NCBI GenBank assembly: GCA_016932735.1 | Contig: JAFGCI010000006.1 | Coordinates: 127,144 to 191,143 of the forward strand | Origin: Candidatus Aenigmatarchaeota archaeon | GTDB taxonomy: Archaea; Aenigmatarchaeota; Aenigmatarchaeia; QMZP01; QMZT01 | Direction of reading: 5' to 3' | Length of the DNA: 64,000 nucleotides | Shown here: positions 1-64,000 of the stretch, piece by piece | Layout: every line of letters starts with the position of its first letter | Position numbering within the stretch: position 1 is the first letter of the stretch | Notes under the pieces: generated by a model | Seen by the model: the letters and a program-made list of their open reading frames with translations, nothing else | Told to the model about the DNA's origin: nothing | The model's database searches: none | Translations under genes and position numbers: made by a program

Positions 1-2
1 AT

Positions 3-503
3 AAAAGTCTCCCGCACATACATCCTGAATTATGCTCACAGGAACAGGGGTGCAAGCTCAAGAGGACCGCAGTCTATCTTATGATAGGGATTTTTCTTCA
101 CAATTTTCCCGAAGGTATGGCTATAGCTTTGGGCGATGTCGCAACGACCACGTCCCTGACATTAATAATCGCACTCGCAATAGCAATCCATGACATACCC
201 GAAGCGATATGTACCTCAGCGCCTTATTACCACTGCACAAAAAAGAGGCTAAAGGCCTTCCTGCTATCTTCATCTACCATGATTCCGACATTTATAGGAT
301 TTATAATCGGGAAGATTCTTTTCGGTATAATACCCCTATCGGTTGTGGGTATAATAATAGCAGCAACTGCAGGTATAATGATTTACATATCAGCGGATGA
401 ACTTATTCCGGCTTCATGTGTGCAGAAATCCGACCACGGAACCATATTCTCGCTTATAATAGGGATATTATTTGTGATGTTCTTGGGATACATAGGAATT
501 TAG
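3..503 (+). CDS. zupT: ZIP-family (ZupT/GufA) divalent metal transporter, 5'-truncated by window edge
   Basis: HNFPEG and HDIPEA metal-binding TM motifs; frame is open from position 3 upstream of the ATG at 81. Confidence 0.85.
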   Translation, partial: KSLPHIHPELCSQEQGCKLKRTAVYLMIGIFLHNFPEGMAIALGDVATTTSLTLIIALAIAIHDIPEAICTSAPYYHCTKKRLKAFLLSSSTMIPTFIGFIIGKILFGIIPLSVVGIIIAATAGIMIYISADELIPASCVQKSDHGTIFSLIIGILFVMFLGYIGI

Positions 504-514
504 AAGTCATTTCA

Positions 515-1117
515 CTACTTCTTCCTGTCGCCGCCTCCGCGAAGGAAAAGAGCGAACCTGAGAAGCAGTTCAAGGACGACTATGAATAGGAAGTAGTATA
601 TAAGTGTACCTGTCATTTCCGGAAGCGTGAAAAGCATCTGGAAGAAGAATGTATATGAAACTCCGGCTATGTCCAGCAGGAAGACGCCCATGAGCGCGAA
701 GGGAAGGAGTTTTGCAACATCCTTGGAGAGATCTTCATCGTAGTAGGCAGTAACTCTTATTGATGTCAGAACCGCCATTGCAATAAGGAATATATTGTCT
801 ATTGAAACAACTTTGGAAAGAACAGTCATCATTGCTGTGAATCCTATGAACCACATGAAAGCGACGATAGGGAACAGGAACACATATTCCAGAACAAGCA
901 GAAGCTTTTTCAGGCCTTTGTGGCTGTCGCCTTCCCTTATCTTTATCTTAAAGACTTCCCGCTTTGCGATGAAACGGTAGAACTTGAATATGAAGACAGA
1001 GTATATTATCATGCCGATTGCAAACATTATCAATGGCTCCAGAATCGTTACGGCATTGCCCACAGACAGCCCCGTTACCTGCCCGCTTATTGTTGAGAGG
1101 GTCTGCATAATGTCCAT
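515..1117 (-). CDS. Hypothetical multi-pass membrane protein
   Basis: 200-aa ORF with about 5 hydrophobic segments; no family recognised. Confidence 0.7.
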   Translation of the reverse strand: MDIMQTLSTISGQVTGLSVGNAVTILEPLIMFAIGMIIYSVFIFKFYRFIAKREVFKIKIREGDSHKGLKKLLLVLEYVFLFPIVAFMWFIGFTAMMTVLSKVVSIDNIFLIAMAVLTSIRVTAYYDEDLSKDVAKLLPFALMGVFLLDIAGVSYTFFFQMLFTLPEMTGTLIYYFLFIVVLELLLRFALFLRGGGDRKK

Positions 1118-1190
1118 ATTGACATATTCGCAATCCGGATATTTTAGCTTTTTTAATATTTTTTTAAACTTTCCGATTCAATCTCTTGTT

Positions 1191-2168
1191 ATGATTTGTT
1201 TAGGAATCGAATCGACCGCTCACACGTTCGGTGTGGGGATAGCGGATGAGAAAGGAAACATCCTTTCAGACGAGAAGGACACATACAAGTCCAAGGAAGG
1301 GTGGGGCATCATCCCGATTGAATCAGCAGAGCATCACAGGGAAGTCGCAGATTCGCTGATACAAAAAGCGCTCGCGGCAGCTTCTCTTGAAATGAAAGAT
1401 ATTGACCTGATTTCATTCTCGCAGGGTCCTGGTCTTGCACCGTGCCTTTATGCGGGGCTCAACAAGACAATGGAGCTATCCAGGAACTTCAGCATACCGT
1501 ACATAGGAGTCAATCATTGCGTGGCTCACATAGAGATTGGAAAGATTTATGCAGAACAAAAAGACCCAGTCGTTGTCTTCACATCCGGCGCGAACACGCA
1601 GATAATCTCATTCAACAATGGTAGATACAGGATATTCGGGGAGACAATGGATGTCGGTCTCGGGAACGCTCTTGACAAGTTCGGAAGAAGCGCGGGGATA
1701 GGTTTTCCGGCCGGCCCGAAGATAGAGGAGCTGGGACGCTCAGGAAAGTGGATAGAGCTTCCTTACGTCGTAAAGGGAATGGATTTATCCTTTTCCGGTA
1801 TCGTTACAGAAGCTTCCAAGAGGCTTGAGAAAGGGTGCAGGCTTGAAGACGTCTGCTTCTCCATTCAGGAATCGATGTTTTCAATGGTGACAGAAGTCAC
1901 CGAAAGGGCGATTGCGCATCTGGGAAAAGAGGAAGTGATGCTCACGGGAGGCGTTGCTGCAAACAGATTCCTGCAGGAAAAATTAAGGATAATGTCTGAA
2001 GAGAGAAAAGCCAGATTCTCGGCATGCCCGATGAAGCTTGCAGGAGACAACGGAGCAATGATCGCATGGACAGGAATCCTTGCACATAAGTCAGGATATA
2101 AATCGGAAAAGGGAAAAATCCTCCCCAGATGGAGAGCAGATGACATGGAAATTTCTTGGATGAAATAA
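1191..2168 (+). CDS. kae1: tRNA N6-adenosine threonylcarbamoyltransferase Kae1/TsaD, stand-alone (no Bud32 fusion)
   Basis: LGIESTAHT, SQGPGL, VNHCVAH, ETMDVGLGNALD, GGVAAN, DNGAMIA motifs; start moved from 984 to ATG 1191 (MICLGIES). Confidence 0.95.
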   Translation: MICLGIESTAHTFGVGIADEKGNILSDEKDTYKSKEGWGIIPIESAEHHREVADSLIQKALAAASLEMKDIDLISFSQGPGLAPCLYAGLNKTMELSRNFSIPYIGVNHCVAHIEIGKIYAEQKDPVVVFTSGANTQIISFNNGRYRIFGETMDVGLGNALDKFGRSAGIGFPAGPKIEELGRSGKWIELPYVVKGMDLSFSGIVTEASKRLEKGCRLEDVCFSIQESMFSMVTEVTERAIAHLGKEEVMLTGGVAANRFLQEKLRIMSEERKARFSACPMKLAGDNGAMIAWTGILAHKSGYKSEKGKILPRWRADDMEISWMK

Positions 2169-2173
2169 AGGAA

Positions 2174-2731
2174 CTAACGTTTGGATTTTTTCTTCTTTAC
2201 AGGCTTCCTTTTTGTTGCTTTCTTCCTGATTGTTTTTCTCGCAGTCTTCTTCTTTATGACCGGTTTCCTTTTTGCAACCTTTCTTTTTGATGGTTTTTTC
2301 TTTGCGGAAGAAGCTTTTCCTTTAGGCATTCTTATTATGTCAATCTCAGCCATCTCAAGCTTCTCCATGTCTATCGGCTCTTCTTCCTGAACTGCCGGTT
2401 CTGTGTCCGGCTGCTGTTTTTCCCTGATGAATTCCGACCTGACGTTTTGCTCTTTGATTTCGGAATATACCGGTATCCCGCTCTTCAGTTCTGTTGCTTT
2501 TGTTTTCAGAAATTCGGAATCGGATTTCTTGTAGTGCTGGGTTTTTCTTCTGACGTAAAGATGATGCACTATGATAACAGTTCCCCACCCGACGACGAAA
2601 TAGAGAATCCACATATACTGGGCAAAAATGAAAAGGTTTGCAACGCCCAAAACAACTATGAGAACAAGATAAACCAGGAAATGCTTTCTGAACATTGCTT
2701 TTGTTCTGACAAGACTTTCATTAATCGACAT
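2174..2731 (-). CDS. Two-TM membrane protein with acidic linker and Lys/Arg-rich histone-H1-like C-terminal tail
   Basis: F..H...Y...N.....W....W 2TM-like pattern; tail KKKPSKRKVAKRKPVIKKKTARK...; probable start ATG 2731. Confidence 0.7.
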   Translation of the reverse strand: MSINESLVRTKAMFRKHFLVYLVLIVVLGVANLFIFAQYMWILYFVVGWGTVIIVHHLYVRRKTQHYKKSDSEFLKTKATELKSGIPVYSEIKEQNVRSEFIREKQQPDTEPAVQEEEPIDMEKLEMAEIDIIRMPKGKASSAKKKPSKRKVAKRKPVIKKKTARKTIRKKATKRKPVKKKKSKR

Positions 2732-2858
2732 TATAACTACCCCCCATCGAAACAGTGGTTTATTGTTCTTTTGCTGTCTTATAAAATTTTTCTGATTGTT
2801 ATCCCGGATTGAGGCAAACCAATTAAAAATTACTATACAAACAGTTACTGGGTGTTTT

Positions 2859-4202
2859 ATGGAGAGATTGAAGGTAGTTATAATAGGCGCAGCTGGAATG
2901 GATTTCCATGTTTTCAACACGGTTTTCCGGGATAATAAGGACTGCGATGTCAGAGCATTTACGATGGCGGGGGAGCAGAATCTCGGAACCGTCGAAGGTA
3001 AAAAAAGAATCTATCCGCCGGAACTTGCAGGCGTCCTTTATCCAAAAGGCATTCCAATCATTCCCGAAACAGAACTTGAGAATTTCATAAAAAGCGATAA
3101 CATTGATGAATGTTTCCTCGCCTATTCAGATCTGCCTTATCAAGAAGTCATGGCAAAGGCTTCCAAATGCCTTGCCGCGGGAGCGAACTTTTCCCTTATT
3201 TCTCCCAGATTCACCATGATAAAATCCAAGAAGCCCGTAATCTCGGTCTGCGCTGTAAGGACAGGATGCGGAAAAAGCCAGACGTCAAGAAAGGTTGTGC
3301 AGATAATAAAAGACCTCGGCTACAGGGTGGTCGCCATAAGAGAACCCATGCCTTACGGCGACCTTAAAGAGCAGGCATGCATGCGTTTTTCGGATTATTC
3401 TGATTTGGATAAGCACAAATGCACGATAGAGGAAAGGGAGGAGTACGAGCCTTACATAGAGAGGGGCCTTGTAATCTATTCCGGAGTCGATTACGGAAAG
3501 ATTATCAGGGAAGCCGAGAAGGAGGCCGATATAATCGTCTGGGACGGAGGGAACAATGAAGTATCTTTCTATGTTCCGGATATACTAATAACGGTTGCTG
3601 ACCCTCTTAGGCCAGGTCATGAACTGTCATACTATCCGGGAGAGGTCAACGCCAGAATGGCGGATTACATAATTATAAACAAGGAGGATTCTGCAAAACG
3701 GAGGGACATTGACAAGGTTCAGAAAAACATACTCAGAATAAATTCCAATGCAAAGATAATACACGCCGATTCGGTGGTAAGCGTAGATGACCCCGAAGCC
3801 GTGAAGGGCAAGAGGGTCATTGTAGTGGAAGACGGCCCCACGATAACACATGGCGAGATGCCTTATGGCGCGGGCATAGTTGCGGCCAATAAATACGGAT
3901 GCCTTATTGTTGGGGCAAGGGAAAACGCCGTGGGAACACTGAAAGATGTCTTTAGGAAATTCCCCCATATAGGCGATGTGCTTCCTGCAATGGGATACAG
4001 CGACCTTCAGCTGAAGGAGCTTGAGGAGACCATAAATAATACGGATTGTGATGTTGTTCTCAGCGGAACACCCATCGACCTGAGCAAGATAATCAAGACA
4101 GATAAGAAAATCATCAGGGTCCGCTATGACTTGGAGGAAAAGGGCAAACCAGACCTTAAGGATGCTATAAACGACTTACTTGATAAAAGTAACAGGGAAT
4201 AA
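2859..4202 (+). CDS. cpgS: Cyclic 2,3-diphosphoglycerate synthetase-like P-loop protein (COG2403-type)
   Basis: GAAGMDFHVFN, AVRTGCGKSQ, REPMPYG, WDGGNN, VEDGPTITHGEM motifs; start ATG 2859. Confidence 0.8.
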   Translation: MERLKVVIIGAAGMDFHVFNTVFRDNKDCDVRAFTMAGEQNLGTVEGKKRIYPPELAGVLYPKGIPIIPETELENFIKSDNIDECFLAYSDLPYQEVMAKASKCLAAGANFSLISPRFTMIKSKKPVISVCAVRTGCGKSQTSRKVVQIIKDLGYRVVAIREPMPYGDLKEQACMRFSDYSDLDKHKCTIEEREEYEPYIERGLVIYSGVDYGKIIREAEKEADIIVWDGGNNEVSFYVPDILITVADPLRPGHELSYYPGEVNARMADYIIINKEDSAKRRDIDKVQKNILRINSNAKIIHADSVVSVDDPEAVKGKRVIVVEDGPTITHGEMPYGAGIVAANKYGCLIVGARENAVGTLKDVFRKFPHIGDVLPAMGYSDLQLKELEETINNTDCDVVLSGTPIDLSKIIKTDKKIIRVRYDLEEKGKPDLKDAINDLLDKSNRE

Positions 4203-4283
4203 AAACAATATTAACCGGTTGGCTCGGGATTTAGCACAGTTTATATTTTATAACTATAATTATCTTCTGTGGTGGAAGGCAGG

Positions 4284-6308
4284 ATGGACTATCCGGATAT
4301 AAAAGCAGGTACAGAAGAAGCGCAGGAAATCATAAAGCTAGACGACATGATAGACAGGCTTGAAAACTTCCTGGACCAGAAATACAAGAAAGAGCTTCTC
4401 AAGGTCTCCCAGAAAGAACAGCCTCTTGTCATTGAATTCAAGAAGCTGGACAAATCCGTCTTTGCACTTTCTGAATTCCTTGTCAGCAACCCGGACAAAT
4501 TCTTTGAAGCCTCTGAAAAGGCAATAGCAAGGATGGACATCCCGAACCAGGTAAAGCTGCGTGTAATGGGCCTTCCGGAAGCTGTTATAATCAGGAACCT
4601 CAGGGCTGAACACCTGGGGAAATTCATTTCTATCGAGGGTATGGTAAAGAGAGCTTCCGAGATAAGGCCGGAAATCGTTGAGACTATATGGCACTGCGCA
4701 GGCTGCAACAGCGATATCAATCAGCCTGTTAAGATGGGATTCGTCACGAAGCCTTACATATGTCCTCATTGTAGGAAAAGAGAGGATTTCATCCGCAAGG
4801 GAAAGGTAATGAAAGATACAAGATGGGTTACAATTGAAGAGCCTTACGAGTTAACAGAGGGCGACCGGCCTTCACAGCTTACTGTTGTCATGAAAGAGGA
4901 CCTTGTCTCACAGGACGGGAGGCGAAACAGCGACCCTGGAAACAGGGTAAAGGTCACCGGCGTTATGAGGGAGATACCTAAAGGAAAGCCGACTTCTGTC
5001 AAAATGGATTTTTATCTTGAGGCTAACCATGTGGAGCCTGTGGAAATGGGCTGGAATATGATTGAATTCACGAAAGAGAACATAAAGGAAATTAAGGATA
5101 TGGCAGCCGATCCTAAGATTTATGAAAGGCTTGTCGATTCCCTTGCGCCTTCGCTATACGGCCTGAGGGAGATAAAGGAGGCAATCATTCTTCAGTTATT
5201 CGGCGGTGTTGGCCAGAGGCTTCCGGACGGAACGCATTTCAGGGGTGATATACACATACTCATAATCGGTGACCCGTCTGCGGGCAAATCGCAGCTTCTG
5301 AAGATGGTGCCGGAGATAATCCCGAGGGGAAAATACGTATCAGGCAAAGGTGTCACGGGAGCGGGTCTTACCGCAACGGTCCTGAAGGATGAGCTTTCGG
5401 GCGGATGGGTGCTTGAGGCGGGGGCGCTCGTCCTTGCCAATAAAGGTCTTCTGGCGATTGACGAGTTCGAGAAGATGGAACAGCAGGATCAGGTCGCGAT
5501 GCACGAAGCCCTTGAACAGGGATCGATTTCAATTGCAAAGGCTTCAATTGTAGCGACGCTTCCCGCAAAAACATCAGTCCTTGCCGGCGGAAACCCCACC
5601 AATTCAAGGTTTGACCCTTACCAGCCTATTGCAAAGCAGATAACGATTCCGGAGACGCTTCTTTCGCGTTTCGACCTTAAGTTCGCATTAAGGGATGTCC
5701 CCAATGAAGAGCAGGATAAGATACTCGTAGAGCATGTCCTGAAAGTCAGGGAAGGCGACAAGGATGTTGCTATGCCCGCAGTTGACAAGGAGCTCGTCAG
5801 AAAATACATAGCGTATGCGAAGGAGAACTGCAAACCGGTACTGACGCATGAAGCCGGAAAGACTCTTAGGAATTTTTATGTCGACATGAGAAAGAAGTCC
5901 GAGGGAACTGACAATGTTTCCATAACTTTAAGGCAGTTTGAGGGTCTCGTCCGTCTGGCAGCCGCATCAGCAAGAGTCCAGCTTTCTGATGTCATCAGGA
6001 AGGAGGACGCGAAAAGAGCTATCAAGCTCATGAAGTTCTCTCTAGTACAACTCGGTTATGATTACGAGACCGGTCAGATAGATGTCGACCGTTCTGAAGG
6101 CGCCACAAGCTCAAGCGAAAGGTCCAAGATAAGGAGATTGATGGAGATAATCGACATAATGTCCGAGACGGAGAAAGAGATGAAGATTTCCAAGATACGC
6201 GAGAAGGCAAAGGCGCAGGGCATAGATAACATTGATGAGATGATAGAGAAACTCAAGCTTCAGGGCATCCTGTGGGAGCCGAATCCGGGATTTGTCCAGA
6301 AGGCCTAG
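4284..6308 (+). CDS. mcm: MCM replicative helicase
   Basis: Zn finger CAGC..CPHC, Walker A GDPSAGKSQ, Walker B IDEFEKM, arginine finger SRFD, ITLRQFEGLVR; no intein. Confidence 0.97.
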   Translation: MDYPDIKAGTEEAQEIIKLDDMIDRLENFLDQKYKKELLKVSQKEQPLVIEFKKLDKSVFALSEFLVSNPDKFFEASEKAIARMDIPNQVKLRVMGLPEAVIIRNLRAEHLGKFISIEGMVKRASEIRPEIVETIWHCAGCNSDINQPVKMGFVTKPYICPHCRKREDFIRKGKVMKDTRWVTIEEPYELTEGDRPSQLTVVMKEDLVSQDGRRNSDPGNRVKVTGVMREIPKGKPTSVKMDFYLEANHVEPVEMGWNMIEFTKENIKEIKDMAADPKIYERLVDSLAPSLYGLREIKEAIILQLFGGVGQRLPDGTHFRGDIHILIIGDPSAGKSQLLKMVPEIIPRGKYVSGKGVTGAGLTATVLKDELSGGWVLEAGALVLANKGLLAIDEFEKMEQQDQVAMHEALEQGSISIAKASIVATLPAKTSVLAGGNPTNSRFDPYQPIAKQITIPETLLSRFDLKFALRDVPNEEQDKILVEHVLKVREGDKDVAMPAVDKELVRKYIAYAKENCKPVLTHEAGKTLRNFYVDMRKKSEGTDNVSITLRQFEGLVRLAAASARVQLSDVIRKEDAKRAIKLMKFSLVQLGYDYETGQIDVDRSEGATSSSERSKIRRLMEIIDIMSETEKEMKISKIREKAKAQGIDNIDEMIEKLKLQGILWEPNPGFVQKA

Positions 6309-6484
6309 CATTTGATTAGATTTATATTTATAACTACAGCATATAGCAAAATACAGGCAGATTTAACCAAGATGAGAATATTATGAAGTTCCTTGATTAA
6401 AAACGAGGACGGCTTTATGTCGTCTGGTGATTTGATACGTCAATTGAAATAAACGTCATAAAAAATATAGATGAATGCAAAAGA

Positions 6485-7366
6485 TTGTGGAATAAGTTCT
6501 CGCCTAACAGGGTCATTTGGGACCTTTGGGATATCAGCTTTTCGTTCTTTGATGAAAACGTCCATAAACCTTACTTTATTCTTATAAAGAATGAAAAGGA
6601 GGAGGGGATACTTCCATTGTGGTGGGATAACGAAAGCAAAGAATACCGTTATTTTGGTGGCGGCTTCACGGAAAACAGGTCATTCTGGTTTGATCTTAAA
6701 TATTTCTCGGTTATATTTGAGGCTATACCTGAAGGAACAAAAATTTATGATATAAATGAAAAATCGGCAGAGCCCTCGATTATAGCATACCCTCATCTGG
6801 GAAATTTCGTCGAAAAAGACGATTTTCGCTATTTCCTGAATATAGAGAAACTTAACAGCAGCTTCGATGAATATCTGAAGACTTTAAGTAATACACACAG
6901 AAAAAAATTCCGTCAGGATATAAAGAAAATAGAGAATATAAAACATTCCATTGAATGGTGCGGAAACGAATGTTTTGATGATTTGGTAAGATTCAACGTA
7001 AAAAGATTCGGAGACCAGTCGGATCTTTCAGACCGTTTCTTTACAGAATCTTTGAATAAGCTTTTTTCATATCTTGAGAAGGAAAAGATGCTCCAAGTCT
7101 CTGTATTTAAGATTAATGAAGAGGTAGAGGGCATACAGTATGCTGCTTTTTATGAAGGAATATATTATGTAATACAGGGAGGATATAATCTTGATATCAA
7201 GAATCTTGGCAAGTTTCTGATTACAGAACAGATAAAAAGAGCTATATCGCTGAATGCGAAGGAAATTGATTTTATGTGTGGTGAGAAGGACAGCTGGAAA
7301 GCGTTATGGAATTTTGAAACGGAGCAATATTATAATCTAAAAAAGCAGCCGTCAATGAAGAATTAA
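6485..7366 (+). CDS. GNAT-superfamily (FemAB/CelD-like) acetyltransferase-domain protein
   Basis: YLKTL...RKKFRQ, YQ-GGY, LG.FL...I..A, IDFMCG motifs; true start uncertain (frame open to 6431). Confidence 0.7.
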   Translation: MWNKFSPNRVIWDLWDISFSFFDENVHKPYFILIKNEKEEGILPLWWDNESKEYRYFGGGFTENRSFWFDLKYFSVIFEAIPEGTKIYDINEKSAEPSIIAYPHLGNFVEKDDFRYFLNIEKLNSSFDEYLKTLSNTHRKKFRQDIKKIENIKHSIEWCGNECFDDLVRFNVKRFGDQSDLSDRFFTESLNKLFSYLEKEKMLQVSVFKINEEVEGIQYAAFYEGIYYVIQGGYNLDIKNLGKFLITEQIKRAISLNAKEIDFMCGEKDSWKALWNFETEQYYNLKKQPSMKN

Positions 7367-9133
7367 ATCTGATAGCTCTTTGTTGAAATTTCTTACGATA
7401 TCAAATCCTCTGTCCCAGAACCTGCTGTCATCTATATCTATTCCTGCGCTCCGCAGCAGGAGCTTTCTGGGATTTTCGCTTCCGCCTGCCTCCAGCACGG
7501 CTTCAATCTTTGGTATGAAATTCTTCCCTTCTTCTTTGTACCCTGAATACAGGGAGAGCGCGAGCAGCTCTCCAAAATTATATGAATAACAATAGAATGG
7601 CGTATGGAAGATATGGGGTATGAAACTCCATTCATATCTGAACTCTTCAGGAACTTGGACAGCAGGTCCGAACTCTTCTTTCAGATTCTTTATATAAATT
7701 TCCGAGAGCTCGTCTTCTGTAAGGCCTTTAGGAATGTTTTCATGCGCTTTCAGCTCGAATTTTATGAAATAGTTCTGCCTTGATATCGTTGCATAAAATT
7801 CCTTCATCTTGTCAGAAAGAAGTGATATTTTCTCCTCTTTAGATGCTTCTTCGAGTAGCTTCTCAAACGCTATCATCTCGCAGAACGTTGAAGCCGTCTC
7901 GCATAACGGAAGCGGGGCATGATAGATGCTAATGGGATTTTTGCTGGCATAGGCATCATGTATCGCGTGGCCCAATTCATGTGCCAGTGTCGAGACATCG
8001 GTCGATTTTCCTGTATAATTCAATAAAATATAAGGGGTTATTTTTGGCGTCACGCTTGAACATGAACCTCCGGCCATCTTGTCTTTTCGCGGGTGGGAAT
8101 CTATATGGCCTCTGAAAAGAATGTCAGCTTTCTTTCTGAATGAAGGTGAGAATTCGGAAAATGTCGACAAAACAGTCTTTCTTGCTTCTGCAAAAGGTAT
8201 GTATTTCTTCTTTTCTTTAATCGGTGCATGGAGATCATATCTGGAAAGCTTTTTCATTCCCAGTGCTCTGGCTTTCAGCCTGAAGAAATCCCAGAATATT
8301 TTCCTGTTCTTTGTACAGGATTCTATCAATGCACCGACTGCATTATCGTCGATGTCATTAACAAAATTCCGCATGCTTATCGGAGAAGGGTATTTTCTCA
8401 GCTGGGATTCTATAAGCCAGTCCTTTACTATAGCCGAATATATAGTGAAAAACTTTTCCCTGTTGCATCCATAAACGTTAAAGACTGATTTATAAGCTTC
8501 CTTCCTTTTTTCTCTGTCAGCATTATGGAAAAGAGATGTTATCTCATCGAGAGTCAGTCTCTTGGTCTTTCCTCTTACATTCATTTCAAAACGCAAATCA
8601 TTAACTATCTTCCCATAAAGTTCCGTTACAACGCTAATTCCGTTCATGTCTTTTCTTGTTATTATGCTCTCCTCTTTCTGGGAAAGCGTATGTTTCGCTG
8701 ATTCCCGGTCACGCATGAATGCGTACTTCATCTTAGGAACTGAAGAAAACAATTTCTCAGCGTTCTTATCATCAAGTCTTTCTTTTCCTTTTACGGAGAA
8801 ACCTTTAATCCAGTGACCAATGGGTCTCGATTTGTCGCTTATTTTTATTGAAAGGTTCTCATTAATCGATTTATATTTCATTGCTTTCTGGGATTTCATA
8901 TTCTGAGCGTAGATGAGAAAGCTATATGTCCCAAGCATTGCCATCTTTTCTTCCAGAGCCTCCTCGAAGAATATCATCTTTCTGAATTCGGATTTGTCCA
9001 TTGAAGGTGACAGCTTTTCAAAGAAAAAATCCAGTTTTTGCATTTCATTTTCTATGTTTTTCGCCATCTCCAGAAATTTCGAGTCATTACTGATGATATC
9101 CCTGAGATTCCATAAAAGTTTTTCTTCTTTCAT
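7352..9133 (-). CDS. pepF: Oligoendopeptidase F (peptidase M3B)
   Basis: HELGH zinc motif, ETASTFCE, HIFHTPFYCYSYNFG. Confidence 0.92.
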   Translation of the reverse strand: MKEEKLLWNLRDIISNDSKFLEMAKNIENEMQKLDFFFEKLSPSMDKSEFRKMIFFEEALEEKMAMLGTYSFLIYAQNMKSQKAMKYKSINENLSIKISDKSRPIGHWIKGFSVKGKERLDDKNAEKLFSSVPKMKYAFMRDRESAKHTLSQKEESIITRKDMNGISVVTELYGKIVNDLRFEMNVRGKTKRLTLDEITSLFHNADREKRKEAYKSVFNVYGCNREKFFTIYSAIVKDWLIESQLRKYPSPISMRNFVNDIDDNAVGALIESCTKNRKIFWDFFRLKARALGMKKLSRYDLHAPIKEKKKYIPFAEARKTVLSTFSEFSPSFRKKADILFRGHIDSHPRKDKMAGGSCSSVTPKITPYILLNYTGKSTDVSTLAHELGHAIHDAYASKNPISIYHAPLPLCETASTFCEMIAFEKLLEEASKEEKISLLSDKMKEFYATISRQNYFIKFELKAHENIPKGLTEDELSEIYIKNLKEEFGPAVQVPEEFRYEWSFIPHIFHTPFYCYSYNFGELLALSLYSGYKEEGKNFIPKIEAVLEAGGSENPRKLLLRSAGIDIDDSRFWDRGFDIVRNFNKELSDLILH

Positions 9134-9135
9134 TT

Positions 9136-10185
9136 CTACACCGTCGTAGGCCCTAGCATCTTGGAAGCAAAATAAACCACAATGATGACAATAACCATGA
9201 GAATGAGAAGAATTATCCAGAGAGGGAGTCCTTCCTTGGATCTGTCCTCAGAAACGGGCGGGGAATTCTGCGGACTTCCTGACTGGCCGGAGCCATTTCC
9301 ATCTGATGCATCGCCGGTCGCATTCATACCATTCCCGTTGATTGTCTGGTTTGTGATGTTCATCGTCCCGTTCGTAATGGTGTTGTTAGTTATGTTCTGG
9401 TCAGTGATATTCTGCAGCGTGTCGTTAATCGTTTCATTGATTGTTACATTGGCGGTCCCATTCCCTGTATCGTTTGCAACAGGCCACTCATATCCATACT
9501 CGGCCAGAAGGAAAATGACCTTATATTCCGCGAAAAGCCTTTTCATCTTTACTGTCAGATCATTTGTCTTGTTCCCGTCAGCGTCTATATCAATATAACC
9601 GAGAAAACCTATCGTAAAGTTTGCGCTTGAGGGAGTGAGCATAAGGCTTGCGGAATCGACTGTTATGTTGGTGACTATAAGGCTGAACTTTTCCTCACCT
9701 ACCTCAAAAAGCCACCTGTCACCGAGATACATCTCCCCCTCCCAAGGGTTGCTTAGGAAAACGGAATAGCTTTTTCCTGACCATGGAGGCTCTTCCTCGG
9801 GGCAATCATAATTGAATGTCCTGTTATCGCCCCAGTCGTAATTGGAGGTGTCATTGTCCTCAACGCAATAAACATTCCATAAGTAAGATTCATCGCATGT
9901 GAAAAGCGATAAAGGGGGAATGAAATTATAATTTCCGGGAGTAAGGTTTTCGTTAGGGCCTTCCTCTTCTCCCCAGCCGCCTGACCAGTTTCCGTAGAAA
10001 GAGCAGTTCGCGTTATCGCCTGCAAAAGAGAAAGACAGCGCAAAACCGCTATCGCCCTCTGAGACCATATAACCGTTAACGGGCGACTGTGACGTTATTG
10101 TTATCTGGTCGCCGTCCGCCGCAAGGACGAAAGGCATAGCCAACAGAACCGCAACAAAACAAAAAATAACGGATACGGGTTTCAT
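9136..10185 (-). CDS. Secreted cell-surface glycoprotein with C-terminal TM anchor
   Basis: Signal peptide, Ig-like W..YC.D segment, dense N-x-T linker, C-terminal hydrophobic helix. Confidence 0.75.
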   Translation of the reverse strand: MKPVSVIFCFVAVLLAMPFVLAADGDQITITSQSPVNGYMVSEGDSGFALSFSFAGDNANCSFYGNWSGGWGEEEGPNENLTPGNYNFIPPLSLFTCDESYLWNVYCVEDNDTSNYDWGDNRTFNYDCPEEEPPWSGKSYSVFLSNPWEGEMYLGDRWLFEVGEEKFSLIVTNITVDSASLMLTPSSANFTIGFLGYIDIDADGNKTNDLTVKMKRLFAEYKVIFLLAEYGYEWPVANDTGNGTANVTINETINDTLQNITDQNITNNTITNGTMNITNQTINGNGMNATGDASDGNGSGQSGSPQNSPPVSEDRSKEGLPLWIILLILMVIVIIVVYFASKMLGPTTV

Positions 10186-10246
10186 ATTAATTAATAGGGC
10201 ATGGTGTTAATAAAATTACTCCGATAAAATCAATCAGCGTGTTAAT

Positions 10247-11005
10247 ATGAGGATAGGAATAATCGGCGCAGGAAAAATTGGAACGGGAATAATCGATGCG
10301 ATAAAAGGGAAAGGATTCGATTTTATCGCAAGCTCAAAGACCGCCAAGGCATACAAAGGCGTCTTCATATCTGACGATAATAAGATGACAGCGGAGGACT
10401 CTGATATCATACTGATATGCGTAAAGCCTGACAAGGCCAAAGAAGTCTTGGACGAGATAAAGGATGAGGCGAAAAGAAAGATAATAATGACATTCGCGGC
10501 AGGGCTTCCCATAAAGTTCTACACGGACATAGCCGATGTTAAAGTTGTCCGCGTTATGACAACTCTTGCGCTCAGGAATAACAAAGGCGCCGGAGCTTAC
10601 GTATTCTCTTCGGGCTTTTCCGAATCCGAAAAAAACGAAGTAAGAAGAATACTTGAAGCTCTCGGAGAATACATAGAGCTATCCGGCGAATCTATTCTTC
10701 CAGTCGTAACCGCAATCTCCGGAAGCGGGATTGCATATCTTACAAAGATATTCGACATCTTCATAAAGGAAGGAATCTCCCGCGGACTCACAAAGGAACA
10801 GTCAGAAAAACTAATCATCGGGACAATCAAAGGTTCGCTTTCCATGATGGAAGAAACCCAACCTGAACAAATAGTCAAACAGATTGCAGTTCCCGGCGGG
10901 ACTACAGAGCAGGGACTTCTTGCATTAGAAGACGGAAAACTTGAAGAAGTTCTGAAGGATGCGTTTGACAGGACGATTAAGAGGGCGGAGGAGATTGGGC
11001 AATAA
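10247..11005 (+). CDS. proC: Pyrroline-5-carboxylate reductase
   Basis: IGIIGAGKIG Rossmann motif, VKP, SGSGIAY, VPGGTT. Confidence 0.9.
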   Translation: MRIGIIGAGKIGTGIIDAIKGKGFDFIASSKTAKAYKGVFISDDNKMTAEDSDIILICVKPDKAKEVLDEIKDEAKRKIIMTFAAGLPIKFYTDIADVKVVRVMTTLALRNNKGAGAYVFSSGFSESEKNEVRRILEALGEYIELSGESILPVVTAISGSGIAYLTKIFDIFIKEGISRGLTKEQSEKLIIGTIKGSLSMMEETQPEQIVKQIAVPGGTTEQGLLALEDGKLEEVLKDAFDRTIKRAEEIGQ

Positions 11006-11006
11006 T

Positions 11007-11270
11007 CTAATAATATCCCCACTTATAACCACATTTTTTACAATGAAAAGTCCATTTAGAAGCATCCCAAGGATTTACCTTTTCTTTGCAACCCGGTTTA
11101 GCACATTTTCCTTCTTTGTTTCTATTTATTCTTTTCAATTTTTTGAGAGCTTTTAATTGTTTATTTTCTGGAAGATTTTGTAAAATATCATCATGATATT
11201 TACAAAAACTCAACAATTTCATATCTTTCAAATTATAACCGCATTTTGGACATTTCTTTGGAACTCCCAT
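11007..11270 (-). CDS. Small Cys/His-rich putative zinc-binding protein
   Basis: CPKC, CKYH, CAKPGC, CKKC motifs in 87 aa; start ATG 11270; AT-rich. Confidence 0.55.
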   Translation of the reverse strand: MGVPKKCPKCGYNLKDMKLLSFCKYHDDILQNLPENKQLKALKKLKRINRNKEGKCAKPGCKEKVNPWDASKWTFHCKKCGYKWGYY

Positions 11271-11368
11271 TCTTCTTATGTGAAGTGTATGAAGAACAAA
11301 CTCAAACCAGAATATTGGATTAATCTTCATTCAAAAATAATTGATAAAAAAATTAAAAAGGTTGTTCT

Positions 11369-11908
11369 CTACTCCACCAAATACTCCCAGCCCGGCTGCC
11401 ATGCCTTCTTTTTTCTCCAATCGCAGGAGATTGCCTGTTCCCAAGTCTTTCCTTTTGTAAGAACTTCCAAAGCCAGTTGCGGGGCTTTGTGGGCGACTAT
11501 TGCAATATTCTTATCCTCATATTTCTTCTTCAGGAACAGGAGAAAATCTGATATCCTGTTCTCAACGTCTTTGAGGCTTTCGCCGTTCGGGAATGGAATG
11601 TCTATATGTTCCTCATATACGACTTCATGTTCGCTGGATTGTTGCAGATCGCCGTAATCGCATTCCCTCAGTCTTTTATCTGCAATGATATCATTTCTGT
11701 CTTTGAATACCAGTTTGGCAGATTCTATCGCCCGTTTCAGATCAGAGCAGAAAACCAAATCGAAATTCTTTCCCTTTATCTTTTCCGAAAGCTCTTTTGA
11801 CTGCCTTATTCCGAGTTCAGAAAGCTCTCCATGAGCCTGACCTGTGGAAATCCCTTTCTCGTTATCGGTTGTTGTCCCATGGACAAAATAAGTGATTCTG
11901 ACAGCCAT
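11369..11908 (-). CDS. Histidine phosphatase (PGM-like) family protein, RHG motif variant VHG
   Basis: YFVHGTT, LSELG..Q, SDLKRA..SA, LRECDYG, PNGES, IVAHKA. Confidence 0.85.
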   Translation of the reverse strand: MAVRITYFVHGTTTDNEKGISTGQAHGELSELGIRQSKELSEKIKGKNFDLVFCSDLKRAIESAKLVFKDRNDIIADKRLRECDYGDLQQSSEHEVVYEEHIDIPFPNGESLKDVENRISDFLLFLKKKYEDKNIAIVAHKAPQLALEVLTKGKTWEQAISCDWRKKKAWQPGWEYLVE

Positions 11909-11954
11909 AATAATAGAAATAATCTAATAATTAAATAAAAAGCCCCGAGCGGGA

Positions 11955-12047
11955 ATTTCAGCGGAGTGTACTTCATCTCTTCTTTTCATGATGAGTAACA
12001 CGTTAGGGAAGCACGAAAGCAGGCTTGCTTCTTTAGCTTCTCTCCGT
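11955..12047 (-). other. 93-nt tRNA intron at position 59/60 (T-loop) with BHB-like splice motif
   Basis: Central helix TTCA/TGAA, bulges AA|A and AT|T, exon helix GCGGG/CCCGC, intron helix CGGAG/CTCCG with one extra C. Confidence 0.88.
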
Positions 12048-12088
12048 TTTGAACCCGCGACCTCAGCGTTACCAACGCTGCGCTCTAC

Positions 12089-12200
12089 TTCCTGAGTTTT
12101 CATTCTTCTTCCACTTGAGTGCTTCTTTGCGAACGCAAATTCAGAAAGACGCAGATGAAATCTGCGTCAATCCGGCCTTTGCTTCTGGAAAGAAGGCCTC
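12089..12200 (-). other. About 112-nt tRNA intron in the D-loop (after position 20) with BHB-like motif
   Basis: Central helix CCTG/CAGG, bulges GT|G and AA|G, intron helix AG/CT; junction ambiguous by 2 nt (112 or 114 nt). Confidence 0.82.
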
Positions 12201-12254
12201 ACCAGGCTGAGCTATCGAGGCATCTTGAACGAGCGTTTACATGCGAGTTTAAGA

Positions 12255-12275
12255 CATTGCACTTTAGTGCACATG
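12255..12275. repeat. Bulged hairpin element, copy 1 (CATTGCAC-TTTA-GTGCACATG)
   Basis: Same arms as 40050-40072 with a different loop. Confidence 0.55.
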
Positions 12276-12316
12276 TAGACGCACGGATTATGGATTATTG
12301 GGCATTTTATTTTAAA

Positions 12317-12574
12317 TTACTTTTCAGGCCTCTGCCAGACAACTTTCCCTTTTTCGAGGACGACTTTTATCCGGTGGAAGGGGATTTCATGCTCTTTCCC
12401 GTCCTCTCCAACGGTAGAAAATGAGAACTTATCGCCTTTTCTTATCCTTATTTCGTCGAAAGGCCGGTAGAATATGTCGTCGGAAACTCTGTCGTAAATG
12501 CCTATCTCAAAATCGTTCGGGTCGAGACTCTCGTCCCATTGTATCTTATTCAGAAGCTTCTGAATAGGAATCAT
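12317..12574 (-). CDS. DUF504 / MJ1316-family small protein (predicted RNA cyclic-phosphate end recognition)
   Basis: LLNKIQWD, IGIYDR, IPFHRI..V...G..VW.R family signature. Confidence 0.85.
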   Translation of the reverse strand: MIPIQKLLNKIQWDESLDPNDFEIGIYDRVSDDIFYRPFDEIRIRKGDKFSFSTVGEDGKEHEIPFHRIKVVLEKGKVVWQRPEK

Positions 12575-12612
12575 AGTTAATATTTTCTCTCCGTTAAATT
12601 TAAATACTTTAG

Positions 12613-12653
12613 TGAATATATATTCATTATAGTTATGAATAATGATTCATAAC
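12613..12653. promoter_or_regulatory. TATA region with two palindromes, candidate operator for the DUF5320-DUF134 operon
   Basis: TGAATATATATTCA (12613-12626, perfect) and GTTATGAAT-AATG-ATTCATAAC (12632-12653). Confidence 0.55.
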
Positions 12654-12718
12654 AAAAAAGAATGACGGCTAATATTGGTTAGAAAAAGCCGTCTATACGA
12701 TTGAGGGAGTGATATACT

Positions 12719-12982
12719 ATGCCAGGATTTGACGGAACAGGACCGCGCGGAATTGGTCCCATGACCGGAAGAGGAATGGGTCCATGCGGGCGCGGAATGG
12801 GCTTTGGCCGCGGAGCCGGAAGAGGATTCGGAAGAGGCTTCTGGGCTCAGGAACAGTTCGCAAGACCCTATCCGGAGCTTACAAAGGAGCAGGAAATCGC
12901 GGATTTAAAGGCTGAAAGGGAATTAATACAAAGAGACATTGAAGCCCTTAACAAAAGGCTTTCCGAGTTAGAGAAAAAGTGA
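12719..12982 (+). CDS. DUF5320-family Gly/Arg-rich protein
   Basis: MPGFDGTGPRG.GPMTGRGMGPC start, RG-rich middle, C-terminal coiled coil. Confidence 0.88.
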   Translation: MPGFDGTGPRGIGPMTGRGMGPCGRGMGFGRGAGRGFGRGFWAQEQFARPYPELTKEQEIADLKAERELIQRDIEALNKRLSELEKK

Positions 12983-13332
12983 ATATAATGTGTCCAAGGC
13001 CCATGCATTGCAGGAGGGTCTTTTTCAATCCTCCTGTTAATTTATTTAAGCCGGCTGGAGTCCCGCTGAAAGAGATTCTGATTCTTAGTGTGGATGAGAT
13101 AGAGGCAATCAGGCTGAAGGACAATGAAGGGCTTGACCAGACCAAATCCGCTGAAAGCATGAACATCTCCCAGCCCACTTTTCAGAGGATATACAATTCG
13201 GCAAGAAAGAAAATTGCCGATGCAATAATAAACGGGAAAGCTCTTAAAATTGAAGGCGGGAATTACAGGATTGAGAAGAATATTTCAGGGATTGGCTTTC
13301 ACGGCAGAAGGGGTAGAAGATTCCTTCAATGA
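12979..13332 (+). CDS. DUF134 (UPF0251) HTH DNA-binding protein
   Basis: RPMHCRRV, F.PAG, EIEAIRLKD.EGLDQ, M.ISQPTF.R, ARKKIADA, IEGG. Confidence 0.9.
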   Translation: MNIMCPRPMHCRRVFFNPPVNLFKPAGVPLKEILILSVDEIEAIRLKDNEGLDQTKSAESMNISQPTFQRIYNSARKKIADAIINGKALKIEGGNYRIEKNISGIGFHGRRGRRFLQ

Positions 13333-13992
13333 AGAATCGGAAAACGTATTGAAGATAAGACTTTCAGGTATCTCCCATTCCCCTTCCATTATATATGGCG
13401 AGCCATTGCCTGCTTTTTGTATGAAGAGTTCTTCTGCCTTTCCCCTTCCCATCCATTTTGGTATGAACTTTTCAATCTTTCCGAAGCCGGACCTTTTGGG
13501 GTCATATATGTCCTTGACTCTAAGTACTGTGCCGCTGTCTGTTTTCTGAACATAGAAGCTGAATTCTCCCATTGCTTCCTGCTCGAGAGGAGACAGGTTG
13601 CCTCCGTGGAGCAGTATCAGTGTTTCCTGGCCGGAGTTGTACCTTTCGAGAATCTTTTTCGGCCTTCTTGATGCTTTCCTTGCTTCCCTGAAAACCTCGC
13701 ATATGGAACTGTCTGAGAATCCTTTGGTGTTCCAGTCCGAAGTGATGTTGTATATGGGGTAAAGCGTGCCATTGTCCTTATTTCCTTTGTTCTCGTGCCA
13801 AGAAGCTTTAGGCATCCCAGAAAGGGTTTCCGGGTTTAGGTATTGTTCATAATACCGTTTCGCGTATTTTCTGGAAGAGGTATCCGGGATTTGTTTTTCC
13901 TGCGAATACAGGCCCGATGCAGTTGATGTTATATAGATAAGGGTAGCAAGAAACAAAGACTTCCTGAAACCGCTTGGCATATAACTGTTCAT
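13285..13992 (-). CDS. Hypothetical secreted protein
   Basis: 235-aa ORF with N-terminal signal-like helix; overlaps the DUF134 3' end by 48 nt. Confidence 0.55.
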   Translation of the reverse strand: MNSYMPSGFRKSLFLATLIYITSTASGLYSQEKQIPDTSSRKYAKRYYEQYLNPETLSGMPKASWHENKGNKDNGTLYPIYNITSDWNTKGFSDSSICEVFREARKASRRPKKILERYNSGQETLILLHGGNLSPLEQEAMGEFSFYVQKTDSGTVLRVKDIYDPKRSGFGKIEKFIPKWMGRGKAEELFIQKAGNGSPYIMEGEWEIPESLIFNTFSDSSLKESSTPSAVKANP

Positions 13993-14044
13993 AATTCAAA
14001 ACAAAAGCAGAGAAATCTTTTAAATTTAACTGGATGCGGACCGT

Positions 14045-15583
14045 TTATTTACTCATGAACCTTCTGAGAGCCGGGTTCATGTCTTCCATGTGCTGGGTTG
14101 CTATTTGTTCATAAAGCTGGTATATTATCATTGTCGCCAGAAGAAGACCTGTTCCTGTTCCTATGGCCATTGTGAAATCCGCATATGCGGCCACGAAACC
14201 TACAGCCGCTCCGCCGATTACCGCCAGTGGCGGTATGTATTTGTCAAGGACCCTTTCTATGACCCTTATGTCCCTTCTGTATCCCGGTATCTGGAGTCCT
14301 GTTGATTGTATCTGCTTCGCTACCGACGCAGAATCCATTCCCGATGTCTGGACCCAAAATATGGAGAAAATCATAGCACCTGCTATCATTATAATTGAAT
14401 ATGTGAATATCCTTGCAATGTCCATTAACGGAATATATGCAAACGATGACAGGTTCATCGACATCATTAGAGCATACCATGCAACCCCCCCAAGAACTCC
14501 GAAACCTAAAGAAAGTTTCCATCCAAGGTTCTTTTTCTTAAGGAAATATGCAAGTACGGCTCCGGCTAAAGCAAAAGCACCTATCATTACCATGTAGCCG
14601 GCAACAGCCTGCGACGTTGGAGGGAAAAGGAAATACACTATTCCTCCGGTAATGTTGCCGTTGGCATCAAACGTCCCGAGCCATTCCGCTCCCGATTTGG
14701 ATGCCATGTTAGCGAACATCTGGAGGTTGGCAAGTAAAGCTCCGATAAGAATAACCGGCATATTGGATGTATAGAAGAATTTTAACGGCCATCTCCTTCC
14801 GAATCCCCGGACTGAGCCGAAAGCCAATGGTATCTCAACCCTGATTGACTGCGTATAGACTACGATAATGAATACAATCACTGTCGCTATTATCGGCGTT
14901 ATTGTGATGAAAGCCCCCATAGGGTTAGAGCCCAACTGCCAGATGGCATTCAACAACAGACCGGAAGGCGGCTCTGCGATGCTTGGGAAACCGCCCGTCT
15001 GTGTAAGCGGGTTGAGAGTCCTTATGATTATGCCTTTTGCAACCCCTGCAACTATGAAAAGGCTTACGCCTGAGCCGAAGCCCCATTTGGATATTACTTC
15101 ATCCATGAATATAATGAGGATGCCGCCGACAGTAAGCTGTAGAATAACCAGGCTTATGAGCGATGGTGTATTGGCAGGTATTGCCCCCATGAGGACATAT
15201 ATACTCGCTTCAACAAGGCAGAGGAAGAATGCAAAAAGCTTCTGCGTCCCCTGGAATAATGTCCTTCCCTTATCTGTTCCGAGGTCCCATGGAATCAGCT
15301 TTGAACCTACCAATAGTTGCAAAATGATTGATGCTGTTACGATGGGTCCGATACCCAGCGTGATGAACGAGCCGAAACTGGAGCCAAGAATTATTTCAAG
15401 GAATTCAAAATTAAGGACAGCATCCTGATTGATGCCATAGGCCATTATCTGGGACATGACAAAATAAAGAATCAGTACGATTCCTGTCCACTTCAGTTTA
15501 TCCTTGAACGTGAGCTTCTTTATTGGATCGGTTATGCCCGGTATCCTCTTCAGAAGTTCTATATATGATTCTTCCAATGTCAT
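14045..15583 (-). CDS. secY: Preprotein translocase SecY (Sec61alpha), with extra hydrophobic insertion
   Basis: LGIGPIVTASII.QLL, KWGFGSG.SLFI, LKFFYTSNMPVIL, GLQIPGYRRD, GTGTGLLL. Confidence 0.97.
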   Translation of the reverse strand: MTLEESYIELLKRIPGITDPIKKLTFKDKLKWTGIVLILYFVMSQIMAYGINQDAVLNFEFLEIILGSSFGSFITLGIGPIVTASIILQLLVGSKLIPWDLGTDKGRTLFQGTQKLFAFFLCLVEASIYVLMGAIPANTPSLISLVILQLTVGGILIIFMDEVISKWGFGSGVSLFIVAGVAKGIIIRTLNPLTQTGGFPSIAEPPSGLLLNAIWQLGSNPMGAFITITPIIATVIVFIIVVYTQSIRVEIPLAFGSVRGFGRRWPLKFFYTSNMPVILIGALLANLQMFANMASKSGAEWLGTFDANGNITGGIVYFLFPPTSQAVAGYMVMIGAFALAGAVLAYFLKKKNLGWKLSLGFGVLGGVAWYALMMSMNLSSFAYIPLMDIARIFTYSIIMIAGAMIFSIFWVQTSGMDSASVAKQIQSTGLQIPGYRRDIRVIERVLDKYIPPLAVIGGAAVGFVAAYADFTMAIGTGTGLLLATMIIYQLYEQIATQHMEDMNPALRRFMSK

Positions 15584-15629
15584 TGAATCACGATTATATA
15601 AGATTAGATATCCTGCTTATATTAAAATT

Positions 15630-16079
15630 TTATTCATCCGTCTGGGCTTCCTCTTCGGCTGGTTTCGTTTTTTCAGGCTCGGGTTCAGGAACTATGGCCT
15701 TTCCGCCCGCTGTTTCAACTTTCTCCCTTGCCTTTGAGGATATGAAATCAACATGTACTGTAAATGGCCTGGAAAGTTTTCCCTTTCCAAGAAGCTTGTC
15801 GTAACCCATTTCCTTGAGTTTTACTTCCTTTATTCCAAGCCTGTCTGCAAGCCTCTCAAGCTCGCATAAGTTTATTGTCTTCAGGTTCTGTGAAACATGA
15901 GAAGTGAATCCGTATTTTCCTATATGGCCCGGTTTCTCCTTGAGGAATTTAACGAACCTGTGCGCCTTTGCGCCTGTCATTCCTCTTCCGCCGCGTGAGC
16001 CTGCGCCCCTTCTCTTCTTATGTGAGCCGCAGCCATGGGTTCTGCTTCCCCTGAATCTGTTTACTCTCTTGCTTGCCAT
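15630..16079 (-). CDS. rpl15: 50S ribosomal protein uL15
   Basis: RGSRTHG.G..KKRRGAGSRGGRG, KLLGKG, A..KVE.AGG. Confidence 0.95.
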   Translation of the reverse strand: MASKRVNRFRGSRTHGCGSHKKRRGAGSRGGRGMTGAKAHRFVKFLKEKPGHIGKYGFTSHVSQNLKTINLCELERLADRLGIKEVKLKEMGYDKLLGKGKLSRPFTVHVDFISSKAREKVETAGGKAIVPEPEPEKTKPAEEEAQTDE

Positions 16080-16095
16080 AATTACACCAAAAACA

Positions 16096-16521
16096 TTAAA
16101 TCATTCTTTCAATAAGGTCGTTTATCTTGTCCTTTCTGTATCCAAGGTCTCCTTTCGGGAAGCTGAGCTTTGTCGCTCTGTAGCCTTTCAGAGGCGGGCC
16201 GAGCCTGAAAACAGGAACAAGGTCATTAACTTTCAGAGTGCTTGTTTTTGTTATTTCGTCCACATATCCCTTGACTTTTGATTTCTCAATCGGTTTGTTG
16301 CCTTTCAGCCTTCCTTTATTCTCAACAAGTTTCTGGAGCATTTCGGGTTTGATTTCACCCCATGTAATGAACTTCTGAGCTTTTATCAGCATGCCTCTGG
16401 TCAGTTCGCCTTCGGGAAGTACAACACAATGGTTCGGGCTGTTAAGCCTTAGCATCTTAAGCGTATCAGCTATGTCTTTCCTTACACCGACCGTTCCTCT
16501 TACCCTGACAACTGCAAACAT
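16096..16521 (-). CDS. rpl30: 50S ribosomal protein uL30 (archaeal long form)
   Basis: VRVRG, TLKMLRL, ITWGE, FRLGPPLKGY, GDLGYR. Confidence 0.95.
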   Translation of the reverse strand: MFAVVRVRGTVGVRKDIADTLKMLRLNSPNHCVVLPEGELTRGMLIKAQKFITWGEIKPEMLQKLVENKGRLKGNKPIEKSKVKGYVDEITKTSTLKVNDLVPVFRLGPPLKGYRATKLSFPKGDLGYRKDKINDLIERMI

Positions 16522-16529
16522 AATCGCAC

Positions 16530-17402
16530 CTATTTCTCCTCTCGTTTTGTTTCTTCAACCGTCTCTTCTGCGTTTTTTGTGATTGCAATGGACTCGGTTG
16601 GGCTCTTATCACCTTTTCTTGAACTCAGGTTCTTCAGGGCATCGAATATTGCAATGGCAAGATTCGTTCTGGTTCCTGTCTGGCCCGAAGCGTTGACCCA
16701 TATATCCTTTATCCCGGCAATCTGGAATATTTTCTTGGATTCCTTGTCTGAAACAATACCTACGCCTTTTGGCGTCGGAAGGAATTTTACGATAACAGAG
16801 CCTCTCTTGGCTTCTGTCTTATAAGGGATAGAATGGCTCCCGCCACAGTTGCACTCCCATGAACCGCAACCCATCTTTACCCTTATCACTTTGAGCTTTG
16901 CCTGTTTTGTGGCTTTCTCTATTGCAATTCGGTGCTCCTGGGACGATGCGCTTCCTATTCCTACAATACCGTCGCCGTTTCCCACTACAATAAGAGCATT
17001 AAGTGTCATTCTTCTTCCGGATTTATGCATCCTGGCTGTCATTTTGGTGGCAGTCCTTCTTATACCGCCGCCCTTTCCCGGAGTTCCTCCTATGTAAATT
17101 ATCTCCTGCTGTAGGTCCGGAACAAGATAATCCACTATCTCCGGCTCAAGAATGACCTTTCCTTCAGCAAAAACATCATCAATCGTCTTGTATTTGCCTT
17201 CAACTACGTCCCTGCCGAGCTGAGTTCTCGGAACCCAGACGACTTCTTCTTCTCTTCTCGGAGACCTTCTTCCATCGTTTCTGCCCCTTCTGGTGTTTCT
17301 TCTTCCGTCATTTCTTCTACTATCACTGCTTCTTCTACCATCACTGGTTCTTCTACTATCACTGTTTTTTCTACCATCAATTCTGCCAATTTCTCCGGCC
17401 AT
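16530..17402 (-). CDS. rps5: 30S ribosomal protein uS5 with Arg/Asp/Ser repeat N-terminal extension
   Basis: WVPRTQLG, GNGDGIVG, GCGSWEC.C, P.PKGVG; start 17402 chosen (alternatives 17414, 17417). Confidence 0.95.
   Translation of the reverse strand: MAGEIGRIDGRKNSDSRRTSDGRRSSDSRRNDGRRNTRRGRNDGRRSPRREEEVVWVPRTQLGRDVVEGKYKTIDDVFAEGKVILEPEIVDYLVPDLQQEIIYIGGTPGKGGGIRRTATKMTARMHKSGRRMTLNALIVVGNGDGIVGIGSASSQEHRIAIEKATKQAKLKVIRVKMGCGSWECNCGGSHSIPYKTEAKRGSVIVKFLPTPKGVGIVSDKESKKIFQIAGIKDIWVNASGQTGTRTNLAIAIFDALKNLSSRKGDKSPTESIAITKNAEETVEETKREEK
17312..17383. repeat. 4 x 18-nt in-frame tandem repeat within uS5 5' end
   Basis: Units TTCTTCTAC(T/C)ATCACTGN at 17312, 17330, 17348, degenerate at 17366; encodes xSD(G/S)RR. 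Confidence 0.9.
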
Positions 17403-17510
17403 CGTATCAACCATCACTATAATTCAAATACATTAATTAATAATGCTATATATTTATATCTTACCGGTTACATCTCATTTTACAAAAAGATATATAAATA
17501 CCACTCATTC

Positions 17511-17631
17511 GCGGACTCTCACCGCTTTAGCGGTAGGTATCTTATGTATGTTCTGCACATTCTCAGAACGGGCGCGGCACACTAAGCGCCTATTTATCAG
17601 TTTTGCCTTAGATGAAATCTAAGGATTACCG
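17511..17631 (+). ncRNA. Candidate small structured RNA (four hairpins); strand inferred from an upstream TATA box
   Basis: Purine run plus ATATATAAATA at 17484-17500; hairpins at 17521-17534, 17550-17569, 17571-17590, 17606-17624; no ORF. Confidence 0.35.
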
Positions 17632-17636
17632 ATTTA

Positions 17637-17711
17637 TAGCGGGGGATGGATTTGAACCAACGACCTCTGGGTTATGAGCCCAGCGAGCACTCCAGGCTGC
17701 TCTACCCCGCT
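17637..17711 (-). tRNA. tRNA-iMet: Initiator tRNA-Met(CAU)
   Basis: AGCGGGG..CCCCGCT A with A1:U72, A11:U24, anticodon arm CTGGG CTCATAA CCCAG with three G:C pairs. Confidence 0.96.
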
Positions 17712-17836
17712 ATCTTTGGACAGATACCTATTCATGTATATGTCGGTTTTCGGACAGTAATTTATGCGTGTCTGCCTTATACCTACATATTATATCTATA
17801 GCGCTTTTAAAGGTAACTAAAACCCAATATTAAATT

Positions 17837-18850
17837 ATGAGTTCTCTGATGAAAGCCATGGTTCTTGAAAGTTGTGCCGATATAGACGAATCTCCCCTCA
17901 GACTGAAAGATGTTCAGATACCTGAGCCCGGAAATAAAGAGGTCAGGATCCGGGTAAGCGCATGCGGTGTATGCAGGACCGACCTGCATACGATTGAAGG
18001 CGATATTGGATATCCCGATTTGCCTTTAATCCCCGGCCATCAGATTATAGGTAAGATAGATAAGCTCGGCAAAAATGCAAAGAGGTTCAAAATCGGCGAC
18101 AGGATAGGAATTGCATGGCTCCGCCATACATGCGGTAATTGCGTATTGTGCAAGGACGGAAAGGAAAACCTTTGCGAAAACTCTTTGTTCACTGGATATC
18201 ATAAGAATGGGGGTTATGCCGAATATGCCATTGTTCCTGAAGATTTTGCATATGAAATACCAAAGATTTTCACAGATGAGGAAGCTACGCCTCTCCTCTG
18301 CGGGGGAATAATAGGCTACAGATGCCTTAAAAGGGCCGGAGTAAAGCCCGGTCAGTCTCTGCTTCTTAACGGTTTCGGCTCATCGGCGCATATAGTAATC
18401 CAGATAGCAAAATATTGGGGATGCAAGGTGTATGTCGTCTCAAGAAACCTGAATCACCAAAACCTTGCGAGGAAATTCGGGGCTTTCTGGGTCGGGGGAA
18501 GTACGTCAGGCGTCCCTGAAAATGTCGATGCCGCTATAATCTTCGCTCCGGCAGGGAATCTTGTCCCGCAGGTTCTCGAAAAGCTGAAAAAAGGCGGAAC
18601 AGTTGCACTGGGGGGAATTTACATGTCGGACATCCCTGAGATGAACTACGAGAAGCACCTATTCTATGAGAAGAATATACACAGCGTCACAAGCAATACC
18701 AGAAAAGATGGGGAAGAACTGCTAAAAATTGTAGCAAAGATACCAATAAGGCCCCAGACCAATACATACCCTCTTGAAAAAGCGAATGAAGCCTTACAGG
18801 ACTTAAAGCATGATAAGATAGAAGGGACAGCTGTATTGGTTCCTGTATAG
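17837..18850 (+). CDS. adh: Zinc-dependent alcohol dehydrogenase (MDR family)
   Basis: CGVCRTDLH, PGHQ, C..C..C.......C structural Zn site, LLCGG. Confidence 0.92.
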   Translation: MSSLMKAMVLESCADIDESPLRLKDVQIPEPGNKEVRIRVSACGVCRTDLHTIEGDIGYPDLPLIPGHQIIGKIDKLGKNAKRFKIGDRIGIAWLRHTCGNCVLCKDGKENLCENSLFTGYHKNGGYAEYAIVPEDFAYEIPKIFTDEEATPLLCGGIIGYRCLKRAGVKPGQSLLLNGFGSSAHIVIQIAKYWGCKVYVVSRNLNHQNLARKFGAFWVGGSTSGVPENVDAAIIFAPAGNLVPQVLEKLKKGGTVALGGIYMSDIPEMNYEKHLFYEKNIHSVTSNTRKDGEELLKIVAKIPIRPQTNTYPLEKANEALQDLKHDKIEGTAVLVPV

Positions 18851-18852
18851 AA

Positions 18853-19059
18853 TTATCTATACATAAGCTCTAACATTCTACTTTCCTGTTCTTGTGTTTC
18901 TTTTGGAATGGTCGCTTTTGAGTAAGGAAATCCTTCTATTGCAGGATTTCTTACAGCATTTTTCCTGAATCTATCCAAAACATGATATACTGTCTCCCAA
19001 TTAGGACTATCTCTTACCCTCTGTAAAGCCATTGTTAATGCCAAAGTACTGTAATTCAT
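18853..19059 (-). CDS. Small hypothetical protein
   Basis: 68-aa ORF filling the gap between adh and next gene; no motif. Confidence 0.4.
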   Translation of the reverse strand: MNYSTLALTMALQRVRDSPNWETVYHVLDRFRKNAVRNPAIEGFPYSKATIPKETQEQESRMLELMYR

Positions 19060-19099
19060 AAATAAAATATCACCTTAATATTTATAAATTTACTCCTTT

Positions 19100-20389
19100 T
19101 TAATCACTAATTTTATACCTGACATAAAGGTTCTCTTCGATATAGGAAACCAGCTTCTTCTTGAGCTCTTTTATCTCTTTCTTCAGATTCTCGGCTTCCT
19201 CCCCGTTCCGCTTCAACTCCTTCCCGACCTTTTCCTTTTCCGATTTCATCGTCTCAATATCAGTTTCTATGGAGGATTTTCTCTTTCTCACGGTTTCGAT
19301 AGCCTTTATCTCCTTCTTCATCTCTTCAAGCGATTTGAGCATTTTTATGTATTTATCCTTTATTTTCCTGACTTCGCCAGATTTTATCTTCTCAGCAAAG
19401 GATGCTATCTTCTTTGCATCCTTTTCGGCAAGTCCGACTTCCTTGTCTTTTTCGTGCTTTGCAACTATCCTTATGACGTTCTCAACCTTGTTTTCTCCTC
19501 CATCGGAAAGGCAGACATCGACAGGGGATCCGAGAAATTCGCTTATAACCCTGGCCTCGCCTGCTTCAGAGCCGTGTTTTATCTTCTTCAGTGGACGGTT
19601 CATTGTTGAAAGTTCTTCAGAAAGATTCATCTTTATTGAGATGGCTTCCTTTTCGGTTTCAGCAATATTCTTTTCCAGAGAGAGCAGTCTCTGCATCTCG
19701 GTTCCTTCTGCAAGGTCTGAAAGGTTCTTCTCCCTTTCAGCCTCCATTTCATCAAGGTGTTTCAGCTCTTTCTTCATCTTTCCAACATTAACCAGACACT
19801 CTTCGCTATCTTTTATTTTCCGGTTGATATCATTAATCATCTTATTGACATCGCCCCTGATTCTGAGTGCGCTCTTCTCTTTGGTCAGCTCCCGAAGCGA
19901 GGCAAGTTGTTTATTTATTTCTCCCATGCTGGAGACTATATTCTTCATGCTGTCCTTGAAATAGTTGGAAAGAATGTAGTTCTGGCGCAGGTTCGTTGTG
20001 TTGGCCCCTCCTATGAATTCAGTCATGTTTTTTGTATATTCATTTATAGAATCGATGGTAGTTTCGGCAAGCTTTCTCTGGGAATCAACAGAAGCTATGA
20101 ATTTCTTGAGCCATGCGTCCTTGACCATGTTTATGCGTGTGTATGTCTTATCCGTCTTCTCAAAATATGTGTCGCGCATCTTTTCAGCAGCCTTCTTCAC
20201 TTCCTTCAGCTGGGCTTCTATATTATCATTTATCTTCTCTATCTCCTTCATGGAGTTCTCGATGCCGTCGGCAAGCTTTGACTGGACCGCTTCCATTATA
20301 CCTTCAAAAGTCGTCTCTTCTTCCGTCAATTCGGGAGTTTTCTCTTCCTCCCTTTTCCTGAAAACATCAAAGAAACCCATATATACCAA
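19100..20389 (-). CDS. Long coiled-coil hypothetical protein
   Basis: 429 aa, E/K-rich heptads; no SMC/ATPase motif. Confidence 0.75.
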   Translation of the reverse strand: MVYMGFFDVFRKREEEKTPELTEEETTFEGIMEAVQSKLADGIENSMKEIEKINDNIEAQLKEVKKAAEKMRDTYFEKTDKTYTRINMVKDAWLKKFIASVDSQRKLAETTIDSINEYTKNMTEFIGGANTTNLRQNYILSNYFKDSMKNIVSSMGEINKQLASLRELTKEKSALRIRGDVNKMINDINRKIKDSEECLVNVGKMKKELKHLDEMEAEREKNLSDLAEGTEMQRLLSLEKNIAETEKEAISIKMNLSEELSTMNRPLKKIKHGSEAGEARVISEFLGSPVDVCLSDGGENKVENVIRIVAKHEKDKEVGLAEKDAKKIASFAEKIKSGEVRKIKDKYIKMLKSLEEMKKEIKAIETVRKRKSSIETDIETMKSEKEKVGKELKRNGEEAENLKKEIKELKKKLVSYIEENLYVRYKISD

Positions 20390-20414
20390 TTAGAGTTTGG
20401 GAACTAATATTTAA

Positions 20415-21473
20415 ATGTCGGTTTATTCAGACATAGTTATGGCGATAATAATAGGTTCTGACGAGCATAAGGATTTCGTCTCTTCGATTGCAAAAAACAT
20501 TGAAGGCTCGAAGGTTTTTTTCTACAAAAAAACACAGTTCAAGGGCTATTCTTCAGGAGGTATCTGGATCGGGGAACATAAAATCTCATTTCCGGAAGAA
20601 CTTATCAAAGAAATGCAGAAAGATGATGACGTCATACTCGTGATCAGAGGGAAGTACAAATACTGGAACTCAGATTCGATGTTCATGGAAGCATGCCAGT
20701 TAGTCGATACGCTGAAAAGCAGTGGACCAAACATGAAGGGCGTAAAGGCCGGAAGGCTTTGTCTCGTTCTTCCGAAAGAGGGTTATGTAAAGCAGGATAA
20801 GATTTTCAAAGACGATAAAGGAGAAAAGGTTTTTGGTGAATCCTTGTCGATAGCTACACATAGAAAAGTCCTGAAAAAGCTTGGCACAGACATCATTATC
20901 TCATTGTATCCCCACGATTTCCGGATGCCTGAAGATAGTGAAGACTGGATAAAGACTGATTACCAGAACTGGAAGGAATTCGCCTGGGCCGTGAATCCTG
21001 TAAAGTTGATACCGGATTATTTCAGAAAGAATAATATAGCGATAGACATTGTCGTAGCTCCTGATAAAAGTGCTTATGATTTCTCCAAATATATTGCAGA
21101 TTCAATCGGAGCCGATTGCCTCTGCATAGATTCTCACCGGTCAAGAGAAGACTGTGGCATTGTAACATCAAAAAACGCCTTGCACAGGAATCTTTCAGGA
21201 AAGTTTGTCCTCATACCCGATGACTGGATACTTGCAGGGGGGAAGACGAAGAATGCAATAAAGTTTGTGAGGCCGAAGGGGCATGAAGATAAATGGCCGA
21301 AAGAAATCCATATAGCAGTAATTCATGGAGAAATGAACGGAAATGCTTACGATGAACTAATGGAAAGGGACATAAAATTATACTGCACAAACAGCGTGGA
21401 GAATCCGGCCGGAGTAATTGATGTAACGGGCATTCTAGCTGACAGGATTAAGAAACTTTTTTTGGATGGATGA
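20415..21473 (+). CDS. Divergent ribose-phosphate pyrophosphokinase (PRPP synthetase)-like protein
   Basis: YVKQDK (cf. YSRQDR), APDKSA (cf. SPD.GG), LIPDDWILAGGK (cf. IVDD...TGGT), IHG, TNSV. Confidence 0.7.
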   Translation: MSVYSDIVMAIIIGSDEHKDFVSSIAKNIEGSKVFFYKKTQFKGYSSGGIWIGEHKISFPEELIKEMQKDDDVILVIRGKYKYWNSDSMFMEACQLVDTLKSSGPNMKGVKAGRLCLVLPKEGYVKQDKIFKDDKGEKVFGESLSIATHRKVLKKLGTDIIISLYPHDFRMPEDSEDWIKTDYQNWKEFAWAVNPVKLIPDYFRKNNIAIDIVVAPDKSAYDFSKYIADSIGADCLCIDSHRSREDCGIVTSKNALHRNLSGKFVLIPDDWILAGGKTKNAIKFVRPKGHEDKWPKEIHIAVIHGEMNGNAYDELMERDIKLYCTNSVENPAGVIDVTGILADRIKKLFLDG

Positions 21474-22158
21474 AATGAAAGAAGAAATAATAGCAGGAAT
21501 TGATGAAGCCGGAAGAGGCCCGGTTCTTGGGCCGATGTCAATCGCAGGAGTCTCTATCAGGAAAGCGGATGAGAAAAAGCTCATTGAAATTGGTGTAAAA
21601 GATTCCAAGGATCTGACTCCAAAAAAAAGGGAGGAGCTTGCGAAGAAGATTGAAAAGATTGCAAAAGATATCTTCGTCATAAACGTAGCTCCGTGCAGGA
21701 TTGATAATTATCTTTTATATCAGAAACTGAGCCTCAACGAAGTCGAGATAATCCGTTTTGCCGACATCGGAGACCTTCTTCGTTCCGACAAACTATACGT
21801 CGATTCACCGGAAGTTAAGACGGATAAATTCGCAAACAAGCTGAAAGCAAAAATGGAATACAAAAATACCGAAATAACAGCCGAAAACAAAGCAGATTCG
21901 AAATATCCGGTAGTATCAGCCGCATCGATAATTGCAAAGGTCGCACGCGATGCAGAGATGGAAAAGCTCAGAAAGGAGTTCGGAGTCCGCGGTTCTGGTT
22001 ACCCTTCAGATGAAGAAACTATCTCATGGATGAAAGAATATCTTGATAAGAACGGGAAATTCCCGGAGAAAGGGCTTGTCAGATTCTCATGGGACACTAC
22101 TAAGAAAATGCTTGCTGAAAGGAAGCAGTCAAGGCTTTTTGGTTTTTTCAGGAAATAA
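21466..22158 (+). CDS. rnhB: Ribonuclease HII with C-terminal PCNA-binding PIP box
   Basis: GIDEAGRGPVLGP, DSK.L, KAD..YPVVSAASIIAKV.RD, GSGYPSD; QSRLFGFF PIP box. Confidence 0.96.
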   Translation: MDEMKEEIIAGIDEAGRGPVLGPMSIAGVSIRKADEKKLIEIGVKDSKDLTPKKREELAKKIEKIAKDIFVINVAPCRIDNYLLYQKLSLNEVEIIRFADIGDLLRSDKLYVDSPEVKTDKFANKLKAKMEYKNTEITAENKADSKYPVVSAASIIAKVARDAEMEKLRKEFGVRGSGYPSDEETISWMKEYLDKNGKFPEKGLVRFSWDTTKKMLAERKQSRLFGFFRK

Positions 22159-22160
22159 AA

Positions 22161-22604
22161 CTAGTCCATGCAAAGATACTTCTGCTGCCTCAGATAAACG
22201 ACTTTCGCGCCTTCCGCACGAAGCCTTTTTCCAAGCTCGATGTCCTGAGTGCATATAACGAACCTGCTTCCTTTTTTGAAAAGCTCATCGTCTGTCTTGG
22301 TGCCTTTCTTCTTCTTTACTTCGACTATCTTTATTCCGAGCCTTTCAATGAATGACAAGGCGAGCTTCGCTGACCTCTTGGTCTCACCTTTGCCTTCTTC
22401 TATATGCGTTTTCAGCTCATCGACTACCATGTCCAGTGTATATAGCTCCGGCTGCCCGAATTCGTTTAATTTCTCGAATATATCAACGCCGTGCTTTCCC
22501 GGAATCATCAGGAAGCTCGTGTCGAGCAGGAATTTCATACTATCCTCTTTGACTGCCATCTTTATAAGAGAATTCGGATAAGAATCTATTATGCTGGCAA
22601 ACAA
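22161..22604 (-). CDS. PIN-domain protein (Fcf1/Utp24-like)
   Basis: LLDTSFL, V..EL, TDD.L, TQD..L..R, LRQ; start may be near 22538. Confidence 0.85.
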   Translation of the reverse strand: MFASIIDSYPNSLIKMAVKEDSMKFLLDTSFLMIPGKHGVDIFEKLNEFGQPELYTLDMVVDELKTHIEEGKGETKRSAKLALSFIERLGIKIVEVKKKKGTKTDDELFKKGSRFVICTQDIELGKRLRAEGAKVVYLRQQKYLCMD

Positions 22605-23013
22605 GGAAAAGGATCAGGATAAGCATCCTGTTTTCAAGACAAAGCTGACATTCGGTGAAAGGGCATCTGATGTCATAACGCAGTTCTGCGGAACCTGGAA
22701 GTTCATCATTTCTGTATTGGTATTCATTGCTGTATGGATGTCCATTAATATGCTGGCGTGGCTTTCTCACTGGGACCCGTATCCGTTTATACTTCTCAAT
22801 TTCATCCTGTCATGCCTTGCTGCCATGCAGGCTCCGATAATCCTTATGAGCCAGAACAGGGAGGCTCAGAGAGACAGAATACAGGCAAAATATGATTACC
22901 AGGTGAACAGAAAATCAGAGCGCGAGATTGAAAATATGCAGAAAGATCTTGACGAGATAAAAGGATTAATCCATGAAACTCATGAAATGATTAAAAACTC
23001 AAAGAAGATATAG
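22591..23013 (+). CDS. DUF1003 membrane protein
   Basis: TFGERASD....F.G.W.FI, DPYPFILLN..LS..AA.QAP.I.MSQNR. Confidence 0.92.
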   Translation: MLANKEKDQDKHPVFKTKLTFGERASDVITQFCGTWKFIISVLVFIAVWMSINMLAWLSHWDPYPFILLNFILSCLAAMQAPIILMSQNREAQRDRIQAKYDYQVNRKSEREIENMQKDLDEIKGLIHETHEMIKNSKKI

Positions 23014-23025
23014 AATCGTTTAGTG

Positions 23026-23601
23026 TCACGATGGTATAAACGACCATTTCCTTTTTCTCGGATATACGAGAAGTACGGAAACAAGAAGCCCTGTTACTGA
23101 TATAATGAGCATTACGGCGAATAGCAGCCTGAAACCAAACATCAACGCCAGCAGCCCGCCGACTGCGGCTGCAGCGGCTGTTATTATCCTGTACATAGAT
23201 TCCCACATGCCCCATTCGGAGACGAATTTTCCCCTGTCAAGATGCCTTGAATACAGGCCGTCGAATGCAGGAGTATTGACAGCTTCGCCAATACCGAACA
23301 TTATCTGGACAATGAAAAGGTCAATAGGGCTCCTTATGAAAAGATAGCCGGCATAGCCCATACAATTCAGGAGGAAACCAATTATGACGAGTTTCTCCTG
23401 ATGCTTGACATGATCTTCCCACCTGCTCAGAAAGAAAATAAGTATTCCGGCGGAAATCGAGAAAGCTCCATAAGCGCCTCCTGCCGTCAGCAGGTCTCCG
23501 CCTATCTGCTCGACAAAGACAGCATAAATCGGCCCGAACAATCCTCCCGCTAGCAGGAAAAGGTTCGAGGACGTAAGAAGAATCTTTAGCTCTCTTTGCA
23601 T
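23026..23601 (-). CDS. Half-size (6-TM) MFS-like transporter
   Basis: 191 aa, six hydrophobic helices, G.GEA...PA and D....G.EWG MFS-like segments. Confidence 0.7.
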   Translation of the reverse strand: MQRELKILLTSSNLFLLAGGLFGPIYAVFVEQIGGDLLTAGGAYGAFSISAGILIFFLSRWEDHVKHQEKLVIIGFLLNCMGYAGYLFIRSPIDLFIVQIMFGIGEAVNTPAFDGLYSRHLDRGKFVSEWGMWESMYRIITAAAAAVGGLLALMFGFRLLFAVMLIISVTGLLVSVLLVYPRKRKWSFIPS

Positions 23602-23624
23602 AATAAGATTATATTTGTGCGCCC

Positions 23625-24125
23625 TTATATCTTCCTTCTCATATCGATATGATAATCAGCAAAGCCCCATTTTCCGTATATTTTGTGAGCCTTTGGATTT
23701 TCCGGACTTACCATTATAGACGTATGTTTTATGTTCTTGGATTTAAACCACTCGAATGCTTCGTTAATTAACATAGAACTTATTCCCTGATTTCTGTATT
23801 TCTTCTCTACATACAGGTCTCCGATATGTCCGAGAAGTTTTACTTTGAATATCGGTATGTTCTTTTTGATAATACAGAGACAGTATCCGAGAATTCCGTC
23901 TTTATTTTCTGCAAGAAAAATGACTGCATTCTTTGAATGTATGCATCTCTTTGCATAAATTCTGAATTTTTCAGAAGCATCGCTAAGATGCTCACAATAA
24001 GGTTTTAGTGAAGGGTTTCTATCAACTACCGTCTTATCATGGCTTTCCATGAAGACCTTCCACATTCCAAGGATTTCAGTAACGTCCTTTAAGCGCGCTT
24101 TTCTTACAGAGATTGGGGAGTTCAT
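23625..24125 (-). CDS. GNAT N-acetyltransferase
   Basis: IGDLYV...YRNQGISS.L, V...N..A...Y.KWGF. Confidence 0.9.
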   Translation of the reverse strand: MNSPISVRKARLKDVTEILGMWKVFMESHDKTVVDRNPSLKPYCEHLSDASEKFRIYAKRCIHSKNAVIFLAENKDGILGYCLCIIKKNIPIFKVKLLGHIGDLYVEKKYRNQGISSMLINEAFEWFKSKNIKHTSIMVSPENPKAHKIYGKWGFADYHIDMRRKI

Positions 24126-24181
24126 GATATGAGATTGGACAGGTGTATTTTTATTGATTAGAAATTTTTCAGTCGCATGCT

Positions 24182-24601
24182 CTATCCAAATCCCAATAGT
24201 TTTAGAATTCTTCTCATTATTGATTGTTTTCTTTTGATTTTTCTTATTCTAACCACTGGTTTAAAATAGTCACCTTCCGCGTCTTCATCAAAATAAGTCT
24301 GAATCCATGTAATAACTTTGTACCCATTAATTTCTTCTGGGAAATTATCATATCTATTAAATTGTTTATTAATTATTCTGTATCCTCTTTTCACTCTGAC
24401 TTTGACTCCCTTTGGTATACCACCACAACTACCTGGACTTTTCATCAGCCAGTTTAATCTTTTCATCGCATGATTGGATCCATAGTACCATGCAATATTT
24501 TTGTTATAATTTCTTTTTCTATCGTTTTTCCTTTTCATAACTTCTCTTAACGATATTTTTGGTATTGAAGCATAAATAAAATCGTTTACAACATTTGGCA
24601 T
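24182..24601 (-). CDS. Hypothetical basic protein (AT-rich patch)
   Basis: 139-aa ORF, visibly more AT-rich than flanks; no family recognised. Confidence 0.5.
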   Translation of the reverse strand: MPNVVNDFIYASIPKISLREVMKRKNDRKRNYNKNIAWYYGSNHAMKRLNWLMKSPGSCGGIPKGVKVRVKRGYRIINKQFNRYDNFPEEINGYKVITWIQTYFDEDAEGDYFKPVVRIRKIKRKQSIMRRILKLLGFG

Positions 24602-24651
24602 CGTGCTGTACTGTATTTAAATCCGTTTTTGAATTGATAATAAGATTAATT

Positions 24652-25167
24652 ATGAAGAAAAGAAAGAAAAACAAAACAGAAAAAACTGAAGAGATACCAA
24701 GTGGTAGCAATTGGAAGGAAATACTTTTAGAAATATATCATACGGCTCCTCATCTTTACGGTCAGAGTCACTATATCAATTATCAGAACGACAATCATCC
24801 TATCGCAAAAAAGATTAAGATAACGGGAAAAGAATTAGATGCAGGTATTCTATTTCTTCTTTTACATGGATTGATAGAAGAAAATAATAAAAAAGAAGTA
24901 CTGGATATGATAAGTGAAAACTGGTCTTCTTGGATAGAATTGACAGAGAAGGGTTTTCAAGTTGCTTTGGATATAGAGAAAAATAGAAGTGAAACCAGAA
25001 CCAATAACGCAATTGTTCTTCTAACTTCAATTATAGCTTTCACGGGGGCAGCCTCGTTTCTTTTTCCATTAAATAGTACAGACTTGCAAAAATCAGCCAC
25101 TTTGTTAGTTTATGCATCATTCTTCATAATAATATTTGTGATTTTGAAAAGAAAGAAAACGTTATAA
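24652..25167 (+). CDS. Putative winged-helix protein with two C-terminal TM helices (AT-rich patch)
   Basis: IAKKIKI..KEL...I.FL...GLIE..., LTEKG wing; two hydrophobic segments at the end; start ATG 24652. Confidence 0.55.
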   Translation: MKKRKKNKTEKTEEIPSGSNWKEILLEIYHTAPHLYGQSHYINYQNDNHPIAKKIKITGKELDAGILFLLLHGLIEENNKKEVLDMISENWSSWIELTEKGFQVALDIEKNRSETRTNNAIVLLTSIIAFTGAASFLFPLNSTDLQKSATLLVYASFFIIIFVILKRKKTL

Positions 25168-25175
25168 GGAACTCC

Positions 25176-28067
25176 TCACTCAGCAATAATCCCCGGCTTT
25201 CCAGGGCTTGCCTTCATTGCCCTCTGGTTGTCTGTCTCGTCCGCCTTTATGACTTCGATATCGCAGTTGTATTCTCCCTGCAGGAACTCCTTTGCGGATT
25301 CGATTGTCTGAAACTCCCTTTCTGCGTCAAGGACCTCAGGAACGCTTCCTGCCTTTATGAACTTCGGAAGTATCTTTGTTATTTCCTGCCCGTATGACTT
25401 GAAGTCATCCGCCATTATCCTTCCCATGATTTCCTTGAAATCCCTTGTTTCGGAGAGTATTTTATCAAGCTCCTTGTAAAGAGCGTACTTCCACGGGCTC
25501 GAGACAAAGATTGTCAGTTTCTTCGGCTTCTCGAGCTTCGCTAATTTGAGGACTGTTTGTATATCGCTCATTATTTCCTCGATTACCTGCTCGCTTTTGT
25601 CAGCGTCATTGTCAATCTTTTTTTCGTCGGCTTTCGGCCATTCTGCATTGGAAACGAAGCCTTCCTTTCCAATCATTGACCACATTTCCTCAGCAAAATG
25701 AGGCGTTATCGGAGAAAGCATCTTTATCTGGGTCTCGATGTATTGCTCAATAAGTGCCTTGTTCATCATCCCTCCGGTTCTTCTCTGGTACCATTTCAGT
25801 ATCCTTCCCATGTCAAGAAAACCGTTCCTGACAGCGGACTTAAACATCATGTTCTCAAGGTTTTCCGTTGTTTCCTTTACCTGTTTATTTATCATTGATT
25901 CGAACCAGTCATCAATCGGTTTTCTGGTCTCTCTTCCTTTTCCGTAGTTCTCTTCCACAAACCTTGAGAAATCGCTTAATCTTCTCTTTCCTGTCTCGAT
26001 AAAGTCCATATCGAAGTTCGCGTCGTCTATCCCTTCACCGGCATTCGCCGCCGCAATCCTTATCAGGTCTGCGCTGTGCTTTTTGTAAAGCTCTCTAATC
26101 GTGAAGAAGTTACCCTTGGACTTCGACATCTTCTCATTGTTGACCATTACCCTTCCGTTTATGACGTAGGCCTTCTGCCAGTGCTTTTCCGGGAATATTG
26201 CAACATGATTGAATATTGAGAACGTGAGATGGTTCTGGATGAGGTCCTTTGCAGAATTCCTGAAATCGTATGGATACCAGTGCTCAAAATCCATCTTCAT
26301 CGTATCTATCATCTTCTCAGGGATTCCTGTTTCCTTGGAAACTTTTCCGGCGTTTCCAATATTCAGGAAAACATAATCAAAGAACGAATCATTGAGCTTG
26401 TCAACAGAGAATTTATACTGTTCGGGATGCTCAAGATACTTTGCGATTGTGCAGTAGGCCATCTGGATGGTCGAATCAGATAACGATTCAATCTTCCATT
26501 CCGTAGCCCATGGAAGGCTCGTTCCAAGTCCGAATTCCCTTGTGCAAGCCCAGTGGTCGAGCCAGTCTATGACGTAGTCAAACTGTCCTCTGATTTTGTC
26601 CGGATAAAGCGTCATCGAGTCAAGGCATTTGTGGGCTTCCTTCTTCCAGTCGATGTCATTGTATTCTAAGAACCACTGGTCTGAAACTATCTTTACAATA
26701 GACGGGACGCCGCATCTGCATACGACTTTTCCTGTTAGTTCATAATAATTCTCTCCCCATCCTCTGGCGATGACCTCGTTCCAGACGTAGTCCTTCATCT
26801 CCTGGACAGGCTTTCCGACAACATTCTTTTCAAAGACGCCTTGATAAATCTTTCCGAACTTCGCTGAATAGAAGCTTAGCTTGTAAAGCTCCTGCTTAAT
26901 CTTTTCAAGCTTCTCCCGCTCGTTTTGGTTCTTTACGTTGTATTTTTTCAGGAAATGCTCAGCCGGAACTCCGCCTAAATCACCCGTTTCCAGAACTTCA
27001 ATAGGCTTTAGCTCTTTGATTTTTGATATATCAAGTCCATACTTAGCACACGTCTTTTCATCTTTCTGAAGGTCCCACAAAGCTATCAGGTCGTCGGCCG
27101 AATCAGACGGGACTGAATGGACAAGGCCCGTCCCGAACTTCGGGTCAAGGAATGTCGCGGGAAGGACAATCGATTTGTAATCATTAAACTCGGTTACTTC
27201 TTTTCCTATGAATTCGCTTCCCTTGACGGCTTTCTTCTTGACGAGTTTCCAGTCCTGCTCAATGAGCTTCTGGACCGCGTTCTCGCCAAGAATCCATGTC
27301 TCCTTTCCATTCTTTGTTTCTATCTCTATTTCAACATAATCTGAATCGGGGTTTATGTAGAGGTTGGTTATCCCGAGGATTGTATCGGGTCGAAGAGTCG
27401 CGCTGACTATGAATCTTCCGTCGGGAAGCCTGTGCCTTACAAGAAGGTATTTCTGCGGGGTCTCGCCTTCGCCTTCGGCTCTTGCGTGGTCGCTTACCGG
27501 GTTCCTGCATTTGGTGCACCACACGACAGGATGCTTTCCTTTCTTGACATAGCCTTTCTCTTTGAGCTTACGAAACTGCCATTCTATCATCTTATCGTAA
27601 GGCGGGTTTAGGGAAGTCGTTATGAAGGTGTATCTCGGGTCTATTGAGAATCCAAGGGCTGAAAGGTCCTTTAAGGTCTCCTTGGGGAAATATTCAACCC
27701 AGTGCTCGGGCTTTGAGAACTTCTGTATTTCTGAATCAGGAATCTCCATCTGCTTTAATGCATTTATCTGTTTCTCATCGCCTTCCTCAACTTTCTTTGC
27801 GGCGGTGACAATCGGGCTTCCCGTGCAGTGGAATCCGAACTTGAAAAGGACGTCGAATCCTTTCATCCTCTTGAATCTTGAGATGACTTCAGGAGCGATA
27901 TAAGTGAACAGATGGCCGAGATGGAGAAGCCCGCTCATGTAAGGGTAAGGCGTCGTGATGTAGTACTTTTTCTTCCCGTAATCAGCCTCGACAGAAAAGA
28001 CTCCTTCATCTTTCCACTTCTTCTGCCATTTCTCTTCCACTTTCCTGAAATCTTCCGTTTCCATCAT
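25176..28067 (-). CDS. leuS: Leucyl-tRNA synthetase (archaeal type)
   Basis: PYMSGLLHLGH (HIGH), ATLRPDT editing domain, GTGLVHSVPS, KMSKSKGN. Confidence 0.97.
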   Translation of the reverse strand: MMETEDFRKVEEKWQKKWKDEGVFSVEADYGKKKYYITTPYPYMSGLLHLGHLFTYIAPEVISRFKRMKGFDVLFKFGFHCTGSPIVTAAKKVEEGDEKQINALKQMEIPDSEIQKFSKPEHWVEYFPKETLKDLSALGFSIDPRYTFITTSLNPPYDKMIEWQFRKLKEKGYVKKGKHPVVWCTKCRNPVSDHARAEGEGETPQKYLLVRHRLPDGRFIVSATLRPDTILGITNLYINPDSDYVEIEIETKNGKETWILGENAVQKLIEQDWKLVKKKAVKGSEFIGKEVTEFNDYKSIVLPATFLDPKFGTGLVHSVPSDSADDLIALWDLQKDEKTCAKYGLDISKIKELKPIEVLETGDLGGVPAEHFLKKYNVKNQNEREKLEKIKQELYKLSFYSAKFGKIYQGVFEKNVVGKPVQEMKDYVWNEVIARGWGENYYELTGKVVCRCGVPSIVKIVSDQWFLEYNDIDWKKEAHKCLDSMTLYPDKIRGQFDYVIDWLDHWACTREFGLGTSLPWATEWKIESLSDSTIQMAYCTIAKYLEHPEQYKFSVDKLNDSFFDYVFLNIGNAGKVSKETGIPEKMIDTMKMDFEHWYPYDFRNSAKDLIQNHLTFSIFNHVAIFPEKHWQKAYVINGRVMVNNEKMSKSKGNFFTIRELYKKHSADLIRIAAANAGEGIDDANFDMDFIETGKRRLSDFSRFVEENYGKGRETRKPIDDWFESMINKQVKETTENLENMMFKSAVRNGFLDMGRILKWYQRRTGGMMNKALIEQYIETQIKMLSPITPHFAEEMWSMIGKEGFVSNAEWPKADEKKIDNDADKSEQVIEEIMSDIQTVLKLAKLEKPKKLTIFVSSPWKYALYKELDKILSETRDFKEIMGRIMADDFKSYGQEITKILPKFIKAGSVPEVLDAEREFQTIESAKEFLQGEYNCDIEVIKADETDNQRAMKASPGKPGIIAE

Positions 28068-28137
28068 AAAGCACCGTTATAATGTAAATTATATTATATG
28101 GATTATACCATTAATCTTATAAATTTCAGGTGCTTTA

Positions 28138-28407
28138 ATGAAAACCGTTCATGTCCTGGTTTCAGGTATTGTACAGGATGTTGGTTTCCGTTATTTTACA
28201 TCAAAGAATGCAAAAAATCTCGGAATAGGGGGCTGGGTCCAGAACACTCCTGACAGGAAGGTCGAGGCTGTTTTTCAGGGAGAAGAAGCCGATGTCGATA
28301 AAATGGTTGAGCTTTGTCGGAAGGGACCTTCTTCAGCCCACGTAAAAGATGTCAGGATAACCGAAGAGACAAACAACGTCGTTTACGATGGTTTCAAAAC
28401 TTACTAA
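28138..28407 (+). CDS. acyP: Acylphosphatase
   Basis: VSGIVQDVGFRY, GWVQN..D.KVE, GPSSA.V. Confidence 0.92.
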   Translation: MKTVHVLVSGIVQDVGFRYFTSKNAKNLGIGGWVQNTPDRKVEAVFQGEEADVDKMVELCRKGPSSAHVKDVRITEETNNVVYDGFKTY

Positions 28408-28553
28408 ATTATACTGCATGTGCAGTTTGTCTCTTCTCTTTTGTCTTTTACAGCTTTTCTGAGCTCTTTGCTCGATGAATTTTTTCTTGATTCAAGAACA
28501 CATAGCTCATCACATTTCAGTTCTTCAACGAGTCCTTTTTCAGTTGATGTCAT
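28404..28553 (-). CDS. 49-aa Cys-containing small protein, absent from ORF track
   Basis: MTSTEKGLVEELKCDELCVLESRKNSSSKELRKAVKDKREETNCTCSII; GAGGTGA RBS upstream; divergent from hxlR. Confidence 0.65.
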   Translation of the reverse strand: MTSTEKGLVEELKCDELCVLESRKNSSSKELRKAVKDKREETNCTCSII

Positions 28554-28648
28554 TATAATCACCTCATTTCAATAAATCAAAAGAAAAATTCTCTATAGTA
28601 TAAAAAAGATAGTAAATATATAAAACCCAGAGTTTCTAAAAATATAGT

Positions 28649-29008
28649 ATGAATGAGAAATGTCCCGTTTATCGTGCTTCAAATATTCTTGGAAAGAGAT
28701 GGACAATCCTCATACTTCTCGAGCTGTACAAAGGAAAAGACAAATGGAAAAGATATACAGCAATAAAATCAAAGCTCATGGACATCACTCCTAAGATACT
28801 TTCAGAGAGACTGAAAGAGCTTCAGGAAGAAGACCTCATAAAGAAAAGAATTGATGCATCAATCGTTCCTGTAAAGTCTGAATATTCGCTTACCAAATCA
28901 GGTGAAGACATAATACAGATTATACAATGCATGAAAATATGGGCGCTGAAATGGAAGATAAAAAATAAGGAATGTGAAAAACTCAGTTGCGAACAGTGTG
29001 AGCTATGA
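28649..29008 (+). CDS. HxlR-family winged-helix transcriptional regulator
   Basis: CPV..A..ILGKRWTILIL, LSERLKEL, P...EYSLT..G. Confidence 0.92.
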   Translation: MNEKCPVYRASNILGKRWTILILLELYKGKDKWKRYTAIKSKLMDITPKILSERLKELQEEDLIKKRIDASIVPVKSEYSLTKSGEDIIQIIQCMKIWALKWKIKNKECEKLSCEQCEL

Positions 29009-29865
29009 AAGGGTTTTGTGAATTGTGTAAAAAAGAAACGGAAGTTGTTAAAAGTCACATTGTTCCTAAATTTGTTTTCGATTGGATTAAAAAAACATCA
29101 GCAACTGGTTATATGCGTTCTCCGGAAAATCCAAATAAGAGGCTTCAGGATGGTGTTAAGGATTATTTATTGTGTAGAACGTGCGAAATTCTTATCTCAG
29201 AATATGAGACATATTTCTCAAGAGAAATATATTATCCATACCTCAACGAGAAAAGACATTATTTCGAATATAATGAATTATTAATGAAGTTTATTGTATC
29301 TGTTTCTTGGAGAGTTGCAAATAATAATCTAAGAAAGTTTAGTAAAAATAGCGTGATGGAAAAATATGCACACGAGGCAGAAGAGTATTGGCGAAAGATT
29401 ATTTTAGAAGATGAATTGGATAAAAAATATGAACATAGAATATATTTTCTCGATTACATAGAAAATGGACCACGTTCCCTTCCAAAAAAAATAAATGATT
29501 ATATAATGAGAAGCGTTGATGCAACAATAGCTTCTAATAGTGAAAGAATATTTATTTATTCAAAATTCCCTGGAATAATTATAATATCATTAATACAGCC
29601 TCAATCTTCCGAAAGAAATGATGGTTCCAAGATTGCCTTTAAAGGTAAAATAAATCTACCATGTACATACTACTTTGAAAATGGTCTATATGAATTTCTG
29701 ATTTCAAGGGCTTCTATTATTGATAATAAGCCTTTATCTGGTCGAAGTCTTCAGAAAGTAGTCAGTGATATGCTTAAAAATCCTGATAGAGTGCTAAACT
29801 CTAAATCATATCAAGCTTTTCTAGAAACTCAGTCTTGGAAAATGAAAAAGCGTTCATCAAAATAA
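29005..29865 (+). CDS. AT-rich hypothetical protein with N-terminal HNH-like/Zn motif
   Basis: CELC....SHIVPK and LLCRTCE..S..E; strongly AT-rich relative to neighbours. Confidence 0.55.
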   Translation: MKGFCELCKKETEVVKSHIVPKFVFDWIKKTSATGYMRSPENPNKRLQDGVKDYLLCRTCEILISEYETYFSREIYYPYLNEKRHYFEYNELLMKFIVSVSWRVANNNLRKFSKNSVMEKYAHEAEEYWRKIILEDELDKKYEHRIYFLDYIENGPRSLPKKINDYIMRSVDATIASNSERIFIYSKFPGIIIISLIQPQSSERNDGSKIAFKGKINLPCTYYFENGLYEFLISRASIIDNKPLSGRSLQKVVSDMLKNPDRVLNSKSYQAFLETQSWKMKKRSSK

Positions 29866-30038
29866 TCACGGTTTTTTCATTACAAGTAAAAAAGAGAATT
29901 AATCACAAAGGTTGTGAAATTAATATACATAAATCCAAATAATTAACAAGATAATTATAGTGAAGGATATAACAGATTAGAATAAAGTCTTTCACTATAT
30001 TTCAACGGCATACTAAAATTTGCTATGTCGGTGATTAT

Positions 30039-30233
30039 ATGTGTATGGCATTATTGGGTAGGGTCTCTGAAGTCGATGGCGATTCAGCTGTTATAGACTT
30101 CGGCGGCGTCACGAAAAGCGCGGATGCCAGGTTCCTTCCCGTGAAAAAGGATGACTATGTCTACGTCTTTGACGGCTTCGTGATAGAGAAGCTGACAAAG
30201 AAGGACGCGAAAAAGATTCTGAAAGGTGAATGA
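30039..30233 (+). CDS. hypC: Hydrogenase maturation chaperone HypC/HupF
   Basis: MCMALLGRV N-terminal Cys, A..DFGGV....D, DYV.V..GF.I. Confidence 0.85.
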   Translation: MCMALLGRVSEVDGDSAVIDFGGVTKSADARFLPVKKDDYVYVFDGFVIEKLTKKDAKKILKGE

Positions 30234-30812
30234 ATGTTTAAGACCTTGCCGATAAAAGACAGGGAAATGTTCCTGAAATATGCCATCCCCTGCGGGGATG
30301 TCCTTGTGGACAGGGGCGAACTGAAGCAGAGGCTCCTTGATAAAATGAAAGGCTCTGTAATCGACCAGAAAGAACTGAACTATGATATTGAGAACACGTT
30401 CAAGGTCGCAACCCGTATGTGCACAATACTGGGAACCAATATGGGCAAGAGTGATATAGACGAGGAAGTCATAAGAAAATACTTCCTCCATGAGCATGAA
30501 AAGGCCATACAGTGGAGGATGCAGATAAAGCCTGATGTCATCCCGGAGAAGTGCATGGTCTATCCCGGAAGAGTCGTGAACACGAACAGCAAGGGCGTCA
30601 CTCTGAACACCCCGCTCGGAAGGGTAGTTGCTAAAGACGAATTCATCGACAGGCTCAGAACAGGCGACTGGGTGAGCATGCATTATTCACAGATAGCTGA
30701 AAAGATACCTAAGAAGGAAGCGGATTCGATGGTTAACGAATTTAAAGAAAGACTGGAGAAAAAATATATAATCACCGGCAATAACAAAATAGGAGATGCC
30801 GTTGAAATATAG
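30234..30812 (+). CDS. Hypothetical protein with C-terminal HypC-like beta-barrel (DUF6390-like)
   Basis: FLKYAIPCG at N-terminus; C-terminal C.VYPGRV...GDWVSMHY..IAEKI; abuts hypC. Confidence 0.55.
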   Translation: MFKTLPIKDREMFLKYAIPCGDVLVDRGELKQRLLDKMKGSVIDQKELNYDIENTFKVATRMCTILGTNMGKSDIDEEVIRKYFLHEHEKAIQWRMQIKPDVIPEKCMVYPGRVVNTNSKGVTLNTPLGRVVAKDEFIDRLRTGDWVSMHYSQIAEKIPKKEADSMVNEFKERLEKKYIITGNNKIGDAVEI

Positions 30813-30863
30813 TAAACGACCTAACCTAAAAAGTTACGTCGTTAACTATAACAGGGTGAATAT

Positions 30864-31772
30864 GTGAACAAGGAATATCTGGGAACGTTGCTTGCAATAT
30901 TGACTGCAGTCGTTAGCGGCATATCGATACCGCTTAACAAGATTTTTGTCGTCGACCTCGACCCTCTCATATTCACTGCGGTAAGGGGTCTTATAATCGG
31001 TCTTGTGTTCCTTGTTTTGACCATTGTCCAGAAGAACAGGTTAAAGAAACCTATGAAACAAGTTTCGTGGAAATACCTGTTGGCTATTGCAGTAATAGGC
31101 GGCTCTCTGGCATTTGCAATGTTCTTCAGCGGTCTCCAGCTGACTACAAGCGGAAGAGGCGCGTTCCTTCATAAGACGCTTCCTTTGTTTGCAACGTTGT
31201 TCGCATTCATCTTCTTAAAAGAGAAGATACCAAAAAAGCAGTTATACGCCCTTCTTGCGATGTTTGCAGGATTAGTTATCATGACCGTTTCCCAGATTGA
31301 GCCCGGTCTGCTCTGGTCAAATCCTCAGGTCGGCGATTTCCTTATAATCGGTGCCACAATACTATGGGCTCTTGAGAACACCATAGCAAGAAAGGCCATG
31401 ATAGAAGGGGAGCATAATTTCATCGTCGCCTTCTCAAGGATGTTTATCGGAGGTCTTATACTTTTCGGAATAGTCGGAGTTTTCGGAAGATTTGATGCTC
31501 TCATTGCACTAACATCCTCACAGTGGGCTAACATCCTCGTCTCGTCAGGGATACTGTTCTGCTATGTGTTCTTCTGGTACTGGAGCATAAAGCTCATAAA
31601 TGTTTCAAAGGCGTCGATGCTGCTCCTGCTGGCGCCTGTAATATCATTGATAGCCGGAATGTCGTGGCTGGGTGAGCCTTTGCCGATGTTACAGCTCGCA
31701 GGCTCAGCGCTTATACTAATCGGAGCATGCTTCGTTGTGGGGATAAAGAGCAGGCTGTCAACAGGTGTTTAA
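30864..31772 (+). CDS. EamA/DMT family transporter
   Basis: Ten TM segments in two repeats, G..LI..A...WA.E, GE. Confidence 0.9.
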   Translation: MNKEYLGTLLAILTAVVSGISIPLNKIFVVDLDPLIFTAVRGLIIGLVFLVLTIVQKNRLKKPMKQVSWKYLLAIAVIGGSLAFAMFFSGLQLTTSGRGAFLHKTLPLFATLFAFIFLKEKIPKKQLYALLAMFAGLVIMTVSQIEPGLLWSNPQVGDFLIIGATILWALENTIARKAMIEGEHNFIVAFSRMFIGGLILFGIVGVFGRFDALIALTSSQWANILVSSGILFCYVFFWYWSIKLINVSKASMLLLLAPVISLIAGMSWLGEPLPMLQLAGSALILIGACFVVGIKSRLSTGV

Positions 31773-32978
31773 TGAAATATCCTCAAGAACTTCCAGAAAC
31801 TTCTTCACTTCTTCTTTCGTGTTGTAGAAATAGGGGCTTGCTCTCACTGTCCCGCCTATGCCGAGTTCCCTCATGAGGGCATTGGCACAGTGCTGGCCGC
31901 TTCTCACTGCAATACCTTCCTGGTCAAAAAGCATTGCAACATCATGCGGATTCATGTCTTTGATGTCAAAAGAGAATATTGCGCCTCTTTTCTCGGGGTT
32001 TTCAGGTCCGTAAAGATTGACGTTTTTAAGCTGCGATATCTTATCAATGACAAGCTTGTTCATCTCTATCTCATATTCTTCGATATTATCCATTCCGACT
32101 TTCCTGAGATAATCGATTGCGGCAGAAAAGCCGACTGTTCCTGATATATCGGGAGTTCCGGCCTCGAATTTCTCCGGCGGTTTAGTGTATGTGGAATCTG
32201 CTATCCAGACATCCTTTATCATTCCGCCCCCGCCGAAGAACGGGTCGAGATTCTCCAAGACTTCAGACTTCCCGAAGAGTCCTCCGATGCCGGTAGGGCC
32301 GAGCATCTTGTGTGCCGAGAAAGCGAAGAAATCACAATCCATCTTCTCCACATTCACTGGTATGTGAGGAGCCGACTGGGCTCCGTCAACAACTGTTAAT
32401 GAGCCGTTTTCTTTCGCCAATCGGCATATCTTTTTAACATCGTTGATTGTTCCGAGCACATTGGAAACGTGTCCTATTGCGACTGTTTTTGTTTTTTTGT
32501 TAAGAAGTTTCTGGAAAGATTCAATTGAAACGGAAAAGTCGTCTCCAAAATCTATGGCCTTTATCTTGGCTCCTGTTTTTTTGGCTATGAGATGCCATGG
32601 AACCATGTTTGAATGGTGTTCCATCTTCGTTATTATAATTTCGTCATCTCTTTTGAGGTGGTTCATGCCCCATGCATAAGCGACCAGGTTCAGCGATTCC
32701 GTCGCGTTCCTTGTGAAAATAAGTTCAGAAGGGTCACATTTTATGAATTCTGCTATATTTTCCCTTCCTGAATCATACATCTCGCTTGCTTCCTGTGAAA
32801 GGGTGTGGACGCCTCTATGTATGTTTGCATTGGTATTCTTGTAGTATTCAGATATGGCATCTATGACCTGCATCGGCTTCTGAGAAGTTGCTGTGTTATC
32901 TAAGTAAATCAGTTTATTCCCGTTTACTTCCCTTCTGAGTATGGGAAAATCCTCCCGTATCTTGTCTATATTTAGCAT
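31758..32978 (-). CDS. sufS: Cysteine desulfurase, SufS type
   Basis: YLDNTATSQKP, EHHSN, DGAQ, SAHKMLGPTG, FEAGTP, RSGQHCA. Confidence 0.95.
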   Translation of the reverse strand: MLNIDKIREDFPILRREVNGNKLIYLDNTATSQKPMQVIDAISEYYKNTNANIHRGVHTLSQEASEMYDSGRENIAEFIKCDPSELIFTRNATESLNLVAYAWGMNHLKRDDEIIITKMEHHSNMVPWHLIAKKTGAKIKAIDFGDDFSVSIESFQKLLNKKTKTVAIGHVSNVLGTINDVKKICRLAKENGSLTVVDGAQSAPHIPVNVEKMDCDFFAFSAHKMLGPTGIGGLFGKSEVLENLDPFFGGGGMIKDVWIADSTYTKPPEKFEAGTPDISGTVGFSAAIDYLRKVGMDNIEEYEIEMNKLVIDKISQLKNVNLYGPENPEKRGAIFSFDIKDMNPHDVAMLFDQEGIAVRSGQHCANALMRELGIGGTVRASPYFYNTKEEVKKFLEVLEDISLNTC

Positions 32979-33032
32979 TAATCTACTGTTTGATAGAAAC
33001 TATATATAACATTTCGTTGCAGAAAATGAAAT

Positions 33033-33701
33033 TCATTCGATTTTTTCAAATATAAGTTCATATTCCTTGAGGTTTTTCAGAACAAGGTCGGCTCCGGCTT
33101 CTTCCAGTTTGTCCTTCCTGTAGGGCCCGGTCTCAACACCGACAGCAAAGCCTTTCATTATTTTTCCCGCCTTTATGTCAGAAGGGGTGTCGCCGATAAC
33201 TATCAGTCTTTCGATTTCAAGCCCCATTTCATTCGCATTACTCAGTGATTTTTTTATTAGATCGCTCCTTTCATAAAGACCGTCGGAATATGACTGGATT
33301 TTAAAGAATTCTGAAAGTCCGGCGCTCTCAAGAAGATACTTTCCTACATTTTGCGAATTGCCTGTTATCAGGCCGCATGTCTGGTTTCTTGACTTTATTT
33401 CATTCAGAAATTCGATGACTCCGGGGAGGACTCTAATTCCCTCGTTTTTAACAGCCCCTTCCATATATTCTTTCCAGCTTTCCCCTATCTTTCTTATATC
33501 GGATTCAGTTGGGTTTATGCCCAGTTCAGAGCACACCCCCATGTGAAATGTTGAAGCGGTCTTGCCTGCATTCCTGTTGAATACTTCGTCATCAACGATC
33601 GCATTAAATACGTGTTTGTAAGCCCTTCTGAAGGATTCTATATGAAGCTTCATGGAATCTATGAGGGTTCCATCCAGATCGAATAAATAGAAATCCTTCA
33701 T
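33033..33701 (-). CDS. HAD-superfamily hydrolase
   Basis: FDLDGTLIDS, ITGN, IGDT.SDIKAG; start ATG 33701. Confidence 0.9.
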   Translation of the reverse strand: MKDFYLFDLDGTLIDSMKLHIESFRRAYKHVFNAIVDDEVFNRNAGKTASTFHMGVCSELGINPTESDIRKIGESWKEYMEGAVKNEGIRVLPGVIEFLNEIKSRNQTCGLITGNSQNVGKYLLESAGLSEFFKIQSYSDGLYERSDLIKKSLSNANEMGLEIERLIVIGDTPSDIKAGKIMKGFAVGVETGPYRKDKLEEAGADLVLKNLKEYELIFEKIE

Positions 33702-33809
33702 AATTTCACTTAACAATTCTATCTTCAACCATATATTTATTGTTTCGGAGGCCTTAGTTTCATCAAAAGAAACCAAAATATATATATAGTTTCTGCGTAT
33801 TCCAATAGC

Positions 33810-35456
33810 ATGGTAGTTAAAAATTTTGTGGTATCGATAGGGGTTTTCTTAGTCCTGACGTTGCTTCTGATGGCATATCCCACAAGCGCGCAGGAAGACA
33901 TCATTTGCACAGTGTATATAACAGGCGTAGGATGCCCAAACTGTGCATACACAGATCCAGTCCTTCTATCAGATTACACTTCACAATATGACAATCTTGT
34001 CGTAATAGAATATGAAATATACCATAACAGCGAATTCAATCAAAAAACGGCAAATATGTACTTTGATAATTATATAACAAATACGAGGCCGGGAGTGCCT
34101 TTCCTGATTTTCAGTAAGAATCAGACAGCATTGGGCAGGATCGAAGTAATTGATTCAAATTCATTCATAGACCAGATTTCTTCCAACGAATGTCCGTTAC
34201 CAGACGGTTCCTCAATAAGTTTTGAGAATATGGATTTTGCCGGAATCGAGGGAAAAGTAAATATATGGGCAAATGGCAGGGTTCTCATTTCAGGAGAAGA
34301 TAAACCCGATAACGATTTGATTAAAAGGCTTATAAAAGCAGATGATATCTCTTCTGAGATTTCGAAAGCGGGGGGCATTAAGACAGAGCCTGCTCCTGTT
34401 GCGTTATCCGAATCTTATATATATTTCAGAAACGCGGCAAAGGTCGGTGACTGGACAATTCAGTGGGAAATAACAAAAGAGCCTCCTAAAAAGGAAGAAG
34501 AAGCAGACATTGGATGGTTGGCATGGTGTCTTGCCATTATAGGAATGGCTTTGATCGTATCAAGAAAGATTATGCCTACAAAAAAGGAAGATTCCAAAGA
34601 ATCAAAAGGATTCATGCTCACGGAAAGGCAGGAAGACTACCTCATGATTGTTGCTGCAGTGCTTTTCATAATATCCTTCTTCATAGCCGCCCAAAGCGTT
34701 CCGCAGAATTTCATTGAGGAGGCAGGATATTTCCTTCCACTTCCGGTTTTCACCTTGTTTATAGCATTGATAGACGGATTCAATCCGTGCAATCTTTTTG
34801 TCCTTACATTCCTTTTGGGCCTTCTCACATCGGCGTCCCATTCGAGAAAGAGGATTTATGTAATAGGCTACATATTCGTGATAGTGGTATTCCTTATATA
34901 CTTCATATTCATGGTATTCTGGCTAAATGTTTTCAAATACATAGGGTTTATAGATCCTCTAAGGATAGGCATTGCCGTAATTGCCATAGTCGCAGGAGTC
35001 ATTAATATAAAAGAGCTGCTCTTCTTCAGAAGGGGAGTCACTTTGATGATTCAGGAACAGCACAAGAAGCCTCTTATGAGCAGGATAGAGAAAATGGATC
35101 ACATAATAAAGAAGGGAACGATGCCCGTCCTGATAGCATCGTCCATAGTGCTTGCGATCTTTTCCTCTCTTGTCGAACTCCCATGCACTGCCGGATTCCC
35201 TATAATATACACGGCCATCCTTTCCGGAAAGGTGCTTGATAATGCCTTGTTGTATTACTTGTATCTGGTTATGTACAACATAATATATGTTATACCTCTT
35301 ACAATAATTATAGCGGTTTTCGGGTGGTCTTTCCGGGGCAAGCAGGTGAGCAAAAGGCAAATGCAGTACATAAAATTCATCGGCGGGCTTATAATGATAA
35401 TTCTCGGCATTGTTTTGCTTGTAAACCCTTCCCTGATAGGCATGGGCATGGGCTAA
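33810..35456 (+). CDS. Thioredoxin-like (CPNC) plus CcdA/DsbD-like transmembrane redox protein
   Basis: Extracellular GCPNC and GVP; TM region DGFNPC...ELPCTAG.P. Confidence 0.82.
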   Translation: MVVKNFVVSIGVFLVLTLLLMAYPTSAQEDIICTVYITGVGCPNCAYTDPVLLSDYTSQYDNLVVIEYEIYHNSEFNQKTANMYFDNYITNTRPGVPFLIFSKNQTALGRIEVIDSNSFIDQISSNECPLPDGSSISFENMDFAGIEGKVNIWANGRVLISGEDKPDNDLIKRLIKADDISSEISKAGGIKTEPAPVALSESYIYFRNAAKVGDWTIQWEITKEPPKKEEEADIGWLAWCLAIIGMALIVSRKIMPTKKEDSKESKGFMLTERQEDYLMIVAAVLFIISFFIAAQSVPQNFIEEAGYFLPLPVFTLFIALIDGFNPCNLFVLTFLLGLLTSASHSRKRIYVIGYIFVIVVFLIYFIFMVFWLNVFKYIGFIDPLRIGIAVIAIVAGVINIKELLFFRRGVTLMIQEQHKKPLMSRIEKMDHIIKKGTMPVLIASSIVLAIFSSLVELPCTAGFPIIYTAILSGKVLDNALLYYLYLVMYNIIYVIPLTIIIAVFGWSFRGKQVSKRQMQYIKFIGGLIMIILGIVLLVNPSLIGMGMG

Positions 35457-35568
35457 AGCAGAAAGTCTCAGAATTGTTTGCTTATTTAAACTTTATTTTT
35501 AATAATAGATTAATCTATCAAAAATCCTGAATTAAGCTTTCAGCATTTAGGTTTGGGAGGGGTGTGAT

Positions 35569-35922
35569 ATGGGCTTGAAAAATATATTTTCGAAGACCGG
35601 TGAATTTGACGTTGATGACAACACTGCCGGGGAAGAATATTTTGAAGTAAACGTCATGGACGGGAAGAATGCAAAAGGCAAACTTTCAATAGCTGTCGAG
35701 AATCTTGAGGACTTTTCAGATACTGACAGGATTTTAAAGGCTATAAGAGACGGTCATGTTGTTTTTCTGAAAATAAAGAACATGAAGGAAAAGGACATAG
35801 GCGAGCTCAAAAGGTCTGTTGAAAAACTAAAAAAGACTGTAATTGCAAACAATGGTGAAATTGTAGGCGTTGATTCAGACTGGCTTCTGATAAATCCTCA
35901 GTATGCAACACTCGTAAGATAA
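35569..35922 (+). CDS. sepF: Archaeal cell-division protein SepF
   Basis: D...I...IRDG.VV...I, ELKR.VEKLK......G.IVG, LLI.P. Confidence 0.85.
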   Translation: MGLKNIFSKTGEFDVDDNTAGEEYFEVNVMDGKNAKGKLSIAVENLEDFSDTDRILKAIRDGHVVFLKIKNMKEKDIGELKRSVEKLKKTVIANNGEIVGVDSDWLLINPQYATLVR

Positions 35923-35947
35923 ACTGGACAAGAAGGCAGGAGATAGA

Positions 35948-36256
35948 ATGAAAATCAATAGAGCCAAGAATCCGGACTCTATGATAGACTTCGAGAAGAA
36001 GCATACTCCCTTCATAGAAAAGGTTTCTAGAAAGATAATAGTCAGCGTAGGCACAGAAATAGAGCATCCAATGAATCCTGAGCATTACATAACGTGGATA
36101 GAACTTTTATTAAATGGAGAATCTTTGGGAGTCAAAGAGCTTGATAACGAGGATCCGCCTTCTGCGACATTTGAGCTTGACAAAGAGCCGTTCCCCTCAG
36201 ACGAGATAAAGGCACGGGCAAACTGCAATCTTCACGGAACTTGGGAATCTTTCTGA
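35948..36256 (+). CDS. sor: Superoxide reductase (neelaredoxin, 1Fe-SOR)
   Basis: EKKHTP, HPMNPEHYITWI, CNLHG iron ligands. Confidence 0.9.
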   Translation: MKINRAKNPDSMIDFEKKHTPFIEKVSRKIIVSVGTEIEHPMNPEHYITWIELLLNGESLGVKELDNEDPPSATFELDKEPFPSDEIKARANCNLHGTWESF

Positions 36257-36314
36257 ATAACCAATATAAAATTTCAAATATACAATATATAAGAAATTTT
36301 TATTGCATACATTA

Positions 36315-36380
36315 ATCGCTTCATATCGTTTTGCATCGCTGAAGTAATTAACAATCTTGAATGAAGCGGTCGTTATCGTT
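36315..36380 (+). promoter_or_regulatory. Helically phased ATCGYT repeats and 8-bp stem in the nrdJ leader
   Basis: ATCG(C/T)T at 36315, 36325, 36335, 36375; CGCTTCAT (36317-36324) pairs with ATGAAGCG (36361-36368). Confidence 0.4.
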
Positions 36381-36397
36381 CAGATGAGGGGGAGCAG

Positions 36398-38803
36398 ATG
36401 GAGAAGGAAGTTAAATTTGTAAAGAAAAGAAACGGCCGCATTGTAAAGTTTGATGTGAATAAAGTTGCAAATGCTATTTTTAAGGCCGCACAGTCGGTCG
36501 AAGGGCAGGATTTCGCATTAGCAAAGACGCTGGCGGATAAGGTTGCTGTGACCGTTAACGAGAAGTTCGACGGCCATACAATGCCTGGAGTGGAGCAGAT
36601 TCAGGATATTGTTGAGAAGACGCTCATAGAAAACGGGCATGCGCAGACAGCCAAAGCCTACATACTTTACAGGGACAGGCAGAAGATGAAAAGGGAGACC
36701 AAGTACATACTTGGTGTCACGGACGAGCTTAAGCTTCCTATCAATTCAATAAAGGTTCTCAAGTCCCGTTACCTTCTGAAAGACGACAAAGGTCAGGTAA
36801 CAGAGACTACCATGCAGTTCTTCAGAAGAATAGCAAGACATCTGGCTCTTGTTGACATCCTCTATCATGAATATGTTTATGATAAAGAAAGGGGACAGAC
36901 AGTAAAACATCAATTCCCTGAAAAGGACCTCGACGAAAGCATGGTCTCTGAAATCGGACTGAATATTCATAATCTCAGAATGCTTTACATGTCATATAAC
37001 AGGCTTAATACCCAGAAGCATATGAAAGTAAGCTTTAAGGAACTCATTGAAGTGACAAAAAACAGGTGGGAATATATACAGGAAACCGAGAACGAGTTCT
37101 ATGATATGATGTCATCGTTCGGGTTCCTTCCGAACAGCCCGACCCTGATGAATGCAGGAACTCATTTAGGGCAGTTGTCGGCCTGTTTCGTTCTTCCTGT
37201 TCATGATGACATCACAAGCATTTTTGATGCTGTGAAGAACACAGCAATAATCCATCAGAGCGGTGGAGGAACCGGGTTTTCATTTTCCGAGCTCCGTCCG
37301 AAAGGGGATGTAGTCAAGAGTACGAAGGGGGTTGCATCGGGCCCTATTTCTTTCATGAGAGTCTTTGATGTTTCAACAGAAGTCATAAAACAGGGCGGCA
37401 AAAGGCGCGGAGCCAATATGGGAATTCTCAGCGTCAGCCATCCAGACATACTTGAATTCATAACAGCAAAAAACAGCGAAAACACCATTCTTACCAATTT
37501 CAATATCTCGGTTGCTGTTAATGACGATTTCATGAGGGCCATTGAGAAGAAGAAAGATTTCAGCCTCGTTAATCCCAGGACAGGAACTACTGAAAAATCG
37601 ATAAACGCTAAACAGCTCTGGGATATGATTATTTATCAGGCATGGAAGACCGGAGACCCGGGAGTAATATTTATTGATGAGATAAACAGGCATAATCAGA
37701 CTCCGCTTATCGGGAGGATAGAATCGACAAACCCCTGTGGCGAACAGCCTCTTTTACCCTATGAATCCTGCAATCTGGGCAGCATAAATCTTAGTAAATG
37801 TTTGAAGAAAACAGGAGTTAAGTACGAGATAGACTGGGAAAATCTCGGATTGTTGGTCGAGAAAAGCGTTCACTTCCTTGACAATGTCATCGACGGCAAT
37901 AATTATCCGATAAAGCAAATCGAGTTCATGACCAGGGCGAACCGGAAGGTTGGCCTCGGTGTTATGGGATGGGCAGACATGCTCATAATGCTTGGTATAC
38001 CTTACGCATCCAAAGATGCTGTTGTTCTTGCAGAAAAGGTCATGAAATTCATTTCTGAGAAAAGTATAGAATCGTCTTCCCACCTTGCTGATATAAGAGG
38101 CAACTTCCCGAATTTCGTGGGAAGCGAATGGGATAAAAGAGGATTCAAAAGCATGAGAAACGCAACTGTGACTACAATAGCCCCCACAGGAACGATAAGC
38201 ATCATAGCAAACGCAACAAGCGGTATAGAGCCGCTGTTTGCTGTTGCTTTCATGAGAAAGAACATACTGGGGGGCGAAGAGCTGATGGAGATAAACCCTC
38301 TTTTTGAAAGAATTGCAAAAGAGAAAAGATTCTTCAGTGGAGAGTTAATGAAAAGGGTCGCTGAGAGAGGTTCTCTGCATGATATAGAGGAAATACCCAG
38401 AGACGTAAAAGATCTTTTTGTGACTTCGCATGACATAGAGCCTGAATGGCATATAAAAATGCAGGCGGCTTTCCAGAGATATACAGACAATGCCGTCAGC
38501 AAGACTATCAATATAAGGAATGAGGCAACTATTGAAGAAGTCGAAAGAGCATATCTGCTGGCCCACAGACTCAAGTGCAAAGGCATCACTATATACCGTG
38601 ACAGCAGCAAGGTCACGCAGGTTCTTAACCTTGGCAACGGAAAGAAGGAAAAGGAAGAAGCAAGAAGAATAAAAATGTCTTATGAAAAGGATGAGACAAT
38701 ACTTGAGCAGACTGGTGAGAAGTGCCCCGTCTGCGATTCAAAGCTTTATTATGCAGAAGGATGCTCAACATGCTTATCATGCGGATATAGTAAATGCGGA
38801 TAA
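36398..38803 (+). CDS. nrdJ: Class II (adenosylcobalamin-dependent) ribonucleotide reductase with N-terminal ATP cone
   Basis: VKKRNG..V.FD cone, PNSPTLMNAG, SACF, GGGTG, KRRGANM, TNPCGEQ, CNLGSINL, APTGTIS, C-terminal CPVC...CSTC..CG. Confidence 0.93.
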   Translation: MEKEVKFVKKRNGRIVKFDVNKVANAIFKAAQSVEGQDFALAKTLADKVAVTVNEKFDGHTMPGVEQIQDIVEKTLIENGHAQTAKAYILYRDRQKMKRETKYILGVTDELKLPINSIKVLKSRYLLKDDKGQVTETTMQFFRRIARHLALVDILYHEYVYDKERGQTVKHQFPEKDLDESMVSEIGLNIHNLRMLYMSYNRLNTQKHMKVSFKELIEVTKNRWEYIQETENEFYDMMSSFGFLPNSPTLMNAGTHLGQLSACFVLPVHDDITSIFDAVKNTAIIHQSGGGTGFSFSELRPKGDVVKSTKGVASGPISFMRVFDVSTEVIKQGGKRRGANMGILSVSHPDILEFITAKNSENTILTNFNISVAVNDDFMRAIEKKKDFSLVNPRTGTTEKSINAKQLWDMIIYQAWKTGDPGVIFIDEINRHNQTPLIGRIESTNPCGEQPLLPYESCNLGSINLSKCLKKTGVKYEIDWENLGLLVEKSVHFLDNVIDGNNYPIKQIEFMTRANRKVGLGVMGWADMLIMLGIPYASKDAVVLAEKVMKFISEKSIESSSHLADIRGNFPNFVGSEWDKRGFKSMRNATVTTIAPTGTISIIANATSGIEPLFAVAFMRKNILGGEELMEINPLFERIAKEKRFFSGELMKRVAERGSLHDIEEIPRDVKDLFVTSHDIEPEWHIKMQAAFQRYTDNAVSKTINIRNEATIEEVERAYLLAHRLKCKGITIYRDSSKVTQVLNLGNGKKEKEEARRIKMSYEKDETILEQTGEKCPVCDSKLYYAEGCSTCLSCGYSKCG

Positions 38804-38947
38804 GACAAATTCTTTTATATTTCTGTTTCTCATATTTTCTTTACTATAGTACCTTGCCTTGCATATCACATTGTTTGCATAAGGATATGTAAGGTCTTCA
38901 TACAAGTAACAGTTATCCAATTAACGAATTAGACGGTTAGATGGTAT

Positions 38948-39424
38948 ATGTCAAGGCCGAGCTGGGATGAATATTTCATGCAGATCGTGGATGCGGTCGC
39001 ATCAAGAGCTACATGCAATCGTGGAAAGAGCGGCGCTATAATAGTTAAGGATAAGCGGATTCTGACAACAGGCTATGTAGGAGCTCCTATAGGGCTTCCG
39101 CATTGTGATGAAGCTGGTCATTTGATGATGAAACATCTCAATGAAGACGGGACCATTTCGGAGCATTGTGTAAGAACAACACACGCCGAACAGAATGCGA
39201 TAGTCCAGGCTGCGGCAAATGGCGTCGCCATCAAAGGTGCAACGCTGTATTGTACAATGGAACCCTGTATGGTCTGCGCTAAAATGATAATAAATGCGGG
39301 GATTGTCAAAGTAGTGTGCAAGAAAAGATATCATTCAGGAAAGATTACAAGGGATTTTTTCGAGCAGGCCGGCATAGAGCTTCTGGTTTTGGATGATTGC
39401 GTCATGGAATATGATGAGAAATAA
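38948..39424 (+). CDS. comEB: dCMP deaminase (ComEB-like)
   Basis: RPSWDEYFM, HAEQNAI, PC..C Zn motif. Confidence 0.9.
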   Translation: MSRPSWDEYFMQIVDAVASRATCNRGKSGAIIVKDKRILTTGYVGAPIGLPHCDEAGHLMMKHLNEDGTISEHCVRTTHAEQNAIVQAAANGVAIKGATLYCTMEPCMVCAKMIINAGIVKVVCKKRYHSGKITRDFFEQAGIELLVLDDCVMEYDEK

Positions 39425-39425
39425 A

Positions 39426-39956
39426 TTAGAGCAGATCCGTTTTTGTTATTATTCCAACGATGTTTCCGTTCTTAGATATTAAAACGGCTTGTGAATAATC
39501 CAATAGAGTTTTAACGGTCTCAATATCTTCCTTGAAATCGAGAACGGGAAAGGGTTTATCCATTATTTCCATTACTTTGATATTATAAAAACCCCGATGT
39601 GTTTTTTCTATTATAGTGGATTCCTTTATGGAGCCTACCATCTTTTCTTTATTAAAAACCGGAAGCTGGGAAATTTTATTCTTCTTCATTATGTCTATTG
39701 CCTGTCTCACTTCGGTATCATATTCCAAGGCGACCGGCTTTTTCATATAGTTTCTGCATTCTTTTATTTTTCCCCTGTTTTCGAGAACAGATATTATCGA
39801 GTTGACTGTCGATAGCCTCGGGTCAACGTTACCTGTCTCTATTTTTGCTATATGCGCCTGCGATATTCCGGCAAGCTTTGCCACTTCCTGCTGAGACATT
39901 CCTATCCCGTCTCTTAGCTGCTTTATATATTGTCCTGTAACAATCAGTATAACCAC
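39426..39956 (-). CDS. XRE-HTH plus tandem CBS-domain regulator
   Basis: MSQQEVAKLAGISQ.HIAKIE.G.VDPRLST; two CBS repeats. Confidence 0.9.
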   Translation of the reverse strand: MVILIVTGQYIKQLRDGIGMSQQEVAKLAGISQAHIAKIETGNVDPRLSTVNSIISVLENRGKIKECRNYMKKPVALEYDTEVRQAIDIMKKNKISQLPVFNKEKMVGSIKESTIIEKTHRGFYNIKVMEIMDKPFPVLDFKEDIETVKTLLDYSQAVLISKNGNIVGIITKTDLL

Positions 39957-40029
39957 CAGTTATATTTATTCTTCATATTAATATAGTAAAGTATATAAAG
40001 TTGTTAAATAAACTTTTAGTAATCATTAT

Positions 40030-40088
40030 ACTGAATATCAGATTCAGTGCATTGCACGTTCATGTGCACATGAAAGTTTAAGGAGTGA
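40030..40088 (+). promoter_or_regulatory. Structured metK leader with overlapping inverted repeats and RBS
   Basis: ACTGAAT/ATTCAGT (40030-40048), perfect 16-bp palindrome TTCATGTGCACATGAA (40059-40074), bulged hairpin copy 2 (40050-40072), AGGAGTGA RBS. Confidence 0.5.
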
Positions 40089-40092
40089 TGAA

Positions 40093-41274
40093 ATGGCAGT
40101 AAAACATATTTTTTTCACATCGGAGAGTGTGACAGAAGGCCACCCAGACAAGATATGCGATCAGATAAGCGATGCTATTCTGGATGAATGTCTGAGGCAG
40201 GATCCCCAGTCAAGGGTAGCGGCAGAGACATGCACAAAAACCGGAATGGTTCTGGTAGCAGGTGAAATAACAACAAAAGGTTATGTGGACATCCCAAAAA
40301 TTGCAAGAAATACCCTTAAAGAAATAGGTTACTTACACACTAACCAGGGAATAGAATGGGAATCGTGTGCAGTCCTTGTACATCTGGAAGAGCAGAGCCC
40401 CGACATATCACAGGGGGTCAATGAGTCGGATACAGAAGGGAAAGAAGGCCATGGTCAGGGAGCCGGAGACCAGGGAATGATGTTTGGATTTGCATGCAAT
40501 GAAACCAAAGAACTCATGCCTCTTCCGATTCATCTTGCACACAGGCTCGCAGAGAAACTTGCAGACGTAAGAAAGAAAAAAATAATACCTTATTTCGGTC
40601 CTGATGGAAAGAGTCAGGTCACGGTAGAATATGTAGACGGCAAACCAAAAAGAGTTGATACTGTTGTAATATCAAACCAGCATGAAGATGGGATAGAACA
40701 TAAAAAAATAAGGGAAGATGTAATTGAGAAGGTTATAAAACCCGTTTGTAGTAGCTGGATAGATGAAAAAACGAAATTCTATGTGAATCCAACCGGTAAA
40801 TTCGTAAGAGGCGGTCCATATGCAGATGCGGGTCTCACCGGAAGAAAAATAATTGTAGATACATACGGCGGTATGGGAAGACATGGCGGTGGTGCTTTCT
40901 CCGGAAAGGATCCGACAAAAGTTGACAGGAGCGCAGCATATGCAGCAAGATATATTGCAAAGAATATTGTTGCTGCGGGTCTTGCTGATAAATGTGAAGT
41001 GCAACTTGCTTATGCAATCGGTGTCGCAGAGCCTGTGAGCATATTCATTGATACATTCGGAACCGGAAAAGTTGATGAACAAAAATTATCGGAAGCTGTG
41101 AGAAAAATATTCCCGGTAAGGCCTTCAGACATTCTCAAACAGCTTAATCTGAGGAGACCCATCTACAGAAAAACAGCAGCATATGGTCATTTCGGAAGAA
41201 ACGATCCTGATTTCTCCTGGGAGAAAACCGATAAAAGTGAAGACCTTAAAAAATATTTGATTAATGAAAAATAA
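40093..41274 (+). CDS. metK: S-adenosylmethionine synthetase, bacterial/eukaryotic type
   Basis: [54 protein letters not shown]. Confidence 0.97.
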
Positions 41275-41299
41275 AATTAAAATAAAAAAAGAAGCTGCT

Positions 41300-41431
41300 T
41301 TATTTTTTCTTTTTCTTCTTTGCAGCTTTCTTTTTGACTGGCTTCTTCTTTACTGGTTTCTTTCTAACGGTTTTTCTTTTAACAGCCTTTTTCTTTACAG
41401 TCTTTTTCTTAACTGGTTTTTTCTTTGCCAC
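41300..41431 (-). CDS. 43-aa histone-H1-like lysine-repeat protein, absent from ORF track
   Basis: GTG start with AAGGTGA RBS; MAKKKPVKKKTVKKKAVKRKTVRKKPVKKKPVKKKAAKKKKKK; T-rich run after stop. Confidence 0.8.
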   Translation of the reverse strand: MAKKKPVKKKTVKKKAVKRKTVRKKPVKKKPVKKKAAKKKKKK

Positions 41432-41593
41432 CAAATTTATCACCTTCTAACCATTTCACCTGTTTATTATTTGTTTACCCATAGTATATAAAATTTTCTA
41501 TTTGTATTATGTAGATAAATTTTATTTTTTTAAAAAAATTAGTTGATGTGTATCGCTTTTCATGATATATTGTTTTAGTGCCAATAAATAAAT

Positions 41594-42745
41594 TTATTTT
41601 CCGAAAATTATTTCTATGACATCTCCATCGTTAATTTTCTGTTCCGCGCCGATTTTTCTTTTTGTTTTGTATTCCATTCCACCAATGAATTTGTCTGCCA
41701 TATCGCTATGCACCTTAGATGCCAGTTCTTTTAGAGTTGTGCCTTTCTTAACGAGGAAGACATCAGGTAAAATATTTCCTTTTTTGTCAGTGGCATGATT
41801 TATGTCAGCCACGGGGTATACTGTAACATATCCTAATTTTTCAAAAACCATTTTATTCAGGATCTTCTGAACACCGGTGGTCCCAAATCTTTTCAGGACA
41901 TTTGATCTGATAAATTCAAGTGCGGCTTTCTGTTTCTCATTAAGGTTTCCAGATGCAATCGTAAAATCACTGGAGCCCAGTTTGTAATTGATTAACCCAT
42001 GCTTATCCGCTTCTCGCAAAGCAAGTTCGGAGTCTGCTGAACATGAAATCATTTCTCCACTGCTTTCTCTCACCTTCTCAAAAATTTCCTTTGCCCCGCT
42101 CTTATCTATCTTGTTGGCAGCTATTATAATCGGCTTAGATATTTTTCTCAGCGTTGTTGTAAATTCTCTTTCATCCGGATTATTATCTCTCATCGCTGCC
42201 TTTATTTCATGCTCCTCTATTCCAAGACCTGAAAGATTCTGAGCCAGCATCCTTTCAATCGGCTTTTTCTCCATCTCTGCAATCCTTTTTGACTTGATAT
42301 AGTTTTTCTGGATGATTCCATAAATCCATTCGTCAATTTCATTCTCTAGAATCTCAATTGTCTTTGAGGGGTCCCATTCATTCTCCTTTCCTTCTGCATC
42401 CGTCTTTCCAGATATATCAAGGACATGTATCAGGCCGTCTGCCTGTCTCAGATCATCAAGAAACTGGTTGCCAAGGCCTTTGCCCTCATGCGCCCCCGGA
42501 ACAAGACCTGCTACATCAAGAAGTTTGACCGGAATGTGTCTTACACCATCTACGCATGCAGAGTTCTGCGGGTTACATTTCACTCCCAGCATTTTGCATG
42601 GGCAGGGAGCGGTTATATGAGCAACGCCCTGGTTGGGCTCAATTGTCGTGAATGGGTAGTTGGCAATTTCTATGTCAGCCAGTGTGGCTGATTTGAAAAA
42701 TGTGGATTTACCCGAATTTGGAACGCCGACAAGACCTATTAGCAT
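41594..42745 (-). CDS. ychF: YchF/Ola1-family Obg-like GTPase/ATPase (archaeal type) with TGS domain
   Basis: GVPNSGKST, NYPFTTIEPN, DVAGLV, GLGNQFL, NKID; start ATG 42745. Confidence 0.93.
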   Translation of the reverse strand: MLIGLVGVPNSGKSTFFKSATLADIEIANYPFTTIEPNQGVAHITAPCPCKMLGVKCNPQNSACVDGVRHIPVKLLDVAGLVPGAHEGKGLGNQFLDDLRQADGLIHVLDISGKTDAEGKENEWDPSKTIEILENEIDEWIYGIIQKNYIKSKRIAEMEKKPIERMLAQNLSGLGIEEHEIKAAMRDNNPDEREFTTTLRKISKPIIIAANKIDKSGAKEIFEKVRESSGEMISCSADSELALREADKHGLINYKLGSSDFTIASGNLNEKQKAALEFIRSNVLKRFGTTGVQKILNKMVFEKLGYVTVYPVADINHATDKKGNILPDVFLVKKGTTLKELASKVHSDMADKFIGGMEYKTKRKIGAEQKINDGDVIEIIFGK

Positions 42746-42767
42746 GTATTTCAATTGGGTACATGAT

Positions 42768-43067
42768 TTAAATGTTATTGCTTCTCTTTTCCAATGCTTT
42801 TTCGTCTTCCTGTATACCATAAATGAAGAGTTTTATGAGAACAAATAATGCTATTGTACCGACAAATGTGAAATAGTAATATGGTTCAGTGGTCTTGAAA
42901 ATGAATTCAAGCGGAAATACGGGCATCTCGTAGAAACTATGATGGACGTCAAAGAGGAATACAACCGCGAACGAAGCGATAAAGGATATGAAAATGAATA
43001 TGCCGTCGGCTATTAGTTCGTCTCTGCTTATGGGACTTTTTCTAACCTTCTTGATATGCTTTTTCAT
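42768..43067 (-). CDS. Small two-TM membrane protein
   Basis: 99 aa with two hydrophobic helices. Confidence 0.6.
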   Translation of the reverse strand: MKKHIKKVRKSPISRDELIADGIFIFISFIASFAVVFLFDVHHSFYEMPVFPLEFIFKTTEPYYYFTFVGTIALFVLIKLFIYGIQEDEKALEKRSNNI

Positions 43068-43095
43068 GATAATTAATTGGTCCTAATAGGATATA

Positions 43096-43470
43096 TTATT
43101 TATCCGCGATAATCTTCTCAACTTCAAACTCGTTTCCTTTCCTTATTTCTATTTCCGTTGAATCACATTTAGGGCAGGCGAATTTTGGGAGAAATAAATG
43201 ATCAATCACGTTTTCCCTGAATTTAAGCTTCCCGGCATATCCGCACTTTCTGCAGAGAATCTCCGATTCCTGACCCTTTATTTTAACAAGAAGTCCTTCC
43301 GCAATCGTGCCTTTTGAAAGTTCTTTCAGCCAGAATTTAATCTGGTCATGATTCAGCAAAGTGAGAGAACCGATTATAATATGTGCAGTTTTAATCTTTT
43401 TTAACTTGTTTTTTTTAGCTTTTTCCAGCATTAAAGACAATGCCTTTTCTGACATGGAGATTTCATGCAT
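43096..43470 (-). CDS. hypA: Hydrogenase nickel chaperone HypA
   Basis: MHE start, C..C and CPKC Zn site, G.EF.V. Confidence 0.93.
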   Translation of the reverse strand: MHEISMSEKALSLMLEKAKKNKLKKIKTAHIIIGSLTLLNHDQIKFWLKELSKGTIAEGLLVKIKGQESEILCRKCGYAGKLKFRENVIDHLFLPKFACPKCDSTEIEIRKGNEFEVEKIIADK

Positions 43471-43473
43471 ATT

Positions 43474-43950
43474 TCACCACTTATACCATTCCGGTTCTCT
43501 CAGATCATCGGGCATATCAAAATGAGAAACGTAAGGTTTTATATCCAATATTTTACTTCCGTTTATTGCATCCAAACCGCCGACAGTAATTACATTTTTA
43601 GTTTTTTTGATAAACCGTACAAGCCTTAATGCCATCTTATTTGGCCTGTACTGGCTGCGGGTTGCAAAGATTCCGGCTTTGGGCAGGTTCTTCATTGAGG
43701 AAGGTCCCGGATGCGTCTTAATCTCAGTCCTTTCGGCCCTGTCCAGAAAATAGATAATCCATAAATGAGAGAATTCATCCGTCCGGAACAGGCCTTCTGC
43801 GAATTCATCCTTCAATATTATTTCTGAAATGCTTTCTGCTCTTTTTCCTTTCTCGCAGGCAAAATGTAGTTCAGAAGGATTTTTATATTCCGATTTAACT
43901 ATGCCTATAGGTTTCATCAAAAACTTCTCATCTTCCATATTTCTCATCAA
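43474..43950 (-). CDS. trmO: TrmO/TsaA-like SAM-binding protein (m6t6A37 methyltransferase family)
   Basis: KPIG.V.S, FSHLWIIY, GIFATRSQYRPN, LDAINGSKILDIKPY. Confidence 0.88.
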   Translation of the reverse strand: MMRNMEDEKFLMKPIGIVKSEYKNPSELHFACEKGKRAESISEIILKDEFAEGLFRTDEFSHLWIIYFLDRAERTEIKTHPGPSSMKNLPKAGIFATRSQYRPNKMALRLVRFIKKTKNVITVGGLDAINGSKILDIKPYVSHFDMPDDLREPEWYKW

Positions 43951-44672
43951 AAACCAATAGCTTTTATAATCTCATCAATGTTTTCCAAATTCTTCAGAGA
44001 AGTTTTTATAACATCTGCCTTTGGCTGTATAGAATGAACCTCATCCTCGAATTTGTCCGGATTAACTTCCATCACGTCTGCCAGATCTGTTTTATTTATA
44101 ACGACAAGACAAGCTTCCTTAAACATTAAAGGATGCTTAAGAACCATATAAGGGCCTTCTGTCACTGAAATAACAACAATCCTTTTTTCTTCGCCCAAAT
44201 CAAAATTGGCGGGGCATATCAGATTTCCCACATTTTCTATAAAGATTATATCCTTGCCATATGTTCCTATTTCATTAATCGATTTATTTATAAGGTTTGC
44301 GTCCAGATGGCACATTCCTCCTGTATTTATCTGTTCAACGTCAACGCCTTCTTCCTTTATTCTTTTAGCATCTATATCTGTCGTGATATCCCCCGCAATT
44401 ACCTTAATTCTGTATCTATCCTTAAGCTTTCTGCATAAAGCTTTTATTAGTGTGGTTTTTCCGCTACCGACAGAGCCCATGATATTTATTGCCGTTATTC
44501 CCTTGTTTCTGAAGATTTTTCTGTTGTTTTCCGCTAAAATGTTTTCTTCTCTGATTACATCTTTTTTTATCAATATTTCAAAGTTTCCCGATTTCTCCGG
44601 TAAAACTGCTTCGCTTTTCATAACCAGATTCTTCTTTGTCCGGCAGCCGCATTCATCGCACACTTTAATCAA
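43947..44672 (-). CDS. hypB: Hydrogenase nickel-insertion GTPase HypB
   Basis: N-terminal CDECGC, GSVGSGKTT, CHLDA, ENVGNLICPA.F.LGE, NKTDL. Confidence 0.94.
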   Translation of the reverse strand: MIKVCDECGCRTKKNLVMKSEAVLPEKSGNFEILIKKDVIREENILAENNRKIFRNKGITAINIMGSVGSGKTTLIKALCRKLKDRYRIKVIAGDITTDIDAKRIKEEGVDVEQINTGGMCHLDANLINKSINEIGTYGKDIIFIENVGNLICPANFDLGEEKRIVVISVTEGPYMVLKHPLMFKEACLVVINKTDLADVMEVNPDKFEDEVHSIQPKADVIKTSLKNLENIDEIIKAIGF

Positions 44673-44798
44673 CCAAGATAATTTTTTATCTTATCCTTTC
44701 AAAACTCTGGTTTTGTATATCCTTATCTTTCTTTTTGACTTAATTGAATCAAGTAAATCTCTCATTGTTAGATATGGAAAAACAGCAATAAATATCTG

Positions 44799-45221
44799 CT
44801 AAATAAGACCTTCATCAATGAGCATCTGCTTATGGTCGTAAGCCAGTTCCATTTTCCTGATTTCTTCCGGCTTAAACCATCTCACTTCTGAAACTTCCTC
44901 CGGCTGATTTACATTGGGCTCTCCGGAAACAATTCTGGATATATGAGGAAGGCATATGACAGTTTTCTTCGGATGCCTCCCCATGGAATCATAATATCGC
45001 CCCAAAAACCTTACAACCTCAATTTCGACTCCGATTTCTTCTCTCGCCTCTCTTTTTGCAGCCTCTTCAACCGTTTCCCCCCAGTCTATAAAGCCTCCTA
45101 CAAGACACCAGTATCCAGGAAAAGTCCACATGGAATCCGATCTTCTTTCAAGAAGTATCTCGCCTTTATTATTGACTATTATATTATCCACTCCGACATA
45201 AGGGTGATCTTTTTCTTCCAT
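44799..45221 (-). CDS. Nudix hydrolase
   Basis: GG..DWGET.EEAAKREAREEIG Nudix box. Confidence 0.92.
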   Translation of the reverse strand: MEEKDHPYVGVDNIIVNNKGEILLERRSDSMWTFPGYWCLVGGFIDWGETVEEAAKREAREEIGVEIEVVRFLGRYYDSMGRHPKKTVICLPHISRIVSGEPNVNQPEEVSEVRWFKPEEIRKMELAYDHKQMLIDEGLI

Positions 45222-45270
45222 AGATTAATTTTAATCTTAAAGTTAAAAAATCTTAAAAAGATAGCAAGAG

Positions 45271-46116
45271 TTATTTTTTCATATTAACTACCGTGGGTAT
45301 TGAATCAATTACATCTGTTGCGAGAAGTCCTTCTCCAACTCGTTGTGAAGCGATTTCCCCCGCGGCTCCAGAAATAAAAGCTCCGCCGCATGCGGCATCA
45401 AAAATTTCCACTTTTCTGCCAAGAAGCGACAGAATTATTCCGGAAAGAACGTCTCCTGTTCCTCCCTTTGTCATGTAAGGCGTTCCGGTTTCATTGACGG
45501 CGACTTTCTCCCCGTCAGAAATCACGTCAACGTGGGATTTCAAAACTACTGTACATTCTAATTTTTTGGAACATTCCTGAACTTCGGATAATCTTCTGTT
45601 TGGCTCCACATCTGGCTTTTCACCTGTCAGATAATAATATTCCCCCTCATGCGGCGTGATGACAAAATTCTTCCCGAGCTTTTTTCCTTTGACTGCCTTC
45701 AGCCCATCGGCATCAACTATACAAGGCTTGTCAATAGCTTTCAATAGTGAAGAAACGAGATTCATTGTTTCCTGTTCTGTTCCGAGACCGGGACCTATAA
45801 GTACTGCGTCGACTTTGTCGACAAGCTTTATTATCTCTGTGAAATCCTTTTCTTTCAGAAAAGCTCCTTTAAATGGTACTGTTATCAGGTTTGGCGACAA
45901 TGACGCATCGGTATCTGCCGCCCTTTCCGGAGCTGCTATTATTGCAAGGTCGGAACCTGATCTCAGGGATGCCATTGCAGAAAGAGCAGGCGCACCCGTA
46001 TACTTCTCACTACCGCCTATTACGAGGACTTTGCCAAAATCTCCCTTATGGCACCACTCTGTCCTTCTTGGATAAAGTCTTTTGACAATATCCTTATCCA
46101 CTTCAAAGACTTCCAT
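45271..46116 (-). CDS. nnrD: ADP-dependent NAD(P)HX dehydratase
   Basis: HKGDFGKVLVIGGS, GPGLG, VDADGL, TPH.GE, GGTGDVLSG. Confidence 0.92.
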   Translation of the reverse strand: MEVFEVDKDIVKRLYPRRTEWCHKGDFGKVLVIGGSEKYTGAPALSAMASLRSGSDLAIIAAPERAADTDASLSPNLITVPFKGAFLKEKDFTEIIKLVDKVDAVLIGPGLGTEQETMNLVSSLLKAIDKPCIVDADGLKAVKGKKLGKNFVITPHEGEYYYLTGEKPDVEPNRRLSEVQECSKKLECTVVLKSHVDVISDGEKVAVNETGTPYMTKGGTGDVLSGIILSLLGRKVEIFDAACGGAFISGAAGEIASQRVGEGLLATDVIDSIPTVVNMKK

Positions 46117-46148
46117 AAATAATAATTTGGCGCGGTCTGTTATATTTC

Positions 46149-47078
46149 TTAGGCCCAGTAAGGGTTCCTGAGGTATTTGAATATCGAATAAACTGCAAGA
46201 TGGCCTTCTCCTATGGCTTCGGGTATCCGCATCAGTTTCCCCGTTATATCACCAGCGGCATAAATGCCGTCAATGGATGTTTTCATCTGATTGTCGACAA
46301 CGACTTTGTTGCCTTCCATCTTTATGTCAAGGTCTTTGAGATAATCAATACTTATGACAGAACCTGCAAAAATGAATATATCATCGAACTTATCGTTCTT
46401 TGTTTTGCTTTTGATGTTATCAAGAAGGGTCACCGATTCTATGTTTTCAGCGCCAGCCTTTATTTCAGTGAGTTCTGTGTTGAACAGAATTATGGCATCT
46501 GTCTTGTTTATACATGCAGTATTCTTTTCAGTGCATCTGAAGACATCTTTCCTGTGCACAATTGACACGTCGGCCTTGGCATTAGATAATGCGAATGCGG
46601 CCTCAACTGCCGTATCGCCTCCTCCCACCACAAGAACCTTGTGACCCTCATATAGTGCAGGATTCTTTATTGAATAATGGACTCTCTTATGATCCTCCCC
46701 GTTTATTCCAAGTTTCCTAGGCGTTCCTGCAATTCCCGTTGCTATGAGAATCGACTTGGTCTCGTATTCCTTTTTAGTGGTATGAATCATGAATGTCTTG
46801 GATTTTTCATTCTTTTCTATCTTCTCGACCGGCTCCTTTTCCCTGATTTCGCTTCCTTCCCTCTGGACATGATCCATCATTATGTCCGACATCTCCTGCC
46901 CGGTCTTATTCCAAAAGCCGAGGAAAGAATCGACCTTCTTCCAGGGATAACCCTGTATCAGCGCCCCTCCTCCAAGGTTGGCCTCAATTACTATATGTTT
47001 AAGCTTGAGATAGGAAGCTGTCAGGGAAGCTGAAAGCCCCGCTGGCCCTGCACCGATAATGATAAGGTCATAAATCAT
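46149..47078 (-). CDS. Thioredoxin-reductase-fold FAD/NAD(P) oxidoreductase lacking CxxC (FNR/YumC-like)
   Basis: IIGAGPAG, ATG, VGGGDTA, TS..GIYAAGD; VHYSIKNP where TrxR has CxxC; start ATG 47078. Confidence 0.85.
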   Translation of the reverse strand: MIYDLIIIGAGPAGLSASLTASYLKLKHIVIEANLGGGALIQGYPWKKVDSFLGFWNKTGQEMSDIMMDHVQREGSEIREKEPVEKIEKNEKSKTFMIHTTKKEYETKSILIATGIAGTPRKLGINGEDHKRVHYSIKNPALYEGHKVLVVGGGDTAVEAAFALSNAKADVSIVHRKDVFRCTEKNTACINKTDAIILFNTELTEIKAGAENIESVTLLDNIKSKTKNDKFDDIFIFAGSVISIDYLKDLDIKMEGNKVVVDNQMKTSIDGIYAAGDITGKLMRIPEAIGEGHLAVYSIFKYLRNPYWA

Positions 47079-47130
47079 AAAATCACTGATTATTCTATGG
47101 ATTTCTAAATATAAATCCTTCCCGGAATCT

Positions 47131-48168
47131 ATGAACATGTACAAGATTAAGTCGGTTCCGCAGGATTTCGTGGTCGATGAGATTACAGACATAGAGGAAT
47201 CTAAAGCTTCTTCAAAACTTCGCTGGAAGGAGAAAATGGATTTGCTAAGGAACAAAAAAAAGAAACCGGCAAGGAAATTCACTGTTTTCAGGATGACAAA
47301 AACCGATATAGATTTTTTCAGGGCAATTGAAATGCTTTCTGAGAAAACAGGAATTCCTAAAAAGGAATTCGGATACGCCGGGACAAAGGATAAAAAAGCT
47401 GTGACCAGCCAGATGATTTCCATTCCGGAATATCATAAAGAGAATCTGGGAACAATGAAAATAAAAGGAATAAGGATATCGGATATATTTGAGACGGATA
47501 AACCGATAAAGCTTGGCAATCTTTCCGGAAACAAATTCAGGATAATTGTCAGGAACATCGATTCCGAAGAAAGAATCAGAATAGAAAAAAATATCGAAAA
47601 GATAAAGAAAGATGGTTTTCTTAATCTCTTCGGGGAGCAGAGATTCAGCAAAGACAACATAGAAATAGGGAGGCTTCTTGTCAGGAAGGATTTCAAAAAA
47701 GCCGCAGAACTCATCGCATCCTCAAATAACGATGTCAGGCATTACCTTTCCAGAAACAATGATGACTGTATAGGGGCAATAGAAATCCTTCCTAGAATGC
47801 TTTCAAAAATGTTTGTCCATGCTTACCAGTCCTATATATGGAATATGACCGCTGGCCAGATAAAAAAAGACTGCATGATACCAATAATCGGCTCAAAAAC
47901 CAAACTTGAGAATTATCCGGACTCAAGGAAGATAATAGAGAAGATAATGAAGAAAGAGGGGATACTTCTTTCGGATTTCGTGATAAAGGATATCATGCCC
48001 CTAAGCACGCGGGGAGAAGAAAGAAAATCGATGATAAAACCGGAAAAATTCACTCATACATTCAAAGAGGACGGGATGAATAAAGGGCAACTGAAGCTAA
48101 TCCTGAGTTTTGTGCTTCCCAAAGGAAGCTATGCAACGGTCCTTATTGATTTTATAATGAAGATATAA
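47131..48168 (+). CDS. truD: tRNA pseudouridine(13) synthase TruD/Pus7
   Basis: PQDFVVDE, YAGTKDKKAVTSQ, LG.L.GN.F.I, FGEQRF, F.LPKGSYAT. Confidence 0.93.
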   Translation: MNMYKIKSVPQDFVVDEITDIEESKASSKLRWKEKMDLLRNKKKKPARKFTVFRMTKTDIDFFRAIEMLSEKTGIPKKEFGYAGTKDKKAVTSQMISIPEYHKENLGTMKIKGIRISDIFETDKPIKLGNLSGNKFRIIVRNIDSEERIRIEKNIEKIKKDGFLNLFGEQRFSKDNIEIGRLLVRKDFKKAAELIASSNNDVRHYLSRNNDDCIGAIEILPRMLSKMFVHAYQSYIWNMTAGQIKKDCMIPIIGSKTKLENYPDSRKIIEKIMKKEGILLSDFVIKDIMPLSTRGEERKSMIKPEKFTHTFKEDGMNKGQLKLILSFVLPKGSYATVLIDFIMKI

Positions 48169-48191
48169 GGAAGAAAAAAGAATTTCTTATT

Positions 48192-49280
48192 ATGCCTAAA
48201 AAAGCTTCCGAGCCTAAGAAGTCTAAAACCGTTCCTGAAGGAACTTTGAGAATTAGTTCCAAAGAACTGAACGTTTATGAGAAAACAAAGTCGGGCTGGG
48301 AGAAGTCGGATAAACAGTTCCCTAATGCGATGCATGTTATTGACCTTTTCAAAGCTCATGATAATTTTGACATCCTGACAGACAAGAAAAATCCGAAGTG
48401 GCTCAAGGGACAGGTTTCCCCTGAAGGTAAATTGCAAGGGGCGAGAATAAACGTTCTTCCTGACGGGCGCCAGCTTGACAAGGCTTTCTCTTTGTTTGCG
48501 GAAGAGCTGACAATACATGATGCAACGACGAATGACCACTGGGACGTCCTTTACAGGAATCCCGGCGGGACTTATTCCTACGTATACACGCTCGAAAAGG
48601 ATGCAAAGACGAGAAGCAAGAAATACCAGGCGGTCGGGGAGTTTGAAAGGGTCTATCCCATCCTCATCGAAAATGTCAGAAAGGCGCTTTTTGATGAGAA
48701 CGATGACATGGCGGTTCCCATGTACACTCTTCTGAAAACACTGATGAGAATAGGCAATGAGATATATTTCAAAGCCCACGGACACAAAGGCCTCACAACC
48801 CTGAAGAAGAAGGATGTGACAATACGGGGAAAGCATGTCACTTTCAAATACCTTGCAAAAAATGGCGTGCCTTCAACAACAACAAGAAAGTTTCCCGGGA
48901 TTTACGTGGACAGGCTCAGCAAGAGGCTTTCAAAAATAAAAATGTCAGATTTCGTTTTTGCGAATACTGAAACAGGACATCCTTTAAGCGAGTCCGCATT
49001 CAAGCATGCATTCGCCAGATACTGCGGCGAGGAATTCTATCCGCATATTGTCAGATCATATTACGGAACAAAGAGAGCTGAGGATTTTCTTAAAAACAAC
49101 AATGAGGCAACCAAAAAAGAGGTAAGGAGATTCTTCCTGTCGGTTGCCGACAAGCTCAACCATAAGAGATTCGTAAAGAAAAAAGGCATCTGGACGGAAA
49201 GCTGGACGGTCACAGTCAATCATTACATAAGGCCGGAACTCGTGGAGAAGATAAAAAAGCTATCCGAATCAAATCTGTGA
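48192..49280 (+). CDS. DNA topoisomerase IB-like protein (tyrosine recombinase/TopIB catalytic fold)
   Basis: Catalytic pentad in order: MRIGNE, GLTTL, YLAKNG, HIVRSY, KLNHKR, NHYI.PE. Confidence 0.78.
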   Translation: MPKKASEPKKSKTVPEGTLRISSKELNVYEKTKSGWEKSDKQFPNAMHVIDLFKAHDNFDILTDKKNPKWLKGQVSPEGKLQGARINVLPDGRQLDKAFSLFAEELTIHDATTNDHWDVLYRNPGGTYSYVYTLEKDAKTRSKKYQAVGEFERVYPILIENVRKALFDENDDMAVPMYTLLKTLMRIGNEIYFKAHGHKGLTTLKKKDVTIRGKHVTFKYLAKNGVPSTTTRKFPGIYVDRLSKRLSKIKMSDFVFANTETGHPLSESAFKHAFARYCGEEFYPHIVRSYYGTKRAEDFLKNNNEATKKEVRRFFLSVADKLNHKRFVKKKGIWTESWTVTVNHYIRPELVEKIKKLSESNL

Positions 49281-49314
49281 GTATTGTTAAAAATCTAACA
49301 TCTAAAAAATCATC

Positions 49315-50247
49315 ATGGTTGAGATGATAGCTTTTGGTCCTGTTCCATCAAGAAGACTTGGAAGAAGTGTAGGCGTCAATAACATTCCACCAAAGAAATG
49401 TACATATTCATGTATATATTGTCAGATAGGTGGAGCATATAAAATGGGTATTACACGTCGTGAATTCTATGAACCAGATCATATTTTAAATGAAGTTAGA
49501 AAAAAGGTCGTGACGGCTAAAGGAACAATTGATTATCTTACATTTGTTCCTGATGGGGAGCCAACCCTGGATGTAAATCTCGGTCATGAAATCAAGTTAC
49601 TAAAAAAATTGGGTATAAAGGTTGCAGTGATTACTAACTCTTCGCTTATGCATAGCCCAGATGTAAGGGAAGATCTCATGGAAGCTGATCTTGTTTCAGT
49701 TAAAGTTGATTCCACTCAGGAAGATGTTTGGAAAAGAATCAATAGGCCTCATGGGAAATTGAATATCAATTCAATTCTTAATGGTCTATTATCTTTCTCA
49801 GGTGAATATGAAGGCAAATTAATCACTGAAACTATGTTAGTTAAGGGTGTAAATGACTCTGATGAAAATGTGAATCGTGTTGGAAGTTTTATTTCCGAAC
49901 TCAAAGCTGAGAAATCATATCTTTCTGTTCCTATAAGACCCCCCGCGGAAAAATCTGTCCACATTGCTGATGCCAGCACCATAAATAGGGCATATCAAAT
50001 TCTTAAGACTAAAATCGGGAATGTGGAGTATCTTATAGGTTATGAAGGCAACGAATTTGGTTTTAGTGGGGATGTAAAAAGGGATATCCTTAGCACAACA
50101 TCCGTCCATCCTATGAGACAAGATGCTGTAGAAATTCTATTGAAACAAGCCAACTGTAAATGGTCTGTTGTAAATGAATTGATTGAACAAGGACAATTGG
50201 TAGAGACCGAATATAATAAACATAAGTTTTACATGAGAAAAATCTGA
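49315..50247 (+). CDS. Radical SAM protein (COG0731/TYW1-like group; function uncertain)
   Basis: FGPVPSRRLGRS.GVN, CTYSCIYCQ, GEPTL, TNSSL, ETMLV.GVND. Confidence 0.88.
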   Translation: MVEMIAFGPVPSRRLGRSVGVNNIPPKKCTYSCIYCQIGGAYKMGITRREFYEPDHILNEVRKKVVTAKGTIDYLTFVPDGEPTLDVNLGHEIKLLKKLGIKVAVITNSSLMHSPDVREDLMEADLVSVKVDSTQEDVWKRINRPHGKLNINSILNGLLSFSGEYEGKLITETMLVKGVNDSDENVNRVGSFISELKAEKSYLSVPIRPPAEKSVHIADASTINRAYQILKTKIGNVEYLIGYEGNEFGFSGDVKRDILSTTSVHPMRQDAVEILLKQANCKWSVVNELIEQGQLVETEYNKHKFYMRKI

Positions 50248-50299
50248 ATTTGTAATAGAAAAATCAATTATAATCAGGTGATTTAATGGGATTTTCGAA

Positions 50300-50485
50300 G
50301 TGGATGAATTCAAAGCTGTCAAAAAGAACTGGAAGGACATAGCTTTGGTAAAGCTCTGCGTTTTCTTTTTCGCGCTCATGGTGGCAAAGTTATGGAACCC
50401 TGTATTGAGTCTTGAATGGTACTGGTATGGTTTGCTATTCGTGATATTCGCAATAAAGCCGCTCTATTCGATATTCAGTAAGTAG
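50300..50485 (+). CDS. Small two-TM membrane protein
   Basis: 61 aa, W.DI.L.K....F..L..AK.W pattern. Confidence 0.6.
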   Translation: MDEFKAVKKNWKDIALVKLCVFFFALMVAKLWNPVLSLEWYWYGLLFVIFAIKPLYSIFSK

Positions 50486-50523
50486 AAGATTTAATTATAT
50501 AGGAAACCTGACAAATAATAATT

Positions 50524-51162
50524 ATGAAGAGATTCCTTATCATAGCTCTGATACTGGTGATACTCTCATTCATAATGGGACTTGCATTCTATCCTATATT
50601 GCCAGAAGACGTTCCCTCTCACTGGAATGTCAGAGGCGAAGTGGACGGCTATCTTCCGAAGTTCTGGGGAGCCTTCCTCTTTCCTATAGTAACTGTCGGG
50701 CTGTTCCTGCTATTCGCATTGATACCGCACATTGACCCTAAGAAGACCAACATAGAAAAAATGGAAAAGTATTATGGAGGAATCGTCGTCCTGACAATGG
50801 GATTCCTTTTCTATATCTACATACTGACAATCGTCTGGGCGCTAGGTGCAAGAATCGGAATGAACATAATGATAATGCCTGCAATGGGTATCCTTTTCTA
50901 TGCATTGGGAGCGATAATGCATAACCTGAAAAGCAACTGGTTCGTCGGAATCAGGACACCATGGACCTTATCCAGCGAGAGCGTCTGGAAGAAGACGCAT
51001 GCACTCGGAGGAAAGGTATTCAAGATATCAGGAATCCTGGCTGTAGCGAGCATATTATTCGGCAACTATGCCTTATTCGTGTTCATTGTTCCGCTCCTTA
51101 TAGGAGTCGGATATACATTCGTGTATTCTTATCTTGAATATCAGAAAGAAGCCAGGAAGTAG
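50524..51162 (+). CDS. sdpI: SdpI/YhfL-family membrane protein (DUF1648 + SdpI)
   Basis: LP..VP.HWN..G.VDG, N.FVGIRTPWTL.SE.VW.KTH. Confidence 0.92.
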   Translation: MKRFLIIALILVILSFIMGLAFYPILPEDVPSHWNVRGEVDGYLPKFWGAFLFPIVTVGLFLLFALIPHIDPKKTNIEKMEKYYGGIVVLTMGFLFYIYILTIVWALGARIGMNIMIMPAMGILFYALGAIMHNLKSNWFVGIRTPWTLSSESVWKKTHALGGKVFKISGILAVASILFGNYALFVFIVPLLIGVGYTFVYSYLEYQKEARK

Positions 51163-51174
51163 AGGAGGTTTATT

Positions 51175-51657
51175 ATGCCGGAAAAGAAAGTCAAAGAAAC
51201 CGGTTGCTGTCCCATATTCGACCCAAAGCCATGGGACAAGAAGACCATAAAGTGGGAAAATAAGCTCTTCTTAAAAGACAGAGTTTTTAGCTTTTTTCAT
51301 ATACCGATTAATTTCGGAGCAATCATGAAAAAAGACGTTGAAATTATAGAGAAAACGAAGTCAAAAGACCCGGAAATGATAGTCCTTTCAGATGAGAATT
51401 CGCTGTTCGGGGCGGATGTGTATCTTTCTGTCAAAAAGAATGTCCCCGGAGCAAAGATGGAAAAGATTTCCGGAACATTCCTGTCGATGGTTTTCGAAGG
51501 CCCTTACGGGAGCATGGGGAAATGGGTAAAAGAGATTCAGGAATATGCAGAATCCAAAAAGAAAACAATCAAAAAGATGTATTTCTACTACACGACATGC
51601 CCTAAATGCGCCAAGGAATATGGAAAGAATTATGCAGTGATATTAGCTCAGGTATGA
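51175..51657 (+). CDS. Conserved hypothetical protein (GyrI-like fold suspected)
   Basis: CCP.FDP..WD, FEGPY....W, YYTTCPKC.K.YGKNY. Confidence 0.75.
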   Translation: MPEKKVKETGCCPIFDPKPWDKKTIKWENKLFLKDRVFSFFHIPINFGAIMKKDVEIIEKTKSKDPEMIVLSDENSLFGADVYLSVKKNVPGAKMEKISGTFLSMVFEGPYGSMGKWVKEIQEYAESKKKTIKKMYFYYTTCPKCAKEYGKNYAVILAQV

Positions 51658-51666
51658 TGTTAGAAT

Positions 51667-51753
51667 CTATTTTTCCTCTTCCTCGTCGTACCAGTCGTCT
51701 TCTTCGTCATATTCATCTTCGTCGATGAATTTTTTCTTCTTTTTCTCCTCCAT
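51667..51753 (-). CDS. 28-aa basic/acidic peptide, absent from ORF track
   Basis: MEEKKKKKFIDEDEYDEEDDWYDEEEEK; GGAGG RBS 6 nt before ATG. Confidence 0.5.
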   Translation of the reverse strand: MEEKKKKKFIDEDEYDEEDDWYDEEEEK

Positions 51754-51840
51754 CCAAACCCTCCGAAACATTCTCATGTGAGAAAGCATTTGCCTGTCTA
51801 TATTTGATTAATAAAGTATCATAAATATATCTCTTACATT

Positions 51841-53211
51841 ATGTTTAAGTTCTCATCCAGGAATGGCGAAAAAGACCTCACCAAAGGTCCCATAGGAAAG
51901 ACGTTGTTCTACCTTTCAGTCCCTGTTATCCTCGGAATGGTCCTTCAGACAGGATATAATATCGCGGATACGTATTTCATAGGACTTTTAGGCTCCGAGG
52001 AACTGGCGGCAATTAGCGTGACTTTCCCTGTAGTCTTCATATTCATCGCAATAGCTGCAGGGCTTTCTGTAGGCTCTACAGCTCTCGTTTCACAGGCACT
52101 GGGGGCCCGAAAGAAGAAAGAAGCTAACAACATGGCGGAACATTCGCTGCTGCTGTCTCTTATAGTAGGAATTATAATCGCCGTCTGCGGAATACTATTC
52201 TCAGCGCCGCTTTTTGAGTTCATGGGAGTCAGCGGACATGTTCTTGATATGACAATCCAGTATTCCAACCTGATTTTCATAGGATTCATATTCCTTTTCA
52301 TAGGATTCATCTCGCAGGGAATAATACAGGCAGGCGGAGATACTGTCACACCGGCAATATATCTGTTCATTTCTGTTATCCTGAATATAATACTGGATCC
52401 GATAATGATTTTTGGATTCGGCCAGATACCTGCAATGGGCCTTGCCGGAGGAGCCGTAGCAACTGTATTGTCAAGAGGCGTAGGCGCTTCTCTCAACATA
52501 ATTCACCTGTTAACCGGAAAGTCTGCAGTCGATATAGACCCAAAATGTTTCTGCCTCGATTTCTCTATAATGAAGAGAATTATTACCGTAGGGATTCCCT
52601 CTTCGGTCAGCAACTCGATAAACAGCATAGGTATGATAGCCCTGATGAGCATTGTCGGCGGATTCGGGACAGCCGCGATAGCAGCGTTCGGTGTCGGTGT
52701 CCGCCTAGAATCACTTGCGATAATGCCTGTAATAGGGCTGTCAACTGCTGTGACCCCGTTCATAGGCCAGAATCTGGGAGCAGGAAAACTCAAAAGGGCG
52801 AAGAAATCCATAATGCTTGCATCAGTTGCTGTTATCGGATTTATGGGCATATTCTCGCTGGTATGGTATTTTGGGCCTTCAATACTTTATTCGCCTTTCA
52901 CTCAGGATCCTGACGTGATGTCTATTGGCATAAACTACCTCCAGATAATCGCGGCAGGATATATATTCATGGGATTGAGCTTCATAATAAACGCGGCTTT
53001 TCAGGGCTCAGGCCATACAAGGCTTCAGCTTTTTGTGAACAGTACAAGATGGATATTCGTGGTTGCTATAGCATTCATGTTTGTTAGCGCGCATAGGTTG
53101 AATGGTGTATGGATCGGGTTCCCGATAGGAAATTTTGCAGGCTTTGTTGTGGCTTTTACACTGTATAAATCCGGATTGTGGCTAAAAGGATTCGGTAAAG
53201 AGAAAATATGA
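51841..53211 (+). CDS. MATE-family efflux transporter
   Basis: L..GPI...L, D..FIG.LG...LAA, G.T..P, NIILDP..IFG, G..GGA.AT, GQN.GAG...RA. Confidence 0.93.
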   Translation: MFKFSSRNGEKDLTKGPIGKTLFYLSVPVILGMVLQTGYNIADTYFIGLLGSEELAAISVTFPVVFIFIAIAAGLSVGSTALVSQALGARKKKEANNMAEHSLLLSLIVGIIIAVCGILFSAPLFEFMGVSGHVLDMTIQYSNLIFIGFIFLFIGFISQGIIQAGGDTVTPAIYLFISVILNIILDPIMIFGFGQIPAMGLAGGAVATVLSRGVGASLNIIHLLTGKSAVDIDPKCFCLDFSIMKRIITVGIPSSVSNSINSIGMIALMSIVGGFGTAAIAAFGVGVRLESLAIMPVIGLSTAVTPFIGQNLGAGKLKRAKKSIMLASVAVIGFMGIFSLVWYFGPSILYSPFTQDPDVMSIGINYLQIIAAGYIFMGLSFIINAAFQGSGHTRLQLFVNSTRWIFVVAIAFMFVSAHRLNGVWIGFPIGNFAGFVVAFTLYKSGLWLKGFGKEKI

Positions 53212-53269
53212 ATAGGAAATATTAGACTGCATTAAATTATAATAAGCAACATTATAAAATGATTATAAT

Positions 53270-53929
53270 ATGAAAGGCAAAAAGGAGGAGCACGAAAAGC
53301 CTCTTCTGGTTCTACGACCGCACATCTTCAATGCCATCCTTCCGATGTTCATGCGGAACCTGATATACTCGATCATAATTAATTTCGGACTGTTCGGTAT
53401 ACTTTATATCACTGAATATGTTGGATACATGACAGGCACAATGCAATATGGAATCCTCGTGTTCTACCTGCTTTTCATCATATCAACAGCCTTCATGGCG
53501 ATGATGCCTCTCCTATGGAGGATAGTATTCCTGCTCAACACGACATACATCTTCTACAAGAAACATCTTGTCAAGGAGTTCGAGTTCATTGTAATAAGGA
53601 CGTCCTCCGTTTCATATGACCACATAGTTGATATAACCATAAGCATATCACTGTGGGACAGGATATGCAAATCCGGTGATATGACACTGCATACGGCAGA
53701 GAATCGGGCACCCGACATAAAGCTGATGTACGTAAGCAAACCTGAAAAGATTGAACACCTAATATATGACATTATCAGCAGAGGTTCGAGAAATTATGAA
53801 AGCAGGGTCCACGAAAAGGCAAGAATGCATCCCGCGAATAGTATGCATGGACACAAAGATTCTCATACTGGGAACATTCCCGAGCATAAAAGCTCTCGAA
53901 AAAATGGAATACTACGGAAATCCAAATAA
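53270..53929 (+). CDS. Bacterial PH-domain (bPH_2) membrane protein
   Basis: Two TM helices then T.Y.......L, I.D....ISL..RI...G.....TA. Confidence 0.75.
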   Translation: MKGKKEEHEKPLLVLRPHIFNAILPMFMRNLIYSIIINFGLFGILYITEYVGYMTGTMQYGILVFYLLFIISTAFMAMMPLLWRIVFLLNTTYIFYKKHLVKEFEFIVIRTSSVSYDHIVDITISISLWDRICKSGDMTLHTAENRAPDIKLMYVSKPEKIEHLIYDIISRGSRNYESRVHEKARMHPANSMHGHKDSHTGNIPEHKSSRKNGILRKSK

Positions 53930-54311
53930 TCATTTCTGGGAAATCATAGGATATTGCCTCGATATTCCTGATTTTAATGAAATGCCTTACGAAAAAAGAC
54001 TCTCCATCCTGAAGAAGAATAAGATAGGACTGTGGGACGCAATAAGAAACTGTGAAAGAGAGACGAGCCTTGATGTAAAAATTGAAAAAGAAGAATACAA
54101 TGATTTGTCCGTTCTCAGAAAAGAATGTCCCCAACTGGAAAAGATTGTTCTTTCCAGTAAATTCATGCTCCAGACAAAGAAAAGGAAAGAAGTCCTCAAG
54201 AATGCGAAAATCCCTTTTGAAGCCGCACCCTCACCGAGCAGACGATATATAATCCCGGTAGAAGAGAAGAAAAGGATATGGAAGGAGATTATTCAAAAAT
54301 CGGTCCGTTGA
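53796..54311 (+). CDS. Uracil-DNA-glycosylase-superfamily (family 6, hypoxanthine/deoxyinosine) glycosylase
   Basis: KILILGTFPS..AL....YYGNP.NHFW, IGLWD.I..C.R..SLD..I, PSPS. Confidence 0.85.
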   Translation: MKAGSTKRQECIPRIVCMDTKILILGTFPSIKALEKMEYYGNPNNHFWEIIGYCLDIPDFNEMPYEKRLSILKKNKIGLWDAIRNCERETSLDVKIEKEEYNDLSVLRKECPQLEKIVLSSKFMLQTKKRKEVLKNAKIPFEAAPSPSRRYIIPVEEKKRIWKEIIQKSVR

Positions 54312-54951
54312 CATCCCCGTCATTATTGTATCCCCGGGATTCCCAGTAACCCTTGTATTCGGGGTCATTTCCAAGCTCAATTTTTGTGACCCATTTTATC
54401 CATTTGTATCCCCATTTATCCTCAGCCACAAGCTGGAAAGGATATCCTCTTTCCGGAGGAAGGGTCACATTGTTCATCCTGTATGCGAGCATTATATCAT
54501 TGTCAAGTATATAATCCAGAGGCAATGATGTCGTATAGCCATCATATGCATGGAATATCACGGTATTCGCTTCACTTGTCGGAAAGGCTTCATACAGCAA
54601 ATCTTTGACAAGAACTCCTTCCCAGAATATCGTTGCGGACCATCCCTCAACACAATACAGGGTTGTTACCTTAGAATATTTCTGCCTGTTAAGGACTTCA
54701 CCATAAGTCAGGCTTTGTGGATTACCGACAAGACCTGTTATTTCCAGCTTATAATTTTCTATCGGGACATGCTGAGGCCCTTCAATTGAATTCTCCATAA
54801 AATCATTGACTGATGAAAGCTTCTGGCCCTGGTATTCATTTATCTCGACTCCGTCAAGCTGTATCGGCTGGTTTACGCAGCCTGAGACCGCAATAAGGCA
54901 CATGACAAAAATAACGATAACGACTTTCTCTTTCATTATGAGAAATTCCAT
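54289..54951 (-). CDS. Molybdopterin-dependent oxidoreductase (sulfite oxidase/MsrP-like) with lipoprotein-like signal
   Basis: L.I.GLV, CVEGWS, DGYTTSLP, L.P.RGYP..L, KWGYKWIKW, GYWE.RGY. Confidence 0.88.
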   Translation of the reverse strand: MEFLIMKEKVVIVIFVMCLIAVSGCVNQPIQLDGVEINEYQGQKLSSVNDFMENSIEGPQHVPIENYKLEITGLVGNPQSLTYGEVLNRQKYSKVTTLYCVEGWSATIFWEGVLVKDLLYEAFPTSEANTVIFHAYDGYTTSLPLDYILDNDIMLAYRMNNVTLPPERGYPFQLVAEDKWGYKWIKWVTKIELGNDPEYKGYWESRGYNNDGDVNGPIFE

Positions 54952-55001
54952 TCTGGGACTAATATAAGATTAGGTATCTCTTTGGACATCTCATAGAAAT
55001 G

Positions 55002-55074
55002 CAATTAACCGAACAAAAACCTCAATAAACCCTCAAAATCTGAGGGTTTATCGAACAAAATGTTCGGTTAATTG
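55002..55074. repeat. 73-nt nested inverted-repeat element (MITE/REP-like or structured RNA)
   Basis: Outer 14-bp arms CAATTAACCGAACA/TGTTCGGTTAATTG, inner 11-bp arms ATAAACCCTCA/TGAGGGTTTAT, CGAACAAAA present twice. Confidence 0.75.
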
Positions 55075-55082
55075 GTGTTAAA

Positions 55083-56003
55083 CTACCCACTCATTATATC
55101 CTCAAGCTCTCTCAGGTTCCTGCACAATGTTATTTGCTGTCTCATTTCGGCTCCGCCGCGAATGCCTTTGGTAAGCCACAGTGCATGGTTCTTAATCACG
55201 TCAAAAACGACATCAAACTTCCTTGTTATTTCAAGATATTCAAAGAATTGTTCTATGCCGTTCTTTTTTTCATAGCTTCCTGTTTTAATGTAATCTTCAA
55301 TCTGCCTGAATATGTATGGGTTGGACAATGTTGCTCTTCCTATCATTATCGCATCAACGCCGCTTTCCTCGAGCCTTTGTTCAAAGATTTCAGGAGATGT
55401 TATGTCTCCGTTTCCAATGACAGGTATATTGACAGATTCCTTTAATTTTTTCACGATGCCCCAGTCGGCTTCACCTGAATAATCCTGCTTCTGAGTCCTT
55501 CCGTGTATTGTTATTGCAGAGGCGCCCGCATCTTCTGCAATCTTTGCGACTTCGAGAGCATTAATGTGCTTTTCGTCGATTCCCTTCCTTATCTTGATTG
55601 TGACCGGCTTATTGACGACGGAGGCTGTCTTATTTACTATCTTTCCTATCTTCTGCGGATCCTTCATCAGTTCGCTACCAGCTCCGACTTTTACGACCTT
55701 TTGTGCAGGGCATCCGCAGTTGATATCAATGACATCAAACATGTTCTGTAGCATCTCCGCGGCTCCCACTATCTCCTCCACTTCATGGCCGAATATCTGG
55801 ACTCCTATAACATCCTCTTCTTTTGAGGTCTGTATCAGCCTGAGCGTCTTTTCATTCTCATGCATCAGGCCGGCGCTGCTGACAAATTCCGTATATGTCA
55901 TCGCGGCCCCGTATCTCTTTGCAAGGACCCTGAAAGAGACGTCTGTGACTCCGGCCATGGGAGCAAGTATTGCCTTTCCTTTAAGTTTAGGAAATTTTTT
56001 CAT
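55083..56003 (-). CDS. dusB: tRNA-dihydrouridine synthase (DusB-like)
   Basis: LAPMAGVTD, QIFG, IDINCGCP, G.GSELM, KIR.G, HGRT, GNGDI, MIGR. Confidence 0.92.
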   Translation of the reverse strand: MKKFPKLKGKAILAPMAGVTDVSFRVLAKRYGAAMTYTEFVSSAGLMHENEKTLRLIQTSKEEDVIGVQIFGHEVEEIVGAAEMLQNMFDVIDINCGCPAQKVVKVGAGSELMKDPQKIGKIVNKTASVVNKPVTIKIRKGIDEKHINALEVAKIAEDAGASAITIHGRTQKQDYSGEADWGIVKKLKESVNIPVIGNGDITSPEIFEQRLEESGVDAIMIGRATLSNPYIFRQIEDYIKTGSYEKKNGIEQFFEYLEITRKFDVVFDVIKNHALWLTKGIRGGAEMRQQITLCRNLRELEDIMSG

Positions 56004-56063
56004 AGAAATAAGAATATAACCATGATTAATAAATCATGAATTGTCCAGCCTCTAAATTAAAAA

Positions 56064-57644
56064 TTAAAAAACGGGTTTGTGTGTATCCCCGATTCGTCTT
56101 TTCTTTACAACGAAAATTATAACTACTATTATGATTATGACGATGATTATTACAGTAACCCATGTTAAATCTATTGTCGGCATTGAAGTTTGTTCTGACC
56201 CGCCGACAGGCTGTTCCCCTGATGCCGGATTGCATTCGAGCGTCGCGCTGTTGCAGCCATTGGAACAATCCTGCAATTTTATCCATGCCGTTCCCGCGCC
56301 ATTGCATTGTTCCAGAACATCATCGCTGCATCTCTTCAGTCCTGGGTTGCAGCCACCGTCTGCTAAAGTTTCACCTTGATAATTTAATCCGTAAACTTCA
56401 AGGAAAGTTTCATCAATTACACTCTCGTTTTTTTCTTCGTTGATATCATATGTTACCGTAAGTTCCTGTCCCGGAATTACTGTTGGGTAAATAAATGCGA
56501 ACTCTGGGTCCGCTTTTACTATTCTAACGGTTGCTCCGGGGGCAGATATCATTATATTCGCAGCGTTTTCCGCAAACGATTTCGGTAATATGTCATACAG
56601 GACCAGATTTTCAACCGTTTTCTGTCCATTGTATGTTACATGCAGTTTCATTGTGCTTTTGCCGTTCTGTGCTCTGAAGTTTCTCGAAAGAACAATATTA
56701 TCTTTTATTTCGTCAGATATCTGTTTAAGGGATGCTTTCATGATGTCGCTGAGTTTTCCCAGAATCTCTTCTAAAGATGTTATGAATCCTTCCCTATTCG
56801 CTAAATTGGATTCAAATTTCAGTTCATACATCTTCGTTATACTGCCGTCATCTTCTGTTGTTTCATTAGTAACGTTTTGTGTCGGTGATGGCGCTCCGCC
56901 TCCCGGGCCACTCGTTGGTGTTCCGCCGGGAGTTCCCGGACTGCTGACTGTAAAGGAGATCGTATCTGTCTGTGTATCAGCGTTAGATGCGGATGTCTGG
57001 ATTGTTATCGAATTGCTTCCGGCGGTCATTGTCCCGAAGGAAACGACCCATGAAATTCCCCAGCTTTCACCGGAGCCGCCTGCTCCGCCGCTTAGTGTGG
57101 ATTTGGTCTGTGTAACAGAGCCGGAAGATAGTGTAACGCCGGTTGGCAGGGATATTGTTGCCGATACGTCATTTGCAGTTGTTTCCCCCCAGTTCTGGGT
57201 TGTCAGCTGGATAGTCTTCGAACCAGTTGGATCGATTGAAGGTATGCTATGCGATAAAGATGTTACCAATGAAGGAGACAATTTAACTGTGAACGAATTG
57301 GAATCTGCTGTAGATGGTGAACCCAAAGTCTCTATGCTTGCTGTTATTATCTGGGCGGATTCGTATAGCTGGTTTATTGATGCAGTTGTCCATGTTACAG
57401 ATGTGGTTCCATCGCTGAATGACTTTGAATATTCCCCATCGACTGAGAATCCTGAAGGATAGTTTGTAAGGCTGACAGTTCCTGAGCCGGAGAGTCCTGA
57501 AACGGATATTGTAAACGCCACGCCTTTCATAACGCTTCCGCTGTCCGCGCCTGCCTGCGAGACCGTCACTGTCGCCGCGCTTGCAGGAGACGCCATAAAC
57601 AAGGCGACCATTAAAAATCCCAAGACAAAGTATTTGCATTTCAT
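56064..57644 (-). CDS. Cell-surface protein: signal peptide, Ig-like domains, Pro/Gly linker, Cys-rich module, C-terminal TM anchor
   Basis: N.G...A.DV.ATI.LP.G Ig-like motif; CNPGLKRC....EQC....W....C..GC; C-terminal hydrophobic helix plus KKRR. Confidence 0.82.
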   Translation of the reverse strand: MKCKYFVLGFLMVALFMASPASAATVTVSQAGADSGSVMKGVAFTISVSGLSGSGTVSLTNYPSGFSVDGEYSKSFSDGTTSVTWTTASINQLYESAQIITASIETLGSPSTADSNSFTVKLSPSLVTSLSHSIPSIDPTGSKTIQLTTQNWGETTANDVSATISLPTGVTLSSGSVTQTKSTLSGGAGGSGESWGISWVVSFGTMTAGSNSITIQTSASNADTQTDTISFTVSSPGTPGGTPTSGPGGGAPSPTQNVTNETTEDDGSITKMYELKFESNLANREGFITSLEEILGKLSDIMKASLKQISDEIKDNIVLSRNFRAQNGKSTMKLHVTYNGQKTVENLVLYDILPKSFAENAANIMISAPGATVRIVKADPEFAFIYPTVIPGQELTVTYDINEEKNESVIDETFLEVYGLNYQGETLADGGCNPGLKRCSDDVLEQCNGAGTAWIKLQDCSNGCNSATLECNPASGEQPVGGSEQTSMPTIDLTWVTVIIIVIIIIVVIIFVVKKRRIGDTHKPVF

Positions 57645-57657
57645 ATAATCACCCCGT

Positions 57658-60600
57658 TTATTGTCCTCCTTCCTGTCCTATACGGAACCATGCATCCGTC
57701 CTTTCTGTCGAATACGTCCCGTTAACAGCAAATGATGCAATGTAGTCGCCTTCAGACCATGTGCCTGTCAGCGGGTATATCTTGAATATGGCATATCCAT
57801 CGCTGTTTGTCATATTGAGTATTTCCTCAACGTTATAATGCACCCCTTTCACGTATTCCTGCGCTCCCATGAAGCTCATCCTCATAAGACTGTCAAGAGA
57901 TACATTTGCTCCTGAAAGGGCTGTCTGGTTGAAATTATACGCCCTGAGGATGAAAGTGACATTATCCGTTATATTCAGGTTCCACCTGTTCTTCTTCAGA
58001 AGCATTGAATCGCCGCTTGAATACTTCTCGATTTCCCATCTCGGCTGGTATTCCCACGAGACGTTATCGATATCCGCGCCGAATCTCAGGTCGCCTTTCC
58101 ATATTCCCGTTGGAAGGTTCCCCTGGTTTTCATAAATTCCCGACTCGTTATCGTAGAAGTCATAGTAGACCTTATCCTCCTCGTTCTGTGCCATGTTGTT
58201 CCACCATTCTTCCGTTATGTTAAGGTCGTCGTCGAGAAGGAAATTTGTGAGGACGGTCTCACCATCGTCTTCCTGATCATATGTAACTATATAGAACGTT
58301 TCATTCAGTTCTCCATCTACGTTAAGGTCTAAATCCATTGCATATTCATCAATGACGCCGAAATAGCTTGATGTTGCATCGTTCATTGCAAGCCTTGCAT
58401 CAATTCCGGGGTACATGGGAAGTCCGAGTCCCACAAGGTTTGTGAAATTACCAACCACAACTCCTTCCCAAAGCCCAGGACCGACTCTTGCAAGATATAA
58501 ATCGTTGGTGAAATTCTCACCGATTATCACAGGTGTAATGCCGGTGAAATTTCCGTTAGATGTAAACATTGCTTTCTCTGAATACTCGTTCATATTCCAG
58601 TTTTCCGCCTGCGGATATGGAAGGCTGTCATCGCTTCCTATGACAATGTCGTATAATGTTCCGAAGATGCTCACATTGTGAAGGAAGCCCCACTCATAAG
58701 GCCATTCCATCTGCTGACTATCGTTCCTGAGCGGGCTTAATGTCGCTTCATCGATTCCGGGGAGGCCGAAATCTATCCTCCAGCAGGGTCCTCCGCAGTT
58801 CGTAAGATGATAGACGCTTGCATCAAGTATCTTTACTGTATAATTGCCATTTTCCATCGACAGGGTTATGCCATCTCCTAAACTGAAAGTTGTCTCGGCT
58901 CCTGTGAAATTGCAGCTAGTATCGTTCCTGTAAATATCTCCGCTTTCGTTGTTGAAGATGAAATATTCATCAGTTCCACCGGAACTTCTTCTCATTATGC
59001 TGCAGTTTATTCCCCAAGAGGCACCACATAAAGCCGGCGGAACGCACTGCGAGTAATCGAAAGTCTGAGCGTCAGTAAGAACGCCGTTTATTACATTGCT
59101 CGCATTCCTCGCATCCTGCCTCAGCCTTCTTTCAATCTTCGAGTTGGACCAGTCGTATCTGGCCAGAGGAAACTCATAAAAGTCTGTCACATATCCTCCG
59201 AAACCCTGTTGCGTCTGGACAAGGAATGATCTCATTGTAGCTCTTGGCCATCTCCATTCTTCAAGCTTTTCAATCGTCGCGTCTTTCTGTGCTTTAAGTT
59301 CGAATACATATTCTCCTGTTCCGAATCCAAAACCGCTTATATTCTGTATAAGTAATTCGCCTATACCTGATATAGTCGCATTTGGTATGGAACCAGTTAA
59401 CGTGTGGAATACATTCTGGCCTGAAGACTTGACTCTTATGTGCTCTACGGAGATGTTGGCTTCTGTGAGGGCCCCTGAAGGCTCGGTCACGAATACGGGT
59501 ATTCTTATGTTACCATTTATGTTGTAATCCCCGAGGTCTGACCATTCACCTGACGTGTTTGCATAGCATATCACTCTCTCAGCGCCTGCTGATATGCCCA
59601 GAAGCCAAAGGCTGTCATTGTTGCCGAAGTTCCTTTCTCCCCAACTCCCTGAAACACTCATAGGTATTGTGAAGTTGTCTGTTGTGGAGAAGAACATTGT
59701 ATCATATACCCCCGAAGACTGGCTGTCGGAGATGGCTACATAGAAGGAGCCGTTCGTATAGCTGTCGCCGTCCATGTCGAGGCCGCTCTTTGAGCCCTGG
59801 TTCTTGTTAAATCCTCCCAGATATTCTTCCCTCATCTTTTCGAACTTGAATGTTCCGCTCTTTGATAAGGAAGTATTCACATATATACCAGTCTCAGCGA
59901 GCACATTTAATCCTTTGAGTGTGACCTTGTTGTTTTTTATCGCCTTGATAAGCCACTGACCTCCATATGGGTCGGTCATTGTTTCCCCTACAGTATAGCC
60001 TGTTACCGTCGTAAGGTTAGTCGTATTCCACATCCACACACTGCTAGTGTTATGGAAGATATAGACGGGCCTGCTCACATTGAATAGCGGACCCAGCCAG
60101 TTAGCATACTGTGTCTGCCTAAGGCTGCTGACTTTTCCGAAGTAGACATTGGTCGATGAAACGGGAGCCACTATCTGGATGTTTTCATCGCCGTACTCGC
60201 TCCATGCACGTCCGCATACATATCCTTGCGCGCTGCTCAGTTCAACGATACAGTTGCCGCTCCCGCACGATATGGAATCTATTGACCAGTTCTTATCGGA
60301 AAGGTTAAGGATGGTATCATTCTCATAATATGGCATTGAGCCAACCGTAGAGTTGGTGGTGTTGAACCAAAGAGCAGTATCATTGACAATTAAGTATAAG
60401 TCTTCTGCCTGCATCTGGCTGCATAACTGACCTGGCGAAGCCATGTTCCACTGGCCCTGCGGGCTTACGCAGTAATGGCCTCCGTACATTTGCCCGTATC
60501 TTCCTGCAACTGTTATGTTAGTCATTCCACCGTCGAATACCAGCATGTAGTATGAAGTGTTCTGAAGCATTCTGAACCTGCTTGGCTCAGGCCCTCCCTG

Positions 60601-63600
60601 GCTCATTCCCACATCAACAATTATCCATGTGGCGCCGTCGCCTGTCGTGAATGAATCGCCTTCAGTGAGAGGCGCCCCATTCAGGATGTTAGTTGTGTTT
60701 GCCCAGATGTGGGTAGTGTTTGAAACAAAATACCATTGCTCCCAGCCGGCTCCCGACTGGACAGAATCCCATCCGCCGCTATCCATCCATCCTCCGGTTG
60801 TAAGGTTGTATGCACTTGTCACAAGTTTGTTTGTCAAATATCTTTGCGAAACAGCGATGTCAAGATTCCTGTCCTGCCTTCTGACAAGCAATGTATCATT
60901 TATTACCGTATCGTTGTTGAAGTCCAGAACAGTTGTTATCTGCCAGTTTCTGAACCCTATGTCGACTGTATCTCCAGTTATATTTGGCACTATACCACTC
61001 ATGTCAATTAAGTAGTTAGACTGGCCTGTCGAATTTACCCATAAGTCCGTCCCGTTTGTTGCCGCAAATATCGGCGTACCCGAATTTGCTAAACAATCAG
61101 ACGGATCGCTTACATACTGGGTTATGAATGAGCCGTTGGGAAGAACGCATGCATATCCTCCGAAAAGATTTCCAGTCACAGATGAACCGAATGACATGTT
61201 AAGGCTGCCGCCATAAAGGCACACGACTGTATCATCTGCCGGACATTCCGAAATAGAGTGATTTATTGAGAATGAAGACTCGTCTCCAAGGTTATAATCC
61301 GGCATCTGGGTATTGTCGTTAGATGGCTGTAAATTGTTTGCACACTGGTCTCTGTCATTATCAATGTTTATTTCTTTTGTCCATGTATCAGTTGAGCCGA
61401 CATACATTTCCTGCAGTGCGGCAATTGAAACAACAAGACCTCTGGTTTCGAACTCTATCATTTCTTCCTTTGAGACGCCGTTCTCATCAACGATGCGGAA
61501 TTCGGCCATGTATTTGCCGCCCTGCTGAAGCGATGACAAATCAGCATCAACAGTGCATAGGTTCTCGTTGCAGTTTGTCGTAGAGTTCAGCTTTCTTGGC
61601 GAATCTGTTTTCATTTCGAATATGTATCTTAGTTTAGTTGAATTGGTGATATTGTGAGGATTGTCATCAAAGTCTGTCGCCGTGAAATTTACTGTAAGGT
61701 TTTCAGTGTTGCTAAAGACTACGGGCCATTCTTCCATACCCCTGTATGTCATATCCAGTTTGTACGTAGACATGTCAAACCATAATGAGCCTATGTCTGT
61801 TCCGAGGTTTGTATAAACCTTAGTATTTGCCTGACAATAGCCGTTCACGCTTTGAATTCCTGTTATATTTATTACATAAGCCTCGTATGTTTCAGCTCCC
61901 CACTCCTCAACAAAAGTCACATTAACCAGACTCGTTGAATAGTCGAAATCGAGTGATGCGGGCGGCTGTGATATCATCCAGTTTATATTCTGGACTTCCG
62001 GTGCCTGAGTTTGGGAAAGCATATTCCAGTTTGATGGGTTTCTCGGGATGACTGTGAACAATATATCTGAGCCGCTCTCGAATGTGGTGGCCCCGCCTCC
62101 TTCACCGCCTCTTGAGGCAGTGTAGTTTTCGCCATCAAAATCAACGGCAATTGTATCGACCCAGAAATTCCTTATCTCGAAACCGCCCCATCCGAAATAT
62201 GTATCCCCTGTCTGTGTATCGTTGACAACAATATCGACTCCATACCAGCCTGTAGGAAGGCCATTCGGTCCAGGAGATATCCCGACAGTCGCGGATGAAT
62301 TGACAACATAACCCTGTGCTACATTATAATCTCCCGAAGGTATCTCCTTGAAAAGCTGGTCGTTGAAAAGCTTATCGATGCTGACGGTTAGTCCCGTGCA
62401 GTCAGTGCATGTAAGTAGACTTGAGCCACCGTCCTTTCCCATCGAATCAAGTATGCTTCCTTTGTCTATATCGACTATACTGACTCTAAGTGTTATGTTA
62501 TCGTCGGTTCCGAAAATGCAGAATCCTCCCATCTGACATTGCGGCTCCGCCCATATCATGTACTTCTTAAGCATGAAAGCGGCTTTGCCTATGCCTTCCT
62601 GCGGTGTGGTATTAACAATAGCTTTGAATTTGAATTTGAGTGAGAAAAATCCTTCTGAATTTGGTGATGTGAAAATAAGTGTTCCATTCTCAATGCTTTC
62701 ATTCATCACAGCTCTGTAAGAGTCTGTAAAGACGTCCTCGAATGTCGGGAATTCCCTTACTATGCCTATGATTTTTGCATCCGTGATGTTTGCAGCCGGG
62801 ATCTCTTCCCTTGTGGCCAGATCCTGTATCTTCAGCTTTATTCTCAATGTGGAATTGGGTGCATAGAACCAGAAGTTGTCCCCGTTAAAGTCTACCGATT
62901 CGCCCTTTGCAATAAGGCTCTGGACTCCAAAAATTGCCGCACCCTTTACAAGAGAGCCGCTGTTATTTACCTGTATGCTTGCCTTGTAATTGGCTGTTTT
63001 ATCTGGAGCCTCAAACATCACAACACACTGGGTCATCATGTTCTGAGGAGGTCCTTCGTCCTCCGGTGGAAGGGGATTTAATGCAAGAGCGTTTGTAAGG
63101 TTCATTATAGTCGCATTGACGGAGTACAATTTTCCTGTATCATCCCTGACCTCAAGAAGCCTTACAAGAGATGGGCATTCATCGGCGAATGTGGATGAAT
63201 TATCAATATCTATCAGCGACATACCTTCCGGCCCCGTTGCCTGCATGCCTCCCCCGGACACGTTTGCGAGCAGTGTGATCAGTGTCACGTTCGTATTCGG
63301 AGCGAATGCGCTGACCATACCAGCCCCGCTGTCTGCCTGATCTATGAAGTCCATGTTAACTGCCATCACTTCCATTTGCACTGCCCTTATCTCGAATCCG
63401 ATCATGAAATACTGGGTATCTCCGCTATACGTTCCTGAAACATCGACTCCGTAGAAGCCTTCAGATGCTCCGTTCATGTCGAGCTCTTTTGAATATATGC
63501 CGTCAGATTCGTATGAGAGGGAGAATGTTGTGGTGCTTCCGTTAGGATATTTCAGAACAAAAGATGATGATGTCAGATTGACAAGGGTGCCATCAGCGAG

Positions 63601-63987
63601 TTTCGAGACCGCCGTTATCTTCACTTTGGGATTTGGTGCGAAAACAAATGCCGGATTGCCTGACAAATCTGTTACCTTGCCTTTCAGCTTGAAAGATTCC
63701 ACCATAAAGAATTCCACACCGAGGCTGTCGTTGACGCTTATCTTATATTCGCCCGTAGTACTCGGGGCGGTGAAATTGGATTTATACTTCCCGTATCCGT
63801 CTGTGGTTCCGGAATCGCTCGAATGGACCGTACCCGCCGAATCCTTTAATTCGAGAGAAATATCAATGCCGGGTATCATCTCCCCGTTGTCATCTCTTGC
63901 GACAACTACGAAATGCACATCAGACCCCACAGAATATGCATTTGTTGTGACTGGCTCAACGAGCACTATCAGATTGCCCGAGTTCAT
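57658..63987 (-). CDS. Giant (at least 2109 aa) secreted surface glycoprotein with repeated MG2/Ig-like domains, probably 5'-truncated
   Basis: Frame stays open to the window edge (GGC CAC ATA GAT ATG); repeated Y/F.PG..V.I.V modules; abundant N-x-S/T; no C-terminal TM. Confidence 0.85.
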   Translation of the reverse strand: MNSGNLIVLVEPVTTNAYSVGSDVHFVVVARDDNGEMIPGIDISLELKDSAGTVHSSDSGTTDGYGKYKSNFTAPSTTGEYKISVNDSLGVEFFMVESFKLKGKVTDLSGNPAFVFAPNPKVKITAVSKLADGTLVNLTSSSFVLKYPNGSTTTFSLSYESDGIYSKELDMNGASEGFYGVDVSGTYSGDTQYFMIGFEIRAVQMEVMAVNMDFIDQADSGAGMVSAFAPNTNVTLITLLANVSGGGMQATGPEGMSLIDIDNSSTFADECPSLVRLLEVRDDTGKLYSVNATIMNLTNALALNPLPPEDEGPPQNMMTQCVVMFEAPDKTANYKASIQVNNSGSLVKGAAIFGVQSLIAKGESVDFNGDNFWFYAPNSTLRIKLKIQDLATREEIPAANITDAKIIGIVREFPTFEDVFTDSYRAVMNESIENGTLIFTSPNSEGFFSLKFKFKAIVNTTPQEGIGKAAFMLKKYMIWAEPQCQMGGFCIFGTDDNITLRVSIVDIDKGSILDSMGKDGGSSLLTCTDCTGLTVSIDKLFNDQLFKEIPSGDYNVAQGYVVNSSATVGISPGPNGLPTGWYGVDIVVNDTQTGDTYFGWGGFEIRNFWVDTIAVDFDGENYTASRGGEGGGATTFESGSDILFTVIPRNPSNWNMLSQTQAPEVQNINWMISQPPASLDFDYSTSLVNVTFVEEWGAETYEAYVINITGIQSVNGYCQANTKVYTNLGTDIGSLWFDMSTYKLDMTYRGMEEWPVVFSNTENLTVNFTATDFDDNPHNITNSTKLRYIFEMKTDSPRKLNSTTNCNENLCTVDADLSSLQQGGKYMAEFRIVDENGVSKEEMIEFETRGLVVSIAALQEMYVGSTDTWTKEINIDNDRDQCANNLQPSNDNTQMPDYNLGDESSFSINHSISECPADDTVVCLYGGSLNMSFGSSVTGNLFGGYACVLPNGSFITQYVSDPSDCLANSGTPIFAATNGTDLWVNSTGQSNYLIDMSGIVPNITGDTVDIGFRNWQITTVLDFNNDTVINDTLLVRRQDRNLDIAVSQRYLTNKLVTSAYNLTTGGWMDSGGWDSVQSGAGWEQWYFVSNTTHIWANTTNILNGAPLTEGDSFTTGDGATWIIVDVGMSQGGPEPSRFRMLQNTSYYMLVFDGGMTNITVAGRYGQMYGGHYCVSPQGQWNMASPGQLCSQMQAEDLYLIVNDTALWFNTTNSTVGSMPYYENDTILNLSDKNWSIDSISCGSGNCIVELSSAQGYVCGRAWSEYGDENIQIVAPVSSTNVYFGKVSSLRQTQYANWLGPLFNVSRPVYIFHNTSSVWMWNTTNLTTVTGYTVGETMTDPYGGQWLIKAIKNNKVTLKGLNVLAETGIYVNTSLSKSGTFKFEKMREEYLGGFNKNQGSKSGLDMDGDSYTNGSFYVAISDSQSSGVYDTMFFSTTDNFTIPMSVSGSWGERNFGNNDSLWLLGISAGAERVICYANTSGEWSDLGDYNINGNIRIPVFVTEPSGALTEANISVEHIRVKSSGQNVFHTLTGSIPNATISGIGELLIQNISGFGFGTGEYVFELKAQKDATIEKLEEWRWPRATMRSFLVQTQQGFGGYVTDFYEFPLARYDWSNSKIERRLRQDARNASNVINGVLTDAQTFDYSQCVPPALCGASWGINCSIMRRSSGGTDEYFIFNNESGDIYRNDTSCNFTGAETTFSLGDGITLSMENGNYTVKILDASVYHLTNCGGPCWRIDFGLPGIDEATLSPLRNDSQQMEWPYEWGFLHNVSIFGTLYDIVIGSDDSLPYPQAENWNMNEYSEKAMFTSNGNFTGITPVIIGENFTNDLYLARVGPGLWEGVVVGNFTNLVGLGLPMYPGIDARLAMNDATSSYFGVIDEYAMDLDLNVDGELNETFYIVTYDQEDDGETVLTNFLLDDDLNITEEWWNNMAQNEEDKVYYDFYDNESGIYENQGNLPTGIWKGDLRFGADIDNVSWEYQPRWEIEKYSSGDSMLLKKNRWNLNITDNVTFILRAYNFNQTALSGANVSLDSLMRMSFMGAQEYVKGVHYNVEEILNMTNSDGYAIFKIYPLTGTWSEGDYIASFAVNGTYSTERTDAWFRIGQEGGQ

Positions 63988-64000
63988 ATCTATGTGGCCT

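Follow-up and report, generated by a model that had tools for sequence, protein, structure and literature searches.

The locus described here lies on the minus strand of the window, which is the whole 64,000-nucleotide stretch of DNA that was analysed, and extends from position 12221 to 11941. It sits in the 408 nt that separate a histidine-phosphatase gene (11369-11908) from a gene for an MJ1316 domain protein (12317-12574), both of which are carried on the same strand. Within its 281 nt are three exons and two introns that together constitute a tRNA-Thr(GGU) gene. An earlier note on this DNA had placed the exons at 12221-12201, 12088-12048, and 11954-11941, and these three pieces do join into a complete cloverleaf with the sequence GCCTCGA-TA-GCTC-AGCCTGGTGTA-GAGC-G-CAGCG-TTGGTAA-CGCTG-AGGTC-GCGGG-TTCAAAT-CCCGC-TCGGGGC-T. 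All 21 of the 21 stem pairs form, with a single G-U pair located in the acceptor stem (GCCTCGA/TCGGGGC). The D stem (GCTC/GAGC) is followed by an anticodon arm of CAGCG-TTGGTAA-CGCTG, in which GGT is the anticodon, and then by a variable loop, AGGTC, and a T arm, GCGGG-TTCAAAT-CCCGC. The conserved positions U8, A14, G18G19, and U33 are present, as are the T-loop sequence TTCAAAT and the discriminator U73.

ARAGORN identifies the spliced sequence as tRNA-Thr(ggt) in either of the two splice registers considered below, and it finds no tRNA when given the unspliced DNA of the locus. As had been foreseen in the earlier note, the gene is also overlooked in the window by standard annotation, both by ARAGORN and by Rfam at the gathering score. 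Introns account for 205 of the 281 nt (73%), in good agreement with the original estimate of about three quarters. In the register that we prefer, exon 1 (12202-12221, minus strand) supplies the 5′ strand of the acceptor stem, U8-A9, the 5′ strand of the D stem, and the D-loop through G18G19 (GCCTCGATAGCTCAGCCTGG). Exon 2 (12048-12087, minus) comprises A21, the 3′ strand of the D stem, the anticodon arm, the variable loop, the 5′ strand of the T stem, and T-loop positions 54-59. Exon 3 (11941-11954, minus) provides U60, the 3′ strands of the T and acceptor stems, and the discriminator U73, and CCA is not encoded. The register of the earlier note adds T12201 to exon 1 and G12088 to exon 2. A split or permuted tRNA gene is ruled out because the three exons follow one another in order on a single strand, all within 281 nt. 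We also considered the possibility of self-splicing introns. A permissive Rfam scan of 11850-12350 for a group I or group II ribozyme core returned nothing better than E = 0.64, and the inserts are only 93-114 nt long.

The second intron (11955-12047, minus) is 93 nt long and interrupts the T-loop between positions 59 and 60. [quoted passage not shown] An additional C shifts the inner helix, CGGA/TCCG, by one position, and so the 5′ bulge becomes a 3x1 internal loop rather than a clean bulge. The unconstrained minimum free energy (MFE) structure of the 281-nt precursor, at -102.0 kcal/mol, already contains the acceptor stem, the T stem, and both the TTCA/TGAA and CGGA/TCCG helices, with pair probabilities of 0.82-1.0. 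For the BHB helix of the T-loop, the corresponding values in the unconstrained ensemble are 0.82-0.89. A separate proposal, that the introns might harbor a C/D-box sRNA, is unsupported. A C-box-like AUGAUGA does lie antisense to intron 2 (Rfam snR64, E = 3.7), but it has no D box downstream. Many T-loop introns do end in CUGA at the 3′ side, but the pairing of UGAA with UUCA accounts for this sequence.

The first intron (12088-12201, minus) resides in the D-loop and, in the preferred register, is 114 nt long and reads TGAGGCC...CAGGAAG. Alignment with the consensus of the intron family to which it belongs (family A, discussed below) reveals that its tip is expanded, such that 58 nt (12129-12186, minus) stand in place of an 18-nt loop. 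The expansion includes a 9-bp hairpin, GACGCAGAT-TTC-ATCTGCGTC, at 12168-12148. A BLAST search detected no other copy of this tip in the genome, and it is lacking in the orthologous intron of G002, a sister species in the same genus. The BHB of the D-loop is less readily predicted than its T-loop counterpart. It is absent from the unconstrained MFE structure and has a pair probability of 0.28. Forcing only the four cloverleaf stems, however, costs just 0.6 kcal/mol, whereupon the CCUG/CAGG helix forms by itself. The inner helix comprises 2-3 bp overall and only 2 bp in the register of the earlier note. That note had described a BHB at each junction, one of them slightly relaxed. The CCTG/CAGG and TTCA/TGAA helices that it named are indeed found, but the 3x1 internal loop in the T-loop and the 2-bp inner helix in the D-loop mean that both motifs are slightly relaxed rather than one.

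The exact splice sites in the D-loop deserve closer scrutiny. The earlier note placed the intron at 12200-12089 (112 nt) in a strict 3-4-3 BHB arrangement and named AGCCUGGUA as an alternative D-loop. We consider it probable that the alternative is correct and that its main register is off by one base on each side. The predicted exon 1 would then be 12221-12202, the intron 12201-12088, and exon 2 12087-12048. Three observations favor AGCCUGGUA over AGCCUGGUGUA. First, the orthologs whose D-loops are free of introns have GG-TA-GAGC at this site in 6 of 6 cases, and the 112-nt solution would add two nucleotides to that loop. Second, in their best or near-best solutions, the other D-loop introns of the genome begin immediately after G18G19. 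Third, the other family A copies start with T after the splice site, a nucleotide that the 112-nt solution assigns to the exon, and the four closest relatives of the intron (those in the tRNAs for His, Gly CCC, Ser UGA, and Leu UAA) start with TGAGGCC, exactly as does the intron examined here. In addition, the inner helix of the family A copy in tRNA-His is GAG/CTC, and the D-loop intron could form the same pairing in the shifted register.

The same functional gene could nonetheless be cut at 12200-12089 to yield a 76-nt tRNA with the 11-nt D-loop AGCCUGGUGUA, and we regard this as a credible, if less likely, outcome. It is the only solution that offers a perfect canonical motif, with a 4-bp Watson-Crick central helix (CCUG/CAGG, 4 of 4 pairs), bulges of 3 nt (GU|G and AA|G), and an outer helix that opens with the pair G15.U. 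The shifted register has a central helix of GCCT/AGGA with 3 of 4 pairs, and the terminal G.A mismatch of GCCU/AGGA counts against it. Also in favor of the canonical solution are the spontaneous formation of its helix once the cloverleaf stems are imposed and the acceptance of its product by ARAGORN. Either choice leaves intact the central proposal of the earlier note, that a tRNA-Thr(GGU) gene here carries one intron in the D-loop and another at position 59/60 of the T-loop, which our data support.

The region upstream of the gene has also been subject to insertion. The 5′ leader and promoter region (12222-12316, minus) begins with the TATA-like box TTTAAAATA at 12316-12308 (-95 to -87). This position of about -90 is unusually far upstream; in the ortholog of G002 (L007), about 23-31 nt separate the box from the tRNA. 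The additional leader of about 66 nt includes the repeat module CATGTGCACTAAAGTGCAAT (12275-12256), together with a hairpin, GTCTTAAAC...GTTCAAGAT, directly adjacent to position +1. The T-loop intron of tRNA-Asp (C7:199295-199319) contains the same 25 nt of the leader module with 100% identity, and the T-loop intron of tRNA-Gly(UCC) (C8:~73760) contains a shorter stretch. Related copies stand alone at C3:55557, C3:4533, C2:18870, and C5:14209. These occurrences in the leader and at stand-alone sites indicate that some intron modules insert outside BHB contexts too, and they hint at movement at the DNA level. Downstream of the gene is the T-rich trailer TTTTATTTAATTATT (11926-11940, minus), which, judging from its sequence, is likely to be an archaeal termination signal. 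An antisense open reading frame at 12119-12424 on the plus strand was judged to be spurious; it has no Pfam match and overlaps both intron 1 and the 3′ end of the neighboring gene.

Two other leader elements recur in this genome. Immediately before many tRNA genes there is a variable hairpin followed by the conserved motif TTCCAAAT(G)AT, which ends exactly at position +1 of the tRNA. Examples include Gly CCC, Glu CUC, Ala CGC, Phe, Val UAC, Ser GGA, Ala GGC, and Pro UGG, and the motif is present in tandem before Ile GAU and Asn. This motif might serve as a leader-processing signal. The second element, the conserved sequence CATGCCCGC-N-CCAATATAA-N-GCGGGA, is located upstream of the genes for Val(GAC), Ala(UGC), Ser(CGA), Ala(GGC), and Ala(CGC). 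It forms a GC-rich hairpin whose loop contains a TATA-like box, about 30-60 nt before the tRNAs.

The enzymes relevant to the removal of BHB introns are also encoded by this genome. There is one gene for the tRNA splicing endonuclease EndA, whose 394-aa product includes two PF01974 units and aligns end to end with PDB 4FZ2 (E = 6e-106). That structure has been identified as the epsilon2 EndA of ARMAN-2, in which the catalytic triad is Y236/H251/K282 and the ASL lysine is K161. The motifs FRIYFPG, WIHSKHVLHV, and KKTFIL, along with the K in GIYKQG, align with Y236, H251, K282, and K161, respectively. By sequence, then, the genome encodes an epsilon-type, broad-specificity EndA that is a full-length ortholog of the ARMAN-2 enzyme. 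This class, complete with the ASL lysine, agrees with the expectation in the earlier note that introns at these positions would need an endonuclease of broad specificity. The closest named relatives of the protein are from Aenigmatarchaeota MAGs (60-68% identity), compared with 45-49% for Micrarchaeota. One EndA record at 85% identity is labelled Micrarchaeota, which implies that lineage labels are not fully consistent. An RtcB ligase is represented by a 496-aa open frame at C9:128720-130036 (PF01139, E = 7e-171), and RNase P RNA is present as well (79.8 bits, E = 9e-23).

The gene directly upstream of the tRNA (12317-12574, minus) encodes an 85-aa protein with an MJ1316 domain (PF04457, E = 5e-22), and this gene neighborhood is kept in both G001, another member of the genus, and G002. 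According to the Pfam description, the MJ1316 domain recognises RNA cyclic-group ends, which is the end chemistry made by EndA cleavage.

Given these components, we infer the following order of events in the maturation of the tRNA. A precursor of about 280 nt plus the leader would be transcribed and would fold to present a BHB at each intron-exon junction. In the T-loop, exon nucleotides 54-57 (UUCA) would pair with UGAA near the 3′ end of the intron, and the resulting helix would stack on the T stem. The D-loop counterpart would be formed beside the D stem by exon nucleotides around 15-19 (GCCUG) and a CAGG(A) segment close to the 3′ end of that intron. The homodimeric, three-unit epsilon2 EndA could then cut both bulges of each motif to leave 2′,3′-cyclic phosphate and 5′-OH ends, and RtcB would join the three exons. 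RNase P would presumably remove the leader, and CCA would be added. The mature product is predicted to be a 74-nt tRNA with the D-loop AGCCUGGUA, as we prefer, or a 76-nt tRNA with AGCCUGGUGUA.

Disruption of this kind is pervasive among the tRNA genes of this 1.18-Mb assembly, which has a G+C content of 43% and is 90.6% complete. Standard tools (ARAGORN with introns allowed, -i0,300, and Rfam at the gathering score) recover only 9-10 tRNAs genome-wide, compared with about 42 loci by our count. To arrive at this count, we used a structural scanner that is anchored on the acceptor and T stems and that allows one insert in each of the three loops. Earlier scans were too permissive, and a clean gap in scores appeared only after conserved nucleotides were included in the scoring. 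The final genome-wide scan yields 38 loci with scores of 30.4-37.7, including the tRNA-Thr(GGU) gene at 35.3, and noise reaches at most 26.4. The total of about 42 adds to these 38 the genes for Leu and Gly UCC, which were found by brute force, one partly resolved locus, and an intact tRNA-Met gene in the window. A scan for further tRNAs with a 5′-half motif produced only noise.

About 33 of the 42 loci have a T-loop insert (59/60), six have no intron, and 36 of 42 (about 86%) are disrupted. Among the 38 parsed loci, 17 carry an insert in the D-loop and 18 carry one in the anticodon loop. Six loci have three introns, and ten have the same combination of D-loop and T-loop introns as the gene described here. 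Position 59/60 is used with a single architecture in 27 of 30 parsed T-loop inserts. In this arrangement, a TGAA or CGAA located 2 nt before the 3′ splice site pairs with TTCA or TTCG at exon positions 54-57, and the outer helix is the 5-bp T stem. The D-loop introns likewise share one common pattern. Thus, within this genome, the gene is no oddity but a representative of the prevailing design. The description of its introns as long also needs adjustment: at 93-114 nt they are indeed long, yet T-loop introns of 129, 144, and 160 nt are found elsewhere in the same genome.

A few of the other tRNA loci merit brief mention. The partly resolved locus (C1:75750-76004) is tRNA-like, with a clean acceptor stem and introns in the D-loop and T-loop, but allowing one insert was not enough to assemble its anticodon arm. 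The presence of a CTTTTAA loop points to tRNA-Lys(UUU), in which case the anticodon arm would be interrupted more than once. We also noted a tRNA-Ile(UAU) gene with three introns (C9:106206-106422) and a tRNA-Leu gene whose anticodon is read as AAG by ARAGORN (C1:74333-74525). Ile(UAU) and Leu AAG anticodons are among the unusual features reported for ARMAN genomes (PMC3239211).

Comparative data provide additional insight into the status of the tRNA-Thr(GGU) gene. A pattern search with exon 2 located the gene in 7 of 40 relatives, with 38-41 of the 41 nt of this exon identical and with all exons colinear with those described here. The gene is intronless in G003, G009, and G020 of the same family and in G036 of the same order, and exon 1 is colinear with these intronless orthologs. 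There is only an 11-nt T-loop mini-intron in G001 and only a 39-nt T-loop intron in G018, and G002 combines a 72-nt D-loop intron with an unrelated 127-nt T-loop intron. Consequently, three different introns (11, 93, and 127 nt) occupy the 59/60 site of this one tRNA in three species of a single genus. In a spliced alignment of the eight orthologs, standard pairs are present in 168 of 168 cells (100%), and this value falls to 33-49% when the partners are slid as a control. Five pairs are changed on both sides, and the covariation score was reached by none of 500 shuffles. Among the five are A7-U66 and G52-C62, which are specific to the lineage of this genome (G000) and G002 and which pair across the introns, such that exon 3 bears compensatory changes matching exons 1 and 2.

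From these observations, we conclude with a probability of roughly 90% that the locus is a single, functional tRNA-Thr(GGU) gene of an uncultivated DPANN archaeon, probably a member of the Aenigmatarchaeota, and that its two BHB introns are spliced by EndA. An improbable competing view is that the locus is a decaying pseudogene, a former tRNA gene that was disabled by insertions and that is no longer spliced or used. Such a history would fit the fact that three quarters of the locus is insert, the displacement of the promoter box by about 66 nt through yet another insertion, and the marginal stability of the D-loop BHB. However, the GGT anticodon arm of this locus is the only one that the genome-wide scan found in a tRNA context, and there is no second Thr(GGU) gene in the assembly, as the check proposed in the earlier note had called for, although another copy may reside in the missing portion of this 90.6%-complete sequence. 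ACC and ACU codons are common and together make up 36% of the Thr codons in long open reading frames, and thus a decoder with the GGU anticodon is needed. The preservation of 21 of 21 stem pairs and the lineage-specific compensatory changes across the introns also argue against decay, as do the retention of the two-intron layout in G002 and the fact that about 80% of the tRNAs in the genome are built alike. Least plausible by far is a chance cloverleaf-like pattern assembled from three intergenic pieces, because even though a search with two free gaps has many degrees of freedom, the scan with the same freedoms separates real loci (at least 30.4) from noise (26.4 or less) with this locus on the real side, and the near identity of exon 2 to bona fide intronless tRNA-Thr(GGU) genes of relatives refutes the idea outright.

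If the locus is accepted as a functional gene, the relationships of its introns become of particular interest. All-against-all comparison of 65 introns of the genome revealed repeated families. The family A unit is about 74 nt long and has the form TGAGGCCTTCTTTCC...AAAGAAGCACTCAAGTGGAAGAAGAATGAAAACTC-NGGA-AG. There are 6-7 near-identical copies in this genome, which reside in the D-loops of Thr(GGU) and Ala(CGC) and in the T-loops of His, Gly(CCC), Ser(UGA), Leu(UAA), and Ser(GGA), with 86-100% identity. Over the parts that they have in common, intron 1 of the Thr(GGU) gene matches the T-loop introns of His, Gly(CCC), Ser(UGA), and Leu(UAA), as well as the D-loop intron of Ala(CGC), at 93-100% identity. 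The main difference among the copies lies in four nucleotides close to the 3′ end, where the intron pairs with its local exon; these read CAGG (opposite CCUG) in the D-loop and UGGA (opposite UUCA) or UGAA in the T-loops. Intron 2 belongs to family B, whose members are the T-loop introns of Thr(GGU) and Ala(CGC), about 85% identical to each other, and which was not found outside this genome among the relatives searched. The short T-loop introns (38-41 nt) of Phe, Pro(GGG), Gln(UUG), Met, Arg(UCU), Gln(CUG), and Arg(GCG) form a separate family of the form CACAC-TGCTGA...TCAGCAG-GC-TGAA-AT, with a hairpin that has CTGA in both arms.

Among 22 relatives, family A has one strong copy, at the Thr(GGU) D-loop site of G002, where it is 99% identical to the consensus, and only weak matches elsewhere. 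The tRNA-His gene, which carries a family A intron here, is intronless in G002 and has an unrelated 44-nt intron in G001. The contrast between 6-7 copies in this genome and one copy in G002 suggests recent intron transposition. Judged from sequence comparison, it appears that family A was present in the Thr(GGU) D-loop before the split of G000 and G002 and later spread to other tRNAs in the lineage examined here. It is tempting to speculate that the Thr(GGU) D-loop intron is the founder copy of a recently mobile BHB intron family, but we advance this only tentatively, and the comparison draws on incomplete MAGs, including a G002 assembly that is 84% complete and in 190 contigs. If this founder model is true, then one or two point mutations within a short address segment could suffice to retarget a BHB intron between tRNA loops, and the data would constitute a species-level snapshot of the spread of archaeal tRNA introns in a DPANN lineage with an epsilon2 EndA.

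Standard finders would report tRNA-Thr(GGU), the sole decoder of ACC and ACU, as missing from this genome. Tools that overlook such genes will distort completeness estimates and genetic-code inferences for DPANN genomes, and incomplete tRNA sets in new DPANN genomes have indeed been linked to undetected disrupted genes (PMC5829648). The most useful part of the present findings is the intron-family data, which offer a concrete and datable test case for the movement of BHB introns, a question that has been open since a study of Thermoproteales in 2010.

The kind of gene described here is already known from the disrupted tRNAs of ARMAN-2 and Thermoproteales, but this lineage and its intron density are not described in the disrupted-tRNA literature that we consulted, which extends to 2018. 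The gene shares its BHB, EndA, and RtcB chemistry with the split and permuted tRNA genes of Nanoarchaeum equitans and Caldiarchaeum subterraneum (PMC3218864, PMC3293823), which are also missed by standard finders. Unlike those genes, its exons are colinear and neither trans-splicing nor permutation is needed.

A closer parallel is found in ARMAN-2 (Candidatus Micrarchaeum acidiphilum), where 56% of the tRNA genes are disrupted and where non-canonical and multiple BHB introns, including those at 59/60, have been reported (PMC3239211, PMC3488258). [quoted passage not shown] Both organisms are DPANN hosts with small genomes and a tRNA-Ile(UAU), and both combine the 59/60 T-loop position and relaxed BHB motifs with orthologous three-unit EndA proteins that have the ASL lysine. 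The genome described here nevertheless represents another lineage, as its EndA is nearest to those of Aenigmatarchaeota rather than Micrarchaeota. Its proportion of disrupted tRNA loci is also much higher than the 56% of ARMAN-2, the 59/60 intron is nearly universal, and the introns are longer and fall into repeated families. A survey from 2018 lists epsilon2 EndA for Micrarchaeum and Mancarchaeum only (PMC5829648). An Aenigmatarchaeota-like lineage therefore joins the short list of those with an epsilon2-type EndA, together with near-saturating disruption of its tRNA genes.

The dynamics of the introns are most reminiscent of Thermoproteales, for which intron transposition between tRNAs and between positions has been described (Fujishima 2010, as cited in PMC4033280). 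As in that group, a single tRNA may contain as many as three introns, placed in the D-loop, the anticodon loop, and the T-loop, and near-identical introns occur in different tRNAs and positions, which implies transposition. Thermoproteales are members of TACK and use an (alpha-beta)2 EndA with a Crenarchaea-specific loop, whereas the present host is a DPANN archaeon with an epsilon2-type enzyme. Furthermore, the spread of introns in this genome can be dated to after a species split, and a candidate founder copy, in the tRNA-Thr(GGU) gene, can be named.

Follow-up and report, generated by a model that had tools for sequence, protein, structure and literature searches.

The two introns of the tRNA-Thr(GGU) gene described here belong, we believe with a probability of roughly 75%, to young, multi-copy and modular intron families, predicted to be spliceable, whose members have been copied from one tRNA gene of their lineage to another, exchanged and rearranged. 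What we observed directly is the exon/intron structure of the gene, the membership of both introns in families, the varied positions and the presence or absence of family members, the replacement of one allele by another, the covariation of a rod-shaped hairpin and the genes of the processing enzymes. The gene lies in a stretch of 64,000 nucleotides (the window) of a genome that we call G000, which belongs to the Aenigmatarchaeota (DPANN), measures 1.18 Mb in 11 contigs and is 90.6% complete. Its parts are as follows, with exon/intron boundaries accurate to +/-1 nt:

11941..12221, minus strand: tRNA-Thr(GGU) gene, three exons and two introns; discriminator U at 11941, then a T-run
12202..12221, minus strand: exon 1, 20 nt; acceptor 5' strand, D-stem 5' strand and D-loop as far as G19
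12088..12201, minus strand: intron A, 114 nt, at D-loop position 19/20 or 20/21; a long version of the rod-shaped family A
12048..12087, minus strand: exon 2, 40 nt; A21/D-stem 3' strand, anticodon arm (GGU), variable loop, T-stem 5' strand and T-loop as far as A59
11955..12047, minus strand: intron B, 93 nt, at T-loop position 59/60; family B
11942..11954, minus strand: exon 3, 13 nt; U60, T-stem 3' strand and acceptor 3' strand
12222..12276, minus strand: 5' leader with a two-hairpin repeat module, a GUGCAC-UAAA-GUGCA hairpin followed by a second hairpin
12308..12316, minus strand: putative TATA-like box TTTAAAATA, read from the sequence, directly 3' of the stop codon of the upstream MJ1316 gene

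The mature D-loop and T-loop were set from intron-free orthologues. Read from the minus strand, the gene has a 7-bp acceptor stem, a D-arm, a T-arm and the anticodon loop UUGGUAA, and the joined exons give a canonical tRNA-Thr(GGU) cloverleaf, as drawn by ARAGORN. The spliced sequence matches the mature pattern of intron-free orthologues, to which exon 2 is 90-98% identical. In its unspliced form the gene was missed by both ARAGORN and Rfam, and it is the sole gene with a GGU anticodon among the 40 tRNA genes found in the genome. The layout of three exons and two introns is repeated on two independent metagenome contigs, L077 and L078; the putative TATA-like box is kept in the former and partly in the latter. 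Over 11800-12400 the best Rfam match has an E-value of 0.77, which is sub-threshold noise, and across the whole window tRNA-Met alone reaches the gathering score, with no match to group I or group II introns. The sequence-only reading of this region had stated that the introns contain no ORF. In the relevant sense they do not: one plus-strand ORF (12119-12424) does overlap with intron A, but it traverses the adjacent MJ1316 gene in antisense.

A structural scan of the genome, based on a GTTCRA T-arm, a 5-bp T-stem, a 7-bp acceptor stem, U8 and a D-arm, returned 40 tRNA genes, 35 of them interrupted and 5 uninterrupted, with 68 inserts. The T-loop (59/60) holds 31 of these inserts, the anticodon loop about 19, the D-loop about 17 and the variable region 1; the D-loop and anticodon-loop counts are approximate, a few of the 40 parses misplacing inserts, and the T-loop count is independent of the parse. 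On the same genome ARAGORN reports 6 tRNAs and Rfam 9 over threshold. Standard finders thus detect 6-9 of at least 40 tRNA genes, and the tRNA complements of DPANN genomes of this kind are consequently badly under-called. When the inserts were compared with one another, 26 of the 68 matched another insert at E<1e-3, against none in five shuffled sets, and 14 of the 68 (21%) fell into families of at least 80% identity across different tRNA types.

The T-loop inserts share a signal in a fixed register at their 3' ends. In 22 of 31 inserts the nucleotides at -7 to -4 from the T-stem can form all four pairs with T54-57, and in 30 of 31 at least three; at any other offset at most one insert attains 4/4 pairs. 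The helix covaries, UUCA being met by UGAA or UGGA and UUCG by CGAA or CGAG. From this pattern we identify it as the predicted 4-bp central helix of a BHB, with 3-nt bulges and predicted cuts at 59/60. In the BHB predicted for intron B, UUCA pairs with UGAA in register, the bulges are AA/A and AU/U (boundary at the slash), and the flanks are the T-stem and CGGAG/CUCCG. The BHB predicted by inspection for intron A is weaker than that of intron B: its central helix consists of CCU/AGG, three Watson-Crick pairs, plus one G.A, its bulges are GG/U and AG/U, and it is flanked by the D-stem and GAG/CUC. The MFE fold of intron A favours the rod and there leaves the 3' splice site on a ~28-nt unpaired tail.

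The enzymes that could act on such motifs are encoded in the genome. Its EndA, a protein of 394 aa (L079:1198-2382, minus strand) with two tRNA_int_endo stretches, aligns end to end with PDB 4FZ2 (E 5.7e-106) and is by this similarity an ARMAN-type epsilon2 (three-unit) splicing endonuclease; RtcB is also encoded (567 bits). The epsilon2-type EndA would excise both introns from the pre-tRNA and RtcB would join the exons, and introns A and B are accordingly predicted to be spliced in vivo. By analogy with other archaea, circularisation of the excised introns may reasonably be expected.

Searching the genome with the gene itself (BLAST) revealed seven copies of family A, all in the sense orientation and all within tRNA genes. 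They occupy the D-loops of Thr and Ala(CGC) and the T-loops of His(GUG), Gly(CCC), a Leu-type, a Ser-type and one further gene, and their core is 90-98% identical among the five closest copies. The cassette measures ~75 nt. Its constant 5' end (U-GAG-GCC and a pyrimidine tract) is followed by an imperfect rod hairpin and then, in order, by a 3-bp CAC/GUG hairpin, a purine-rich tail, CUC and four host-matched bases. These last four read UGGA or UGAA where the T-loop has UUCA, and AGGA where the D-loop has GCCU. In the mechanism that we propose, the family A cassette would provide the intron half of the BHB, and the host would need to supply a 4-base match.

A covariance model built from 14 family A copies (CM R1), with which intron A scores 78 bits, has matches in 13 of the 23 genomes of the same taxonomic family. 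In G005 it gives 21 matches, some of the weaker ones being opposite-strand echoes of the same copies; the sites include T-loops, a position immediately behind the 3' end of a tRNA, and tandem repeats of ~170 nt, in each of which a 3' fragment of a tRNA is present. Of the 10 matches in G007, two fall within a stretch matched by the archaeal SSU rRNA model, and one of these 16S rRNA copies is flanked by GGAUUAGAUA and CCCGGUUAGUCC. In metagenome contig L076 a family A intron interrupts tRNA-Gly(UCC) cleanly, and the same site in G000 holds a decayed family A remnant behind a different module. Homologues, which the sequence-only reading had proposed to look for, were thus found both in the genome itself and in its relatives.

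The second check proposed there, for covariation, also gave a positive answer for the family A rod. Among 27 sense copies, 91.4% of the cells are paired and both partners vary in 9 of 18 pairs. The rod scores 0.260 for covariation, compared with 0.150 in shuffles (reached by 0 of 500) and at most 0.143 when the partners are slid; these counts come from sequences that are related and from a 27-copy alignment (A3) fitted to the model, and a hand-built alignment of 14 sequences agrees on the covariation of the rod. Rod, pyrimidine tract and two purine tracts are covarying and conserved across at least 8 genera. The conservation of the rod and the purine tail exceeds what a BHB needs, and the RNA, or the DNA palindrome, could have a function of its own. 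Moreover, the second purine tract is complementary to the pyrimidine tract in 20 of 21 distinct copies, in a best-window scan that is biased by the purine/pyrimidine composition, which is suggestive of an alternative pairing of this tract. Two readings of these tracts were considered and set aside. A "distal" fold, which combines this pairing of the pyrimidine tract and the second purine tract with one of GAG and the 3' CUC, does no better than shuffles on fixed alignment columns (covariation 0.152 against 0.144), and a triple helix (a purine-purine-pyrimidine mirror repeat) is inseparable from the alternative duplex, most tracts being self-mirror.

The hairpins that had been singled out in the two introns can be placed on this framework. 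Arm coordinates are those of the plus strand, the gene itself being on the minus strand:

12174 and 12193, plus-strand coordinates: GGCCTT/AAGGCC, intron A
12148 and 12160 (span 12148-12168), plus-strand coordinates: perfect 9-bp stem GACGCAGAT/ATCTGCGTC, intron A
12126 and 12135, plus-strand coordinates: TTTGC/GCAAA, intron A
12112 and 12118, plus-strand coordinates: CACT/AGTG, intron A
12008 and 12026, plus-strand coordinates: GAAGCA/TGCTTC, intron B
11973 and 11990, plus-strand coordinates: TCATC/GATGA, intron B
12137..12180, minus strand: 44-nt tip segment holding the 9-bp hairpin, at the tip of the intron A rod; read as a nested insertion

Every arm was found at or beside the place that the sequence-only reading had given it, and the 9-bp stem at 12148-12168 is perfect, as it had been described. 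Folding of the introns exceeds chance, and moderately so for intron B, since the MFE of both beats that of dinucleotide shuffles: -38.9 kcal/mol for intron A against -27.8 +/- 3.5 (z -3.2; equalled by 2 of 300 shuffles) and -23.5 kcal/mol for intron B against -16.6 +/- 3.1 (z -2.3; equalled by 5 of 300). The individual pairings fare differently. GGCCTT/AAGGCC stands outside the MFE fold and competes with the covariation-supported rod. The CACT and AGTG arms are present as described, but a 4-bp hairpin between them would leave a loop of just 2 nt; what is sterically allowed is the 3-bp CAC/GUG hairpin with a 4-nt loop, which covaries to CCC/GGG in 2 paralogues. The hairpins of intron A are thus probably those of the cassette rod plus the 44-nt tip segment, the latter read as a nested insertion. 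Those of intron B likely represent an intron-internal helix beside the BHB together with two apical stem-loops.

Comparison of family A copies bears on the tip segment. In L075, an apparently chimeric metagenome contig, the same flanking stem carries a 4-nt loop in place of the 44-nt segment. Five family A paralogues have a different short tip instead of it, and the D-loop of the orthologue in G002, of the same genus, is interrupted at this very site by the short, 77-nt version of family A, whose short tip hairpin is a different one. A second long version is found in the T-loop of tRNA-Ser in G001. From these alignments the 44-nt segment is read as a nested insertion in the family A rod. Its borders show no BHB by inspection and the segment merely lengthens the rod, and a twintron reading was discarded.

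The hairpin core within this segment (GACGCAGAU, three bases, AUCUGCGUC) has 36 exact occurrences among prokaryotes, with one genome taken per species. About half are in Aenigmatarchaeota or archaeal MAGs and the rest are bacterial terminators or unrelated long palindromes, this non-archaeal share being close to chance by our own estimate (~17 expected in 596 Gb with 18 bases fixed). In the archaeal contigs the core nearly always lies within or beside a tRNA gene. In other genera it forms the centre of T-loop introns ~38 nt long, in tRNAs such as Asp, Ala and Thr, and it also occurs, in either orientation, in D-loop, anticodon-loop and variable-region inserts, in one 5' leader and in one 3' trailer. 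Changes in its stem are compensated (pair 3 is C-G, A-U or U-A, pair 4 is G-C or A-U, pair 9 is U-A or C-G) and its loop is free. Judged by this distribution, the 9-bp hairpin core appears to be a dispersed module in other genera.

Family B consists of intron B and one paralogue, in the T-loop of tRNA-Ala(CGC) (C8:62793-62877), with 87% identity over 62 nt; among 40 relatives we found no match to it outside G000. The first hairpin of intron B is kept in the paralogue via one-sided changes, and the second is found in a shifted register only. The tRNA-Ala(CGC) gene bears introns of both families, A in its D-loop and B in its T-loop.

The site of intron B is occupied differently in close relatives. 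L077 and the window are 100% identical over the 288 nt that run from the promoter to A59 (12335-12048). Beyond that point L077 has an unrelated 64-nt intron in its T-loop where intron B sits, the last 7 intron bases being common to both. G002 and L078 carry a third, unrelated intron of ~150 nt at this site. In G001, of the same genus, tRNA-Thr(GGU) is without the D-loop intron and has a T-loop insert of 11 nt; other intron combinations are seen in G018, G004, G032 and G030, and the orthologues in G020, G009, G003, G036 and G039 are without introns. The flanks of L077 form a mosaic, with ~85% identity upstream, 100% in the middle and 97-98% downstream. Judged from these identities, the mosaic shows that strain-to-strain recombination can move alleles, and the L077 allele difference may stem from homologous recombination between strains rather than from a fresh insertion. 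Such recombination does not account for the occurrence of family A in D-loops, T-loops, rRNA and trailers.

The sequence-only reading had offered two possibilities for the introns: small mobile elements that are tolerated by virtue of bringing their own BHB, or functional RNAs such as stable circles or guides. The first is well borne out by comparison. Family A resides in 7 tRNA genes at two loop positions, as well as in the tRNA and 16S rRNA of relatives; its last few bases alone are adapted to the host loop; the segment with the 9-bp hairpin is missing from one related copy and its core is dispersed in other genera; and intron B is replaced by unrelated introns in close relatives. A portable half-BHB combined with a broad-specificity epsilon2 EndA would be the best-supported route to tolerance. 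Position 59/60 would then serve as a universal landing site for cassettes, favoured because the T-loop sequence is nearly invariant, which fits the inserts in 31 of 40 tRNA genes. The second possibility found no support for these introns: neither has C/D boxes, and both are missing from the tRNA-Thr orthologues of several relatives.

More generally, the introns might be kept for the excised RNA, acting in trans as a C/D-box or other guide or as a stable circular regulatory RNA, an explanation that we consider unlikely. The family A rod and tracts do covary across at least 8 genera beyond what EndA recognition needs, and the C box motif RUGAUGA is enriched in the anticodon-loop introns of the genome (5 observed against 0.27 expected), where the motif suggests that intron-borne guides may exist. 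However, this motif is missing from all 48 D-loop and T-loop inserts (0 in 17 and 31, respectively), both tRNA-Thr introns included, and the C/D guide reading of introns A and B was rejected. Intron B does have CUGA at its 3' end, but BHB pairing explains this motif and the paralogue has GUGA there; the antisense strand of intron B contains AUGAUGA, with no D box to accompany it. Nor do Rfam models give anything but sub-threshold noise over the region, the tRNA-Thr orthologues of five relatives are intron-free, and family B is confined to G000 among 40 relatives, a close relative having a different intron in its place. The hairpins are therefore more plausibly, and we think probably, the anatomy of copied intron cassettes than a gene-specific functional RNA.

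Two further explanations look to the tRNA genes themselves. It is improbable that the introns are explained by a benefit to the host gene, either by breaking up the integrase attachment sites of viruses and plasmids or by adding a processing checkpoint. It has been suggested before that disruption protects tRNA genes from integrating elements, and the interruption of 31 of 40 genes at one identical T-loop site would agree with it, but a benefit of this kind leaves unaccounted for the same cassette in 16S rRNA and tRNA trailers and the sharing of intron sequences beyond shared positions; it is also compatible with the copying of intron families rather than an alternative to it. Very improbable, in our view, is a derivation of the inserts from the trailers and leaders of split-tRNA genes that later fused, instead of by copying. 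Similarity between leaders and introns is a classic argument for the interconversion of split genes and introns, and the two-hairpin module of the tRNA-Thr leader indeed recurs within the T-loop introns of 3 other tRNA genes. Yet the module is also present in the tRNA-Ala/23S spacer and at further intergenic sites, and its presence in plain intergenic DNA makes it resemble a dispersed repeat. Moreover, no split tRNA halves were seen, one and the same family sits at D-loop, T-loop and rRNA positions, and the intron-free orthologues indicate gain, not ancestral splitting, and suggest that the intron-bearing states arose on many terminal branches.

How copied families of this kind would spread can be sketched tentatively. 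A transposase or a reverse transcriptase as the driver of copying was considered and rejected: in the 90.6%-complete genome we found no reverse transcriptase (RVT_1), no Y1/HUH transposase (PF01797) and no clear match to TnpB. It is conceivable, as a speculative option that we would not favour at present, that family A and its tip hairpin constitute a protein-less mobile RNA element spreading by means of the host tRNA-splicing enzymes. In such a cycle EndA would free the cassette and RtcB would close it into a small rod-shaped circle; reversal of these reactions, or mis-ligation, by this enzyme pair might insert the circle into loops with four complementary bases, the invariant T-loop UUCA being the preferred target, and the copy would then get to DNA. 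The two alternative pairings between the 5' arm and the purine tracts could toggle the RNA between a stable rod and a form competent for cleavage or ligation. This idea of a switch rests on the conserved rod and two purine tracts and on the pairing of the second tract; both purine tracts track the sequence changes of the 5' arm.

To our knowledge, the Thermoproteales are the only accepted case of archaeal tRNA-intron "transposition". Fujishima et al. described families of transposed tRNA introns there that are absent from orthologues (2010, Mol Biol Evol 27:2233; summary in PMC4090602). A preprint that used the Thermoproteales families as a positive control reports, by its own procedure, a share of 28.3% for Thermoproteales and of 1.5% for Asgard archaea (bioRxiv 10.64898/2026.10.13.758758). 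The present case is like that of the Thermoproteales in that similar introns recur across isotypes, our 21% (14/68) being of the same order as 28.3% and far above the 1.5% of Asgard archaea, with the proviso that the procedures differ, and in that the introns are absent from orthologues in both. It differs in the enzyme, an (alpha-beta)2 endonuclease there and epsilon2 in a DPANN host here; in the dominance of T-loop position 59/60 and the form of the cassettes, which here are 75-167 nt long, rod-shaped and modular, with modules nested in one another; and in the presence of the same family in 16S rRNA and outside introns.

Three other systems offer partial parallels. The epsilon2 EndA of ARMAN-2 (Candidatus Micrarchaeum acidiphilum), whose three-unit structure is PDB 4FZ2, cleaves a 59/60 intron in vitro; this intron, in pre-tRNA-Cys(GCA), is 13 nt long and has a relaxed hBH motif (PMC3239211). 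Intron position 59/60 and the three-unit endonuclease type (E 5.7e-106 over the full length) are common to both organisms, whereas the intron measures 13 nt there and 93 nt in the case of intron B, and repeat families were not reported there. In Haloferax volcanii, the pre-tRNA-Trp intron encodes a C/D box guide RNA (Singh et al. 2004, as cited in PMC4090602). Like it, the introns studied here are long, structured archaeal tRNA introns and predicted EndA substrates; unlike it, they are without C/D boxes, lie in the D- or T-loop rather than at 37/38 and are not conserved in orthologues. Bacterial REP/BIME sequences and the palindromic MITEs derived from archaeal IS200/IS605 elements resemble the modules described here: both are short dispersed hairpins whose stem changes are compensatory and which lie, in either orientation, in DNA that is transcribed but non-coding. 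But no Y1/HUH transposase gene was found in this genome, and here copies inside genes would be tolerated only as BHB introns that are predicted to be spliceable.

All together, this Aenigmatarchaeota lineage would provide a second, and much more readable, case of tRNA-intron spread. It is more readable because the long cassettes make homology unambiguous and allow the constant part to be separated from the 4-base, host-adapted part, and because one family spans D-loops, T-loops, rRNA and trailers and close relatives differ by clean intron replacement. The origin of archaeal tRNA introns would thereby become open to population metagenomics and to in vitro testing with a single pair of enzymes, and the comparison of families A and B would show directly how archaeal tRNA introns spread and are exchanged.

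Family A cassettes, the rod-shaped introns of which intron A in the D-loop of tRNA-Thr(GGU) is one of seven copies in tRNA genes of this genome (G000), also occur at other kinds of sites. In G005, a relative from the same taxonomic family, tandem repeats of ~170 nt hold such cassettes, and every repeat includes a duplicated tRNA 3' end. Directly behind a complete tRNA lies one cassette that is therefore outside any intron. The G005 loci are:

G005 C10:18700-19300 (locus L093)
G005 C17:7500-7850 (locus L112)

The 16S rRNA gene of G007, another genome of that taxonomic family, holds two family A-like cassettes (locus L094, G007 C4:600-820), one of them in the conserved GGAUUAGAUACCC region. Positions 370-490 of the metagenome contig OMKS01073157.1 (L075) lead from exon 1 of tRNA-Thr(GGU) through a single family A cassette into a 3' exon that belongs to tRNA-Ala(CGC). 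This arrangement arose either in the DNA, by a deletion or a recombination event involving two family A copies, or during assembly, as a chimera formed across the repeat.

Strain comparison of the tRNA-Thr locus itself revealed a 288-nt island (window 12048-12335) that is 100% identical to a second metagenome contig, L077, and takes in the promoter, leader, exon 1, intron A and exon 2. In the flanks, identity is ~85% in the upstream gene and 97-98% in the downstream region. Strains have recombined here and left the locus a mosaic. The neighbours of the tRNA gene are:

12317-12574 (-), upstream, 85-aa MJ1316 domain protein (RNA cyclic-phosphate end recognition; E 5.4e-22)
11369-11908 (-), downstream, histidine-phosphatase family protein (E 8.8e-29)

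The adjacent MJ1316 gene is retained in L077 and in the same-genus relatives G001 and G002.

The tRNA-Thr leader consists of a repeat module with two hairpins, GUGCAC-UAAA-GUGCA first and CUUGA...UCAAG second. The same module is contained in the T-loop introns of tRNA-Asp, tRNA-Gly(UCC) and tRNA-Ala(UGC); outside introns, it occurs in the spacer that separates tRNA-Ala from 23S rRNA and at ordinary intergenic sites of G000:

window 12222-12276, 5' leader of tRNA-Thr
C7:199295-199319, further site
C8:73759-73780, further site
C1:96219-96239, further site
C1:96793-96850, further site
C5:14124-14159, further site
C3:55555-55573, further site
C3:4517-4535, further site

Among the anticodon-loop introns of G000, the C-box motif RUGAUGA was observed five times (0.27 expected); none was found in the D-loop and T-loop introns. 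In some of the RUGAUGA-bearing introns the motif is accompanied by CUGA and by a second C'-like box. The bearers are candidates for box C/D guide RNAs carried within introns. Examples of anticodon-loop introns are:

C1:18754-18958 (-)
C3:37068-37266 (+)
C11:57630-57838 (+)
C11:113552-113759 (+)

Hairpins in many unrelated G000 introns are flanked by a recurrent motif, CGGAAAGAC, stem-loop, then GUCA(A/U)AC, which on inspection does not match a k-turn. Example introns are:

C8:69761-69898
C1:18754-18958
C1:75750-76003
C9:106207-106422
C11:113552-113759

Because 35 genes are interrupted at non-canonical sites, standard tools recovered few G000 tRNA genes (ARAGORN 6; Rfam tRNA 9 over threshold) out of at least 40. 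The splicing endonuclease of G000 combines three units in one 394-aa polypeptide, which aligns end to end with the ARMAN-2 epsilon2 EndA (4FZ2, E 5.7e-106):

C8:59488-60672, minus strand (locus L079:1198-2382), EndA, full-length alignment to 4FZ2

As of 2018, epsilon2 was reported solely from Micrarchaeum and Mancarchaeum (PMC5829648), and its occurrence in Aenigmatarchaeota may thus be under-reported.

Follow-up and report, generated by a model that had tools for sequence, protein, structure and literature searches.

Bacterial 3'ETS sponges are RNAs derived from the external transcribed spacers of precursor tRNAs. Among trailer-derived RNAs, the fragments of tRF-1 type are surveyed in PMC4203973. 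Archaeal tRNA introns transpose, on a large scale in the Thermoproteales according to the account of Fujishima et al. (2010) given in PMC4033280, and DPANN archaea possess heavily disrupted tRNA genes together with endonucleases of broad specificity (PMC3239211, PMC5829648). Since small DPANN genomes hold little spare DNA, a folded spacer of 135 nt that is partly more conserved than its neighbour genes deserves an explanation. Such a spacer follows the initiator tRNA gene (tRNA-iMet) in the genome described here. In the best-supported reading it would be young and composite, built from a variable hairpin, two constrained hairpins and a hairpin module of a tRNA-intron family.

The window, which is the whole 64,000-nt stretch of DNA analysed here, represents contig 11 of a 1.18 Mb genome (42.5% GC, about 91% complete). 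The genome is Aenigmarchaeota-like (DPANN), and the named entries among the S5 homologues are mostly Aenigmarchaeota. The spacer lies in a 233-nt gap, flanked by tRNA-iMet on one side and by the S5-L30-L15-SecY operon on the other, both on the minus strand. Relatives retrieved via look-ups based on S5 and on alcohol dehydrogenase (ADH) provide four distinct spacer variants, represented by this genome (G000), by the closer metagenomic relative L117 (same sequence as L118 and L035; S5 81% identical), by G002 (same as L120, L036 and L013) and by G001 (L016). The features of the locus are as follows.

16530–17403, minus strand: ribosomal protein S5 (Pfam S5 N- and C-terminal domains), first gene of S5-L30-L15-SecY
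17447–17460, minus strand: box A, the same motif as box B in the opposite direction
17484–17500, either strand: box B, on the plus strand an A-rich, BRE-like run and then a TATA-like one, on the minus strand a TATA-like U-rich tract
17520–17535, minus strand: hairpin 1, 6 bp on this strand and a loop of 4 nt; the patch of about 32 nt around it is roughly half diverged
17550–17569, minus strand: hairpin 2, 6 bp with an 8-nt loop, 100% identical in L117
17571–17590, minus strand: hairpin 3, 5 bp with a 10-nt loop, kept in L117 with an identical loop
17596–17633, minus strand: hairpin-4 module, an outer stem of 6 bp (one G.U), then an internal loop and an inner stem of 8 bp capped by a UUC loop
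17637–17711, minus strand: tRNA-iMet (CAU), found by ARAGORN and by Rfam (RF00005, 59.2 bits)
17837–18850, plus strand: zinc alcohol dehydrogenase, beginning at 17837

The tRNA-iMet gene of G000 is intronless and does not encode CCA. Its Rfam alignment pairs A1 with U72 and gives the anticodon stem three G-C pairs. The adjoining position of tRNA-iMet and S5 is confined to the genus of G000. The start of S5 is likely the ATG at 17403. G002 and G001 have the upstream ATG in another frame, their S5 proteins beginning at the second ATG, and the SD-like element at 17407–17414 is kept irrespective of reading frame; because this element is conserved without regard to frame, the annotated start (MVDTM...) is probably four codons too long. 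The N-terminus of S5 (window 17260–17400) carries a low-complexity extension of about 50–60 residues, rich in Arg/Ser/Asp/Gly, which varies in length and sequence among close relatives. On the other side of the tRNA, the named homologues of ADH outside its own genus (61–66% identical) are almost all bacterial, for example from Syntrophobacteraceae and Thermodesulforhabdus, which suggests that the gene was acquired from bacteria. A palindromic TATA box (window 17801–17813) is located 24 nt ahead of the ADH start codon. In G002 (L013) the equivalent box is at the same time 25 nt upstream of where mature tRNA-iMet begins on the opposite strand, so that one box may serve both directions as a bidirectional promoter. 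On the tRNA side of this box, G000 is about 57 nt longer than G002.

The earlier note described four consecutive stems downstream of a BRE/TATA-like motif in ORF-free sequence. The motif is present, with AAAAAG at 17484–17489 and the TATA-like run at 17490–17500, and so are the stems, at 17521–17525/17530–17534, 17550–17555/17564–17569, 17571–17575/17586–17590 and 17606–17613/17617–17624. RNAfold recovers the four hairpins from 136 nt on both strands. Relative to dinucleotide shuffles, the plus-strand fold (−38.0 kcal/mol) has a z-score of −2.63, with 3 of 200 shuffles equally good, and the minus-strand fold (−42.5 kcal/mol) a z-score of −3.45, with none of 200 equally good. The hairpin-4 module alone supplies much of this excess stability (z −4.45 on the minus strand, −2.56 on the plus strand), folding to −12.9 kcal/mol on the minus strand versus −10.1 on the plus strand. 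Across the four genus variants, the minus-strand fold is never less stable than its plus-strand counterpart (minus/plus −43.7/−38.0, −28.6/−27.5, −12.6/−8.9 and −6.3/−1.7 kcal/mol), and the z-scores of the L117, G002 and G001 spacers are unremarkable. The alternative closure of 17531–17536 with 17626–17631 can form with five Watson-Crick pairs and one G.U, but it lies outside the minimum-energy fold of either strand. The region is not free of open reading frames, since a 59-codon ATG ORF (17443–17622, plus strand) crosses the hairpins. In L117 this ORF is likewise uninterrupted, but its product departs from that of G000 at 12 of the 13 residues over the hairpin-1 patch and throughout the C-terminus. 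As its product is unconserved in the nearest relative and its start lies inside the S5 promoter region, we do not take it for a gene encoding a small protein.

The four variants share the gene order and differ in the spacer. Between the 3' end of the tRNA and the TATA-like box B lie 138 nt in G000, 107 nt in L117, 59 nt in G002 and 29 nt in G001. G002 and G001 are without hairpins 2–4, with small hairpins at the site equivalent to hairpin 1; thus, a hairpin beside box B is found in all four variants, its sequence being free to change. Hairpins 2 and 3 are common to one sister lineage only, where they are almost invariant, loops included. The search near tRNA-iMet in relatives that the earlier note had suggested thus returns four spacer versions within the genus, with hairpins 1–3 in L117, whereas the four-hairpin unit occurs only in G000. 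In L117 an unrelated 14-nt segment takes the place of the hairpin-4 module of G000 (about 45 nt), so the arm 17626–17631 that would close the cloverleaf is gone together with hairpin 4. Because both are missing from the only relative sharing the element, the four-hairpin or cloverleaf unit is not conserved.

Conservation along the spacer is uneven when G000 is compared with L117, the reference being coding DNA at about 80% identity. Positions 17437–17486 are 100% identical, and 17537–17586, containing hairpins 2 and 3 with their loops, are 92% identical. The S5 promoter/leader (window 17404–17505) is 100% identical over about 90 nt, and this S5-proximal part is also kept, nearly identical, in a third lineage, L115. 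Roughly half of the bases are changed, with no indel, in the patch of about 32 nt around hairpin 1. The assemblies of three close relatives end 12–37 nt upstream of S5 (L115:1–37, L116:1–12 and L119:1–19), which hints at strain variation or assembly trouble in the spacer.

The pairing pattern bears on the strand. On the minus strand hairpins 1–3 comprise 17 pairs, and 34 of 34 cells pair in G000 and L117. Three pairs of hairpin 1 are changed on both sides between the two genomes with the pairing kept. Two further pairs are changed on one side, becoming U.G in the minus-strand reading: one belongs to hairpin 1, and the other is the single stem change of hairpin 3. The three U.G cells of hairpins 1–3 are all A.C mismatches on the plus strand. 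Likewise, the outer stem of hairpin 4 contains a G.U on the minus strand that is A.C on the plus strand. The reverse, G.U only on the plus strand, applies to a few optional outer pairs. Slid controls pair in 29–59% of cells, and shuffle controls reach the observed values in 50 of 500 trials, so the pairing test is not significant alone. The pairing evidence for the minus strand is therefore suggestive but thin, with only two informative sequences and a handful of substitutions.

Transcribed on the minus strand together with tRNA-iMet, the hairpins may make up a structured 3' trailer of its primary transcript, a reading that we hold to be evenly balanced between right and wrong. The earlier note had offered it as a fallback, and it is favoured by position, by minus-strand pairing and fold energies, by the lack of a T run, by the tRNA-sense orientation that hairpin 4 shares with the intron modules and by the constraint on the spacer relative to coding DNA. 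The region abuts the 3' end of tRNA-iMet on the same strand, and no terminator lies between them. Transcription would begin upstream of tRNA-iMet, whose 3' end has no T-rich stop signal, unlike the six other tRNA genes checked: these have TT or T-rich sequence immediately after the 3' end, and iMet is followed by AAATCGG. Read-through on the minus strand would then cover a folded spacer of about 135–150 nt, comprising the hairpin-4 module followed by hairpins 3, 2 and 1. The transcript would most likely end at the U-rich tract and T5 run (17499–17484) ahead of box A, and RNase Z would free the tRNA, leaving a folded trailer RNA. A 9-nt perfect complement links the 5' leader of tRNA-iMet (17722–17730) with the trailer (17534–17542). 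As a leader-trailer processing stem it has been set aside; it has by estimate a chance occurrence of about 5%, is apparently not kept in L117 and is probably fortuitous.

Boxes A and B are kept in all four genus variants, box A also in L115, and the distance between them varies from about 31 to 54 nt. Box A is the probable promoter of the S5 operon, about 25 nt upstream of a short leader with the SD-like element; this geometry is modelled on ADH, whose TATA box precedes its ATG by 24 nt. Box B can be read in either direction. On the minus strand it ends in the T5 run 17488–17484, the first run of at least four T after the tRNA, which is not conserved in G002 or G001. The strand asymmetry of its hexamers cancels out, and the genomic context of its 9-mer is mixed. 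The only T4 run on the plus strand of the hairpin region is 17601–17604, ahead of hairpin 4. Two points stand against the trailer here: box B makes a good archaeal promoter on the plus strand, mirroring box A like a back-to-back divergent pair, and a plus-strand transcript is predicted to begin near 17521, where hairpin 1 has its first base. In addition, a passive trailer leaves the near-invariant loops of hairpins 2 and 3 unexplained.

By sequence comparison hairpin 4 is a copy of a hairpin module otherwise found in tRNA introns of the family. It forms a 35-nt insert (17597–17631) that is present only in G000 and absent from L117, G002 and G001, and the insert is flanked by a 5-nt direct repeat (17632–17636 and 17592–17596). 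A recent insertion would best explain these observations. The 11-nt core of hairpin 4 occurs 35 times in 23 genomes of the family, compared with 3 occurrences of a reversed control. Further copies of the module were found via this 11-mer itself; among the matches listed, 13 extend by 4–5 covarying pairs and the rest by at most 3, mostly 0–2. The extended copies lie within tRNA genes, in the T-loop, the D-loop and other sites, including the spacer tRNA of an rRNA operon. Among the copies with a readable tRNA context the UUC loop is in tRNA sense, with one clear exception, L167. Correspondingly, the stem of hairpin 4 extends by four pairs, and its UUC loop is in tRNA sense relative to tRNA-iMet. 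Particularly, hairpin 4 and the intron copy in tRNA-Thr (12148–12168) agree in core, loop orientation, arm length and flanking bases. Hairpin 4 is nevertheless outside the tRNA body, 1–40 nt past the 3' end of tRNA-iMet. By eye, no bulge-helix-bulge is seen at its borders, and the fold has an internal loop instead of two bulges 4 bp apart. As a copy of a tRNA-intron module, hairpin 4 argues against a conserved stand-alone small RNA gene in the spacer.

The tRNA genes themselves vary within the genus. The tRNA-iMet of G000 carries no intron, and those of L117, G002 and G001 carry two each: the first follows the anticodon loop, the second interrupts the T-loop, and they range in length from about 13 to about 97 nt. 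These genes, at L117:1427–1650 and around 1500–1640 in L013 and L016, are missed by ARAGORN. With introns allowed, ARAGORN recognizes only six tRNA genes in the 1.18 Mb genome of G000, so most of its tRNAs must be disrupted by non-canonical introns.

Searches for known families bring little besides the tRNA. An Rfam scan, which the earlier note had called for, was run at gathering thresholds and at E values up to 10; only the tRNA at 17637–17711 (minus strand) scores, and the rest is noise. The assertion that the element is not 5S, SRP or RNase P thus holds, and no other Rfam family is matched either. No second match to the tRNA model is found near the hairpins, even at E up to 10. A cloverleaf or tRNA-like four-way junction was rejected, given this result and the absence of arm 17626–17631 and hairpin 4 in L117. 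The C box (RTGATGA, or even TGATG) is absent from both strands of 17480–17640, and a C/D box sRNA was discarded for lack of a C or C' box on either strand. An H/ACA reading was dropped as well, the ACA after hairpin 2 not being kept in L117. No similarity of the spacer to the rRNA of its own genome and no second copy of the hairpin element within G000, as expected of a repeat or mobile element, were found. A scan for sigma-70 promoters and intrinsic terminators gave nothing, and such a scan is not applicable to archaea.

Beyond the genus, BLAST and a covariance model (R1) reveal no homologue in the 90 other genomes of the order, where only an AT-rich, promoter-like motif recurs. R1 does match a multi-copy repeat at contig ends in G060, a genome from another family of the order. 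These matches resemble only hairpin 1 and the bases after it, and we treat them as chance or very remote similarity. The G060 repeat, about 55 nt long with two hairpins and mostly at contig ends (C47:1–55, C7:2–55, C44:4092–4146 and 5778–5881, C17, C23, C27 and C36), is probably the end of a mobile element. Exact and loop-anchored patterns find nothing beyond chance in GTDB species genomes and viral contigs; four bacterial matches are at or below the count that we estimate by chance for 18 specified bases in that collection. The case for a new RNA family is weak, two lineages sharing the element.

The reading placed foremost in the earlier note, a self-promoted plus-strand ncRNA of four hairpins or a cloverleaf, finds no support as a unit: hairpin 4 and the closing arm are missing in L117, hairpin 4 belongs in tRNA sense to the intron family, the substitutions keep minus-strand pairing only, and the T4 run precedes hairpin 4. 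The promoter-like box B itself is real and kept in all four variants, and it could face either strand. A shorter RNA, which we regard as rather unlikely, would start near 17521 from box B, comprise hairpins 1–3 and end after about 80 nt at the T4 run 17601–17604, hairpin 4 being excluded. The A-rich BRE-like run upstream of the TATA run in box B, mirroring a box A that fits an S5 promoter, is consistent with such an RNA, and two independent back-to-back promoters would be expected to be conserved at varying distance, as boxes A and B are. It would also accommodate the T4 run after hairpin 3 and the fact that 17437–17505 and hairpins 2–3 are far more conserved than coding DNA. However, read on the plus strand, three of the stem positions become A.C mismatches, L117 is without the T4 run after hairpin 3, and the candidate matches no Rfam family, lacks C/D boxes and has no homologue among the 90 other genomes of the order. 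Moreover, box B is only 29 nt (G001) and 59 nt (G002) away from the antisense tRNA, with no homologue of hairpins 2–3 in between, so that a conserved plus-strand promoter would mainly yield antisense-tRNA RNA there.

The spacer might also have no RNA function, which we find doubtful. It would then be debris at a genus-specific rearrangement junction, where S5 was separated from the ribosomal genes ahead of it and came to lie beside tRNA-iMet, and small palindromic insertions would have enlarged the spacer; or else a dimeric regulator of the S5 or tRNA promoters would use the palindromes of hairpins 2 and 3 as its DNA operators. The restriction of the tRNA-iMet/S5 arrangement to one genus, the range of spacer lengths (29 to 138 nt among four close variants), the inserted hairpin 4 with its direct repeat, the unremarkable z-scores of the other three variants and the lack of homologues elsewhere are all compatible with debris, and hairpins 2 and 3, like many protein-binding sites, form perfect inverted repeats around spacers of fixed length. 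Yet the pairing of hairpin 1 survives three double changes, and wobble pairs confined to one strand are not favoured by DNA palindromes. Hairpins 2 and 3 exceed coding DNA in conservation and thus are not neutral debris. Finally, the spacer could form a long structured 5' leader of the S5-L30-L15-SecY mRNA, co-transcribed with tRNA-iMet and carrying in hairpins 2/3 a site to which an autoregulatory ribosomal protein would bind. It would make sense to co-regulate initiator tRNA with ribosomal proteins, the strand is the same, the invariant loops suggest sequence-specific recognition, and G002 and G001 have no strong stop before S5. This leader is still very unlikely, given that S5 has its own conserved TATA box and a short SD-bearing leader, that a T5 run intervenes between hairpins and S5 in G000 and L117, that G002 and G001 have the same operon without the hairpins, and that the spacer does not resemble the rRNA of the genome.

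The putative structured trailer of tRNA-iMet could in principle do more than be discarded. We consider it quite unlikely, as a combined proposal, that RNase Z releases a stable trailer whose hairpin 2/3 loops bind a protein or target, coupling initiator-tRNA output to the ribosomal-protein/SecY operon, with hairpin 4 as a mobile intron module caught landing outside a tRNA body. If true, the hairpin-4 copy shows that tRNA-intron modules move on their own. Two points appear worth keeping: the copy of an intron module outside a tRNA, and the strongly conserved hairpins 2–3. The former implies that a tRNA-intron hairpin module can occur outside tRNA genes, which bears on the spread of archaeal tRNA introns, and a trailer of this kind would be an unusually long, structured archaeal example.

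Compared with independently transcribed archaeal sRNAs (C/D, H/ACA and other Rfam families), the candidate has a similar size (about 80–130 nt), a BRE/TATA-like motif upstream and stem-loops. It differs from them in having no C or C' box, no conserved ACA and no Rfam match, and in being conserved only as far as one sister lineage. Transposing archaeal tRNA introns are matched by hairpin 4 in its core, loop, covarying arms and flanks, which are those of the D-loop/T-loop intron hairpins of the family; the relatives' tRNA-iMet has two introns, and most tRNAs of G000 escape ARAGORN. In contrast to these introns, the hairpin-4 copy lies in the trailer, no bulge-helix-bulge is visible, and the adjoining tRNA is intronless. 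Relative to usual pre-tRNA 3' trailers and external transcribed spacers, the sources of tRF-1-type fragments (PMC4203973) and 3'ETS sponges, the putative trailer would be far longer (about 135–150 nt), more structured and lineage-specific in content, but like them it immediately follows the 3' end of a tRNA on the tRNA strand, would depend on RNase Z for its release and would end at a U-rich tract.

Follow-up and report, generated by a model that had tools for sequence, protein, structure and literature searches.

A probable repeat-expanded polylysine gene in an Aenigmatarchaeota genome, and the apparently widespread class of tiny lysine-rich genes to which it belongs

The spacer between a GTPase gene and a convergent metK gene in an archaeon of the Aenigmatarchaeota contains a short minus-strand open reading frame (ORF) that reads mostly as lysine. 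The question raised by this locus is whether such a frame is a gene at all and, if so, what its product might do. A sequence-only reading of the window (the whole stretch of 64,000 nucleotides that was analysed, from the genome termed G000 here) had proposed a hidden, histone-H1-like protein of 43 residues built of pentapeptide repeats. The best explanation of the locus as a whole, to which we assign a probability of about 0.6, is a repeat-expanded polylysine gene whose product would act as a nucleic-acid polycation and contribute to DNA compaction. The features on which the analysis is built are these:

41485..41499, minus strand: promoter, BRE-like AGAAAA plus TATA-like TTTTATATA, read directly from the sequence
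41439..41446, minus strand: Shine-Dalgarno (SD) sequence AAGGTGAT, complementary to the 16S rRNA 3' end of the same genome, GGATCACCTCCT
41300..41434, minus strand: lysine-repeat coding sequence (CDS); 44 aa from the TTG at 41434, MVAKKKPVKKKTVKKKAVKRKTVRKKPVKKKPVKKKAAKKKKKK
41279..41290, minus strand: oligo-T tract (T7, A, T4), read directly, in the 25-nt spacer common to the lysine-repeat gene and the convergent metK
41594..42820, minus strand: Obg-like GTPase (YGR210-like G4, MMR_HSR1 and TGS; Pfam), same-strand upstream neighbour, context only
40093..41274, plus strand: metK, bacterial-type S-adenosylmethionine synthetase (Pfam), convergent neighbour, context only

Much of the anatomy given by the sequence-only reading was found in place. 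On the minus strand these elements are a ribosome-binding site AAGGTGA (41446-41440), a GTG start (41431-41429) yielding a 43-aa product, MAKKKPVKKKTVKKKAVKRKTVRKKPVKKKPVKKKAAKKKKKK, a clean TAA stop (41302-41300) and, beginning 12 nt past it, a run of seven T (41290-41284). The 147-nt spacer upstream of the gene (41447-41593) is AT-rich, as described, with 79.6% A+T versus 57.9% in the whole window, and the antisense shadow corresponds to a plus-strand ORF of 75 aa (41264-41491). Two more starts are in frame: the TTG at 41434, from which the 44-aa form opens MVAKKK, and a GTG within the SD at 41443, which gives 47 aa. The gene probably starts at the TTG, because its start block aligns with that of a canonical MAAKKKK paralogue, described below, at equal SD spacing; the gene caller used for the related genome G002 picked the GTG equivalent to 41431, not the TTG. 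Either codon is non-ATG, which we counted against the preferred reading.

SD-like 5-mers occur at 15% of the long ORFs of G000 versus 2% at a control position, and this frequency, together with the match to the 16S rRNA tail, makes AAGGTGAT a credible ribosome-binding site. The usual archaeal TATA-to-start spacing would place the start of transcription near 41462. At the other end, the oligo-T tract is likely an archaeal terminator, and a scan for bacterial-type terminators at the locus found none. The gene is probably strongly expressed, to judge from its promoter and SD.

The 43-aa form comprises 25 Lys, 6 Val, 4 Ala, 3 Pro, 2 Thr, 2 Arg and 1 Met, with no acidic residue, and has a computed mass of 5.04 kDa and a computed charge of about +26.5 to +27; a peptide of these 43-44 residues is almost certainly disordered. 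Its [KR]3[PTA][VA] pentapeptides number seven, one fewer than the eight KKK-type units originally counted, and are followed by a terminal K6; the repeat nature and the near-exclusive K/R/P/V/T/A composition were as claimed. In the DNA, Tandem Repeats Finder detected periods of 15, 30 and 45 nt in the coding repeat, and alternation of AAG and AAA keeps A-runs to 6 nt or less throughout the CDS. No six-frame, stop-to-stop segment of 25 codons or longer in this 1.18-Mb genome has a 25-residue stretch denser in K/R than the one found here (17/25), which is tied with that of a separate eL41-like ORF.

No family was matched by the window protein in a Pfam-A hmmscan (E ≤ 10), in NCBIfam, or in PHROGs and PDB sequence searches, where the sole PDB row, a K-rich region of Streptomyces SigA at E = 10, is noise. 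A protein-database homologue search returned 141 candidates, none of them at E ≤ 0.01. This lack of a significant match would suit a chance open frame, that is, purine-rich DNA without stops in an A-rich, repeat-prone spacer between convergent genes. Such a frame would also fit the low complexity of the sequence, its 15-nt tandem period and the fact that two antisense frames are open as well. We consider chance very unlikely as the explanation, for reasons that begin with the relatives of this archaeon.

When 40 relatives were searched by six-frame translation, no match emerged, and even the orthologue in G002 was among the misses; low-complexity filtering makes this kind of search blind to a lysine-repeat gene. 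A scan by composition found a K-rich ORF between the GTPase gene and the convergent metK in both other genomes of the genus, G002 (GCA_964554465.1) and G001. The G002 orthologue reads (M)INLVAKKKPVKKKKVVRKKKPVRKKKPVKKKAAKKKKKK, and a 36-aa product beginning at the equivalent GTG is called at this site; the word 'hidden' thus suits an overlooked real gene in the window but not its counterpart in G002. In G001 the orthologue is about 90 aa long, is split by a gap of 72 N and has repeats of another type (KKKSTT, KKKATA, KKKPAV, KKKTTA), yet the lysine (K) frame is still open. Within one genus the ORF therefore measures 36-40 aa (G002), 43-47 aa (G000) or ~90 aa (G001).

Because the sequence is of low complexity, arguments from homology and alignment are weaker than usual here. 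With this limit, each of the three genomes of the genus keeps the BRE/TATA block ATAGAAA(A/C)TT(T/A)TATATACTA, the three orthologues and the two canonical paralogues all carry AGAAGGTG unchanged, and the genus alignment contains the further conserved blocks TAATAATA, AAATG, AGAAGGTGAT, TTTGGTGGCnAAGAAAAAA and TAAAGC. The 3' end is similar too, with TAAAGC and then a T-run also in G002, and a hairpin plus T-run in G001. Identity between G000 and G002 is 73% in the CDS, 74% in the segment from TATA to start and 75% in the GTPase gene, versus 59% in the spacer upstream of the TATA box. Against a chance frame, then, promoter, SD and start are more conserved than the intergenic background, and the lengths of the G000 and G002 coding sequences differ by 21 nt, a multiple of three.

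The reading frames themselves also argue against chance, since both remaining sense frames are interrupted by stops in 3/3 genomes. Apart from the K frame, just one frame is open in all three, an antisense frame with the same wobble positions. Six substitutions separate G000 from G002 in the ends that align without ambiguity, and all six are third-position changes, synonymous in the K frame; as the wobble positions are held in common, these changes do not distinguish the K frame from the antisense one. The sequence-only reading had staked its gene on codon-level conservation in relatives, and such conservation is present: K frame, start block and promoter are kept in the genus.

The open antisense frame, in which the substitutions are synonymous too, suggests another possibility, namely that the true gene is a plus-strand ORF (41334-41450 or 41264-41491), Phe-rich and hydrophobic, directly downstream of metK on the same strand and read through from it. 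This ORF has neither a conserved start codon nor an SD, it terminates within the SD block that is conserved in the K gene, and the conserved signals all lie in the opposite orientation. Its openness follows from simple arithmetic, since AAR codons have no stop in their complement, and we find an antisense gene barely credible.

Only within the genus does the small ORF keep its place between the GTPase gene and the convergent metK. The composition scan of relatives found no K-rich ORF beside the GTPase locus in genera outside it, and an exact pattern of the genus-specific start block had no match in a metagenome scan. Similarity to contigs of Pacearchaeota and Woesearchaeota, at 31-53%, suggests no more than an archaeon of DPANN type. 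The sequence that connects the lysine-repeat gene to others lies elsewhere in G000, where a second, canonical polylysine gene of 21-22 codons is found (contig C3:83139; (TTG)AAKKKKAAPKKAAKKGKKKK), with an orthologue in G002 (contig C44). The long genes of G000 and G002 and the canonical genes of the same two genomes all share, without any change, AGAAGGTGnTnnnTTTGGnnGCnAAGAAAAA as well as the upstream TAATAATA and AAATG. TTG-GTG-GCA-AAG of the long gene aligns with TTG-GCT-GCT-AAG of the canonical paralogue, and the SD spacing is identical. Given this invariant leader and start block at the same spacing, the long gene is best read, on sequence grounds, as a repeat-expanded paralogue of the MAAKKKK...KKKK gene. 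BLAST cross-matches were also obtained between long and canonical genes, of which the low-complexity coding part is unusable as a homology test. That leader and start are homologous to those of a second gene in the genome is a further point against a chance frame.

How far do such genes extend? In the 91 genomes of the order, a first-pass motif search matched 15 genomes, 12 of which have stand-alone members of 21-35 aa, and a pentapeptide scan of the same 91 added a thirteenth genome with a stand-alone member. Examples from the order are MAAKKKKAKKKTTKKKTTKKKKTTKKKAKKKKKK, MAAKKRKAAKKKTTKKKAKKKKKKR and MAKKKAKKKTKKKAKKKTKSKKKKKR. A TATA-like box, an ATG start with a strong SD (GGAGGGTG or GGAGGT) and a T-rich tail are seen in most of these members, and in the order genomes the start-motif pattern gave 19 matches versus 2 for a reversed-pattern control.

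A broader scan, with one genome per prokaryotic species, used the pattern TGGCNGCNAARAARARR-N18-48-(AAR)4 and returned at least 119 matches. Among the matches listed, the base before TGGC, left free in the pattern, is A, creating an ATG, in 111/119, and 93% of the loci have ATG directly before GCN-GCN-AAR in the K sense, which tells once more against an antisense gene. ORFs of 16-49 aa (median 22) are present at 103 of these 119 listed matches; SD-like motifs accompany 87 of the 103, which overall consist of 60% K and 29% A and contain neither D nor E. A chance frame would not be expected to show the same design, with ATG, SD and stop, at more than 100 independent loci. Carriers among the matches listed include Gemmatimonadota, Acidobacteriota, Myxococcota, many Alphaproteobacteria, Binatia, Chloroflexota, Verrucomicrobiota, Omnitrophota and many Patescibacteria in addition to Pace-, Woese-, Micr- and Hadarchaeota and Methanomassiliicoccales. 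The class thus appears to be very widespread in both bacteria and archaea and uncatalogued. Full-text literature searches, by sequence string as well as by topic, turned up no account of genes of this kind.

The window gene shares the main traits of these stand-alone genes: an M-(A/V)-A-K-K-K start behind a strong SD, ~60% Lys without any acidic residue, a K-run ahead of the stop, and its own promoter and terminator. It fits a class profile drawn from the 103 loci (a start 5-9 nt behind an SD, 55% Lys or more, neither Asp nor Glu, a K-run at the end): it opens (M)VAKKK or (M)AKKK, Lys makes up 25 of 43 residues, D and E are absent and K6 precedes the TAA. In addition, the TATA box and T-run mark an independent transcription unit with no fixed partner gene. 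It differs from the other members in being about twice the class median length (43-44 versus 22 aa), in having Val, Pro or Thr spacers in a regular pentapeptide where theirs are mostly Ala, and in starting with TTG or GTG instead of ATG.

No gene common across lineages was found among the neighbours of the 103 loci, taken from the matches listed, or of the metagenome loci. Within single lineages some neighbours do recur: Reyranella has ribonucleotide reductase there, Eisenbacteria and Binatia an NtrC-type regulator, Saccharibacteria SecA, and DPANN-like contigs a gene that probably belongs to the HIT family. As no neighbour is conserved across lineages, gene neighbourhood gives no clue to function.

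The neighbours do bear on a regulatory role, in which translation through a run of lysine codons would respond to lysyl-tRNA or to ribosome stalling and regulate an adjacent gene, the peptide itself having no role. Short leader ORFs rich in one codon are a known regulatory device in bacteria, which lends this idea some plausibility. In addition, a passage in PMC9207662 describes ribosomes slowed by poly-lysine stretches. At the window locus, no co-directional gene lies immediately downstream for such a leader peptide or attenuator to control: the ORF is followed by a T-run and by metK, which is convergent, with 25 nt from stop to stop. Members of the class have diverse neighbours and terminators of their own, and the AAG/AAA alternation noted above, which limits A-runs to 6 nt, likewise argues against such a role. 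A regulatory mini-ORF is in our view extremely unlikely. The antisense ORF, the leader peptide and the chance ORF were all rejected, and we are highly confident that the lysine-repeat ORF is a real coding gene.

What the peptide would do is a separate matter, and here the strongest competitor is a ribosome- or RNA-associated peptide, lodged in rRNA or acting on tRNA or mRNA rather than on DNA. Tiny basic ribosomal proteins such as eL41/eS32, bS22, bL37 and bTHX were long missed by annotation. They resemble the window protein in size (24-45 aa), extreme basicity and strong translation signals, and the upstream neighbour of the lysine-repeat gene is an Obg-like GTPase of the 50S-binding type. 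That linkage is confined to the genus, however, and among the matches listed no recurrent ribosomal-protein gene lies near the 103 class loci. The known tiny ribosomal proteins are Arg-rich and fixed in length and sequence, whereas the window protein is a Lys repeat, without the Arg/aromatic residues typical of them, whose repeat type shifts and whose length varies more than two-fold in one genus. No ribosomal protein model was matched in Pfam or NCBIfam, and the genome already has its separate eL41-like ORF. A ribosomal or RNA-bound role is accordingly quite unlikely, although clearly ahead of the alternatives discussed so far.

The reading that we prefer, a polylysine gene encoding a nucleic-acid polycation, starts from the same variability. 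Repeat number and type shift rapidly, and in frame, within the genus, as would be expected of a polyelectrolyte but not of a peptide with a fixed structural slot. The extreme composition, the lack of any residue pattern conserved beyond charge, the presence of a long form beside a canonical short paralogue and the separate eL41-like ORF likewise favour a generic polyelectrolyte over a ribosomal slot. On this account, a separately transcribed and translated gene would yield an acid-free, KKKxV-pentapeptide peptide with a charge of ~+27, which would bind nucleic acid non-specifically by electrostatics. Its effect would be charge neutralisation and DNA compaction, in the manner of H1 C-terminal tails, chlamydial Hc2 and protamines, and total charge would weigh more than exact sequence. 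That the product is a nucleic-acid-binding polycation is likely; that its main target is DNA or chromatin, the leading candidate, is less so, and we would put this at somewhat short of an even chance.

Several known systems give this reading its precedents. Hc2 of Chlamydia (HctB, PF07382), AlgP of Pseudomonas and BpH1 of Bordetella are DNA-condensing proteins of roughly 165-350 aa with Lys/Ala/Pro repeats. As in the window protein, their Lys-rich pentapeptide-type repeats have Ala, Pro, Val or Thr spacers and are essentially acid-free, and repeat number differs among close relatives; Lys-rich pentapeptides and variation in repeat number are both found in the genus studied here. By analogy with these proteins, polycationic DNA condensation can be proposed for the window protein. 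It is much shorter (43-47 aa) than they are and, unlike Hc2, it is archaeal, is preceded by a TATA-type promoter, has a 21-aa paralogue and gives no PF07382 match at E ≤ 10. The C-terminal tail of histone H1 is similarly rich in K, A and P (V, T), disordered and strongly cationic, and in trypanosomatid H1 such a tail works alone, without a globular domain. The winged-helix globular domain of linker histones H1/H5 is missing from the window protein (no PF00538 match), which is also much shorter than an H1 tail and has no S/TPKK motifs. 'Histone-H1-like' therefore survives as a compositional analogy, a lysine-repeat polycation in the style of H1 tails, Hc2 and AlgP, but not as membership of the H1 or Hc2 families, neither of whose models is matched; an evolutionary link to H1 is not likely. 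We know of no catalogue of archaeal nucleoid proteins that contains anything similar.

The sequence-only reading had also cast the gene as a chromatin-compaction protein suited to ultra-small archaeal cells, to be compared with the presence of histone and Alba. As a trait of such cells it is not supported by the distribution, since the same gene type is carried by large-genome bacteria (Reyranella, Anaeromyxobacter, Gemmatimonadota, Binatia). The genome also has a histone already. This histone, a tail-less protein of 69 aa, is encoded in G000 and in 21/21 relatives tested, and we counted it against the chromatin reading. The comparison with Alba proved mixed. No Alba was found in the three genomes of this genus, and it is present in 10/10 other genera of the family; elsewhere in the order, Alba and a polylysine gene occur together in most relatives tested (G038, G086, G040 and others). 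Because of this coexistence, no chromatin 'gap' is demonstrated and the loss of Alba in the genus is only circumstantial. The idea that polylysine replaces Alba was accordingly dropped as an explanation and kept as a weak, single-lineage coincidence. A similar proposal, that polylysine replaces polyamines, draws on spermidine synthase, which was not detected in G000 or G002; against it stand the patchy distribution of this enzyme among relatives and the occurrence of the class in large-genome bacteria.

Should production of the peptide reach the level suggested by promoter and SD, a polycation of charge +27 could play a significant part in the neutralisation and packing of DNA or RNA in this small archaeon. 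At its most ambitious, this reading would make the product a genome-encoded archaeal 'mini-protamine', derived by expansion of the 21-codon MAAKKKK gene after or beside the loss of Alba in this genus and acting as a major counter-ion of the nucleoid (or of RNA) beside a single histone, with MA(A)KKK...KKKK as a cross-domain family among the shortest conserved protein-coding genes; taken together, we regard these claims as speculative and unlikely. The advance at this locus alone is modest: one more archaeal member, unusually long, with a clear paralogue relationship. A wider consequence concerns method, as HMMER- and BLAST-based searches missed the G002 orthologue and the family was recovered by DNA pattern searches only. 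If the cross-domain family is real, it would have escaped Pfam, NCBIfam and the literature because it defeats gene callers, low-complexity filters and tryptic proteomics alike. Since the class appears across many phyla, a single biochemical characterisation, deciding between DNA and the ribosome, would inform hundreds of lineages.

The pentapeptide form of the repeat is itself found outside this genus. Among the matches listed for KKKPV-type repeats in metagenomes are many stand-alone (KKKxV)n genes, 32-107 aa in length, for example MAKAKKTAKKKPVKRKAVKKKTVKKKTVKRKTVKKPVKRKAVKKKKR, as well as cases in which the repeat forms a tail on other small domains. Similar K-rich tails are present on other proteins of G000, namely a MoxR-like ATPase, eL19 and a protein with two transmembrane segments, so K-rich segments are a general device of this proteome.

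The genome that carries the window encodes a second polylysine gene, of the canonical stand-alone type:

Contig C3:83139-83204 (locus L079 1500-1565), plus strand, outside the window: canonical polylysine gene, 21 aa, (TTG)AAKKKKAAPKKAAKKGKKKK

This gene is preceded by an SD sequence, GAGAAGGTGG, and a TATA-like box. The only histone gene of the genome (C3:87213-87395) is ∼4 kb away from it. A second genome of the genus, G002, has the orthologue of this polylysine gene on contig C44 (L212). Alba (PF01918) was undetectable in the whole genomes of all three members of the genus analysed (G000, the genome studied here, G001 and G002), and tblastn searches of G000 with the Alba proteins of relatives also found none; Alba was found in 10/10 other genera of the family tested. 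Further lysine-rich or basic proteins of the same genome are the following:

Window 2177-3010, minus strand: protein with two hydrophobic segments and a long K-rich tail at its end, ...KKKPSKRKVAKRKPVIKKKTARKTIRKKATKRKPVKKKKSKR
Contig C1:23881-25155: MoxR-like AAA ATPase with a similar K-rich tail, N-terminal
Contig C2:23946-24560: eL19 with a similar K-rich tail, C-terminal
Contig C11:30270-30362, minus strand, outside the window: short ORF ...GKKRKKSKIKTHKLKKRRKKMRHKSK, which looks like ribosomal protein eL41/eS32 and is a candidate for it

The G001 orthologue of the window's repeat gene contains a run of 72 N (L008 2890-2961), with a one-base frame shift between its two sides. Probably the repeat was collapsed in the assembly and the run marks a gap whose length is an estimate, so the size of ∼90 aa for this gene is only approximate. 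For the neighbouring Obg-like GTPase, the window ORF counts 408 aa from its first ATG, the segment in question being window 42746-42820 (minus strand). The orthologues in G001 and G002, of 383 aa, begin at the residue that corresponds to Met26 (MLIGLVGVPNSGKST), so translation of the window ORF probably starts at 42745.

The pentapeptide of the window gene, (KKKxV)n, also forms the tail of two recurrent types of metagenome protein. The first is small, with a conserved N-terminal domain of ∼40 aa, MGKI..KN..RK.GYLYYVDGQGNVCEAKMARGG (among the matches listed, loci L232, L247, L249, L275, L287, L297, L299, L317, L326, L332 and L333). The second has the form MxLPKTPKQ...SLKKQL...KKK before the tail (L225, L240, L255, L260, L282, L285, L303, L320 and L334, again among the matches listed). 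Neither type gave a significant match in PHROGs. On DPANN-like metagenome contigs, stand-alone (KKKxV)n genes adjoin a relative (31-45% identity) of the protein encoded at C8:73045-73450 in the genome studied here (L253, L257, L241, L306, L226 and L233 among the matches listed). In L253 and L257 this relative lies directly downstream and probably belongs to the HIT family, because it begins MEEECIFC. Beside C8:73045-73450 itself, no K-rich ORF of 25 or more codons was found.

Within the polylysine class, one ORF (L070, G061:C102:2425-2532) ends in a cysteine run, MAPKKKAKKKAPKKKAAKKKKPAKKKTSSCCCCCR; this terminus may be lipidated or bind metal. Among the matches listed from the one-genome-per-species scan (L085-L203), the 103 stand-alone MAAKKK ORFs stop at TAA (74) or TAG (28) and never at TGA; the remaining one extends past the end of its contig. 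Frequent TGA would be expected, as many of the hosts are high-G+C bacteria. Two archaeal polylysine members of the order (in G004 and G010) do use TGA.
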